A stretch of 64,000 nt of DNA from Carcharhinus longimanus (taxonomy: Eukaryota), in contig JASCQW010000061.1 in the NCBI GenBank assembly GCA_030264375.1, positions 91,518,400 through 91,582,399 on the forward strand. The letters run 5' to 3'. The notes under the pieces are model-generated. The model was not told the DNA's origin. It worked only from the letters and a program-made list of their open reading frames with translations, and ran no database searches. Numbering within the stretch: the stretch's first letter is position 1; each line of letters opens with the position of its first letter. Below are positions 1-64,000 of this stretch, one piece after another. A program made the position numbers and the translations under genes.

Positions 1-224
1 ATCAAGATTAAATCTTTGATGTATGGTAGGTATAATTTGTGTGGGTGTTTTTAATATTTATGCCATATGTGGGTGTCATGATGAATGCTGAAGAACTGCA
101 GTCTCATAATTAAACTGCAGAAGCTCCAGTGCTACTATTCCACATGATCTGATTTGAAAAGCTACTTGGTTAGACTTTACATTTAACTGGGAAACGGGAC
201 ACACGACATTGCTCGGATAATTAT

Positions 225-600
225 AAATGAGAAAACCCATTCACCCAGTTTATCCATCTAGAAGAACTCAAAAGCCTCTACATGGCAGAATCCAATTGCT
301 TCTTAAATGATTTCAGGGTGCTTCTTTCTGGATTCTATCTGGAAGTATAGGTGCCATGTATTGATAATTCTTTAGGTGAACAGCTTCCAGATATCAATCC
401 TAAATTTGCATTTTACTAATTCAAAATCACCCCTTTGTCTTATTCTTGCAATTTAATTAACATAAATTTTCTAGATTACCTTTTTTGTACCATTGCATAT
501 CTCCAAGATTATCTCAGATGCCTTCTTTCAAGGTTCAAAAGTTCAGCCCATAGTTCTCCAAACTTCCCTCTTAACACAAGCTTCAATGCTAGGTTCTCTT
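225..600 (-). mobile_element. Degraded CR1 LINE 3' fragment
   Basis: Diverged similarity to the reverse complement of the CR1 3' end (ccaattgcttcttaaatgatttcaggg..., ttctttcaaggttcaaaagttcagcc). Confidence 0.5.
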
Positions 601-817
601 ATAACCTGGTTGCATCATACATCAATATAAAGAATTGGAGCCATTCTCTTGCCATAGGTTGCAGTGGTTAATTTAAACTTACCTCAAAATTAGTGCTGTG
701 ATCAATAATTACTTGAGTTCTGACCCTGATAACTAAACCAGTATTTTTAATGAAATGTCATTTTTAAAAAATATTTCAATTAATTATATTAAGCAGTTTG
801 AATTAAAAGCAGATCAT

Positions 818-985
818 GGGCAGGATTTTCTGCAGCCACCATGGCGTGTTTCAGGACCAGTGGCAGGATCTTCTGGCCCATCACTGTCAATAGGAATTCT
901 AGTGATAGGCGCCCCCCTCAAGCGCCGGGGGGGCGGGGTGGTGGTGTTATTCGACATCAGTGGGACCAGAAAGTCCTGCTGATGG
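818..985. mobile_element. GC-rich foldback MITE-like remnant (possibly PIF/Harbinger-derived)
   Basis: It starts gggcaggattttc. Internal inverted arms gcaggatcttctggcccatcactgtc and gacatcagtgggaccagaaagtcctgc stand out as GC-rich in an AT-rich background. Confidence 0.45.
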
Positions 986-1199
986 ACTAAATAAAGTTAG
1001 ATAGTTCAACCGTCATTATGATTTATAAGATAAGGAATTTGTGTAAAGCATCTTGTGGAATTTATCTTTTGAGGGAATGAACAAGTGAAATGCAGAAAAG
1101 CCTAATATTGTAAACTGCTAGTATTTACAATGTATTGAACTATATAAAAGAGTTAATTTCACTGAGAAACAGCTCTGTAATATGAATATTCAATTTAAA

Positions 1200-1362
1200 T
1201 ACTTGATTTGATTTATTAATGTCACATGGATTAACAGTGAAAAGTACTGTTTCTTGCATGCTATACAGATAGAGCATACTGTTCATAGAGAAGGAAACAA
1301 GAGTGCGCAGAATGTAGTGTTACAGTCATAGCTAGGATATATAGAAAGATGAACTTAATGAG
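1200..1362 (-). mobile_element. 5'-truncated Rex1/Babar LINE 3' tail
   Basis: Highly similar to 26275-26432 (shared cagaatgtagtgttacagtcatagctagg), which is contiguous with Rex1-type RT coding sequence. Confidence 0.75.
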
Positions 1363-1869
1363 ATTGAATTAGAGCATTGTTAGAGTTTAAAAGAATTAGA
1401 ATGAAGATTTAGAAGCATAGAACAAGAGTACTTGGAATTTATCCTTTAATGTGTAATGCTGTATATTCAATTATATTCCACTGAATGGCTTTTGTTCATT
1501 ATTTCTACGAACTGAATAAATTAAATCAATAACAAACATACCAATTTTGCATGTGCTATTTAAATTCATGTTATTTTCTTAAAAGTACCAGTAGCTGTTA
1601 AGTGCAAACCTGATCTAAAAGAGAGGCACAAGTGAATTTTTCAAAAAATGCATCACAGTATTGTGATAATTCACCCAACTCTGCCTTCTGCAAATTTTGT
1701 AAAATTACAACAACCATTGGAGATTACAGTAAAACTTCAACTGTCCATCTTTTTAACCATCTGCAAGGACAAGCCAGTGCTAATTTTCAGCAGCATTCCC
1801 CTCCATTTATCCCGCTGGCAAGAGCAGTTAGTGCTGCACAGTTGATCTGTTGCCTTGCAGCTGACTCAC

Positions 1870-1941
1870 CCATCTGCCTCTGGCAGCATAAAGAGATTCA
1901 GTCAAAGCCACTTCAGATGCAAGCCATGGCCATCTTCCCAT
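1870..1941 (-). CDS. MTSS1: Candidate alternative internal first coding exon of MTSS1 (MGRWPWLASEVALTESLYAARGRW)
   Basis: The ATG at 1941 is in strong Kozak context (aggATGg), with an in-frame TGA five codons upstream. 24 codons are followed by a consensus donor TGG|GTGAGT in phase 0, the phase needed to join the next MTSS1 exon. No transcript evidence is available. Confidence 0.55.
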
Positions 1942-2223
1942 CCTTGAACAGAATCAATTGCTAACGGTGTGCCCTCATCTCCACCAATCCCATTTGCAGC
2001 TTCAGTGGCACTAATCTTGGCTTGAAGTTCCGCTTGTTTAAATGCATTTTCTTCGGCATGAATGGATGCATACAAGCACAGTCTATACTGATTTTCAAGT
2101 CTCTCTCTCAGCTGAAAGTTCTGCACTGCTCGGGCTGAGCTCACTTTACCTTTCAACTCCCAACTGAGTGATCGGTGTTGGGAGCACTTCTGGCTGACTG
2201 AGTTTCAGAGGTGCATGAAATAT

Positions 2224-2560
2224 GGGACAGCACAGTGGTAAGCATTGCCATCTCACAGCGCCAGGGACCCAGGTTAAATCCTGGTCTTAGGTCACTGTTT
2301 GTGTGAAGTTGCACGTTCTGTGTCTGTGTCGGTTTCTTCGGGGTCCTCTGATTTCCTCCCACTCTCCACAAGTCGTACTGGTTAGGTGGACTGGCCATGC
2401 TAAATTGCCCCTTAATGTCCCAAGATGTGTAAGTTAAGGGGATTAGTGGGGTAAATATGTGCGGTTACAGGGATTCGGATGAGATGTTCTTTCAAGAGTC
2501 GGTGCAGACTCAATTGGGCCGAATGGCCTGTTTTTGCACTGTAGGAATTCTATGATTCTA
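2224..2560 (+). mobile_element. HE1-like tRNA-derived V-SINE with CR1-type tail
   Basis: tRNA-like head (cacagtggtaagcattgccatctcacagcgccagggacccaggttaaatcc), V-core (ggccatgctaaattgcccctt) and tail gggccgaatggcctg...gcactgtaggaattctatgattcta. Confidence 0.85.
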
Positions 2561-2996
2561 AATTTCAGTGGAATATAACTGACGACAGAGGAATAGGTGG
2601 TAAGAAACAGATTATTCAAAGTTTGGAGCAGCAATTAACAGCATTATTTTGATGATTGTGCAGGGGTGAGAAAAATCAAGTCTTCTCCATTACAGTGTAT
2701 AGTAAAAACTCAATTATCTGCCATCAACTTCTTAACCTGGCCACCCTGCAATTCTGTTACACAAAGTATTTTTTGGTGTTGGTACAAAGAACTTGAGGGA
2801 GTTTTAAAAATCTGGCGTAATGAATATTTAAGTCTTTGTACGAATGACAGAAAACAGTTNNNNNNNNNNNNNNNNNNNNNNNNNNNNNNNNNNNNNNNNN
2901 NNNNNNNNNNNNNNNNNNNNNNNNNNNNNNNNNNNNNNNNNNNNNNNNNNNNNNNNNNNACTGCATTTTGTTATTCTCATTTTTGTAACAAGTTAC

Positions 2997-3435
2997 AGCC
3001 ATAGTTCTGTAGTAACACGCTGACTCCTAGTCAGAAGGCATGGGTTCAAAGTCTGCGCCAGAAGCCTGAGCACGTGTTCCACATTGACATCTCAGTACAT
3101 TACTCATAATGTGCTGCACTATCAGAGATGTTATTATTTGGATAAAATGTTAAACCCAGGCCCAGTTTGTTCTCTCAAGCGGGTACAAAATATCCCAAAG
3201 GCAGTTATGAAGAAAATCAGGATAGGTCTCCATGTTCTAGTTAATATTTATCCCTCATCCAATGTTACTAAAACAGATTATCTGGTCTCACTGTATCTCA
3301 TTGGTGCAGTGTGCAAATCAGCTTCTGTATTTTCCTACATTAGGAGTGATTAAAACTTCAAAAACATTAACTTGCTATAAAGTGTGAATGAACTTCCTAA
3401 GATTGTGAATGGTGCTATACAAACACAAGTGTTTT
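2997..3435 (+). mobile_element. Deu-domain SINE (SacSINE1/AmnSINE-like)
   Basis: tRNA-like head (tagtcagaaggcatgggttcaaag), Deu-like core (aatatttatccctca...aaacagattatctggtc) and L2-like tail (gtgaatggtgctatacaaacacaagt). Confidence 0.7.
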
Positions 3436-3662
3436 GTTCCCCTATAAAGGAATTAAGCATGCACAAAATTATAGCACAATGATGAATATAATTTTGTTTC
3501 CAACAGAAATAAGGAATAGATTTAGAATCCAAACACTGGGGTAAAATGAAGAATCCCTNNNNNNNNNNNNNNNNNNNNNNNNNNNNNNNNNNNNNNNNNN
3601 NNNNNNTTAAAGCATTTCAGAAAACATCCTTTCTGATTAAGTGGAGCAGGAAACAAACTTAC

Positions 3663-3820
3663 AACCACTGGTCGTAGCATGGAAACAAAAGCACAGAAGC
3701 GACTGCGTTCTTCAATGAGGGCTCTACGGACAGCTTGTTTTTCTGTCTCTTCTAGTAGAAGATATTTATCATTTACATCTTGCAAAGCACTGTCCAGCTG
3801 GGGTTGAATGTCTCCTTTTC
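3663..3820 (-). CDS. MTSS1: MTSS1 coding exon (exon 7 equivalent, 158 nt)
   Basis: atcttttcAG|ga aaa gga gac ... gtg gtt|GTaagt translates GKGDIQPQLDSALQDVNDKYLLLEETEKQAVRRALIEERSRFCAFVSMLRPVV. DKYLLL and SMLRPV match MTSS1 rather than MTSS2 (DMYLLL, TFLQPV). It ends in phase 0. Confidence 0.97.
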
Positions 3821-3904
3821 CTGAAAAGATAGAAATAATGATTAATTTCAAGCAAGTAAATTAATGACTTTCACTTTTATCCTCTCTTGGCCATCCCAAC
3901 ATAT

Positions 3905-4465
3905 TAACACCGAAGAATCCTCTGAACTTTCAGCAGGTCAGGTGAATGTTTCAGGAATAGAGCCATTATAGTTTTGATCCACACCTGAAATGTTATCTGG
4001 TCTATTCTTTTTCCGCACATTGACAAACTTGAGGATTTTTAATAGCTACTGGTTTTGTTTCATATTTCTACACTCTGCAGTATCTTATGTTAATTAAACC
4101 ATCAGAGATTTGCGATGAAATCTGGGTCCTTCCGAATTGACAAATTCTGCCTGTAAGCTCCCCCCTACCTACTTTCTTTGCCTGTTTCAGGTTTTCTCTT
4201 ATTTTCACTTTCACACAGTAGCACATTTGCTCTAGTAACTTTTTTTGTTTATTTTCTTGCCCTATCACTATTCATTTCCTTTACCTCACAAGATTAACCC
4301 AAAAACAGGCTTCTCCTTTTGTCCTTGTACCCCCCTCTTGCTAAAAATCCATTCCATCTTTAACTTTTCCCAGTTGTGATGAAATGTCATTGGCCTGAAA
4401 CTTTCCTTGCCCACAGATGCTGTTCCACTTGCTGAGTATTTGCAGCATTTTGTTTCTTATTCCTC
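3905..4465. mobile_element. Degraded Penelope-like terminal-repeat fragments
   Basis: 4372-4460 (gtgatgaaatgtcattggcctgaaac...cacagatgctg...gctgagtatttgcagcattttg) resembles the copies at 27678, 48520, 51199 and 62836; 3905-4085 is a more decayed foldback copy. Confidence 0.5.
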
Positions 4466-6849
4466 CTTGGTCAGTGTGGTTTAAAAATTAGCAGTTTGAT
4501 TTTGTGAAGGGCAATTTTTTCTTTAAATTTCAGATTTGGTATTAGAAGAAAAATCTAAGACGTACATGCAAGTTTGTGAAAATTGTTTACAACTTAATGT
4601 TCATATTGTTATGGGCATGTAGACAATTCAATTTATAAATTTATATTCTACAATTTTGAGCTTTTCAAGATTTCTGCTTCCTCTGTTGCGTTTTTGGATG
4701 TGCCATCAGGCACTCGGTCTTTCTCATTTCTTCTTTGAATTTATAGCTTGTGAACAATTCTTTTTGTTATGTAGATCACAAATGACATTTTAGAACAGTA
4801 CTACAGACCAAGTAAACAAACACTGCTCACTAGGAAGATGAATTAATTGGTGCCATTTGCCTTTGGCTAGCTTTTCCTTTACTTGAACCCCAACAAAATT
4901 TAAACACTTGCAGCAAATCTATGACTGAAGTAATAAAATAAAATGTATTTTGGTATTCAAGGTTCAACACCCCTTAAAAATAAAAAAAAATAAAAAAGCT
5001 TTTTATTCAGAAGTGAAATACATAGGCAGATGAAAACTTAATGACCAAATGACTGATACAAATTTGATTCTCAAACCTTGTTCAGTTTAAATGTTTCATC
5101 AGGCTTTCTGGTTTTCCTACAGCCAAAATTAATTGATTTAACTATTTCATGCATGTTACAACTATTTGCTTCCACATTGGAAAATATTATGCTTTTCTCA
5201 ACCCTCCCTAAAGCCCATCATCTTTCTACAACGCATAAAAGTGATAAAACAATATTTAGATAACATATTTCAGTCGATCTGAAAGAGCCTACGTTGGCAG
5301 AAATAAATGTCCAATTTTGTGCTACATATCTTACCATTTCAGGAAACAAAACACTTGCTTGCATTCAAATATTCTTAGACATTCAGCAAATGAGCAAGGA
5401 TAATGGACCTAGAGATTTTTTCAGTAAAAGGTCTAATACGTTCAGTTATATAAATACCAGTTTTCACACGATGAAGCCAACTTTTGATATCTTACTGAGA
5501 AATGGAAGGATGTTAAAACTGATCATGAACCGGACTACAATGCTTTCAAAAATGCAAACTTGCGCTCCCTTCCCAACCCATAATCCATTATGAAACGCCA
5601 AAAGCATACCCAAATGTTTCAAGTAAATGCACAGTCATAAACTAGGACAAGACATCAGTAACATGCTTAACCAATGTCACAAATTATGGTGCCTCTAAAA
5701 TTCAATCACTGGTACAATAATACTTCAGTGCACATCCACTCACAGAACATTTAAGATAGTGCAGTAGGAACAATTAACCACAAACAAGGCTACTACACAG
5801 ACATTTACTTTGGCGGGTAGGAAGTGTGCTGGGAGAAAAAAGGAAAAGGTACAGGGGTGTTTCAGCTCCCTTTGCCTCGTAAAACCAATCGAAGTGGAAG
5901 TGGTTAGAAGTAAGCCCACTCAACCTGGTTGTAGCAGCAAAATGATTTTATTGAATGACAAATAGATAGTGTAACTACATTTACTTCAGAATTGGCTGAG
6001 CTGAAAACAAAACAAGATTGATAGCATTGTATGCTGTCTATTGGAAAAGTAAATTTGTCAGGCAGAAGAAACAGGAAGATTTGTAAAGGATTATGATGCT
6101 AATGAGAATATTTTCCATCCTAATGCTATTCCTGCCCAGAATGTAATCTTTCCTCAGGTCATCACGGTTGCAGACTCTTCTTGGCAGATCTTTTGTTCAA
6201 AACGTTGGACACTAAACAATTCTGGTACTCAAGACATTTTTAAATTGGACAATGATTTCTACAAGTTAGAATTCTACTGTCATCAATAAAATATGCTCTT
6301 CTAAATGCTTTGAAAGACAGTCATTAGATCATATTATAACTTTTTAATTAAATAGATCATAAAATGATGTGAACATCAATGGCTTTGAATTACAAGCATT
6401 GTAGAATTATCTTTTCTGAGTCACTTTTACTAGAATATTTGGCTTTTCAATTTTTCATAACACAAGATGCTAATATAATGACAGGCAAGTACAGACTAAG
6501 CAAACAACTTTAGCCAACAACTTTGTAACATCTCTCAGAATATGTAGAATTCACTACTCACATCAGAAAATTTTAAATCAAGTCCCTCTAGGTTTTTCAG
6601 CCTATACACAACATGCAAACTCAAATATAATTTCTCTTCTGTCCAAGTCTGAAGTCCTTGTGGTTTGTGAGGTTATATCACTAGTATTTTATGGAAATTA
6701 CATCAAAATTGAAAAAAGTTCCAACCAGTCTGTTTGGAATTAGCTGATCTCAGTCCCACTGACAGAAAAAGCATCACAGCTGTTCTCAATATTGCCGTGT
6801 TAAGAGTTCTATGAGAAATGTATATGTAGGTAAACAAAATATCACTTAG

Positions 6850-8495
6850 GAATGGCTCCTGTAGATTGGAAGGTGGCAATTGTAATTCCACTATTTAAGA
6901 AAGGTGGGAGAGAGGAGAAATTATGCAACTACAGACCAGTTAGCCTAACATTAGTCATAGGGAAAATGCTAGAATAAAGGAGACAAAAACAGGACACTTA
7001 GAAAATAATGATAGGATTGGACAGAGTTAACATGAATTTATGAAAGGAAAATCATTTTTAACAAACTTGGAGGTTTTGAAGATGTTACTAGCAAAACAGA
7101 TAAGGGAAAAGGTATATTTAGATTTTCAGAAAGTTTTTAAGGTTTTGCACAAGAGGCTGGTAAACAGAAGTGGAGCATGTGGGATTGGGGGAATATACTG
7201 GCATGGATTGAGAACTATGTAATAGATAGAGAACAGTAGGACTAAACTGATCATTTTCAAGTTGACAGGCAAGTTTGTGGGGTACCGCAAGGATCAGTGC
7301 CTAGATCCCAGCTGTTCACAATCTATATCAATAATTAGAATGTGGGGATTAGGGCGGCATGGTGACATTGTGGTTTGCACTGCTGCTTCAGAGTGCCAGG
7401 GACCTGGATTTGATTCCTGTCTTGGGTCACTGTCTTTGTAGAGTTTGCGCATTCTCTGTGACTGCGTGGGTTTCCTCCCACAATCCGAAAGATGTGCTGG
7501 TTAGCGCACTGGCTATGCTAAATTCTCCCTCAGCGTACCCGAATAGAAGAGTGGCGACTAGGGGTTTTCAACTTCAGTGTGAATGTAAGCCTACTTGTAA
7601 TTTTTAAAATAAACTTTAAATGTAATAGTTCCATATTTGCAGCTGACACAAAACTAGGTGGAAATGGAAGTTGCAAGGAGAATGCCAAGATGCTTCAAGG
7701 GGATTTGGAGAGGCAAACTAAATGGGAAAAAAAAATTGGCAGATAGAATTTAATGTGGGGAAATGCAAGGTTTAGTTAAAAAAAAACAAAGAATATTCCT
7801 AAAACTGAGGGGGTCTAGGACGTGTTGTACTTCAAAGGGACTTGGATGTCCTTGTTCATGAGTCCCTGAAAATTAAATGCAGATACAGCTAACAATTCAA
7901 TGAGCAAATGATGTTGGCCTTAATTATAAGAGGATTTGCGTACAGGAATAAAGTTAAGAGTCTTGGTGAAGCTGCATCTGGAGTAGTATACAGTTTTGGT
8001 TTCTGTCCCAAAGGAAAGGTGTAGTGACTATAGAGAAAGTGGAACGAAGGTTCACCAAACTAATTCCCGAGATGGAAGGGTTGTCCAAAGGTGAAAGCTT
8101 AACTGGACTTGGCCTTTATTCTCGGAAAGAATGAGACAGAGACGATCGCATTCAAGCACACAAAATTCTTACCGGCCTTGACAGGGTAAATGCAGGAAGG
8201 CAGTTTCTGTTGGCTGGGGGAGTTGAGAACCAAGGAACAGAGTCTCAGTATAAGGGGCAAGTCATTTAGGATTGAGAAGAGAAATTTCTTCACTCAGAGG
8301 GTCAGAAATCAGTGGAATTCTCTGTCCCAGAGGGCTGTGAAGGCTCAGTCATTGAGTAGATTTAAAAACATTAGTGGATATGGAAATGGTGCAGGAAAAT
8401 GGTGTTTGAGTAGAAGATCAGTCTTGATCTCACTAAATGGCAGAACGTGCTCAAAGGGTTGAACAGCCTACTCTTACTCCTATTTCTTATGCTCC
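6850..8495 (+). mobile_element. CR1 LINE, decayed RT plus 3' end, interrupted by a SINE
   Basis: Translatable motifs PVDWKVAIVIPLFKKGG, NYRPVSLT, VYLDFQK, GVPQGSV, FAADTKLGG and RNFFTQRVRNQWNSL. The 3' tail is cctactcttactcctatttcttatg. Many frameshifts and stops. Confidence 0.9.
7352..7617 (+). mobile_element. V-SINE, alternative-tail subfamily, inserted in CR1
   Basis: Head gggcggcatggtgacattgtggtttgcactgctgc; core gctatgctaaattctccctc; tail gtggcgactagggg...tgtaagcctacttgt...aataaacttt. CR1 sequence resumes on both sides. Confidence 0.85.
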
Positions 8496-9726
8496 AGGAT
8501 TGGCTGTGAAGTCCCAAACAGCTTGCTGAGACTCAAGGTCAGGCATGAATAATGGATAAGATACCATACAAAAGCCACTGATTGGCACCTAATACAGCTG
8601 TATTCAGCAAGGTCAGTGCCTTGGAAGGTGGAAAAAATGGCAAGGGGAAAATGGCATGAAAGTCAGATGTGAAAAGAACTTTGTCCATTGAACTTTGAAA
8701 CTCTTTCTTCTAGCACATTCAATTTTGTGCCACAGTAACTAATTGTACTTTAAATAATGGTGCTTGGTAGATTTTTCCAAACATTTCTCACCAACTAAAG
8801 TAGTTTTCCTGATATTTGTTCTAAATGTTACCATTCATTCCCATTTTGTTTTGTCTGATTCTACTTCCTTGGTGCTGCTTGAAATAATTTGGGTTGACTT
8901 ATTTACCATTTGAAATTAAATGATGGGATTTGTGTTTTAGTTTATAGACTATAAAGCATATGCTTTAATTATAACCTGTCCTCTTTACACCTGGAGTCAG
9001 ATTTTGACAGTTTCTATGCCTTTTTTGTGTCACAATCAAAAAGTGAACAGAACACTACGTGCATTGCAAAGGCTTAGCATAATAACTTCTAGGGACTTGA
9101 CTTCAGTGTGGCTTATTATGCCCTTGGTAATTAAACTAATTTGGAAACTTTTTTTTAATTTTAATAAAAAAGGTGTTAGAAAATTGAGGTAAGCTTTACA
9201 GCAACACATACTTTTTACATACACCAATTTTATTAGGTTTCATATTCCTTCCAAATTAGTTTGTACTACTTATATTTTCTGCCCTCAAGTCAGATTGCTG
9301 ACCACTGAAAGCTTTGTACGCTTATACTTTGTTCCTGGTGGCAAGAATTTACTAATTTCACAAAACATCATTATTTCGAGTCCCTTTGAGAAAGGATGTA
9401 TAGTTCGGGGGGGGATTTGCCAATTATAAGCTGGTGGGTCCCAAAGCTTTCCCAAGGCCACTTTTGAGCTAACTGTTACTGTCAAAATATTTTTGGAATG
9501 TTACACTGCTTTAAATTGTGCTTTGAGAAATTTGGAGAAGATGGGCGTGTGACTATACACTTTGAAAGTTTTGTTCGTCAGAAAAGCACACTGAAAATTC
9601 AGAAGCACACATTAATAGTTACAAAATCATGAGCAGGGTGCACCTGAATTTCTATGCTGTGTTAGAAAGGCACCCTGCAGAACTCTAAATGATTGTGTTG
9701 GAATTGAATACATTTTTTCTTGACAT

Positions 9727-10040
9727 TTGTTCATGGGACACATGGGATGTCACTGGCTAGGCAAGCATTTATTGCTGATCTCTAATTGTCTTCAAGAAAG
9801 TAGTGATGTGCTACTTTTTTGAATCGCTGCAGTCCGCGTGTTGTACAAAAACCCACAGTGCTGTTAGGAAAGTAATTTCAAGATTTAGATCCAGCGATAA
9901 TGATAAAGTTCCAAAGCAGGAAGCTGTGAGACATGCAGGGAAGTTTGCAGCTAGTACTGTTTCCATGCATCTGAAGCCTTTGTCCTCTGGGTGGTAGAGG
10001 TTGAGAGTTTGGAAGATGTGAAGGTTTGGAAATGGAAGTG
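9727..10040 (-). mobile_element. 3' end of a second CR1-clade LINE family
   Basis: gggatgtcactggctaggcaagcatttattgc...ctaattgtcttcaagaaagtagtgatg is the same family as 35720-36740. Confidence 0.65.
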
Positions 10041-10955
10041 GACATAAGAACACTTGAACATATGATTAAGCGAGGATATTGTACAATTTACAGTTTGAAA
10101 ATCTGGGTTTGGTAAATTAATACAAAAGTTCAATCTAAGTTTTTTGTTGATTGATGAGTCATTTGTTACAAGCAAGTAGTTATACGAGGTTGAGTAGAAT
10201 TAAGGATTTACATCAAAATGATCCAGCAGCTAGCGGCAAACAAGATTAACAGCAATCTAATAGTTGGTCAAATCACATCTTTCAGATATCATAACTATAA
10301 GGTGCTGGTGAACACGAATGCAAATTTTTAAACTCTTTAGGAAAGCATTGCACTGAAGTAAAGTAAAATGTTTTTGGGATTTTATTAAATTCCTTCTTGA
10401 AAATTTCACTTAGTCAATGCAAAATTCATACAGCAAGTCAAATCTTTCACCATCATAATCCTTTACATATTGTATTTATATAATTTTGACTTATTAATTA
10501 TAAAATGTCTGGTTTTATAGCTACCCAACTCCTCTTAAATATTGCTATAGTGCATATGTTTTCTGGGCAGTGGTTTTCATTCACATTGTAGATGATAGTA
10601 CTTCTTTCACTGCATCAGGTTTGTTTTTAATGATGGTACAGCAGAACAGATATTGTACAGTGTATTCATTTCAAAACAAAGGTGCCAGCATAAAACACTG
10701 AGATAATGGAAGTTTTTTTTGTGATGGTGGGGGGAGGAGAGGAGAGAGGCAAAGGGAAGAAACAGACTGGCAGTTACTGGTGAATAAAATTTATACACAT
10801 GTATCCCACAAAAGGGTTTAATCACCAGCCAGCAGGGTAGANNNNNNNNNNNNNNNNNNNNNNNNNNNNNNNNNNNNNNNNNNNNNNNNNNNNNNNNNNN
10901 NNNNNNNNNNNNNNNNNNNNNNNNNNNNNNNNNNNNNNNNNAGAGCTCAACGTAC

Positions 10956-10967
10956 CAAAAACATCAG
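10956..10967 (-). CDS. MTSS1: MTSS1 12-nt alternatively spliced microexon (adds A-D-V-F between KKAKK and GKGDIQ)
   Basis: Minus strand: long poly-T tract ...ttttgctgtgccatatcttctgctAG|CTGATGTTTTTG|GTacgt. It is phase 1 to 1 and frame-preserving, and lies in the intron where the known 4-aa MIM long-isoform insert (recalled as VDTL in human) is encoded; Asp at position 2 is shared. Confidence 0.85.
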
Positions 10968-11954
10968 CTAGCAGAAGATATGGCACAGCAAAATTTGATA
11001 CAAAAAGGAAAAAAAAATAAGTCAAACTAATCTTCATGGTGTTATGCACAATATCTGCATCCACTTCTGCGCCAATTCACAAGTGTACATGCAAACCCAT
11101 ACTTTATTTCAATAGAACTACGAGATTGCAGACTTGAGTTACATTTGTGCTTGGTTACACTGTCCCACAAGGTTGGAAGTTAGGATATGGTGTATTAGTT
11201 TATAATCTGATAGTATACAGTTAACAGCACAATTAAAATCTCAATCATTGTGTTGCATTTGTGATATACCCACTCACAGCATTTAAGGCCAATCACTTCA
11301 CAAGTATCTTTATAACCAACAATTGATGCCAACAGCTGAGTGACGTTAATTTAACAAGGTAAGAGTCAACATAAGAAAGTCATACACAACAATTAAATGT
11401 TAAGGTAAAGTTGAAAATGAATCATCCTTAAAATACAAATCACAACTCATATTAAGCCTAATTTATGCTTAGTGTATCATTCAAATGTATTTAAAAGCAG
11501 AAATAAAGCAGAAAGTTAGAAGATTTGATGGAAATTTATTTCAACACTAGTTGACTTTAAACGAAAGTAAAGATTCACCTTATAGCCACTTATACACACT
11601 TTTGGTCAGCTTGTTGAGAATAAATTTTGGTGATATAAATTCACAAGAATTTAACACAAACAAATTAGTGTTAACAAATAAAGGCTCTATTATTTTCTTG
11701 CAAGTTAATATTTTCAGAACCCCACAATTTCTAAATTTATCAAGATTTAAATAAACTGCAAGTTTAAAACAAAAGATGGAATTTGTATCAACACATTATT
11801 AGAAGCTGCAGTTGTTAATTTAGAAAAGTATCTCTAAAAAGATCAGAAAATATAGAACTGCAAAAATTAAATGTAAAGGCTGTTGTCTATTATATTTCAA
11901 TTCCAACTATAATTTACAATTCTTACTGATGAACTGAGAAAATTTTACGTAAAG

Positions 11955-12500
11955 TTGTACATCATGGAAGTTATGTGAAACTTTATAGTTCTCAGCTGGA
12001 GTTTTCTAGACACCACACTTTAGGAAGGCTATCAAAGCTGTGGAGAAGTGCAGAGGAGATTAAATAGAATGGTATCAAGCATGAGGAACTTCAGCTACAT
12101 GGAGAAACAATAAAAGCACAGGTTGTTCATCTGAAAGCAAGCAAGATTACAGAGATAGTTAATAGAAATGTTCAAAATTATGCAGATTTTGGATAAGGTA
12201 ACGAAAAAAACCGTTTGTACTGGCAGAATGATCTTGGGGTCCGGGTCCACAGGACTCTTAAATCGGCCTCGCAAGTGGAGGAGGTGGTCAAGAAGGCGTA
12301 TGGTGTNNNNNNNNNNNNNNNNNNNNNNNNNNNNNNNNNNNNNNNNNNNNNNNNNNNNNNNNNNNNNNNNNNNNNNNNNNNNNNNNNNNNNNNNNNNNNN
12401 NNNNNNNNNNNNNNNNNNNNNNNNNNNNNNNNNNNNNNNNNNNNNNNNGAACAGGCAGAGTCAGCTGAATAACCTCCTCATGTACTGTAGGATTTTGACT
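11955..12500 (+). mobile_element. CR1 fragments (old and younger copies) spanning an N gap
   Basis: caccacactttaggaaggctatcaaagctgtggagaagtgcagaggaga..., ORF segment DLGVRVHRTLKSASQVEEVVKKAYG, and a CR1-like tail after the gap. Confidence 0.7.
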
Positions 12501-13849
12501 TTTGACTGTTGAATTCTTCCTACCTATCAATTAATTCCAAGACTCAAATAGCCAAACCCAAATCTTTTTCCAAAGCTACTTCTGGGCTGCAGTAGACTTG
12601 ATGTTTGGTGGCCAGAAACCGAAAGGAACATTGGACACCTATTTAATTGGAATGGGAAACATCAAAATATTAACAAAGGTTGCTTTGGCCTTGCTGGTCA
12701 TTTGCACAAAATAATGCTGCTTCCTGGTCATCATGGGCTCATTTGCTCCTTCTTCCCCTTGCACTTAGGGAGATATGGGAATCTTTGCTTGAAAACAGGT
12801 TACCTGAGTCACACTGAAATTAGTTCATTACTACTGGTGACAGTAAGCCAATTTCACAGAGATGCTCAGAATTCCTTCTATGAATCCAAAAAGGAACAAC
12901 ATAACATTAAATATGATGACACATCAGAAATCTTAATAGGGAAATTAGCAAGTGAATAAAAAAAGACCTGTCCTTTCGCTATCTGAAATAATCTAAATGA
13001 GATCAATGTTGTTTTTGTCACATATAAACTTAATCTTACTTCACAGTAGAAGATTAATTATCTGTCTGCACGTATGCTTCCAAAGAATCAGGTTGCTTTA
13101 AAAGCACTAAAGAGGAGCATCTTATTTTGGAGTAAGAGAAATAATTAAATTTCATAAGCAAATCATGCAACCAAGTTAAAATGCCTTCTGTGCATTCATC
13201 ACAAATTTAAATTTAGTTGCAACTCTCATCAGTTATTAAAGATACAACTGATTAGAATACTTCTTGTAAAGTATTATTGGTAGTCTGTGCTGTCTTGGGA
13301 ATGATGAGACATGGACCCAAATGCATAAATTCTCAAGCTGTACTCTTGATCAGAAGGAGCTTCCATATAGACAGAATAGCCAGCACAAAATCAAACTCCT
13401 ACACGCTGACTAAACAGCAACATAGGGAAAATCAGAGTGGCTGCAAATTTGGATACAAGGAAGGATAAATAACAATTTTCCAGTTTTGCAATGGAATAAT
13501 GAATGCATTGAAACAACCAGAACAAATTTCTGCCTATAATCCCCAGAGAATATTCTTTGGCTCTTTACGATGAGAAACTGATCAGAGGTGATGCCACACT
13601 GCCATTTCTAGGCTGCATTGAGCATCTTTCAGAGGTCTAAAATATTGGGTCAGTTTCAGCAAATCCCCAGGCACTGTGTCAAATTTCAAATCATTGACAA
13701 TCAGGGGCATTTTACTGAACGTATCACACATTTAAAATTATATTATATAGTTCCTGATCAATAAAGGGAACCATTCCTAAATCTAAAATACAACACACCA
13801 CACAATGCTAAAACTAAAAAAAAATCCAAAATGGTTTTATACTTATTTT

Positions 13850-14180
13850 TGAAGGGGAAACTAGCAAACTACAGGCCTGGTAGTTTAGCACCAATTTAGA
13901 TAAAGTTACTGGTATTGATCATCAGGAACAGAATGATAGCATTTGAACATGTACGAGATGATCAAATAAAAGTCACCACAGATTTGAGAGTATTAGGACA
14001 TGTCTGATTAATCTAATATAATGTATTTTGAAGCGATGACTGACAAAGAGATCAGGGGAGTGTCCATGACCATTATCTGTATAGACTTCCTTAAGGTTTT
14101 TAATAAGGTTTCCATAAGAGATTATCAGACAAAATGAGTGCATATGGAATTGGGAGATAACCTTAGAGTATGGTTGGAAA
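13850..14180 (+). mobile_element. Highly decayed CR1 RT fragment
   Basis: aactacaggcctggtagtttagc (NYRP-SL motif), gacatgtctgattaatcta and atagacttccttaaggtttttaataaggtttcc (DFxKxFxKV). Confidence 0.55.
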
Positions 14181-14779
14181 ATGATGGGAGTAGTAGGACA
14201 CAGTAGCAATAGATTGAAATACCCTGACTAGTGAAGTGTGACATACAGGCCCAGGATTTGCTGGGAAAATAATGGTGAGTTTACAGTGCATATTGCCATT
14301 TGCATGTTTGAAAAAAAAGCATAAGTTAGAAATGACCACAAATAGCTGGATGATATGTAATGCTTTGCTAATTGTCTCACAAAAATGAGGCATCATCAAG
14401 GAACTTGCTGGATTGGCACCTTAAGTACGAATTAGATTTGCTGTAGGACTGATGTTAGACAACACAACGACACGGCCCACGATGAGATTCAATTCCTGCA
14501 ATGTCAACCAAGTCTGGAAACCCAGAAAAAGAACTGCTGAAACTGTGGAGTCTCACCCCTGCAGGTAATAAGTAGTTCCTGGTATTTTTTTTGTTATATT
14601 AAAGAAGGCTGACCTTGACAATGATGTCCACAGGAAAATAGTTAAAAAAAGATTTTCAATACATACATGCCATTCCTTCAACCAAGTTTGACGTGTAGGA
14701 TTGAAAGTTGAGGTTTGTTTTTAAAAACCAAAAAACAGATACCTGGCATACACCACTCATTAACCACCAACATGGGAAT

Positions 14780-14905
14780 GTAGGAGGGTCATATTCTGTA
14801 ACCACAGCCAAAATATTTCAGTTGGCATTATGGTTATTGACCAGTGAGTAACCATGATGCCAAATGGAAAAGTTTGGCTGTGGTTACAGAATATGACCCT
14901 CCTAC
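14780..14905. repeat. 126-bp foldback element, TA-flanked (Tc1/mariner-type MITE-like)
   Basis: Perfect 33-bp outer inverted arms (gtaggagggtcatattctgtaaccacagccaaa), a further 24 bp with 5 mismatches, and a 12-nt loop. Termini read TA-GGAGGG...CCCTCC-TA. Confidence 0.8.
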
Positions 14906-16501
14906 TCTGAAATCAAGTTCTTTTTGCAGATTAAAACCAAATGCCAGTTCCCCAAAAATTCAGAGTTGAATAACACAAGCGTGAATAGGAATACAAATGG
15001 ATTGATTTGGAGCCATGTAACTTAAGGAAATTTCCTTGAATTACGTTAGCATTAATCCTGCCACCTTTGTGGATGAATAGCAAAGTGATAAACCATCTGT
15101 TGTACAAAAATTCACTCCTATTAAGTGGAAGGGCAAAAGAGATTCCTTTAGCCTTCACAAATAATTTTACATGCTAAAAGAATGTACAGGAAGGAACTTC
15201 TATTCTTCATTTGTTGATCAAGTACTATCCCTCCAAAGCCAAGTGCCCAGAATAAACAGCAGCAATTTTCAACACCAGCACCATGCCAGAACTTTTAAGT
15301 GCCTGACATGCTACCTGAATATTAACCTCCTTTGCTTCCAAACCAACAGAGAAGCGTCCATTACTATTGTGAATTGAGAAGGGTAAGTGAAGGAGCTCAA
15401 GATGAGAATCCTAGAGAAGAATTCTCCACTACTGTCTGCTGCAACCCTACCATCAGATTTATCAAAACTAGAATGTTAAAGAAAGGCAATGCATTAGACT
15501 GCAACATCTGAAAAGAGAATTTGAGCACATGATGGAGCATATTAAGGTGAGCAAGAAAGTCCTTACATATGGCTGCAGATTCAAAAATTGCGACCATATC
15601 ATCTGCGTATCAGAAATATACACAGGGTAGAGGGGTTAGAGCTCATTCCATCAAAAATACATTTCCCATGGAAACCGACAAAAATGTTAGTGAATGCTGG
15701 ATCTAGGAAATTTTATGGCTGCACCATCCATTTGAACAAATATGATGTTTTTAAAATGAACTTGACTGCATGAGTTGCTAAATTAACAAATTCAATGGAT
15801 ATGGGTTCAAAAAATGGCAGCATATCTTAATTAGCACCTTGAGGCAATATAGAGATCCACTAAAGGGTCCTCCACAACTGTCCATCATAAGTTTACCTTC
15901 AGTGTACATCATGTTGGGATTCTTATGGCTTCACATGCTACAGACAAACATATCAGTAATCTTGTAAATATGACTCTGGCCAATTGTTCACTTTAAAAAC
16001 TGGACATAGAAATAAATCATGCCAAAGCTCTCTTGCAGGACAATGGCTATCCTAATCAGATAACTGTCCACTGCGTATCACGCAAACTTGCAAAATTTAA
16101 AAATGTCTTTCGCAGAATATGGGTATTGCTCTAAATAGGGTAAAAGTCACCACCTCTAAACCTGAAAAAGTGTGTCCAGGCTACCTCAAATTACCTGGAA
16201 AGATAAAGCATCTCAAAATACTGAGCAACTGGTTAAGGAAACTATTTTATGCTGCTGCCATACAATGGTTACGCGAGTGCCAATTTCCACCAACAGGATT
16301 GTGCTATCAGTCCAAAAGGACATTCCGTCCATCACATAGTTGAGCAATGTTGTGCATAAATTTCATTCCTGGAGGGAGGCCACAAGTCCCAGCTACTGGA
16401 TCAAACAGCATGACCCTATGGTTGTTCATAATAGGTAGAGACTGTACTCAACCAGCCCACACTAACAAACCACCCCCCCAAAAACGTTTAATGTTGGATA
16501 T

Positions 16502-16760
16502 GATTCTCTGCCCGTTGAAGTGGTGGAGGCTGCCTCGCTCAATATTTTTAAGACGCGGGTTGATAGGTTTTTGATAGGCNNNNNNNNNNNNNNNNNNNNN
16601 NNNNNNNNNNNNNNNNNNNNNNNNNNNNNNNNNNNNNNNNNNNNNNNNNNNNNNNNNNNNNNNNNNNNNNNNNNNNNNNATGATCTTAGTGAATGGCGGG
16701 GCAGGCTCGAAGGGCTAGATGGCCTACTCCTGCTCCTATTTCTTATGTTCTTATGATTCT
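16502..16760 (+). mobile_element. Young CR1 3' end inserted in the Penelope-like element
   Basis: SLPVEVVEAASLNIFKTRVDRFLIG, with tail ggcctactcctgctcctatttcttatgttcttatg. Confidence 0.85.
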
Positions 16761-16817
16761 GTGATTGGGAAGCACCTGCTGAATAATCCTGAGTGTGCTA
16801 ATAGGTACACTAACAAC

Positions 16818-17320
16818 CACAGAAGCCTTACAGTGCAGAAGAACGCCATTCGGCCTATTGGATCTACACCAATTCTCTGAAAGACCATCTCACCTAGGCC
16901 CATCCCACCTCCCTGTCCCCATAACCTGCACATTTACCACCATCAATCCACCAAACCTGTGCATCTGTGCAGAACCTGCACATTCTCCCTGTCTGCATCG
17001 GTTTCCTTGGATGCTAGTTTCCTCCCACAGTCCGAAAGACATGCTGGTTAGGTGAAATGGCCATGATACATTCTCCCTCAGTGTACTTGAACAGGTGCCG
17101 GAGTGTGGCGACTCGGGGATTGTCACAGTAACTTCATTGCAGTGTTAATGTAAGCACGCTTATGACACCAAATAAATAAAATCTTTGGACTGTGGGAGGA
17201 AACTGGGGCACCCAGAGAAAACCCACACAGACATGGACAGAACGTGCAAACTCCGTACATCAGTCACCCCAAAGGCAGAATTAAATCCGGATCCCTGGTG
17301 ATGTGAGGCAGCAGAGCTGC
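16818..17320 (-). mobile_element. HE1-like V-SINE interrupted by an oppositely oriented SINE
   Basis: Tail at 16818 (cctta cagtgcagaagaacgccattcggcc) and head at 17180-17320 (ctttggactgtgggaggaaac...tccctggtgatgtgaggcagcag). Confidence 0.8.
16965..17180 (+). mobile_element. V-SINE alternative-tail subfamily, 5'-truncated
   Basis: ctgcacattctccctgtctgc...ggtttcc...ccacagtccgaaagac, with tail gtggcgactcggggattgtcacagtaacttcattgcagtgttaatgtaagc...aaataaataaa. Confidence 0.8.
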
Positions 17321-19154
17321 CCTTTTATTTTAATTGATGAAAATCATGATCATATATTTATGATAATCAGCTGAGTTCATAATGTGGCTCACTAATGCCA
17401 GCTACAAGCGATATGCATTCATATGCAGGATCCTTCTCTGCAAGCAAACTAAATATGTCAAAGCCTTGTGCCTTTTTTGAGTTATCATGGAGCTTGGGAA
17501 ATCTAAAAGTTCTCTGTTACTTTCGCCGCAGCAACAACTTAGCCAGGGGTGACATGCTATCCAATCAGTAGGTACCCTTTTTTCCTGGATAAAAACTGTT
17601 GTGGCTGTTTGGAATTTGGCATTTTTGTGTTTGTTCTGTTGAGCGCAAGATAGAAAGCTTCAGTAACATAGCTCTCTCTTCAGCAATATTTATGTTCTGT
17701 ACTGTTAACAATTTAAGCTCAAAATGAAATCTGAGGTGTTGATGTTCGTTTCTTACTGAGGACTGACGAGAGATCCTAGGAATAGTTCCAACAGTAAAAG
17801 CCACTAATAGGCTTCTGTTAATCATCCTGGGCACAGCCTTTTAGAATGAAAACTTGCCAGGGTATCAAGGTAGTAAGTATGCTCGTTGGTGGGGAATCAT
17901 TAAAAGAGCTGCCCAAGTCTATACATAGTTCAGCAATAATAGCTGCTTTGATGATTGCTATACCATAATTATTCTAGGGAAAGAAAAGCCAATCCAAATA
18001 ACCAGATTTATCCTGATACACCCATTTACTACTTAGACAGATTGAACAGACTTGAAATTGCCAAATTTATGAACAAATAATCATGGAGCATTAAACAAAA
18101 AAACTACAATAAGGTTTGCTTTCTAAGTTGCTAACTCCATTGTTTTGTCTTTTCTGAATTAAAATAAATGTCAAAAATACAGTGATTTCCAATGTTTGTT
18201 TCAAATGGAGAGTTCAAGTCCTTTATTTGCCCTCTCCCCAACCTTAACTACAATCAAAGCTTATGCAAATATTTTTGTTGTCATTCATTATTAGACTAAA
18301 ACAGATTTCAAACAGGGCAAACAACACATGCTGATTATGTCTACAATACAACTGCACAGGTCAGGCCGAAGAACTCAGTAAACTGATACTTACTAAATTA
18401 AGTTCAGTTTTCCTCTGATGTGCTAGAAACCAGATAGTTAAGTTGCAACATTAACATTCAGTGAAGGCTATGGACCAAGTGCTGGAAAACGGGATGAGAA
18501 TAGTTAGGTGGTTGCTTTGACCTGCGCAGACATAATGGGATGAAAGGCCTTTCTGAACTATAGACCTCTATGAATCTCAGACAGGGTGAGGTTAATAATC
18601 AGAACTGAACAGCATCCAAGCACACACATACGCACTTTTCTAAAGATGATTCAATATGCTGGGGACATGGTCAATGTGTTTCGGACAACTTTTGATTATA
18701 AGAAGTATTTTCCAATATTCCTGTATTGATTTAAGATTCAGAATGAATTTTTAAATCATAAATTAATGCCTTTTATACAAGATTCTTATCTTAATAAAGA
18801 TTTATTGCTGAAGTCTTTAACTTCCTTTTACAGGAAAAATATGATACATTTGAAAAAAAGCTAGCCAAGATTTTGGACAGTTGTGACACACGAAGATTAG
18901 CTTTTGATATCATTACAATTGTTCACCCTTCAATAAATAATATTTAGCACTGAGCAATACAAGCATAGCTCTAAAGTTGGCTTTAGGAAAAGCAATGAAT
19001 TGTGTGCAATGAAGCAGGTGGCAATGCTATCATACTAAGTAACAGAAAATGTTTACAAAAATCTCTGGAGGATTAAGACAAAGGATTCTAGGATGTTAGT
19101 CTTTCTGTGCATTACCAAAAATTCTATCAGCAATAATTTAAAAATTAGGATAGT

Positions 19155-20248
19155 GAAAATCCATGGCATGAATTATGCTGCAATGACCTAATTTATTAAT
19201 TTGTGCCTTAAATTACACTGATCATAAATGAGCAGTGACCCAAAATATAACTAAAGTCACTTTTAATTGAACTATTTTAAATAATAGGCATTCTTCGTTC
19301 ACAAATTAATTCTTTTTTGAAATAATGCAAACAGTTTTAATGAACTAATTTCCACAATAGGTTTATAGCAATTAACCGTTTCATCAGTTTTAGTCTGCTA
19401 TGAAACAAACTGTTAAAGTGGATGGTCTTTGACAACCTCCTTGGAATGGCAATCAGTGGCAGAATGCCACTCTGTAGTGCTTAAAATGGAAAGTGCTCAT
19501 CTGCCTGAACCATCTGGCTTAGGCTAGGTGAGACTGGAGGAGTGAAGCACGCCCATAGCTCCAGTGGTGAGGTACAAAAGAAACAGAGCAAAGAAGAACT
19601 TGCCCCTTTTACTGGCATTAGCTGGTGAGTTTAAAGGTTCCACTGAATGGGAGAAGGTATGCTTCTAAGAAAGTGAATAGGATGTGAGGGTGAAGATTTG
19701 GACATGGGGGCGTGGAGAGGGATGCTCTGTCTGGGTGTTTAAAATAGTTATTCATAACTTTGAAGTGATTTTTTTCCCTTCTAACTTTTTCAGAGTAACT
19801 GTGTATAAAACTTGCAGAACCATCCAAAGTTAAATTGCTTTGTCAGATGGTTCCCAAAGAGGCGCAATTGTCTAGGAGAAATTAGCCCTTCTGGACATTT
19901 GCCAGGTAAACCCTGAAATAGGAATGTATAAAAGGGGGGTCCCTCGTGCTTCTCTGGAGTTACCTCCCCCCACCAAATCCTACACGAGGGAGGAAATCTG
20001 TGGCATGGCCTATGCTGCAATGGCCTAATTTCTTAATCTGTGCCATAAATTGTACTGTGATCATAAACGTGCAGTGACCCAAAATAACTAAAATTAGTTT
20101 CAATTGAACTATTTTAAATAATAGGCATTCTTCGTTCACAAATGATTTCTTCTTGAAAGAATGCAAACGGTTACAATGAACTAATTTCCATGTTAAGTTT
20201 ATAACAATTAACTGCTTCACTAATTGCAGTCTATGAAACAAACTATTA
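19155..20248. repeat. ~250-bp imperfect direct repeat (19155-19415 and 19992-20248) flanking ~580 bp
   Basis: The copies are collinear throughout and share an identical 42-bp core aattgaactattttaaataataggcattcttcgttcacaaat at 19265-19306 and 20102-20143. Confidence 0.9.
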
Positions 20249-21513
20249 CATTGAATATGACCCAAAAACAAAATTCACCTTTAAAAATGTTCCAAAATTG
20301 TCTTCTGCCAAATCTGAATCATGTTAGTATATCTATATTTAAAAATGATCTTGTATTCATAAGGCAAGTGATTACAATTCAATGGATGATGCTCTAGCAC
20401 ATGACCAAGGCTCGTTAATGACACAGGCGCAATACACCATTTGGATGGGACCAAACCTCTGATACTAGAATAAAATGATTGACAAGATTTTCAGAAAATA
20501 AATTCAGACTTGGACCAACTCCTAGAAATGTAGAAGGCGACAAATGAAGAAAAATGTAAAGTTTGTAATCAGTCACTGAAGGATTCTTTCCAATATGATG
20601 GGAGAAAACTGCTTCCTTCATTGTGGATCAGATTTCCAATAAAAATTATTCAAGGGATGGGAGACATTGTGCAAGTACTGATTTACATGAAACTACTGCT
20701 GGGAACTTCTTAAAACAATCAGACATTAAATAATGGTGCAGATGAGGGAAGATTAACATGAGAAAAAGAAAATGGTCTTCCAAGTATGGTAGGGTGAACG
20801 CAGGATTATTCAAATAACCATTAAATACTGATATATGACTGCAGGTGATTGTTTGACAATAATGGAGATAAAATTTTGCTGCTTTGGTCTGGTCTCTTGG
20901 AAAGATAAGCTTGTCAGCTACTTGGGTTTCCTGGGATTCAAGAAACTTAACATTGATGAGCATCATGCCTCCTACACTGATAGTGCTGATTTACCTTCCT
21001 GGGAGGAGAAGTTCCAAGTGGAAGTTAACTGTAGAAATTGCTCAGTACTCCTAGCTTTGTCCCTTTTGTGGTACATGTTAATTCATTTCAGGAAGAAATG
21101 GAATGCAAATTTGGCACAAAGCACTACCTAATGTTTATTTAGAAGAAATAACAGGTTTGTCTTAACAGTAAATCAAGTTCAAATACTATTGTATTTTTTG
21201 ATCACAGAAATTAGTATGTAATGTTGACTGAAACCAATATGAACATGCCTGGACACACTCGTATAACTCAAGTCAACAGTTTACTTCTATTGTCAGAAGC
21301 AGCTGTATTGAGTCAATATATTCTTCCGGTCTTCCTCTGGCCAGGTTGGTCGGAATTGGGCTACAACATTCATAATTTGGTATCAATACACTGCACAGCT
21401 GTGCAGAAAAAGTAGGTTCAAAACCATTAGTTAATGAGATAAGCTCACTAATGTTTACATTGCAATCTACAGTAAGAAACAGCAATGCAAATATTCATTT
21501 TGAGATGACATAC

Positions 21514-21588
21514 CTTTCTTTGCCTTCTTCTGAAGTTTCAATGTATCAGACGATTTCTTTTTGATTTCTTGTCGAGCTTTCTTATATT
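21514..21588 (-). CDS. MTSS1: MTSS1 coding exon (exon 6 equivalent, 75 nt)
   Basis: tttccttaaAG|aa tat aag ... aag aaa g|GTatgt translates (E)YKKARQEIKKKSSDTLKLQKKAKK, the basic membrane-binding tip of the I-BAR domain. It is phase 1 to 1. Confidence 0.97.
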
Positions 21589-21809
21589 CTTTAAGGAAAC
21601 AAAGGTTCTGTCAAGGCCTATATTACTCTGTACTGTATTTACTACTATAGTAATTTCTGTACTGTGCTCATCTCCTACACTGTTATTTAGTAAATTTAAT
21701 GTGATATTAATGTGGCAGTAATGTCACATCCACTGATTTGCCCTCTAGTGCATAAAATTGATACAATAGGTTTCAAGAGAAGTAGCATTACTTCAACTTT
21801 TAAACAACA

Positions 21810-21985
21810 GTTCATATTTACATACAGCCTTTAGCATAATAAAACATCCTAACACCTTTCATTCAACCATTACAAAACTAAATACGATATCAAGCACATG
21901 AGATATTACACACAATGCCTAGTTAAAGAAGTGGGTTTTAAGGAGCGTCTTAAAGGAGAGTAAGTCACAGAGGTGGAGGGAGGAC
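21810..21985 (-). mobile_element. L2 LINE 3' end fragment
   Basis: ttcatatttacatacagcctttagc... and tagttaaagaagtgggttttaaggagcgtcttaaaggagag are typical reverse-complement L2 3' sequence. Confidence 0.6.
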
Positions 21986-22205
21986 CAGGTCAGTTGAATT
22001 TGCACATGAATAGGAAGCTCTGCACCTTCCTGCCTACCTGTAACAACACATCAATGTAACATTGAGGTAAGGGACTCCAGGAGGACCACAATGCTGGTGG
22101 CTATCAGATACCCGTTCGAACCAGTGCAAAGTTTAAAAGTAATGTGAGTGTGTTGGGGGGGGGGGGAAGAGAGTGGGGGGTGGTGGTGGTGCAGTACGTG
22201 CATTA

Positions 22206-22525
22206 GAGAGGGAGAANNNNNNNNNNNNNNNNNNNNNNNNNNNNNNNNNNNNNNNNNNNNNNNNNNNNNNNNNNNNNNNNNNNNNNNNNNNNNNNNNNNN
22301 NNNNNNNNNNNNNNNNNNNNNNNNNNNNNNNNNNNNNNNNNNNNNNNNNNNNNNNNNNNNNNNNNNNNNNNNNNNNNNNNNNNNNNNNNNNNNNNNNNNN
22401 NNNNNNNNNNNNNNNNNNNNNNNNNNNNNNNNNNNNNNNNNNNNNNNNAGCGAGAGAGAGAAAAGGGGACAAGCGAGAGAGAGAAAAGGGGACAAGCGAG
22501 AGAGAGAAAAGGGGACAAGCGAGAG
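22206..22525. repeat. Purine-rich minisatellite, 23-bp unit AGCGAGAGAGAGAAAAGGGGACA
   Basis: Three identical units are visible from 22449; the array runs into the preceding N gap. Confidence 0.85.
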
Positions 22526-23141
22526 TGTGAGCAAGGAGTGGCGAGCGTGACTGTGTGTGCTACGTAAGAGTGTGTGGCCTCGAAATGGGAATCAGCTTAC
22601 CCGTATTATTCCTCCAATTAAAAATGACAAAGGGTAAGATTTAATAAAAGAGATATTTTAAGTTATTACTAGGAACACCCACTCCTGTAAGTTGTATCCA
22701 CTTCAGGAGTTCATGTTAAGGCATCATGGGAGGGTGCCCTAGCTAGGAGTTAATGTGAGGCAGCTATATAGCCGATGAATGTATTTGTGATTGTGTGCCT
22801 CTTAATTCCTAACATATGCATAGATATAAAGGTTTACATTTAACTGCTGTGTTTGCATTTATTTTGCGGCAAGAAAAATGGTGTCGCCATTGAGAGAATG
22901 CTTGGGGTTCACTGATGCTGTTCAGAGGTCCCTAGAGGTTTTGCAGCTCAACAAGTTTGGGAAACCCTAGTGTGTCATTTTGACTAATCAGATATAAGGG
23001 GAGTCAATCATATGTTTATCTTATTTTTAAAACCGTACCTTAACAGTAAATGAGACTAGACACTTTTAAATAAATGCAGCTCTTTGGCATTTGTTTGACC
23101 AAAGGCATTTACAGCACATTTTAAACCTTGGTTAAATGTAC

Positions 23142-23233
23142 CTTTTGCGTGATCCTTGTCCAGCTGGTTGGCCACTTTCTTCCATTCTTCCATCTGATCC
23201 TGAAGTGGATTTATCAGGCAATCGATCAGAGCT
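23142..23233 (-). CDS. MTSS1: MTSS1 coding exon (exon 5 equivalent, 92 nt)
   Basis: ttaacttAG|a gct ctg atc ... gca aaa g|GTacat translates ALIDCLINPLQDQMEEWKKVANQLDKDHAK. It is 92 nt, phase 2 to 1, and in frame with the flanking exons. Confidence 0.97.
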
Positions 23234-23722
23234 CTAAGTTAATCAAATAATGTTAAAATCAGGAGGGACAAATGTTATTCATAATTTGAAAGAATGTAAA
23301 ATAAAATCCTGTATATTGTAAATGCATTTAAATAGAACACATTTCATGGAAAAGGTAACTGCCATTACTGTACTTCAACATGCAACATTAAAAAAAACTG
23401 CACTCAACTTGATTAGTAAACATTTTCTTTAAACATTTTAATGCATTACTTGTATAACAGGTCTCCAGACAAAGTTATTTGTAAAGGAACTGAAGTGACC
23501 CAATTAGGTGACCGACCAAAAATTCAAAACGTAAATTCGATGTCACTTAGTAGATTGGAAGCGAAAAACGGAAAATGAATTGGGTCACCCGAATGAGCTG
23601 TTGCATTTTCCTGAAAACTAAGCCTCTAAATAAGTGCCTGTTTAACTTGGCCAGATCACGTTCAAGATTATAATCAGCCTAAATAGATTTTAAACAATTA
23701 AAATAAATAACCCATAACTTAC

Positions 23723-23807
23723 ACTGAGAATTGACGAAGTTTAGACTCTATACTTCTGTGTCGCATACACATTCTGGTTAATGCTGAACCAATTTCCCGT
23801 GTTGCAC
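23723..23807 (-). CDS. MTSS1: MTSS1 coding exon (human exon 4 equivalent, 85 nt), I-BAR/IMD domain
   Basis: Minus strand reads ctttcctcattAG|gt gca aca cgg ... ttc tca gt|GTaagt and translates (G)ATREIGSALTRMCMRHRSIESKLRQFS(V), matching MTSS1 GTREIGSALTRMCMRHRSIEAKLRQFS. It is 85 nt and phase 1 to 2. Confidence 0.97.
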
Positions 23808-24261
23808 CTAATGAGGAAAGGGAAGAGAATCATTAAAATTCTTTACAGCTATGTGGTTATTTCAGTTTTTTGTACAAATATTTCTAAACTTAAGATCCAA
23901 AATATCTGTACATAAGTTTCAAAAGGAATTAAAGACTGTTCAACGTCACCTCCTCACAAATGCACAGCTGTTTTACCAGAGCAAAATAAAGTTTACTTGA
24001 TTAATTCCAAGTCAACTCAAATTAACTTCTTTTTGAGTGCAAAGCTTTAGTTCAACTGCTTAATTGTGCTTTTCATGCAAAAGAACACAATTAACAAACT
24101 ATACTCTAAAATGAAAGTACAAAAAGCATGAATGCCCAGCAGAAAACAATTATGGATGCATCCTTGCAGATAATTATAAAGCACTTCTTCTTATAGTGAT
24201 AAATAAATTGTCGTTAATTTCTAAAAGCCAAGATATGTAGCAGTTAGGTTGGATTGTAATT

Positions 24262-24570
24262 ACAGAACCATAGAATCCCTACAGTGCAGAAAGAGGCTCT
24301 TTGGCTCATCAAGTCTGTAGCAACCATCCAAAAGAGCAATTTACCCAGGCCCATTCCAATCCCCACTCAATCCTATCCCCACAACCCCGCACATTTATCA
24401 TGGATAATCCACCTAATTTACACGTTTGTAATTTAGCATGGTCAATCCACCTGGCCTGCAAGCCATGAGAAAACATGTAAACTCCAAATAGACAGTCACC
24501 CAGGCCAGGAATCGAACCCAGATCCATGGAGCCGAGGCAGCAGTGCTAACCACTGTGCCACCATGTTGCC
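24262..24570 (-). mobile_element. HE1-like V-SINE
   Basis: catagaatccctacagtgcagaaag tail, aatttagcatggtcaatccacct core, and gaggcagcagtgctaaccactgtgccaccatgttgcc head. Confidence 0.85.
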
Positions 24571-25838
24571 TACGTTTAACATCTGAGCCTCTGTACTTTG
24601 CATTTGTTTTGTCTGTGCCAAAATCTGTAGCCAGAACACCACTCCTCAGCACAAGAAATTTCAAACATGCTAAATTCTACAGTCTCCAATAGAGAGAAAG
24701 GATTGTATGGTGAATGAAGAAAAGGCCACCTGAAGAGGTAGATGGAATTCACCACTACATCATGAGAAATCAATACTGGCCTTTATTTCAGGTCCATAAA
24801 TGGAGAAATTCCAGGAACTAAAGCTGGCACAGATCTACTACTTCTGCTTAAAAGTGCAATAAGGACAATTTACTAACAGATCAGGAACATTGTTAATGCT
24901 TCAGCTACCAGACTCAAACTGCATGCTTACATGTATGTGCACCACTCAATTCAAAGCAGGTAAAATTTAACTCTAGGTGAGTGTGACAACTACCGAGGCT
25001 AGGTCAAATGAAAATTTCACAAGAGAATTGTGTGTTTTTTAAATTAGGGATATTTAAAAAGATAAAAAATGAAGTTAAGGCATAGATCAGCTATGATCAA
25101 ATCAAATGAATGGGCTCAAGCAGCTGTGAACTCTACATACAGTTAAAAAACACTCAAGAGGTAATAGTGATCCATCCTAACCAGCTTTTCCATCCAGTTT
25201 GACACTATGAACTCAACCATTGTGAGCCTTGTTGTTCCAAAGAATTTTGCACTGCGTTCTGCCAACTCAATTACTAGATCTGTAGTATAAACACAACCAA
25301 CTGTCTTCCAGTTTGAAGATCAAAAATGAATGCTACTTCACCCCATCACTGTCAGTTAGTAAGCAAAGCACTGCAAAATACTCAGGTTCATAATCATTTT
25401 GCAGACAAGATTCCTCGCTCTTCTCACCAGAACATTCTCAAATCCAATGTTATCTTGAATGCATCACAATGATTTGAACTCTTCCTCTGGTTGGTTATTC
25501 ATTTGTAGAGGGTAGGACAAACAAGTTTAATCTCATCTTTACCCACAAAATTTCCAGAGCAGTTCATGGACTAACCATTAGGATTAGGAACCTCAGCTCA
25601 ACTTTGTTGAGGTTCTGAGGGTAAATTAAGCATTTGCTATGCTGGCTAAGATGAACTCACTGCCAGCAGGATTTTAAACTAGTGATGTTTTAAATTGAGT
25701 AACTGCATATCAGATCACACAATGCTTTAATCCAGTACACCATCAGGGAAGTACATTGCCGCACGTGAAAGGGAAATATGTGCATTTCCTTACTGATTAG
25801 GCTAAGTCCAAAAGAAAATATAATTTAGGCAGTCTGCA

Positions 25839-25857
25839 TGTCCAGCAGATGGTGCTA
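25839..25857 (+). promoter_or_regulatory. CTCF-like motif
   Basis: tgtccagcagatggtgcta closely matches the CTCF core consensus (CCASYAGRKGGCRS). This is a motif match only. Confidence 0.4.
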
Positions 25858-26274
25858 CACCAACTGACACTGCCTAGCCACTCAACATTATCATTTCAAA
25901 TAGACTGTCCATTTCCTTTACAAATTATACATCACTTCATCTGACTGCTGCATTCAATGATTTCAAAACAAAAGTCATTTTGGGTTGAAGTCATATCAAC
26001 TTACTCCACAAAACAGCATGATTATGAAACTTTGGCTTGAATTTTGCCAGAGAATTTTAAATTCTAAGGAAGGCTATATTTGTATTTTACTGCACTTTCC
26101 AGATTGTAAAGACTAGTTAATAAGGCAAAGCTATAAGTGAAAATCAACAGCCTGCAAAATACAATTTCATGAAAAAAAACATAGAATACACAGAATTAGG
26201 ACAAGGTTAAGTAGTTGAGACAGCTTTCTTTCTTATAAAGAAATCCAGAAAGATTCTTATTCCAGAAAACTTTT

Positions 26275-27057
26275 GACTTGATTTATTATTGTTATATGTA
26301 TTAACAGAGTGAAAAGTATTGTTTCTTGTGCACTATACAGGCAAAACATACCATTCATAGAAAAGGAAATGAGAGAGTACAGAATGTAGTGTTACAGTCA
26401 TAGCTAGGGTGTAGAGAAAGATCAACTTAATGCAAAATAAGTCCATTCAAAAGTCTGNNNNNNNNNNNNNNNNNNNNNNNNNNNNNNNNNNNNNNNNNNN
26501 NNNNNNNNNNNNNNNNNNNNNNNNNNNNNNNNNNNNNNNNNNNNNNNNNNNNNNNNNNNNNNNNNNNNNNNNNNNNNNNNNNNNNNNNNNNNNNNNNNNN
26601 NNNNNNNNNNNNNNNNNNNNNNNNNNNNNNNNNNNNNGTTTGCCTAATGGATTGGGCTACATTCATTACCTTTTGTAGTTCTTTGCAGTCTTGGACAGAG
26701 CAGAAGCCATACCAAGCTGTGATACAACCAGGATTAAGGCTTTCTAAGGTGCATCTGTAAAAGTTGGAGAGTCGTAGTGGACATGTCAAATTTCCTTACT
26801 CTACTGAGAAATTAGAGGCGTTGCTGGCTTTCTTAACAGTGTCAGCAAGGGGCGACCAGGACAGGTTGTTGGTGACCTGGACACCTAAAAACTTGAAGCT
26901 CCTTCCTACTTTGTCCCCATTGATGTAGACAGGGACATGGTCTCCTTTACACTTCCTGGAGCCAATGACAATCTCCTTCGTTTTGTTGACATTGAGGGAG
27001 AGATTATTGTTGCCGCACCAGTTTACCAGATTCTCTATCTTATTTCTATACTCCGTC
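26275..27057 (-). mobile_element. Rex1/Babar LINE, 5'-truncated RT C-terminus plus 3' tail
   Basis: ORFs EYRNKIENLVNWCGNNNLSLNVNKTKEIVI...FKFLGVQVTNNLSWS and LSNFYRCTLESLNPGCITAWYG are characteristic of Rex1/Babar RT. Confidence 0.9.
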
Positions 27058-27677
27058 TTTAACAACAACATTCTTCAATATTCCACCAAAATTTTGTACT
27101 ACTTACTAATCAAACATCTGCATTTACTGGAACAATATCCTTTACAAATAAGAGATTTGCCAACTGAAGCAATCAACAAAAAAATCTGAAGAGCAATCAG
27201 AAAGCGGAGGACACTGAGAAAGAACAGGAACAAGTTAGGGCCCAATACTTTAACTGACAAATGTGAGATGACAAAATATTTTACTGATCGTTAAATCTTT
27301 GGTCATTTAAAAACAAAATCACTCTTGGGATGTGGGCATCGCAGGCAAGACATTTATTATGCAATCCTGGCTGCCCCAGGAAGGTAACTGAATATAAATT
27401 AGAAGGGAAAACAATTATAAGCGGGATAGTGTTTTGCACATGGAGGAGATGGAAATACATTCAAAGACTAACTAACATAACTGTTTTAGCGCTTCAATCT
27501 TCACAACTGGATTGTACTAATATAGCGCAGTTCTGAAAGTGATCAGCTAGGATGTAAATTTCTGAGGTGATCTTGGATAAGTGAAGCACCAAGTCACCAT
27601 CTCCAACTGTCCAGCTGATAACAGTCTGTGAAAATGCTGTGATAAATGTGCTATCAATACGACAGTCTATAGAATGG

Positions 27678-27815
27678 CAAAATGCTGCAACTACCCAAAA
27701 TCTGAAATACAAACACAAAATGCTGGAAATTACTCAACATGTCAGGCAGCAGCTGTGGACAAAGAGCTAGGTGCAATATTCAGGATGGTGACCTTTTGTC
27801 AGAATTGAAAAATGT
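27678..27815 (-). mobile_element. Penelope-like terminal fragment
   Basis: gcaaaatgctgc...aaatctgaaatacaaacacaaaatgctggaaattactcaacatgtcaggcagcagctgtggac; the reverse strand has a decayed hammerhead-like core ctgacaaaaggtcaccatcctgaa. Confidence 0.55.
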
Positions 27816-28371
27816 TTAGGTTTAAAGTACTTCAGCAGAAGGGGAGAGATTTCCCAGAATTCTCCCAGCAGCATAGAGACAGGCTAGGAGGCAAAGGGGT
27901 CAAGAAATAAGTAAAAGATTAGGAGAGCGCCCCAACACAGCCTAAACCAATCCATGGAAGGGTTTCCTCTTCACACTGATGGTCCAAACGACTGTGGCTC
28001 TCTTTAATTAAAACACTTCAACTGGTTTCTGAGAGTGCCTCTAATGAGATGTCCTATCATTCACCTTTTTGTCTCAATTCAATTGGTGCAACTGCTGACA
28101 GGGCTTTACTGACGGGCTTTACTGACAGCCCTCTTACTAGGTTATATGACTTGGAAAACTGTCCACTGTCCTCATCTGGTTGGTGGACACAGAAGCAGTC
28201 AGTAAGGAGTGAAGTTGTGTGGAAGGTACTTTGACGACAAGTGCAAGTTTTGGAACCACGTATGATCCCTATGTGAATTTCCTAAATCTTGTTGGAAAAT
28301 TCAACCCATTAACTCAGCTTCTTTCTCCACAGATACTACCCGACTTGAGTGTTATCTGCCTGTTTTGTTTA

Positions 28372-28659
28372 CACAATGGCACAGTATTTAGCACTGCTGC
28401 CTCACAGCTCCAGGGACTCAGGTTTGGGTGACTGTCTATGCGAAGTCTGCACATTCTCCCCACGTCTGTGTGGGTTTCTTCGAGGTGCTCCAGTTTCCTC
28501 CCAGAGTCTGGAAAGCGTGCTGGTTAGGTGCAGTGACCATGCTAAATTGTCCCTCCGTGTACCCAAACAGGTGCCAGAATATGGTGACCTGGGGATTTTC
28601 ACAACAACTTCATTGTAGTATTAATATAAGTCTACTTGTGACACTAATAAATAAACTTT
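28372..28659 (+). mobile_element. V-SINE alternative-tail subfamily
   Basis: Head ggcacagtatttagcactgctgcctcacagctccaggg; core ccatgctaaattgtccctc; tail ggggattttcacaacaacttcattgtagtattaatataagtctacttgtgacactaataaataaacttt. Confidence 0.85.
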
Positions 28660-29544
28660 TACAATCCTGAGAATGCCTTTGTACACACGGTGAAGTTGAT
28701 CTCATATTAGCATGCAATGTAATACAATGTATTCTACCATCCACCTATCTTGTTTGCTAATGGGTTTAGCTAGCTTTATCAAATAAAGCAGTTGTATATA
28801 TTGGCTCCGTGTAGTATAAAGAAAGTCACCGATTGCCTTTTTATGCCAAATAACACGAGGTGGGCCCACCTGAGCATTAAACTCATTTGGCTGCAAAGTT
28901 AAGAGGACAGGAAGTGCAAATATCTTCAATGTTGCAAATTCTTCATCATCAAGGAAAACAAATTGTGCTTTGGTGTTTTACAAGTAGGAAAGTTTAGCTG
29001 CAGCAATTAAATGCATCATATCTAGTTTTTCAAACCATCTGCATCAAACTCTCATGATGCAGCTGAGCAAGATGAGTGTTTACAAATAATTGTGGACCAA
29101 CTTTCTCTCTTTAAAGATAGCTGGAGCATACCATCCATGAACAACTGGGCTGGGGCCTGGTCTAGCTGAAGTTTTTTAACTAATGAGAAACATGAACTTC
29201 AACAATAGAAAAACACATCAAAATGCATCAGTTTGTAGTGAGCTCAAAGAGGTTAATCACTCCACTAAGGGAAGGTCAGGCATTAATGACAGTAAATATT
29301 CCAGGTACAGCTAATGAGAACAGCCTTTTAATAATTCTATTTTGAATTTCCAAAACTTGATAGCAGTCTCCTTGACAAAAAAGCTTTCTGATTGGGAAGG
29401 AAAAGGAAGGAAGGAAAAAGGCTACCCAACCATTGCACTAAAATGTTTTTTTCTACACAGCAACAGGATCTCTATGCAAAAATCATTCATGTAGCTCAAA
29501 TATAGAACGTGAAATTTGAGAAGTATTCTGCAGAAGTTAAATGA

Positions 29545-30535
29545 ATCATTTGCATTTATATAACACCTTTAACAATATAAAATATCCCTATGTGCTCCAC
29601 ATAAAAATATTTGAATTAGGTCATTTGGCCCTTTCAGCCTGCTCTGTAACCTCAATTTGCAACTCCATATTCCCACCACATTCTCAACTCCACATTCCCA
29701 CTACATACACAGTACCACTGACGAGGAAAATTTGAGTGTGACCCAAAAGAAGCCAAGTTAAGCTAGGTAACCAGAAGTTTGGTCAAAGATGTAGGTTTTG
29801 AGTGACATCTTAAGAGGGCACAAGGTGAGGAGGTGGCAATTTAAGCAAGGAATTCCAAAGCTCTGTCTTGTTGACTGAAGGCCTTCAAAAGATTGAACAA
29901 AGGAAATTGGGAAAGCACAAGAGAAACAAAAACTTGTATTTATATAGCAGTTTACACAACCACTGGTTTTACAGTATAGCCAATTTAGCACTTTCTGACA
30001 TGTAGTTCCTGTTGTAGAGAGTAAACACACGTAGCCAACATATAAAATGGAGAAATTCCACAAACTGCATTGCAATAACGACCAGATAATCTGTTTTTGT
30101 ATGATGCTGATCAAAAGGATAAATATTGGTCAAGATACTACACCACTGCTCTTCTTTAAAATAGTGCCATGTAATCTTTTGCATTCAACTGTGCAGGCAA
30201 ATTGGGATTCAAGTTANNNNNNNNNNGCACCTCTGACAATTCAGCTACTCTTCAGTAACAACTGGAGTGCCAGTGTAGATTTTTGTACTCTAGTATTGCA
30301 GTGGGACTTGAACTCAAAACCTTGTAATTCAGGGGCAAAAGTGCTACCAGTGGTGGACTGCAGAAACCGCAGAAGATTGGAGGAAGTTAAAGAGAAAAGG
30401 GGGCAGCAAGGCAATGAGGGGATTTGAAGGCAAGAGTGAACTGAAACAGTGCTGGTATGGGAGCCAAAGTAGGTCAGCAGAGCACAGAGGTGATGAGCGA
30501 ATGAAACTTGCTGCAAGTTCAGACACAGCAAACTT
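29545..30535 (-). mobile_element. L2 3' end interrupted by a Deu-domain SINE (29930-30352)
   Basis: L2-like ttgcatttatataacacc and ggtcaaagatgtaggttttgag...ggaattccaaagc flank a SINE with gaccagataatctgtttt, ggataaatattggtcaaga and gtgggacttgaactcaaaacc. Confidence 0.7.
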
Positions 30536-31149
30536 TAGGATGTGGCAAACTTTTGGAATAAAGAAGGATGCAAATAAATAAAAGTGCAACACAATAGTTT
30601 CCCTTCAGATTGCAAATAAGTGTGCCCTGACAGGCTACATTCAGTTAAATCATCCAATTACAAAGGCAAGGTTTTGCTCACTCAACACCCACCCCNNNNN
30701 NNNNNNNNNNNNNNNNNNNNNNNNNNNNNNNNNNNNNNNNNNNNNNNNNNNNNNNNNNNNNNNNNNNNNNNNNNNNNNNNNNNNNNNNNNNNNNNGCCAA
30801 CCATCCATTAGCAGCAGTATTAAGGCTAAGCAGTCTAATCCACTAGACATTTACATCAAATAGGGACAACTTTCATCTCCTCAATCAGAACTACATTTGA
30901 CTCCTTCTTTAGAACTGAAAATGGCAGTCTGCTTAACTCTATCATAACATCCCCTGTACTGACTCATTTAAAAATATAAAAAATACCATTCTGACTAACA
31001 AAGAAAAAGGAGTGCTTTGGGCATTAAAAGCTATTTAGGTTATCTGAGATAGTGGCAGAAAAAGTGCGTCAATATTCCAGCCACCTGCTAATTTTACAGA
31101 ATCATCAGATCTTACAACACTGGAGATTGCTGTCTGCCCATCAAATCTG

Positions 31150-31310
31150 TAAGAAGTCTCACACCACCAGGTTAAAGTCCAACAGGTTTATTTGGTAGAA
31201 AAAGCTACTAGCTTTCAGGCCTCTGACCCTTCGTCAGGTGAATGGAGAGCTCTGATCACAAACAGGGGATGTAAAGACACACACTCAGTTTACAGAATAC
31301 TGATTTGAAT
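31150..31310 (-). mobile_element. Penelope-like terminal repeat carrying a minimal hammerhead motif
   Basis: Minus strand: cacCTGACGAagggtcagaggcctGAAAgctagtagc...ccaaataaacctgttggactttaacctggtggtgtgagacttctt. It is the same family as 47409-47480. Confidence 0.75.
31206..31240 (-). ncRNA. Minimal type I hammerhead ribozyme-like motif
   Basis: CUGACGA core, extra A, stem II GGGUC/GGCCU (AGA loop, two G-U pairs), GAAA, palindromic AGCU with a CUA cleavage triplet, and a weak stem I (cac/gua). Activity is untested. Confidence 0.5.
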
Positions 31311-32687
31311 TTGAATTGGTTTTTGGAGCAAGCAAGATGGATTAAGGGTGTTCCCAGTCCACTTTTCACACTGGCTTTGTAAATTTATGAATGGAAACTC
31401 CAATATCAACAGTGGAAAAGCGCGACAAATGTGTGGTGGAACAAAACCTTGTAGGAATCTGTCCATGAGGTTGAAAATAATATGTTCATTTTGGGAAGTA
31501 AATAGAGAATCTCATGGGTGAGTTGGTAATTAAGCCAAACTTAACATGGTACAGAATGCAGAGAATAAAGATCTGGATTAGTTGGGAGTTGATCTTCAGT
31601 GGAACTCTTAAGGACAATTAGGGATGGGCAACAAATGCTGGCCTGGTCAACAATTACCACAACCAATGAATGAAATAAATTAAAAAATTGGAACATAGAT
31701 AATAAAGCTGATAGTATTGGCAGTATTGGCAACAGATAACGGTGTACTTCATCAAGTTTAACTTCACTGAGAAGCCAAAGTGATTAGAATTAGCACTTTT
31801 GTAGGAGTTTCTGGTGAGAATGGAACAGGATAAATTTGGTTTAGACAAAATTGGTTGGAGGAATTTTTGTCTCATTGACTTGGGGTCCTAGCAAATAGAA
31901 TTGAGGTTGGTGATGAATGGGAACATATTCATACTAATACAAACAGGTTATTTTGAATATAAATATATACAAATATAACAGATATATAACAAGATTTTCT
32001 TAGATTAGTAGGGAAAAATAAAAGATCCCCAAAGAATATTTAGAAGGTTCCTGTAGACATCCCCTATAAAATCATGGACTAATCTACAGCACAGAAATTG
32101 GGTTGCAGAAAAATATTTCAGAAACCCAGTGAAATTCTTCAGTTTCAGCTGCTGATGAAAACTGCAGCAAACAATATGGAATGAGAAAAGCACCTGTTGT
32201 GAAATGCTTTCAAGATGTTTTTATTCAGCTGTCCTGACTGCTGTACTTAGCTCATGGCCTGTACTTTGGTGAATAGACAGTTGTTCATTGTATCAGTCAC
32301 CCCTTAACTTGAACCATGAAAAATTTCACTAATTCAGGATGCAACATTCAACATGTATCAACATGTTCAGTAGTATTAAACTACCGCTCAATTAGGATCA
32401 GGCACAGAAACACAGACAGACACAACTGCAACATACAAGTGTTCTCCTCTCCCAACCCCCAATTCAATTTAGTGGGCACTATAACAACTCCCAAGTTATT
32501 TTTGTGGAAAGGAACAGCGTAAGAGACAGAGCAATGGAGAGGATTTGGGAAGTTTAAAAAAAAGAGGTGGGGGAGATGGAAGGAGGAAAAATGCAAAGTA
32601 GGGATCCCACTTGGTATCTCTGTTGTGAAATACATATTGTATGCCTTAAAAGCAAGCAAAGTCAAAATTAGATTACCTCGGAGGATC

Positions 32688-33065
32688 ACAGAAATCCTAC
32701 AGTGCAGAAAGAGGCCATTTGGCCCATCGAGTCTGCACCAACTACAATCCCACCCAGGACCTATCCGCANNNNNNNNNNNNNNNNNNNNNTGCAAGACAC
32801 CATATATGTAGCTGATGGGACGGCTGGTTTGTGATGCGGAGCAACGCCAACATCCCAGGTTCAATTCCCGTACTGGCTGAGGTTATTCAAGAAGGCCCGC
32901 CTTCTCAAACTCGCCCAAATGTGGTGATCCTCAGGTTAAATCACCATCAGATTGGTTCCACTGGTCAGTGCAACGTCGAGGGCCGAAGGGCCTGTACTGC
33001 GCTGTAACGTTCTATGTTCTAGTCAGCTCTCCCCATCATCTGGGGCTATGGCTACTTTACCTCTA
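32688..33065. mobile_element. Composite: HE1-like tail (-), a second tRNA-SINE (+, 32817-33065) and a short CR1 3' end inserted in it (+, 32951-33021)
   Basis: cagaaatcctacagtgcagaaagaggcc; ggttcaattcccgtactggctgaggttattc...cctcaggttaaatcacc; inserted gagggccgaagggcctgtactgcgctgtaacgttctatgttcta. Confidence 0.7.
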
Positions 33066-34988
33066 CACATATTAAGGAATTTGAGCAAGTCACTAGTGGG
33101 CTCCAGCACTAATGGAAATGGAGCTCAGGAAGAGGCAATTCCTTGAAGAAATGGGAAGAATTAAGTTCAAAATTAAGGGTCTATATTTGTTACATTTGGC
33201 TGATAATGCTCAAATAGTCATTCCTTCTACAGAAAATAGCTGTCAAACCCTGTCAAAATTTCTCTTCCCAACTACTGAATTTTTGACTTAATTTTCAATA
33301 TTAAGGTCAAATAAAAGAGCATTAGAAACCTCTCTGTGCAATCTTTATTAACAATTTCAAATACACAAGTAAACCAAATGTGCAAAATTGATCTTCATTG
33401 TGTTAATTATTTTTAAAAATCTATTTACTCCCTTCTGAACACATTTTTAATAGCCTACAGCATAAATACATCTTGCTTGGTTCTTTGCCATTCAGTGCCT
33501 AAAATTCTTGTCTCTCTCTTTTAAGAATTGATCCAGTTAACTTCAGTAGCACTTGTCGCAAGATTACTCCATGGAAAGAGGAGATATTAAGCTCGTTACA
33601 GACAGCACTATGCAGTTCATTGCTATGTTTAATTTGCGGCTAAAATGCTCAGTTATGTTTATTCAGACTTCAAAATGGTGGGATTGTCCAGATCATCGAA
33701 ATTAAATTTGCAACCAGTGCGTCCTCAAGTCAGACAGCTCTGTTGATGGTGCTACTGAAAACATTAATGCATCACTTCTCTTTCTGACAATTACTAGCCA
33801 GCAATATCATTTTTAATGTTTAAATTTAGTTACACATTTTTCTTCTGCTTATTATCATCATAGATTATATAGTTCTGCACCAACAATGTGGAAATCTGCT
33901 CAACAGTCCTACCTAGAGTCAAATTGAAAATCAAGCAATGAGAGTTTTCTTTCCCCTCAATAACCAGCTGTACAACAGTTATACTTGGCTAATGCTGAAT
34001 GATTCAGCTAAAAACAAAATAACAGAAGTGAATTTTCCCGTTTCTTAAATCTAGGACTCAAGACTAAATGCACAATTTTGTTTTAACCTTTTACAAAAAA
34101 ACAAATATTAAGGGGGCTCTTACAGCATAAAGTTTCTTGGATTATAAACTGCAAAAACTGTACTAGAAGTTTCACGTTCTTACCTGCTATGAAATAACAC
34201 CAATAAGGTTCAAAAAATATATATGAAACTGGATTGAGGAAAAGGCTCAGTTACACGAGGAACTTGCTTTTTTTTGCAGAGGAAATAACTAATTTGTAAT
34301 TCTGCTAAAAAGTGGCAATCAATTCACTAGAAAATAACACAGGTCGTGGCAACAACATTCGAGCAAGTGGTTTTATTCTGAATCACTGTAATTGAAAACA
34401 CATTTGTAGGCAACTGCTGTCACCTAGTTTTGGAAATGTACCACTCCGAGGAGCTAATCAAAATGCACTCAATGCAATCTCTCCAGTGAGGCTGGCTGTA
34501 CTGTACACAAGGAAGTCTACTGTATGAATGTCACCATTCACAACAGCACTCAACTCAACCAACATCGATACAGAAAAACAGCAGCCAAATTCCAGCCTCT
34601 GTTATTTCACATTTTCGCATCTAAAACCAATATTGTTGGGCACACAGCAAGAGGAACTGAAACCCTTTGGCAGCTATACGTGTTTTTAAAATGGTGCCTG
34701 CGATGCAATACAAGTCTCAATACAGCAGCGTATATTAACATTAGGTTATATTGACACACAGGAGTTTCAATTTTCAGTCTAAGGTATTTATAGATTAGTA
34801 AAGCAAAACGAAATCAACAGGGCTCTCATTAAATTCACATTAGAAACAAATTTATAATTCCAGAATACAACATCCTCATTTCTCTGAAATGCAAAATATA
34901 GATGCCGTAAGCAGCATTTATTTTGCTTTATTCTCTCAATGATAGATTTAAAATCATAAAATACCATTAATAAAATGCATTACAATAT

Positions 34989-35300
34989 ATAGAATCCTAC
35001 AGTGCAGAAGGAGGCCATTTAGCCCATCGAGTTTGCACTGACCACAATCCCACCTAGACCCTATCCCCATAACCCCATGCATTTGCCCTTGCTAGTCCCT
35101 CCGACACTAAGGGTCGATTTAACATAGTCAATCAACCTAGCCTGCACATCTTTAGACTGCAGGTGGAATCCAGAGCACCTGGAGGAAACCCACATAGACA
35201 TGGGGAGAATGTGCAAACTTCACACAGACATTGACCCAAGCCGGGAATCAAACCCAGGTCCCTGGCATTGTAAGGCAGCAGTGCTAACCACTGTGCCACC
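34989..35300 (-). mobile_element. Full-length HE1-like V-SINE
   Basis: Complete from tail (atagaatcctacagtgcagaaggaggcc) to head (ggcagcagtgctaaccactgtgccacc). Confidence 0.88.
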
Positions 35301-35719
35301 TTGGCAGACGTTAAACATTTGGCTTTAAAGTAAACTTCTCTTAGGAAACACTTCCTTGAATTTATTTATTGTTTAATTTAACTAACTGTTTATTTAGTTT
35401 GATGTGGCACTATTCAGATTTCAAACTAAGTCAAATATCTAACTTGGACAACAGCCAACAGAAAATGCATTGTTAACTATAATGCATGTTATTGTGGCCA
35501 CACTCTTCAAGATTGGTATACAGTAGGATAGCGTTTTGTGATAGTAACAGAAAGCAGGTTTACATAATCTTTCCACAAGTTACAGGATAAAAAGATATAC
35601 AATAGAATATCTATCTTGAAAGTTACGCCTGTTGAAAGCAACGTGCAGGCATTTTCTCAATTTTTTGGAAGCATGGAGCATAATGCAATACTGGCTTAAA
35701 CTGTTACTTCATAAAACTT

Positions 35720-36740
35720 CTTTCACAGGATGTGGGTGTCACTGCCATTTATTGCCCATTCCTAATTGCTTTTGAGAAGGTGATGGTAAGATGCCTTCTC
35801 AAACTGCTGCAATTTAGGTGGTGTAGGTACACCCACAGTGTACCTGTTGGGGACAAAGTTCCAAAATTTTGATCCAGCAGTAAGGAATGGTGTTATAGTT
35901 CCAAGTCAGGATGATGAGTTGCTTTGAGGGGAGCTTGCAAGTGGAGGTGCTCACGTGTGTCTGCTGCCCTGGTCCTTTCAGGTGGTGGCGACCATGGGAT
36001 TGGAAAGTGCTGCTGAAAGAGCTTTTGCTGTTGCAGTGCATCCTGTATATGGTACACTCTACATTGGTAGTGAATGTGGAGTGATGTTGGAACTGCATTG
36101 ATCCAACCAAGTGGAGAGAATTCCATCACACTCCTGACTTCTGCCTTGTAAATGGTGGATATGCATTAGAAGTCAGAAGGGAGNNNNNNNNNNNNNNNNN
36201 NNNNNNNNNNNNNNNNNNNNNNNNNNNNNNNNNNNNNNNNNNNNNNNNNNNNNNNNNNNNNNNNNNNNNNNNNNNNNNNNNNNGATATGCGTTAGAAGTC
36301 AGAAGGGAGTGACTCACTGCAGAATTCCCAGCCTCTGATCTGCTCTTGGAGACACAGTATTTATATGGTTGTTTCGACCAAGATTGTAGTTGGATTAGAA
36401 GCCGAGTGGCCCTGACAGAATCCAAACTGAGCATCAGCAAACAGGTTATTGTGATGCAAGTGCCACCTGATAGCACTGTTGATGAATATTTCCACTACTT
36501 TGCTGATGATCAACATTAGACTGATAGGCAATAATTGACCCGATCGGACTTGTGTTACTTTGTGGACAGGAAATACCTGGACAATTTTTTACATTGACGG
36601 GTAGATGTCAGTGATGCAGCTATTCTGGAACATCTAGGAGCGTGGTTAGTTCTGGAGCACAAACCTTCAGTACATTTTCCAAGGCACTGCCTTTTCAGTA
36701 ACCAATGTCTTCAGCCATTTCTTGACATCATTTGGTGCAA
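35720..36740 (-). mobile_element. CR1-clade LINE, second family, decayed
   Basis: Minus-strand translation YKAEVRSVMEFSPLGWINAVPTSL. The 3' tail ggatgtgggtgtcactgccatttattgcccattcctaattgc is shared with 9727-10040. Confidence 0.75.
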
Positions 36741-36741
36741 A

Positions 36742-39560
36742 TCACAGAATTACTACACCACAGACACATACACCACACCATTTAGCCCATCCTTTTACAC
36801 TGGCTCTCTAAATGAAGAGGTCGCGGAGTGCAATTTCCCGTTTTCTCCCCATAACCCTATGCATTCATTCTTGACAGATAATAACCCAATTACCTCCAAT
36901 TCTTTGTTTGAACCTGCCTCCATCACACATGCAGGCAGCATATTCCAAATACTAACCACTCAAAGTTTCTCATGTCTCCATTACTTCTTATGCCACTTAC
37001 CTTAAATCTATGCCCTTCTTCCACCAAAGGGAACAGTTTTTCACCTACTGTGCCCAGACCCCTCATGATTTTGAATCTCTTAAATCTTCTCTGAACTTTC
37101 TCCGCTTCACTCTCTCTTTATTTTGAAGTTCCTCAACCCTGGAACGATTCTCATGAATTTTTTTCTGCACTTTACTGCTTTCCAAAGCATGATGCCCAGA
37201 ACTGGATGCAATATTCTGCAAGGTTGAACCGACATTGCTTATAAATTTAACAAACTCTACAGCTTTTGAGTACAAAATTATTCACCATGCGCCCAACCTG
37301 CCCTATCAACTTCAATGACTTATGCAATCAGGTCCCTTGCTCCTGCATAGAATTATTTTACATTGGTTTGTATTCTTCCTGTCTAAATGAATCATTACAC
37401 ATTTCTCTATATTTTATGTTACCTGCCACATGTCTGTCCATTCCACCATCTTGTCTTTGTCATTTTGAACACAAGGTACAGCAACAGTAGGTGGTCATTT
37501 GACCCCTTGAGCCCTCTGCACCATTCAACGAGATCACGGCTGGTCTTTTACCTCATTTTCTCACACTTTTCCATATCCCTTAATATCGTTAATAACTAGA
37601 AATTTATCCATCTCTCTTGAACATACTCACTGACTGAGCCTCCACAGCCTTCTGTGGTTGAGAATTCCAAAGACTCATCACCTTTTGAGTGAAGAAATTC
37701 CTCCCCATCTTGTTGTTTTCTTTATTCTGAGACTATGTCCCTGATTCTAGACCACCTCCCACCCCTCTCCCTACCAGCTCACCTTCTATTATATTGGGCC
37801 CTGTATCAGTCAGCTGTCACTCCTCTAAACTCTAGAGAATAGAGGATCAGTCTCCACAATAGCATTGCAATCAGTCTGGTGACCCTTCATCGTATGCTCT
37901 CTATGGCAAGTGTATCCTTCCTTTGGAAAAAAACGACCAAAGCAAGACACAAAGCAAGACCGGGGCAGGTGGTTGAGGTAGAGGTAGGCGAACATGTGGC
38001 TAATAGTGACCACAAGTCCGTCTACTTTAGGATAAANNNNNNNNNNNNNNNNNNNNNNNNNNNNNNNNNNNNNNNNNNNNNNNNNNNNNNNNNNNNNNNN
38101 NNNNNNNNNNNNNNNNNNNNNNNNNNNNNNNNNNNNTTCAATAAGATCATGGCTGATCTGAAGTGGATCAGTTCCACTTTCTCCCCATAACCCTTAATTC
38201 CCCTGTCTATCAATAACCTATCTATCCGTGACTTAAATATATTTATCGAAGTAGCCTCCACCACTTCAACGGGCAGAGAATTCCAGAGATTCACCACCCT
38301 TTGAGTGAACAAGTTTCTCCTCAACTCTGATCTAAACTGTCCCCCCCTTATCTTGAGGCTGTGCCCTCTAGTCCTGCTATCCTTTCTACGCAGGAAGAAT
38401 CTCTCTACCTCCACCCTATCCATCCCCTTCATTATCTTATATGTCTCTATAAGATGCCACCTCATCCTTCTAAACTCCAACGAGTACAGACCTAGTCTAT
38501 TTAGTCTCTCTTCATAGTCCAACCCCCTCATCAGAAACCCCCTCAGTAGAAAGCCCTTCTACTTGCTTATTGCTTTTGCAAGTTAGCCTTCAGTGACCTT
38601 GTGAACAAGGATATCAAGGTCCCTTTGGACATCAACACTTGCCAATCACTCACCATTTAATACTCAGTTTCTGTTTTTCGTACCAAAATGGAAAACTTCA
38701 CATTTTTCCATGTTATAATCCATCTGTCACACTCTTGCACACTCATTTAATCTTATGTTCTACATTACCTCAGTGCACAATGTTTCCAAGTTTCATATCA
38801 GCCATGCCCTCGTTACACTAGGTTGTTATGTACATAAGAGAAAGGGTCCCAACGACAATTCCTGCGAAGTTTACAACAAACCACGTCTAGTCTGTAACAA
38901 CATGCATCAACCGCTACTCTGCTTCCTGTCATTCTGCCAAATTTCTATCCCAATATTGCTATTGTCCCTTTAACTTTGCTCTCAAGTCCACGGTGCAGCA
39001 CTTTATCAACTGTGGTGGCTAAATCACTGAAAGAGGTAACAAATAGATTTCTATGTACACTACATGAATAGCGTTACCCTCATTAACCTTTTTTGGTCAT
39101 CACCAAAAAAAGCACCAGCAAGTTAAAACATAGTTTGCCTGTAACAACTCTGCGCTAACTTTTCTTAAATAAGCCACATGTGCCCAAGCGACTATGAATT
39201 TCGGCCTGAATTATTGCTTCTAGATGTTTCTCTACTGCTGAATTTAAACTAATTTGCCTGTTGTTGCTGGGCTTAGCGTTGCATGTACACCTTTTTGATT
39301 TTGAACAAAGGTGTAATATTTGTGATTCTCCAGTGCTCTAGAACCAGAAACCAAGGAAGAAAATTATGGCCAGTGTCTCCACAATTTCCACTTGCTCAGT
39401 ATTCTTGGATGCATCTCATCAGGTCCAGGTGCCTTCTCAACATTAGTGCAGACAGTCAATCTAATACTTTCAATTTTAAATCTCTCAAGTGCCTGGATTA
39501 TCTCTTCTTGCATCTTACTTGAAGACATTCGCAAAGTATCCATTTAATACCTCAGTTATA
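36742..39560 (-). mobile_element. Cluster of nested CR1 fragments of different ages
   Basis: Several CR1 3' ends (about 36742 and 37475) and RT pieces (38540-39560, e.g. gcagcactttatcaac, ttgcctgttgttgctggg). It includes the young copy below and an opposite-strand endonuclease fragment PGQVVEVEVGEHVANSDHKSVYFRI at 37955-38036. Confidence 0.75.
38138..38531 (-). mobile_element. Young CR1 ORF2 C-terminus, open frame
   Basis: Uninterrupted MRGLDYEERLNRLGLYSLEFRRMR...RTRGHSLKIRGGQFRSELRRNLFTQRVVNLWNSLPVEVVEATSINIFKSRIDRLL. Confidence 0.92.
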
Positions 39561-39579
39561 ACTCTACCTCCACAAAATC

Positions 39580-39640
39580 CAGGGTGACCAACTGACCCAG
39601 ATTTTCCAGGTTTGTCCTGGAATTTGATTTGATGTCCTGC
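39580..39640 (+). mobile_element. hAT (Blackjack-like) terminus remnant
   Basis: agggtgaccaactgacccagattttccaggtttgtcctgga resembles TAGGGTGACCA-type termini; no partner TIR was located. Confidence 0.3.
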
Positions 39641-42349
39641 ATCCTGCGTTAGGGCTTCCTGGTTTGCCATTTTCTTGGATTTCTCTGAGCAGCAAGGGAG
39701 AAAATTATTCAATGCCTCCTCTTGCCACTGCTCATTCACCGCTCCTGAACTGTCACTGCAATACAATAAAGCTGACAGTACACATAAGCAGACAACCACA
39801 ATAGAACAGCAATATATCTCCCAGCTTCCATCGGTGGCTGGCTGGAATGTGAGGTGGTGGTGATCTGGTAGAGGTCCAGAGAGATGTCTGGCAGGTCTGA
39901 AGGGGAATGGCGAAGGAGGAGGGGTTGGGAAGAGCCAAATGAGGTAATAACTAGTAAGCCTATCAGCAGCAAACCTGGGCGAGAAACAGCCTATGATTGG
40001 GGGAGTAGCTCAAAGCAAGATCTTCCATTCAAACTTACCTCTGAGTGACATTTTGAAAATTGGCCCCAGGTGCTGCACAGAGCAGCTTTGCAGGCCAGAT
40101 GTATGCATTGGGCCAGCTGGTTCTGGAAAATCATGTCCCTCTCTGCTCTACACAACTACTACTATCCCTGTCTATATTCAGATCACTGAAGTCCCCCCAT
40201 TATAACTACTCTATAATTGCCAAATTAGCTAAAGATTGGCATCTGCGATGCTGGGGACCTCAGAAGGAGGAACAAGCAAGTCTTTGTCGAGTGTTGAGGC
40301 AATAATGAATAGTTCATCAGTCCCATGACAGTCAGCATTCAGTCTTACGTTTAGATAAGACTTGGGCCGAGTATAAATTACCACAGCACAAGGTTATTGA
40401 ATGCTGATCAAATATCACTGGAATGATCATTTGGTGAAAGGTTCAGATGTACAACTGCAGTAGAAGTTCATTCATTCCAGTAAGTGACAATCAACCCTTG
40501 TCCTGAAATTCAAACATTCAAATTATCAATTCAAACTTACTGTGAATACCCTCCAGGAAATGACTTTGAGCCCTACAGTGACAAACATCCTTTTGTGCTC
40601 CAAAACTGACTAAATAAGACCATCCCATTCATTATATTCACTCCTTTTACTGAAAACCCTGGAAACTTCGGATGTTATTAAAAGATCAATTTGTGCTGAA
40701 CTTTGCAATCTTTTATTATAATTGCCACATATGCAGCTGTGCACTTCGAGCAATCAAATGAATGCTTCAGAATCTACTTTATTATACAGCACAAGCATGG
40801 AAGTGCTTACAGTCATTAAAGGAAGTGAATTCATCTTGCAGTTACAGTACATAGTAGAGTCCATGCGATCCAGGGCAACTGTCATTGGGTGTGCAATGAG
40901 CACACTTGTTAGTATTTCCACTCCCAGTGCCAAAAATTGATAGTAAGTATTCAAAGTTCTTTTTGAAAAGTACAGCGAGTTCCTGTTGCTAGCAAGCCAA
41001 TAACAAACACGCTTATCACAAAGCACAAAAGTTCATAATTATATTTTTAGCTTCAAAATCTAAACCTTGAATAACGCAGGAAAATAATACTGCATATGTA
41101 CATACATACATAATATTACAGAATTACTGCCAAATATTATTTTGATAGTTTAAATGATTATCCAAATTTCTAGGCAGCCAGTCCTGAGGACAATTAAATA
41201 CAAACATCTTACAGGACTACCTAATCCATTGTGGAACTCCCAACAAAGACAAGGTATCAAATATACAGGGTCCAGTGAATTGTTCAACTTCCACAAATCA
41301 GCTTTAAAACTTAACATTGCACCAATTTAAGGAGTCCAATCCTTCATCGTAAGGAGGTTCAATTTCAGTCTGAAATAATATTTTTGTTTTGGCTTTCAGC
41401 TATATTCCTCAGTAATGTGATTTGAACACTGCACATTATATATTAGCACTTACAAACTGCAAACCGCCTAATTTATCCTGGCAAGGTCTGGAGGAAAAAT
41501 ATAGAAATCCGACTTCATCCAGATTAAACTTGACAAAGGTTACATTTTTTCACACGAAAGGCCAGTTTTAATTTGCTTCAACATACTTTATTATACACTT
41601 CAAAACATCAAATAGTAAAACTCGCAGACCATAATTTTGATCATTTTAAAATAATTATTATGCCACAATGACTATACATTATCTAAGGGTAAACACCAAG
41701 CTCCAAACAACTCACTTCGCATACAACATTGCAAATAGGAAATTTCAATCAAGGATTTTCTTTAATTGTTGCACACAAAATTTGGAAAGCATTAGTTAAA
41801 TAGCTATTATAAAGTTTATATTTTGCAGTAATCCCATAATATAGTAACATTACCAAATAAAATTATGTAAATGCCAGTCTTGAGAATTTCAACTGATTAA
41901 TATGCATAGCTTTTTCAAGAATAATTTCTCATATCCACTACTCCCTGTGTGAAATGGTGCTTTCTGATTCCACTCTAGCTTTCAAGTAACCCTGTAGTAT
42001 AAATGAAGGTAATGTTTCTATTTAGATGCCAAATGCAAAACTTTTAAAATTAGTAAACCCCACATTTACACCAGCTGGATTATCCAGATTGACAATTAAG
42101 CAAAATGGTCATGGTTTCCAATCACTCCCACCAAGTAAGGTTCTCTTGCCTATCGTCCAAGAACTGACTGAAGATAATCAAAATTACAACTCAAACATTA
42201 AACCGTATTCCCAAAGGCAGATAGAAAGCTGTAATTTATGGGATGTTGTTAAATCTGTATCAATACAATTGATGTCTTTTTTGTAAATCAAAAGGCCCTG
42301 CAATACATTTCAACAAGAGGAACTGAGCTTAAGTCACCATTTGTAGCAA

Positions 42350-42935
42350 ACCTTTGCTGGAAGATGACCTACAGTCGGCACCTCAAAACAATGCAAAAGT
42401 ACCACCAGTTTTTTGCAAGATCCTCCAAACCCAGTGGCTACATGGTCCATCAGCAAGCAGCCAACTCTCCCAAACAACCTGCCAAGCATCAAGGCTGTAA
42501 TCACTCAAAACCAGCTCTGCTGGTTAGGGCATGCCATTCGCATATCTGACAGAGTCCTTAAAGAACTTGGTTGTGGAAGGAGGCTCCCAGGAAGACAGCA
42601 GAAATACTTTGTGTCCTCAAGGCATCCCTGAAGAGGTCAAACATACTTAGCAACTCATGGGACATCCAGACTTGTGACCAAAATGTAGAAGGCTCAATCA
42701 GGAATGCACTGAGCACATCAAGAGACTGCATCAGGAACATGCAGAGGAAAAGTGATGGTGTCAGAGGTGAGTGCACAAATCTCCAAGTAACCCATGTACC
42801 CAACTCTTCAAGCACCACCTGCCCCTCATGGTAAAGTCTGCAGAATGAGCATTGAACTTATCAACCTTTTTAAAACCATTGAATTGAAGCAGAACTTAGT
42901 CATTCTAGATCATGAGAGAGACTGTTCAAGAATAA
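42350..42935 (+). mobile_element. RTE-clade LINE 3' fragment
   Basis: Motifs in shifting frames: TYSRHLKTMQKYHQ, LPSIKAVITQNQLCWLGHAIRISD, GRRLPGRQQK and VLKASLKRSNI. Confidence 0.8.
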
Positions 42936-45900
42936 TCATTTGCTGGTAATGATTTTGGTATCCCTGAAATGTAACTGTGTGGTTTGGTTGAATATAACAG
43001 TCAGAGTTTGGTTGTATTAATCAAATTAGTGGGACTACAACTGTACACATGCTGGATTCAATGCTGATGCTGTATTGAGCTCCATCCACCCAAGCCTCAA
43101 TATTGGCTGTTTGTGATATGAAGTCCTCATAACACGTGCTTGCTATCAAACAAGTGGATAGTGCATTGAACATTCAGAAAACAGTTAGTGCTATTTTCAA
43201 CACGTTTTCCTTACTGGCACTTGTACGGTCTGGATTGAGTTCTAAACATTTGTACTGCCGGTGTGTGAAGTATGTTGTTGTTGAATGTAAGATTAGTTAG
43301 TTACTTCAGTGAATCCATCTTATTGCATATTCAACAGATGCTTCCACCCAGAGGCACTCTAATTTTAAACAGAAGCATGATTAAAGCACTTGTAGACAAG
43401 GGGTGTTGAATAATAATGTGCATGTTGCTCATGATACATTCAGCAATGCATACTCTGCTTACGAGTGTCTTTAAGGTTGATTTGAGAGGCAGTCTGATAT
43501 GGGTGACCAGTACTGAAGGAAAACAGTACACATGAGTACTGTTTACTTAGGGTAAACTCCTTTTCAATTTAAATGCTGAAAACACCAAAAGTTAAACCAA
43601 TGTTGCGCGAATTGTCTGGTCTCAAAATCATTCTCAGGACCTAAAGTTACCTGATATAACCTAGGCTCATTTGGGTTTAGATCAGATAAATTTTCTTTTA
43701 AATCTAATCTTCATATTTCCACAGACTATAGATGCCTTTTCACAGCCAAAAGCCACAACCTGTTATCTTCATTTCACATCATTTTCATGCAAGACACACA
43801 CAGGAGCAGTCTTGTACATACACTAATAGTCAGGACACTTTAAATTCTCAGAGAGCCCTGCTTTCGTCAACTGAGTTCAGTTGCTTTCCAAAAGTATGGT
43901 GGATTCAAACGAGTATAAAAATCTGAAATCCTTTTGTAGTAGTGAAAATAGCATTATAAACAAGCATTGCTGTACCATTTTAATATCCTATGCATTATAA
44001 CAAGTCACACAATTATTATTATACAGCTTCCAGTTGCAAAAAGTAGAAGTAATCAAATTCAGAAAAGTTATGAGTTACAGTTACCATTGCAAATCATTAA
44101 TCCATTTAAGTTCACCAGGTTGGCAGAGGGGATTTCTTCTCTTCGCTCGTGCAATTACTAAAGCAGACAAGGGAAACTTTCCATGATCTTGCGTGTATTT
44201 ACAAGAGTGACTGAACTTAAATTGGTCAACATTTTAAAATTCAGATGAGCAATCGCTGTGAGCAGACACACGCAGAGTGACGACAGGGCATTCTGCTTTG
44301 TAGTAATTTCCTCAACTTAGATTGCCAACTCCAAACATTAATTTCTCCCCTCACTTTTAAGATTACAACCATGCAAAAGCATTTTTAAAATATATATACA
44401 TAGTATTTGTATGTACCATTCTTGTTATCAAATTCAATTCTAATGAAATGAAAACCGCTTGGTTAAACACCAGTTAATAGCATTAGCTGCTCTGATTTTA
44501 CACACTGAATGGACCTGTTTATACATGCCACAACTTTCCCCACATCAATAAATTATGTCAACATTACCCTCTCTCTCTCTCTCTTTCACTGCAGCTGGTT
44601 ACTATACAATCAACAGATTCTGCTCAGCTGCTTATTTAAATCCCTAATTGTGCCAGGGATAATACATCACTTAATACATTGCAAAGCAGGGAACATCTAA
44701 GAAAGTAAAATAACTAAAGATTAGCGACAGTAGAATGCACAATAATAAAAATGACAGTCAAAAAAAATCAGTTAACTGCAAATCTTAGTTCAGTGCATAT
44801 TTCTAGCTCACAAAATCAGTGAGCATTTTAGTAAGCTGCACTGTATTACTGTTCACAGTTATGACGCAGACACACTGCAATGCAGCAGGAAGCTTCTGTG
44901 ATTAGCTCTATTGTGGCTTAGATGTGGTAACACTCACTTTCTGCACAACCTGCAGCCACTTCCCATGTGGCTAATTAAGACGTGATGCAGCCAGTGAATT
45001 AGCAAAAATATATGAAGGTGCACTGTATCTTTCAATTGTAAAACTAACCTGTACACAAGGTGACACAGTAATCAGTTTCACTTCAAATTAAAACTGAAAA
45101 CTACCTTAGTGTTCTATTGCAACAGTCCAACAGATGCTGCCATAGCAAGTGAATGCAATCCCTCATGACTCTGATGTCTGGAAACAACGCCAAGACTTCT
45201 GATATTTTCCATCAAACCTTTTGACAAAGTAAGTTGCAACATTCAACAAATCCTCATCTTTCCAGAAAATCAATTATAAAAAACTTTATTTGTTGAAGTT
45301 AGATAGCAATAGTTCAAAATACATAAAGGAAAAAATCCAAATAAACATTTTAAAAAGCTAGCAACAAACTATATTCGGAATAAGCAATATTACGGCAAAC
45401 TTAAGCACCACAAGAGTGTAACACTAAGCAACCATTCATTTGAAAAGATCAGACACGGTGAGACATGACATACCATGATCAGAACACCAAAGCAGCAAAG
45501 AGGTCTAATCCAGGTTTATTCGCAGAAGTGACTATGACCTGAATAAAAACTCAGAATTGCATAAAGTCAGTCATTTTTGGGCTCCTAGGGATTAGGTGGG
45601 GGCAGGTCAAATGGATTCCCTGAAAAGCAGTAAACTTAGGAAAATTAGCAAACAATGTAAATGGAGGAAGGATATGCAAAGTCAAGATAGTATCCCACCA
45701 AACTGTAGAATGAGATAGGGAAGAAATACTGAGTTGACAGTATTACAGAACACTTTAGCACCCTAATGCTGAGCAGGCTCACTACAGAGCAAAGTGCAAG
45801 TACTGGAGCTAGCAAAATCTTTCCTTCCTTCATTGTCAATAATTCAACAGGTGAATAAATCGTGTCTCAGATAAATTCAAGGAACATACCCAATTGAATT

Positions 45901-47408
45901 AACTTTCATAAACACTTCTCTGAAGTAGAGTTAAAAGCAGCACCCACAGTTGTCTGGTATGCAAACAACAACAGATTGATTAAATGTCTCATTCTTGTGT
46001 TTTCATGGAAAAAAGACGAAGACAAATGATTAACATTTAGGATCACAAGTCTTTCTGTGCTCTTCCTTCATTCCATAACTTCAAACTCCTATTATGGTTA
46101 AGAAGAAAACATTCTCAGCTTAAGTTTAAATGATATTTGATCAACTTTATTTTGTAGATGCATGCAATGGGAAAAAAAACAAGCTTGTATTATGAAATGG
46201 ATGCCATTCTCTGTTGAAAATATCCTTTGAGCTATTCAATCACTAATTAGTGTGAAGCTCACTCAAACATGCAGTGACTGGAAGAGTTCTTTTTATGACT
46301 CATTACTACCTGCCAGGATTCTGAAATGGCTTTTTAGGCCAAATATAAAGCTAGCTTATGATATCTACGTCATCACTAAAACACCTTTGGAGAAGCTACT
46401 CATTGGGAGATTAAAATTATAACAAATCTACAAAGGAGAGAGATTTTTTAACCTTTACCTTAAAGTGGCTATTTAGAAGATCTCTCTTTTGGGAATTCAG
46501 AATGGAAAAAGATAGCTGACAAAGTGAAACTTCTTCAATAATTCAGAGGTAATGAAAAATGAGTTTCAAAATTTGGTATCACCAAATCCTTAATGTTGAC
46601 ATATGTCAGTAAAACTCCTCGTGTGTATATGCTCCTATATCCTAGCTTTTTATAAAAAACAAGACTATAGGGTTCTAATGGCTGACAGAAATAATTGATT
46701 TGCCTAGTAAACTGGTTGTTTTAAGTATGCAACTAAATTATGGGGAATTAAATACTTATTTTATCCTCTGCTCTGGATGGTCTAGTATTAGTTCTGAGAG
46801 AGACAGAAATTATACAGAACAATACTATATGAACACACTCTTTTTATACTAAATTGCCCATGAGGAAGTACCTGTGTTCTGATTTGTATTTTTCTGCTGC
46901 TTCAGCTCAGATGAGAAGCTCTCCCCACGTTAAGAATTTGAGATGAACCCAATCACTCTATAATGCAATACTATTCAACAATAACTGTGCCATTTCAATT
47001 ATCTTACAGTAGTAGAAATGAAAAGACAAACCACTGGCAGATGTATTGTGCTGAGCAAAACTAACAGAAAATGAGTCAAACTCCTTCCAACACCAGGCTG
47101 CAGGTCAGCAGCATGGATTTTTTTCTCCACAATCTCTAAGGACAGACAACACATGTTCAGCAATAAAAGAGTAATGTTCACACTGCATTGCTCTCTGAGC
47201 CCAATCATCAATGCAAAAGTGGTTTATAACATTTTTTTTAAACTTTATTCCAATCCAATCAAGTCAAATTAAACCCAATTCAGAGTCCCAACAAGTTGGG
47301 ACATTCCCNNNNNNNNNNNNNNNNNNNNNNNNNNNNNNNNNNNNNNNNNNNNNNNNNNNNNNNNNNNNNNNNNNNNNNNNNNNNNNNNNNNNNNNNNNNN
47401 NNNNNNNN

Positions 47409-47480
47409 TTGGACTTTAACCTGGTGTTGTGAGACTTCTTACTGTGTTTACCCCAGTCCAACGCCGGCATCTCCACATCA
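47409..47480 (+). mobile_element. Penelope-like terminal repeat (5' part hidden in N gap)
   Basis: ttggactttaacctggtgttgtgagacttcttactgtgtttaccccagtccaacgccggcatctccacatca is the same family as 31150-31310. Confidence 0.75.
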
Positions 47481-47664
47481 TTCTTCCCACAGTCCAGAGA
47501 TGTGCGGGTTAGGTTGAATGGCTATGCTAAATTGCCCCTTAACGTCAGGGGAATAGTAAGGTAAATATGTGAGGTTACGGAGATAGGGCCTGGATGGGAT
47601 TGTTATTGGTGCAGGCTCGATGGGCTGAATGGCCTCCTTGTGCACTGGGGGATTCTATGATTCT
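47481..47664 (+). mobile_element. HE1-like V-SINE 3' half
   Basis: cccacagtccagagatgtgcgggttagg...gctaaattgcccctt...ggcctccttgtgcactgggggattctatgattct. Confidence 0.85.
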
Positions 47665-48519
47665 TGGCTTTCTTCTGGCTCCCTAGGTCCTTCATGCCTG
47701 GCTCACTCAGTGTCACTGGCATTTGGCATTAAACAGAGATGATAAGTGTCATCAGGCCCTGACTTCTGGCTTTGCCTGGTGCATTAGTGGCTAATGTGTT
47801 CCTGTCACTAATTTGTCAGTAGGTGGATAATTTGGACCCACACTAGACATAAAAAGAATGCAAGGGGAGAGAGAGAGAGAGAGAGAAAAGCAGGAAAAGA
47901 AAGAGAATTATTAAACAGACAATTCCAATGCATGACGTTCTGATAAATCGAAATTGGAAGAAAGATATTAGATATAAATTCCTTGAATCTTTCGTACTGG
48001 TTCATACACTGAAATGAGTATGAGGTATGTAGAAAGGACAGCTTTTTCTTGATGTGTTGGTGTAGCTGATCGCAGCTGAGGCAGCAGAGGGGTGTGAATA
48101 TTAGCTTCAGTGAACCTGAAAGAATAAAAATAGCTTACATTAATGTAGCACCTTGTTACAGCTCAGAGAAATATCTGAAAGCATTTCACACAGTGAATTA
48201 CTTTTTGAACTGCAGAAACTCTGTAAAACCCAGGCTCAACAATGATTTGAAGTTAAATAGAATCTCAAAACAGAAATCAGTTTTCACTGGGAAGATTCCC
48301 TTTCCAGTTTTCCGCTTAGCTATTAAGCAATGCAAGCCACAGACTTAATGAAGCTGACACCATCTTTAGCTGAAAAAGAACGAGCTGCAAGGAGACTTGA
48401 GCATCAGTAACACTGTTTAAAAACATCAGCATTGCCATCTTTGTGTATTATATCTGGCCCGAGACAGCATAATACTGGCAGCAACATCAAAAAAATAAAA
48501 ATTAATCATGTTTCATTTT

Positions 48520-48700
48520 GAAACTAAAAACAGTGCTGGAGAAACTTAGCAGCATCTGTGCAGAGAAAGCCATCATGTCATGTTGAACTTGAAACAAACC
48601 ATTTCTCTCTCCACAGATGCTGCCAGACCTGCTAAGTTTCTCCAGCACTTTCTGCTCTCATTTCGGATCTGCAATGCCTATGGTATTTTGCTTTTATTTC
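48520..48700. mobile_element. Penelope-derived foldback (inverted terminal fragments)
   Basis: Left arm agtgctggagaaacttagcag...catctgtgcagagaaa and right arm tctctccacagatgctg...ctgctaagtttctccagcact. Confidence 0.65.
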
Positions 48701-50214
48701 ATTTTGCCTTGCTGCTCAGTGTGTTGTATCCAGAGGCGTGGGAACTCATTGATTCCTGGTGGAAGGCCATGGGCTTTATTGACCATACTCATGCATTTCC
48801 GGAAGACGGGGATTATTGGACTAGCAATCAGGAAGCTACACCGTGCTTCTTTTCTTTCCTCCATTTCAGGGATATTGAGACAAATTGTGCAACCCCATTG
48901 CCCCTGGCTGAGATCGACTAATTTAACATTGATTTTTCCTTTCCCTGGCACTGAGTTGAAGCAGCTACCACCCGAGTGCCTCTCCATCTGGTGCAGCTCA
49001 GATTAGGGAGCTGTATAGACTCAAACCTACATCTTCTCATTCTGCCATTCCGAGCATGTGTATTCCTATCCTTAGAGTCTGCAGTGTACCTTTTCTAGAC
49101 TAGACTGTGCAATAATCAAAAAGATGGGAAAGAACAAATGTAGCACACAATAAAAGCCTACAAGATTGCATTACATTTTGAGCTATTCTAATGTGAGCCA
49201 CCAATTTATCAGTACTATAATAGTGAAAAATGAACAATTTTCCACGGCATCTCAACACGTTACTTGTTTTCATTTCAGTCCAAAAGTGGTCCAAATTGAC
49301 TCAGTTTTGTTCCCTTGTCCCTAGTCGGATTAACAATCTGCTAATGCAATTTTGATGGAGGTGTATTCATATATCTAACCTTATCTCTAACCAGAAAAAG
49401 AATTCACCAGCTGTAATTAATGACAAGCTGTAATCCTGTTCCCCGAAGCCACAGCAATACTCCTTCGCTACAATCAGCTCTCCCCAACGAATAGTGCAGC
49501 AAGTCCTGATAGGAATGAACACAATGCTTCAGACTTGGGATTCTGCCTGTACATATTCTAATTTCCCATATCATAGCAAACAGCAGAATAATGAATATAA
49601 AGAAGTAAGACATTCTGAAATACTTTCTGTTATGTGCCCTACGTGAAATATGTGGCAATCAGAGAAGAATAACATTTTTAAAATACATTGAATGCTTCCA
49701 GTTCCTAAGCCTTCCTCATTTATTAACAGATTCATCTCAGCATATAATGCAAAACACTTTTAAGAGAATCTTGTTAATACATAGCAGGCTTTCTATACTT
49801 GCATTAATCACCCTGTAGATTTTTAAAATGTTTGCTTTCACCAAAGTAAGTGTTGTTTCTCCAGATATAGCAAATACAATTATTTTTGGAATCTCCTAAT
49901 GGTAAAGAATGTGAGAATGAAGGATTTAACAGGCTCCTGTTAATGTGGTGCGAACAAAGTCTGTCCATGGTAGATTACTGAGACAATGAGCTAGGTCAGA
50001 AAACAGGATATCCATTGCTTCAGCCTGATACAGTTCACATTCATAAAAATCTCAAGTAATCCATTGCAAATGTACAGGCCTTCGAATTGCAAAGCAATGT
50101 GGAATCAAAACATTTTTACAGATCTGTCCAAATTACAGTGTCTACATTTCAATACTTAAAAAACTATATCCATGTCTCAATGCTCTAATTAATCCCATTG
50201 TCTGAACTACCATT

Positions 50215-51120
50215 CCTCTCCAATGTTCTCAAAAGCACTGGAATCTTATGATTCTGTGCACATCTCGGTCAAAATGGTTTAAAATCACTACTGACTGGCC
50301 TACCCTCTCTTTACACTGCCATGATGGATCTGGTCAAAATCACAAATGTCATTGTGACTGCAACATATCATTCATCCTTGACCTCTCTACAGCATACAAT
50401 AGTCAAACATAACCATTCCCACAGTACCAAACTGTCTGACATTAATTCACACAAACCACAACTTACTCCAGCTGAATACAGGGTAAGGTTTATGGCAGAG
50501 ACCAAAAACTACACACCCTGATGCCTTTGATTCCACTGACTCCACTCCCATCACTTGCCAAAAATAAAAAAAAATGTAAAATCTTGGTGTCCTGTTTGAC
50601 CTTGAGCTCAACTCCAAACGCAACATTCCATCAATCAACTACATACTTCCAACTTTACAACACTGCCTGCAAAAAAACCTCTGCACTACCACTGCTAAAA
50701 TCTTAATCGTATTTTTGTCATATCTTGATTATTTCAATTCTGGCCTTTCTGACCAAGCAGCCTGTGCAAAATCCAAACTGTCAATATGTCACTGCCATAT
50801 ACTATCCCATACCAAGGCCAATCACCCTCATTCTCATTACATTATCTCCTTATCCCCCAAATTAAATTTAACCTCATTTTATCTTCAAATCTACTGTGTT
50901 GCCCAATTCTATCAATCATTGTCCTAATCTATCATTACACCAACTCCAACTTTAAAGACAACTCACTCCGTACCATATGCTTCAGTCCTCATTTATGTCA
51001 TCTCATCAATGTTAGAATAGCTTTGTTACCTTACCTCCCACTCTCCATAATTCTGACCGCCAACTACACTTTCCTCAACTTCTTTAAAAAATGATTTCTT
51101 AAAAACAATCTCCTCAAATT
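50215..51120 (+). mobile_element. Highly decayed L2 LINE
   Basis: ggtcaaaatcacaaatgtc, cttgacctctctacagc (LDLS) and atcttggtgtcctgtttgacc (LGVLFD) are L2 RT-like remnants. Confidence 0.55.
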
Positions 51121-51129
51121 CCAACTTGT

Positions 51130-51712
51130 TTCAACAGCAACACTCCCGGCTTAGTGAGATTGTGAATTCAAGCTCTAGTCCAGCTCTTGCTCATATAACA
51201 CAAACAGAAAAGGCTGGAAAATCTGAGCAGGTCTTACAGCATCTATGGAGAGAGAATAGAGCCAATGTTGAGTCAGGGTGACCCTTCATTAGAGTTGTTG
51301 GCTCTATTCTCTCCACGAATGCCGTCAGACCTGCTGAGATTTTCTAGCATTTTCTGTTTTTGTTTCAGATTCCAGCATATTTTGCCTTTAACTTGCTTAT
51401 ATAATCTGTGATGACACTTCAGTGCAGAATTGAAGGGTTAATGCATTGTTGGAGGTGCTGCCATCTGTTAGATAAGGTACCAGACTAAGTAAAATATAGA
51501 AGATACCACAGCATTATTTGAAAATATGATTCGTGAGCAATTAACTCAAAATGAGTTATATTAATCATTCATCTCATTGTTCGTGGGGGCTGGCTGACAT
51601 ATTTGCATATATAACAAGGGGCTACATTTCAGGAGGAGATCATTTATTTGCTCTGATGCATTTTTGGGAGATTTAGAAGATGTATAAGGCACTTTAGAAA
51701 AGCAGCCTCTTT
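51130..51712 (+). mobile_element. Deu-domain SINE interrupted by a Penelope-derived foldback (51199-51391)
   Basis: SINE body gacacttcagtgcagaattgaaggg...ggaggtgctgcc...ataaggcactttagaaaagcag. The insert has inverted arms and flanking near-duplicate 13-mers cttgctcatataa / cttgcttatataa. Confidence 0.7.
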
Positions 51713-54700
51713 TCAACCAGTCTTTCAACTTTTCCTAATCCTGCCTTTATATCTCTAAAAGGTTCTCCTATTTATTCAAATTGGACAGCTACCCAAACTT
51801 TAAAAGCACTCTTATCAATAAAAGTTGGAAAGCTCTGTTGAGAATAAACAAATGGTTAATCCTGTTTACCGAGGCATTGTCTTCAGTTAAGAAGAAAGCA
51901 ATTCTGCCTATTTGCCACTACCAAATCACAAAGCCAACTTTTTGGTGAAATACATTTATTTTCTACTTTTCTCAGTGGAGTTAGTACCAATGCAAAAGCT
52001 GGAAAATTCCGCAAACAATTCTGAGGGAGTGGTAATGGAGCACATCCATCACTCTCGTTCAACCTTATTCTTTTTAACAAGACCAAAATTGCTCTCGCCG
52101 GCACTTTCCTAAAACTGATCTGAAAGAGAGAAGCAATTTATAAGTTGTTTTAAGACTGTTGGCAAGTTTTGTTAAAACCACCCATAAGGCAGATGGACAA
52201 ACATGCCTTTATAAGATGCTAGGCAGGTTGGTAGCAGCTAAGCTAATTTGATGCTGCCCTGTTTCCTTCCCTCCCGTTGGTCAAATTAGCCTGCAGTACA
52301 TCACAGATCTGTTTCACCAAAAGGTTTTAGTGCCTTTCAGCATGGTTTTTCACACAGACAATGGGTTGAATACTCTCTCAAATCCTGAAAACAGCAGGCT
52401 ATTAATGGCTTACTTATGAAGATGCCCAAGAGCAAATGTTGCTCAACTAAAAAGGAAAACTCCCATTTCAGAGTTACACCACTTCACAACTGTTATGCTC
52501 CTTTGCTTCACTTATTATAACATTCACTGGTATAAGCAATATGAATGGTTGCAGTATAGATGGTCATGCAATAAGGTAAGCCTGACAAAAATGCAGATTT
52601 CCAAAACCAAAAATAATCGATGTTTCATCAGTTGAGATAGAATGCCCACTTTTCAGGACTTCTATTAAGCTCGTTCAATGCAAGAAATCCATGTAAATGA
52701 TCCACAGTTCAACTGTATCAGGGATCATTTTACTTCACATTGCTAATAAAATAATACATTTAATTTCTTCCAGAATTAGACCTCAAGGGCAGTCCTTGGC
52801 CAATAACCTGTGGTTTCTGCAGTTATTTGATGAAATTATCAAAAAAGCTGGCTTCAGTGGAATGCAATTTATATATTTAGAATTACTACCATTGATACAA
52901 ACTAACCAGTGAAAAAAGTATTAAACATTAAACAAATCAGGCCAACACAAATAATGTCTTGTAGAGCACTACATTTGATGTGACCCGATTTTTACACCCA
53001 ATCCATAATTTCTAGTACAATTTGTTTTGCAGAAATCAGTCTTGATCATATCCACCAAGTTAAGGTAATCTTTCTATTGCAGCTGGTGCTGCACTTGATT
53101 ACCTAGCAAAGATGATCCTACATTGCTTGTATTGCACATTAGAGCCACTTCTTTAAAAATGCAGGACAACTTCACAAGCCTTGAATTTCTAACCGATTGA
53201 ATGCAAAGTTGTCTTTCTCCCTTCAAAGACAGCCTGCAACAGGCAAATGGGCAATACAATCACAGCTCCTTTTTAACACCATTATTTAAATGCTACCTTT
53301 TGACCAAATCACTGGGGAGACATCTCCACTGTAATGCAGCACGTCACCAATCACAGCCAGGAATTAGCTTTACAAAACACGAGGCCATCTTCATTGTTGC
53401 TTGAAGATGGAGCCTAAAAGTCTTTTTTTGTTCTGTACTGGAAACATCTCGTTGCTTGTGTTTTTTTTTCAAAAATCTTCGTGACTGGGGTGTTATAACA
53501 GCACACTTAAGCACAAGATCTATTTGGAGACTGACAACGTTAAACTATGCTGGTGACAGTGCAGCATGTGAGGGAACAGTATGTCTCAAATCACTGAAGT
53601 ACAGTGAAAAAAATTGAGCATTTGAGACACTGAATTGCGAACACATTTAAGTCATTTTCTCTATATCTGGGGCAGTATTTTCTCGCTCCATTTAAAATAT
53701 TAAAAATATAGCAATTTGACCCTGAACGGAAAACCAAAGAGGACAAATGTTTGATTAAGTACTTCAAATATGACAAACAGATGCTCCTATGTCCTTCAGA
53801 GATTTGACAATTCGTTCTTGCTAGCCAAAACCGCTTTTTTTTGCTCAATAAATGAAGCTCATTAATGGTGTCAAACAATAATTAACCTTAGTTAATACTG
53901 CTTTTTAGTATTAAACAGGTCTGTCAATTATGTAAATCAGAGGGCTGAGCTTCAATTATGTAAGTTCTTAGACAATTGTGGATAATAGCCATCAACCTCT
54001 GCAATATTTTATTATACAAAGCCTTTTTGAAAGAAATGTAACCAGTACGTTAGTTTAAATCAAATAGAGATTTTAAAAAATACTGCATATTGTGTTGTTA
54101 AAAATGTAGTTAAATGTTATGTAATAGATTGTTAATTAATGATAATTTTTTTTTAAGATCAGGTTGGTTTTAAACAACTCTCCTTTTAATCCCATTTTCC
54201 CAAATTCATTCGGGGTTTAATCAGTTCTTAACTAGAGCCATACTGACTACTTTTAAACGTCAACATTTAAAGTTCCAGGAATCTTAAGTACACTCAACTT
54301 TTATCCACGAATCAATAAAAAAAAAACTGGTGTTCATCTTCCAGTAGACTTGTAACCGTGACCTCAAGCCATTATTTAACAAAGTGAATAAAGCTCACCC
54401 TTACTGAAGCAACTCTATTTGAGGGCTGCCCCAGATGTTATAAGCAACCATGAAATGAATTAAAGTTAAACCAGGACTTTTGCAAGAGTGCAAGAGGTCT
54501 AAAGGAGCTACATAAACACAAAGCAACAAGTAGAAAAAGATTATCAAGTCCTGAGTAAAAATCTCAGTTACTGAGCAGCATAGAATCAACCAAGGACTCT
54601 TAAGTGGTCTGCTTCTGAGCATTTTCTGGATCCCAATATCACTCACCATGAGGGTGCCAAAACCAGATCCAGTATTATAGTACAGAGCCATATAAAATCA

Positions 54701-54974
54701 GTATCATTGTTTTTGCTTTATTTTGGATTATTCTGGCTATACATTCCAATAGTCAAACTTTGTTAGAATCACAGCATTGATTGCAAACCTTGGTGCTTTA
54801 TATAGATTTGTCTTATGTCCTATATCCCAAATACTCAACTCTGCAAACCATATGTGGGGTTGGTGTTAGCCCTGACAAATGCATAACACAACAGTTATGT
54901 AGGTAGATAGGAAAGAGATTTGCATTTATGTTCTGCCTTTCATGATGTCAGGACAACCACTGCCATCTATTGGG

Positions 54975-55175
54975 ATATCAGAGTCATACAGCACAAAAAT
55001 AGGCCTATGCCAGCCATCAAATCCCAATCTATACTCATCCCTTTTACCAGCACTTGGCCAGAGCCTACTGTGCCTTGGCGATTTAGGTACGTGTCCAGTT
55101 GCTTCTCAATTGTTTCGAGAGTACCTATCTCCAACAACCGCTCAGGCAGCATGTTCCATATGTCCACCACCCTCT
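54975..55175 (-). mobile_element. CR1 3' end fragment
   Basis: ORF 54967..55242 contains KRVVDIWNMLPERLLEIGTLETIEKQLDTYLNRQG. Confidence 0.75.
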
Positions 55176-55499
55176 TTTCTGCTCCAATGACATTTTGGTT
55201 GGTCCCTTTGCAGCTTTCATTGCCTTTAGTTGAGTTTGTCATCTATCCCTGTTCTTCTGAAAACAATCACCTTTAAGTCAGTAAATAATTATTTTCCCTC
55301 AGATTGGATTTGTCCTTAACTGTGACCCTTACCCAATCCGATATCCCCCAAGACAAAATTATAGCTTGTATGTCACTCAAATAAATAAAAAGGTATATAG
55401 TAGGTCAATCATTTGTTACAAATCTCTCAGACGGCTGTCCTCAATACCAGGTGCATCACCATTAGGTCAACGAATACCTTGAACATGCTGCCCCCTTTA

Positions 55500-56330
55500 G
55501 AAATGGTGCGAATTGTTTGCTCTGCAGGTCAACGTAGATAAAACCAAAGAGCTACTTTTATACAGCAATGGACTGCATATGTGCGAACCTCTATGTTAAT
55601 GACCAAAGAGTAGTGGTTATAGAGCATTTAATTATCTGGGAACACACAGACCAAAACCTAAACTTCACAGAGAAACCAGCTACTTTTTAAAAAGTTAGCC
55701 AGTGTCTGTTTTTAATCAGAAAATTGAAAGGGTTTGAAATAAGTCAAGATGTTTCAAGGGTGATGCACAAAAGTCTGGTAAGGAGAGCATCCCAACATTC
55801 AACATGACAGTCTGGCATAGTAACCAGAGCGTAAAATGCTAAAGTAAGCTGGCCAAATTTGTCAATATTGCAGGAAAATTGTGGTAAACAACAGACACAG
55901 CTCGATAACCTATTTAACACCACAGTTGAGGGGAAAGCTCAGGCCATTATCAGAATTCCCCCTCACTCTTCATATCCTCAGTTTGAAAGGCTCCCTTTGG
56001 GCCAGCTCTTTAGAATGTCTGTTGCCAGGAAAAAACCGGTTCAGGAGGCCTTTTGTTCCCAGTGTTTGCTATAAGCTTATTAAATAACAATGTAAACTCA
56101 AATCACTTTTTATTTATTTATTCAACTGTAGTTGAGTGCTTAATGGCAGTGCAATGCGTTATGTTTGTATAGTATGAGTGTATTTTATATATGCATAAAT
56201 GTATGAATGTAGGTATACATGAATATTCACTGTTTTTAAACTAATGGCTGCATGATTATGTGTTATGCTGGAAGTGAAGCCAAAGACAAATTTCCAATTG
56301 ACCCTCATAATTTACTGCCCATGACATAAA
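55500..56330 (+). mobile_element. Second, divergent Rex1-type LINE (decayed)
   Basis: WCELFALQVNVDKTKEL and PHSSYPQFERLPLG...KNRFRRPFVPS resemble the Rex1 C-terminal LPSGRR motif region; the 3' UTR ends gaagccaaagacaaatttcc. Confidence 0.65.
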
Positions 56331-58777
56331 ACATTTATCGTGGACAGGTGGGCATGTTTAGCAACCCAATTTTCAAAATATTACTTTCAAAGGGCAGGAG
56401 AGAAGTAGGGAAGGGGACCTTCTATCTTTGGGGGTTGCCCTTTGCTGATCAGGGGATGTTCCCCTCCAAGCCCCCCAAAGATCTTGCTCCCTCCCCACAG
56501 CCTGAACACTGCAATCCCCTCTCTGACCTGCTCAGCATCTCCCCTGACTTGCCAGATTCTGAGAATCCATGGGCCTTCTTCCTTTTCTTGCAGTCCTGGC
56601 AGAAACCACTAAATCACTCTTGACGCTGCTGAGATTGATGAAGCTGCTGGCCAATCTGAATGGCCAGCAGCTCCTGAGGGCCGGACCTCTTCTCTAGTGA
56701 AAGGTAGATGTTCCACATAGCCTTCATTTAGCCTCACCTGCAGCATGTTACGGCTGCAGCTGCAAGAACAGGCTAGTTTGAAGCAGGTCAAGCCTCCACG
56801 CCAATATTTTGGACAACTATTTTATGAAACTAATAAGCACCAAGAATTTGAACAAGAATGCTTTGAAAATCTTGCTCCATCCAACTAATCTTGAATAACT
56901 TTTGAGTGTTTTTTCCATATGGCAAAATAAAGCATGCATTTTTATGTTTATAACAACCAACTAATATCCTCAACTGGGATAATCAGTTGTGGCATGACCT
57001 TCTTAAAATTTGATTAATAAATCAATTCCATGTTTGGGCATTGCCCTTCTGTCTTTTAGTGGACTACAAAACGTTCAAGTGGACACCTACCCTCTCTTTT
57101 ATGGTAAATTCTTTCCATTACCCTAATAGCTATGTCTATCAGCTGGCCCAGCAGGACCAGTTGTGGGCTTTGAGAATGAAGAGTTACCCAACTGATAATT
57201 TCAGCAACCAATGCACTGGAATTAAGGTTTTTCTACAAAAATATATCATACATTTTAAGCATAGTTGCTCTGAAATGATCAGGCCAATACATTTTTTGGG
57301 AATCTAAATAAGAGAACAAGAACGCTGGCAAGCCACTGAGATAACAGAATGTCCACCACATTTAGTAATATAGAGGGGTTAAATATAGCAGAGATAATTT
57401 TACAGGATGGGGTGACAGGCATAGAGCTTCATTCACCAGGGAACAGATTACTGAAAGACTGGTGATGGAGGTCAATGTGCCTGATGTATGCTGCTCCTAA
57501 CTTTCCAATCTTTAATCCTAATGACTGGAAAATTGAGCACAATAACCTCTACAGAAGACTCTTTCATCCAGTCTTCTGGTGATGTTGTCTGCCCTAGTCA
57601 CCCCACCTCTAAATCTGAGCTGCTGTCTCAAACATTGATCATAAGAAACAAAAACAGAAAAATACTGAAAATCTCAACAGGTCTGGCAGGATCTGTGGAG
57701 AGAGAAAATAGAGTTATGATTTTTATTTTACTTATAGATCATTAGAGCCCCAACACGAGAAACAAAGCACCACAAGCTGGATATAAATGGACTGGCGCTG
57801 ATCCTATGGGCTTTTCACCATGCAACACATCACAACAAATCCTCTAAGCTATTTCACACTGCGAAAGATACAGAATGAAATTTTTCCCTTTATTTGAACT
57901 GCTGAAAGTGTGCAACTCGCATACACATTAGGAACGTCACTCACTGATACCTCTACTGATGATTTATCACAACCATTAAGAGATTGGTTGCCTGGATAGT
58001 TGCTTTGGTAAAAAGTTCCATACTGAAGCTGAATTATAATCAGGAATATCTTACAATAGGATTACTGTATGTAGGCATGGGGCCAATGAAGGGACATCAA
58101 CAATAAAACCTGACACTCCCCTAAGTGCGGAGTGATTTCAAACTACTGCAGACACTTGTGGGTAATGGGATTTTTTTTAAAGAAATCTCAAGTGTATGGC
58201 ACAACAGTTTGCCAGCTAGTTAGCTGTAGTGTAAAATTAGAAAAAATATTCTATTTATTATCAATCTTCTGCCCCTGAACAAACCTTGAGATGCAACAAA
58301 ATCTCAAGGATGCACAATATTTGATTTAGCAGTAAAAATAACAGAACTACAATATCACGCAAGCCCCAAAGGACAGGAAAAAAAAATCCCAGAACTGAAT
58401 TCAGGCATGGGAGAGGAGGCATTTTGAAACTTCCCATTACTGATCTGAGATTCAAGTAACTTTTATAACTGTTTTAAAAGCGTTTATTTAAAAGCCTTCA
58501 ATTTCACAGTAAGACCTGCACCAAATTTAAATGTCCACATCGTGACCTGCAATTTCTTTAGAAATACCTTGGCAATTCCCAACCTATTTGGAATGCCAGA
58601 AGGAACAGCTACTGAAGAGCTCGTGCAGCACACACATTTGTTGGACAGCAGGAACTTTGTTTAACATCAAAATAAACAATCTTACTTTGTGGCTTTCCCA
58701 TATCTAGTACCACAGGAGACAGACAAAATATACACTCAGATCAATTTCCATAGCTAGTTTTCCATAGGTTACCATCA

Positions 58778-59076
58778 GACAGCACAGTGGTTAACACTGA
58801 TGCCCCACAGCAGTGCCAGGGGCCCGGGTTTGAATCCAGCCTTGAGTGATTGTGTGGAGTTTGCACATTCTTCTCTTGTCTGTCTGGGCTTCCTCCGGTG
58901 CTCCAGGTTCCCCTCTCACTCCAAAGATGCATAGGTTTGGTGGGATTAGCGGGATAAATATATGGGGTTACAGGGTTAGGGACAGGGGATGGGCCAGACT
59001 AAGATGCTCTGTCAGAGAGGGGTGCAGACTTGACAGGCTGAATGGCTTCCTTCTGCACTCTAGCGATCCTATTCTA
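58778..59076 (+). mobile_element. HE1-like V-SINE
   Basis: cagcacagtggttaacactg...ggtttgaatcc...gtgtggagtttgcacattct...gaatggcttccttctgcactc. Confidence 0.8.
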
Positions 59077-59194
59077 ACCTACCATCCTGTCACCACCAGG
59101 CGCTATAGCTTGAGGGCACCATTCTACATCAAATGTGCCTGACCAGGAGACTCTCCCATTATTACCTCCTACCATAGGCACACTGAAAGGATTT

Positions 59195-59325
59195 ACAGAT
59201 TGAAAATTAATCTGTTTGTCCATGTTATGAACACAGCTTCTGTGGCCATCGAATCCTGAAATGGGACTCAGACCTGGAGTTTTTGGCTGAGAGGCAAGGA
59301 CATTTTCCACTATGCCACAAGACTT
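59195..59325 (-). mobile_element. tRNA-derived SINE head fragment
   Basis: Minus strand gtcttgtggcatagtggaaaatgtccttgcctctcagccaaaaactccaggtctgagtcccatttc has A-box and B-box-like sequence. Confidence 0.5.
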
Positions 59326-62300
59326 CCGTCAATGACTTCAGGGATGGGGCAAAAATTCTATACATGTACATCCTGCTCTTAATGAATTTATTATAATGAT
59401 CATGACATTTTGCCCTCCATGCAACATTGAGAAGCATAACTATGAAGCATGCTAATGCATACTTACTCTTTTCAAAGTCCTGCAGCCAAGAAAAATATTT
59501 CAAAGAAACACCACAATTACTTCTATTAAGCATCAAGTATGAATCCTCCATGATGCTTCACATCGTTGTTTCCAAATGTTGTACTGCCCTTGTATGAGAC
59601 ATTTCCCATGGCTTATTTTCTATACAGATGTCAAGTATTTTACTCTTTTTGAATTATCAAACTGTATAAAATGGCCCCAATATACTGAAAAGACATAGCA
59701 TGCAACAGAAATTGCTGAATTTTGTGGGGGAGTTTTGGTGCTTTTGGGAAAAAAAAAATCTTGGGTTGCTCCTTGAAAAAAAAGCACTAAACTCCATTCC
59801 CCCATTGACAAATGTAGCTGTATTTTTGTGTCTTTACACTTTTACGACACAAAATATTTCATAGCAAGCGAAGCATTTTTAGTGCAATCACTGTTGCAAT
59901 GTAGGAAAATGCAGCAGCCAATTTGTTCCATAAATAGCAATGAGATAAAATTGAAGGAAGAATAAATTTTGAAATAGTCAACAACATACTTGGTCCTTTC
60001 TTTCGCCTGCTTCTCCCTGCAAGGCACCTGACCTCCACTAAACATTTCCCCCACAGTAGTGTAGTCAAGGTCAGAAATTAAAGTGAGTGATGATGTTTGA
60101 GGATAACATAAAAATCAAAGTTTCTTTACTCTTAAGTAGGCAATAGTATATCTTTTCTAATACTAATCACATTTCGGTGTGGAAGAATGTTAAGAATCGT
60201 TTTTAAAATTGTCTCTTTCTGGAGCATGGGATTTCAACTTCAAATGGCTTCTACTGAAGACATGTAGAACCTTAGGGATTTAGAAATCAGGTACTTTTAA
60301 ATAAAAAACACACTTAAAAACTAGAAAGTAAATTTTGAACTGTTAAGATATCAATGGGGCAGCTACAGTGGGTGATTTTTTTTTCAGGGTCTCGCCATTT
60401 GAGGAATATCGGACCATTAAAATGAGCCACCAATTAATAAACCAGTGCTTCTGAAGCAGGCACCCGAATATCATACTTTTACATGAATCTTTCTTTGCTC
60501 TTACCAACTAGCATGGCGTGAAACATCTATTCTTGTTTTAATTGTGATTGAATGCACTGTATTATACCATCTAATGTGCATTAGAGAAAAAAAAGGTTTA
60601 TAACTCTGTTCTTTCCATAGAAATGTTCCCCATCATGGATTATACAGTACTTTTCATAAAATTATTCCCAAACATTTCGATGTCCCAAAAAATGGATAAG
60701 CCAGCAAAATTGGTTAATAATTTGTCAGAGCTTTTAAGAAAATTTAAATTTTATGGTCTGCCATTGCTGTACAAAACATATGAAGCATAATAAATAGTTT
60801 CAATGAATGTGTGTCACAATGTTAATCTCAAAGAAACACCATGTAAAACACACATTGCATGCCCACAAAAATAAAATTGCTGCTGGAAACACTACTCAAA
60901 GTTCACATGTGAAATCTGAATTAAAAAACTAAACAAACACGTACTGTGGAAGCATTAAGTACTGGCCTCAGTTAGAAGGAAAGAGAAATGGAAAAGGGCA
61001 AGACAAAAGTGAAAGAGCAAGAGATTTGCCTCAAAATTAGTCAAAGCATAAAGTAATGAATTACGTTGAAATGCTGTAGCCAAATACAGCAGCAAGGTTG
61101 AACATAAAAACTTAAATGTTGTTAGAAGATAACTATTAGTGCAGTCAAGTCTCATGTTTCAGTACACCTTAAATTGGGTGGGGGAGATGAACTAAGTTTG
61201 AGAATCAATATCATGGCTGCAAATTTTGTATACAGCATTCAGCAACGGAGGTCTGAAAGTGTATTACCATGGATTTCATGGATGCCTTGGGGACTTGAGA
61301 ATGCTGAACAGCTGCAGTTTGTGTAATAAGCATTCCTCGAAGATTCCTATTTCATTAACTAAAAATAGCATTCATAGCTGTAGTTGCCAACTAAAGGATA
61401 TTTTTTACAATTAAGATTTGTTGGCACCACTATCACTTAATCCAACGTGTACAATTGCAGCAACTAGTCAGTAAGCATTTAGTTCAAGGTACCAAATCTT
61501 CCATTTTACATAGAACCTTTCACAACCTCAGGATGTTCCAAAAGCACCAGTCATTTTCCCATCCCACACATTAGCCAAAAATTCATCCATCACCTTTGCA
61601 TACATTGAGGCAGCCATCCAGCTGAGGCAGTTGACATCTCCATTTGTTAATGTCACTCAACAACTTGCCAGGAATACTCACACGACCTCGGCTGACAGTA
61701 GAGTAGCAAACAAGGTCAAAAGCACTTGGTATCAGCATCAATGCAATCGTTGGGAGCTCCCACTCCTATGTACCTCAATAATTCATACTTAGTAGGAATA
61801 AAGTCAGTCTACTTAAGTAAACTCAGAACAACGATCTGCTTCAATTATGAATAAAGTGACTGAACAGCATATTGGTAAAAGTAAGATTCCTACATCATTC
61901 AAAATTGTTCAAGATATTTGCATTAAACAAGAACTGTTTGATAGTGCACAACAAAATAAATGGAACATTCTGGGTACAAGTGAACTTAAAGCATGGCAGC
62001 AGGAAACATTGCAATATTTTTAATTCTTGTCTTCCAGATATACCTGAGGGAGAACATGCTAGCCCCAGTACATCCAATCGTTACCAACATTTCTCAGCAT
62101 TCACTATTTCATGCCTCTCAAGGGACTGATTAAAATGTTCACCCAAGGAAAGTAAAATAATTAACCAGAAGGAAGTGTACTCATAAGAATACAGTACAGG
62201 TAACCAGAACAGGTAACGAGTAAGAACACTGGCCAAAAGGTTTTTTTTTAGCTCCTTTAACTCAATATGCTGGGGATAGGAATTCCTTGGGTCTGGATTT

Positions 62301-62835
62301 TGCAAGTTGATGCTTGTAGAGCATCATTTCTTGGGTCAGGCATTGGATGCCATGTTTAATAGAGTATGCAGATGGCAGTTTGGGGGAGGATTACACTAGT
62401 GACATGTGCAATATGCAGGGGATGGCTTCCCAAACCCATAAAGCACCCTAAAAGGTCCAGCAATTACTGGGACATCTGGCAATGGAAGCATCCATGACAG
62501 GCCCCCAACTAATCTGTGCTTTTTCCAAATCATCTTAAGGTTCAAACCGTAAATGAAAGCTGGGTTGTAGAAGAGAATTGAATAGGACTTCCCCAATTTC
62601 ATTGTCATTAAGTGTACTTTCCTGATAAGTGGTCATGCAGTACCCAATGTGCATGGCAGAAAGGGAGACAGAAGACCTCAGGATGGTGTTACCCTCCAGC
62701 CAATTCTGTACTACGCTTGTCCACTTGATGGAAAGAATGCAGGGCCAGGTTGCTAATGTAGCAACACATTGGCTTACTGCTTATTAAGCGATTATTGGGG
62801 TTGGCTTCCTTTGGGCAAATTTCACTTTACTCCTA

Positions 62836-62985
62836 AAGAGAAAACGCTGGAAATTCTCAGCAGGTCTGACAACATCTGTAAGGAGAGAAAAGAGCTGATG
62901 TTTTGAGTCCAGATGACAAAGATTTTCCAGCATTTTCTCTTTTGGTTTCAGGTTCCAGCATCCGCAGTAATTTGCTTTTATTCAC
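62836..62985. mobile_element. Penelope-derived foldback fragment
   Basis: aaagagaaaacgctggaaattctc... pairs with ...gattttccagcattttctctttt, followed by ttcaggttccagcatccgcagtaatttgctttt. Confidence 0.65.
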
Positions 62986-64000
62986 TTTATTCTCACCTTG
63001 CACATTCTTGCCATTCAATCAGCACCTCGCCGAAGCATTGACTTGGGCTAAAATAACATTTCTTATGAAGACACTAGGGAAGCAACACGTCAAAACGTAC
63101 CTAGTATATGTAATGGCTTGTCAGCAATAATAAAAAAGGGAGCTTGGTAAGTTCTGCTGCTATAAAGCAATTTCATTTTTAAACTGGCAGAATTGAAGTA
63201 ACTCAAAAGTAGACCTCAAATTGACTCCAGTACAACAGTGCAAGATCGCCTTGGAGAGGCCAACTAACTCCATTTGGTGCGAAACTGCAGGATGATATTC
63301 TTGTGTCATACCATGCCTGGCTTAAAAAAATCAGGGTGTTCCCTGTCAACTCAAGTGTACTTTTAAAAATTGTTTTGGGAGCCTAAGCTATTGATCAAGT
63401 TCACAACCTATTTAAGTACCAATTCATAGAATTCTCTCTGGATCTGGACCACCTGATTTCCAACCAGGAACTGCATAAACTTCCGCCATAGCGGAATTAG
63501 TAGCTAAGTGTAAATGTAATCTTAAACAGTTATACTGGGCCAACTTCATCAAGTGCTATTGTGTAAACATTAAGCCACAGATATGATTTGAGACTTAAAA
63601 TCCAATTATTATGATTAAATTAAAACTCAAACGACATAATTTGTATAATACAAGGTTCAAATATTAATTTGTGACATTGTAGCTATAGCTAAAAAAAATG
63701 ATAATCCAACTTTTTCCAGGATGGTTCAAATTGACTCATATGCTCAGAAAATCTTCTGGTTAAGAGATCAAATAATGTAAAAATACCAAAATATCATTTC
63801 CTATAGTTTTCTCTGGGTCATTTAGTTACGTTACTTTGGATCATTAAGACAGCAAAATATCTAAGCGATGCTCGCTATATCTAGAAGCTGCTACACGTGT
63901 GAATTAATAACCAGTGACCAATTTGTGGAAGCTTATAAAAGAAAATGGTTGCACGAATGGAGCTACCATAAAAAATACTACTGCTTTAATTAAACTAAGT

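Follow-up and report, generated by a model that had tools for sequence, protein, structure and literature searches.

A 12-nt microexon in MTSS1 of Carcharhinus longimanus is almost certainly orthologous to mammalian exon 7 and may be controlled in part by SRRM3/4

A 12-nt cassette exon was located on the minus strand of the window, the 64,000-nucleotide stretch of Carcharhinus longimanus DNA analysed here (contig JASCQW010000061.1, positions 91,518,400 to 91,582,399), and it is almost certainly the shark orthologue of MTSS1 exon 7. Taken as a whole, the reading we moderately favour is that of an alternatively spliced exon 7 orthologue which likely weakens Rac binding and whose inclusion in neurons SRRM3/4 may raise. 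The exon would insert ADVF immediately after KKAKK at the I-BAR tip, where the four residues would weaken Rac binding and leave membrane bending intact, by analogy with mouse. A distal branch point, a long U tract and a UGC-rich acceptor could let SRRM3/4 raise inclusion in neurons, and inclusion would probably be partial rather than neuron-exclusive, like that of the human exon.

The original prediction, made from the letters of the DNA, had described a microexon with AG/GT borders that adds ADVF in frame at the I-BAR tip, preceded by a possible branch point, a U tract, an AG-free zone and three UGC motifs near the 3' splice site, and followed after 14 nt by a 100-N gap; every one of these elements was located (Table 1). 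Whether the 12 nt are included or skipped, the five exons of the gene that lie in the window contain no stop codon; the inclusion form reads KKAKK-ADVF-GKGD. With 12 nt the microexon preserves the frame and falls within the 3-27 nt size class of SRRM3/4 microexons. Matches to the branch-point-like pattern YTNAY begin at -58 and -54, each of the three acceptor UGCs is also a YGCY, and UGCAUG occurs seven times in the intron of the microexon. Predicted RNA folding around the microexon was no better than that of shuffled sequences (z = -0.21), and no second copy of the region was found in the window.

Table 1 Features of the MTSS1 locus in the window (positions count from the first letter of the window)
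Feature	Position	Strand	Remark
Cassette microexon of 12 nt (phase 1), orthologue of MTSS1 exon 7	10967-10956	minus	adds A-D-V-F
Acceptor TAG, 3' splice site, ends 10968	10968..10990, including three UGC	minus	
UGC triplets	10990-10988, 10985-10983, 10973-10971	minus	starts at -23, -18 and -6
Donor, 5' splice site G/GTACGT	10955-10950	minus	
AG-free zone, 57 nt	10970..11026	minus	
U-rich tract	11017-11002	minus	inside AG-free zone
Candidate branch adenosines	11022 (-55) or 11018 (-51)	minus	consensus prediction only
UGCAUG	11088..11093	minus	126 nt upstream of microexon
100-N assembly gap	10941-10842	n/a	begins 14 nt past microexon, hides downstream intron
MTSS1 exon 6, 75 nt, constitutive, upstream	21588-21514	minus	ends KKAKK (basic patch), phase 1
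MTSS1 exon 8, 158 nt, constitutive, downstream	3820-3663	minus	begins GKGD
MTSS1 exon 5, 92 nt	23233-23142	minus	
MTSS1 exon 4, 85 nt	23807-23723	minus	

The intron of 17,693 nt that holds the microexon contains 21 stop-free AG-12nt-GT stretches, and 216 such candidates when every length of 3n up to 27 nt is counted. We passed the 216 through a splice filter (donor score of at least 4 of 5, pyrimidine fraction of at least 0.65, YAG, AG-free zone of at least 25 nt), whose thresholds were our own choice, made with the candidate already known, and the microexon was the sole pass. When one UGC was required in addition, it was the sole pass on both strands of the whole window. The other 20 of the 21 12-nt candidates in the intron failed the filter. 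At least three UGCs within -25 to -3 were present at 20 of the 3981 YAG sites of the window, and the four constitutive MTSS1 exons have none in that interval. That the 12 nt are a chance AG-N12-GT or a dead relic, never spliced in C. longimanus, is very improbable: the 21 stretches in the intron and the fact that no C. longimanus transcript was seen would suit such a reading, but the microexon alone passes the filter, both of its splice sites are intact, and it encodes the very peptide that is annotated as the insert in sharks, in a chimaera, in skate-cluster contigs and in a cichlid. A search of sequencing runs returned seven, one of them with at least half of the words and none listed as RNA, and it carries no evidence on expression.

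The host gene is MTSS1, as had been proposed. The peptide of exon 8 matches mouse MTSS1 in PDB 2D1L, and many shark MTSS1 models carry it at 100% identity (among the best 120 of 5504 matches listed). Shark, skate and chimaera proteins grouped with mammalian MTSS1 at 99/93 in a tree of 33 rows with several long branches flagged, and at 92 in a second tree of 24 rows from which the junction columns had been dropped. The five-exon translation with the microexon is found exactly in three Chiloscyllium plagiosum RefSeq isoforms, and its skipped form in 30 of the proteins collected. The ADVF insert is present in RefSeq/UniRef models of C. plagiosum, Scyliorhinus canicula and Callorhinchus milii, all three of which also have skipped models; the exon is therefore already in the public annotation of two sharks and one chimaera. 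These ADVF isoforms are protein models and were compared as peptide only; their insert is identical to that of C. longimanus, and in C. plagiosum the identity extends over the entire translation of the five exons. The retrieved models come from 23 named species of cartilaginous fish; ADVF occurs in three of these and is absent in 20, an absence to be taken as soft because the count covers cluster representatives plus the members of nine chondrichthyan clusters only. The expectation that automated annotation would miss the exon fits the 20 species and fails for the three. Furthermore, two skate clusters hold 11 full-length proteins known from Logan only, and ADVF is present in two of them; the contigs behind these two, 4.8 and 5.0 kb long, could not code for 735 aa unless spliced, and we infer that they are spliced transcripts. 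Both isoforms, with and without ADVF, are thus known in relatives of C. longimanus, from the models of three species and from the skate-cluster proteins.

Bony vertebrates carry four-residue inserts at the same junction, namely ADVF in the cichlid Neolamprologus, ADAL in eel and in monotremes, ADNL in further teleosts, killifish among them, AEAL in both turtles and birds, and ADVL in aardvark. The mammal rows of a published alignment (rows 3-32 of 149) read VDTL, VDAL or VDIL (PMC6411742), and the supplement of the same paper has no Callorhinchus or Rhincodon entries. Mouse VDAQ (PDB 2D1L) aligns with shark ADVF. The shark exon resembles MTSS1 exon 7 of MIM IMD-L (human HsaEX0040731) in its gene, the junction after KKAKK, the length of 12 nt and alternative use (PMC2064081, PMC6411742, PMC2194783), and in having four residues with an acidic second position. 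It differs in its peptide, which is ADVF in the elasmobranch and VDTL/VDAQ in mammals, and the Rac effect was measured on the mouse form, while the tissue values are those of human breast and kidney. The distribution of ADVF in sharks, chimaera and cichlid, with ADAL, AEAL, ADNL and VDTL elsewhere, supports the predicted origin of exon 7 before the split of sharks and bony fishes. ADVF is likely the ancestral peptide, since it is common to chondrichthyans and some teleosts.

Inserts at the junction in jawless vertebrates were ambiguous as to whether they are microexons or splice-site shifts. Two hagfish species have GETF (P0201, P0340); one lamprey gene (P0196, P0341-P0343) has no insert, GEN or GENDAQ, and another (P0197 vs P0229/P0350) has an insert of 18 aa. 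GETF, GEN and GENDAQ resemble the insert, yet we set them aside as proof of a pre-gnathostome microexon because they begin with Gly-Glu, as reading through a GTGAG donor would give, a judgement made from protein sequence. An insert of 12 aa in amphioxus, found in five of six Branchiostoma floridae models and in 0 of 14 models of other Branchiostoma, was likewise rejected as a microexon and is likely an acceptor artefact, as none of these 14 carries it; no microexon was seen in the amphioxus models. Branchiostoma also has isoforms that lack GK at the junction (P0584, P0585, P0573), suggesting a 6-nt tandem splice site. Unrelated inserts are found at the junction in a brittle star, molluscs and a sea cucumber. 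Models of the brittle star Amphiura filiformis (P0212, P0348, P0349) comprise two distinct alternatives, each of 17 aa, together with a form that skips them, in the manner of mutually exclusive exons.

The four residues of the mouse insert are reported to lie at the IMD dimer's distal ends, and the long mouse IMD loses Rac binding, as the original prediction had stated: IMD-L gave no Rac pull-down and retained 10-15% of the binding of IMD-S by SPR, whereas both forms alike bound PI(4,5)P2 and induced filopodia (PMC2064081). Within the I-BAR, the insert residues are described as varying most (PMC6411742), so the result for mouse VDAQ need not hold for ADVF. By analogy with mouse, we nevertheless consider it probable that the shark insert has the same effect on Rac. 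When a skate protein with ADVF was modelled by AlphaFold, the helix ran to residue 157 and was followed by a loop at 158-162 (mean pLDDT of 86 over residues 151-160); the prediction is that ADVF lengthens the long helix at the tip by roughly one turn, up to the GKGD loop.

The acceptor of the shark exon shows the hallmarks of SRRM3/4 microexons, with UGC after the pyrimidine tract, a long AG-free zone, a strong donor and a putative distal branch point. UGC is reported for 74-79% of the microexons under SRRM3/4; it is no strict requirement, and some copies have no effect (bioRxiv 2024.09.17.613571). The candidate branch adenosines lie 51-55 nt upstream, compared with human medians of 45 nt for neural and 34 nt for other exons (PMC12871342). 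With the SRRM3/4 programme, for example DAAM1, whose microexon is conserved from sharks to humans (bioRxiv 2023.01.12.523772), the exon shares its size of 3-27 nt, a preserved frame, a putative distal branch point, UGC, a strong donor, a cytoskeletal host gene and conservation across jawed vertebrates. However, members of the programme are neural and SRRM3/4-dependent, and the human data on MTSS1 exon 7 lean against both. The mean PSI of HsaEX0040731 is given as 9 in normal breast and 35 in breast tumours, and as 30 in normal kidney and 20 in kidney tumours, and the exon is not on the list of 314 HEK293 SRRM4 targets from the same source (PMC7935315). As absence from the list can reflect read coverage, it lowers the SRRM3/4 claim and does not refute it. 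Furthermore, none of the 708 zebrafish neural exons tabulated in PMC12626424 names HsaEX0040731 as orthologue. The neural exons listed there for zebrafish 'mtss1' are of 27 and 123 nt; the 27-nt exon probably lies outside the exon 7 junction, since its coordinates put it downstream of the 123-nt exon. The 123-nt exon (DreEX0047992), with HsaEX0040732 as its human orthologue and a neural dPSI of 66 (PMC12626424), may be exon 12a, which has been described as mammal-only (PMC2194783). In mouse cerebellum, exon 7 was detected with an exon-7 primer and no band for its alternative use was reported (PMC2194783); in our judgement, the product spanning exons 1-9 would hardly resolve 12 nt on the gel.

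A related microexon of 9 nt is present in MTSS2/ABBA (MTSS1L), annotated as HsaEX0040737 in human and DreEX0048005 in zebrafish mtss1la (PMC7935315, PMC12626424). The RT-PCR primers for HsaEX0040737 encode TLKLQKK and NDMYLL, which flank the same junction (PMC7935315). Between KKARK and GKGD, 56 of 67 MTSS2-type matches have ELL and five have EVL or VEVL, a count in which the query carried the insert and so favoured insert-bearing forms. The exon is on both the SRRM4-target list and the zebrafish neural list, its PSI in HEK293 rising from 40.6 to 92.5 with SRRM4 (PMC7935315); it is neural in human and zebrafish, and loss of Srrm3/4 in zebrafish lowers its PSI by only 9 (PMC7935315, PMC12626424). 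In an alignment, the core of the MTSS2 insert falls on the three final residues of its MTSS1 counterpart, and the two microexons share the junction and an acidic-any-hydrophobic core (D-V-F, E-A-L, D-T-L). They differ in length, 9 versus 12 nt, and the SRRM4 response and neural use are those of MTSS2. In frog, MTSS2 has VEVL and EVL forms (P0457-P0461), suggesting a 3-nt tandem acceptor that interconverts 12- and 9-nt microexons.

How the shark exon is regulated has to be weighed from these data. The neural SRRM3/4 switch of the original prediction, in the strict sense of an exon skipped outside neurons and turned on by SRRM3/4 through the three UGCs, is one that we regard as quite unlikely. 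The acceptor architecture is that of a textbook case, the absence of ADVF from the models of 20 of 23 cartilaginous species and from nine of the 11 Logan skate proteins fits restricted inclusion, and the zebrafish paralogue exon has a PSI of 78 in neural tissue and 0-20 elsewhere (PMC12626424). Against this, inclusion of the human orthologue extends beyond the nervous system (the PSI of 9-35 in breast and kidney), the exon is off the SRRM4 list, no zebrafish neural exon maps to it, and even the paralogue exon responds so little to loss of Srrm3/4. Inclusion outside neurons is by itself no bar to SRRM4, since the MTSS2 exon has a non-neural PSI of 25-68 and yet responds. The neural SRRM3/4 label is unproven, and we put a contribution of SRRM3/4 to inclusion in shark neurons at a little short of even chances. 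We take the YGCY cluster at the acceptor to be an MBNL-type motif and the UGCAUG at -126 to be an RBFOX-type motif. A tissue-biased exon run mainly by MBNL, RBFOX or an epithelial programme with little part for SRRM3/4 would accommodate these motifs, all three UGCs being YGCY, and also the shifts of human PSI in breast tumours (9 to 35) and kidney tumours (30 to 20), which occur though SRRM4 is reported to be silenced in tumours generally (PMC7935315). Such short motifs are common, as the seven UGCAUGs of the intron illustrate, and we found no paper tying MTSS1 exon 7 to these factors, so we hold this explanation, too, to be rather unlikely. Supplements gave no MTSS1 matches in the files covered (PMC12868881, 1 file; PMC9303857, 12 of 18 files; PMC5630039, 11 of 27 files); PMC10178952 concerns exon 12, and in PMC6429586 Mtss1 is named only within GO lists. 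The literature search, which left most subscription journals outside, returned no paper on the shark exon, on MTSS1 exon 7 under SRRM3/4, or on the pairing with MTSS2.

On grounds of synteny, the MTSS1/MTSS2 split would go back to the first vertebrate genome duplication. With slightly better than even confidence, we propose that the 12-nt microexon of MTSS1 and the 9-nt microexon of MTSS2 descend from one I-BAR-tip microexon that was present on the vertebrate stem before the duplication into MTSS1 and MTSS2. The 9-nt form would have arisen by a 3-nt shift of the acceptor, comparable to the VEVL/EVL forms of frog MTSS2; a third gnathostome paralogue would have lost the exon; and regulation would have diverged, MTSS2 being neural and SRRM4-responsive and MTSS1 broader. 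The third paralogue forms a supported clade of skate (Leucoraja; P0237, P0587) and teleost-type sequences (P0193, P0198, P0228, P0238), and none of its sequences seen has an insert at the junction. Either this single origin holds, or the exon was gained twice at a loop that tolerates inserts. Inserts arise independently at this loop in invertebrates, the trees place MTSS1, though weakly, beside the third paralogue, which lacks the insert (93/85 and 86 in two trees), and the cyclostome inserts may be donor shifts, all of which count against a single origin. MTSS1 and MTSS2 as one clade were neither shown nor rejected by a tree test (p-AU 0.06), and no shark MTSS2 was identified among the protein matches.

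The evolutionary part of the original prediction is right: a splice variant of MIM that alters Rac binding is at least as old as the ancestor of the jawed vertebrates. As a rule microexons are deeply conserved across this group, and the exon was already public, so its age alone is ordinary. More interest attaches to the microexon that MTSS2 carries in parallel: should the pair be homologous, it offers a testable case of microexon regulation diverging after genome duplication, and under a single origin the shark copy, with its probably ancestral ADVF and its UGC-rich acceptor, would tell which of the two modes of regulation is the older. Caution is needed here, as a UGC-rich acceptor is no proof of SRRM3/4 control.

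The window holds 13 N gaps, seven of them of exactly 100 N, consistent with a draft assembly in which intron lengths are approximate. A 27-aa extra segment before exon 4 in C. plagiosum models (P0046, P0010) gave no convincing tblastn match in 23808-64000. Exon 3 was not found in the window, which implies that intron 3 exceeds 40 kb here. Open frames at 38139-38558, 36285-36588 and 26799-27074 on the minus strand resemble, by eye, what we take to be fragments of LINE reverse transcriptase.
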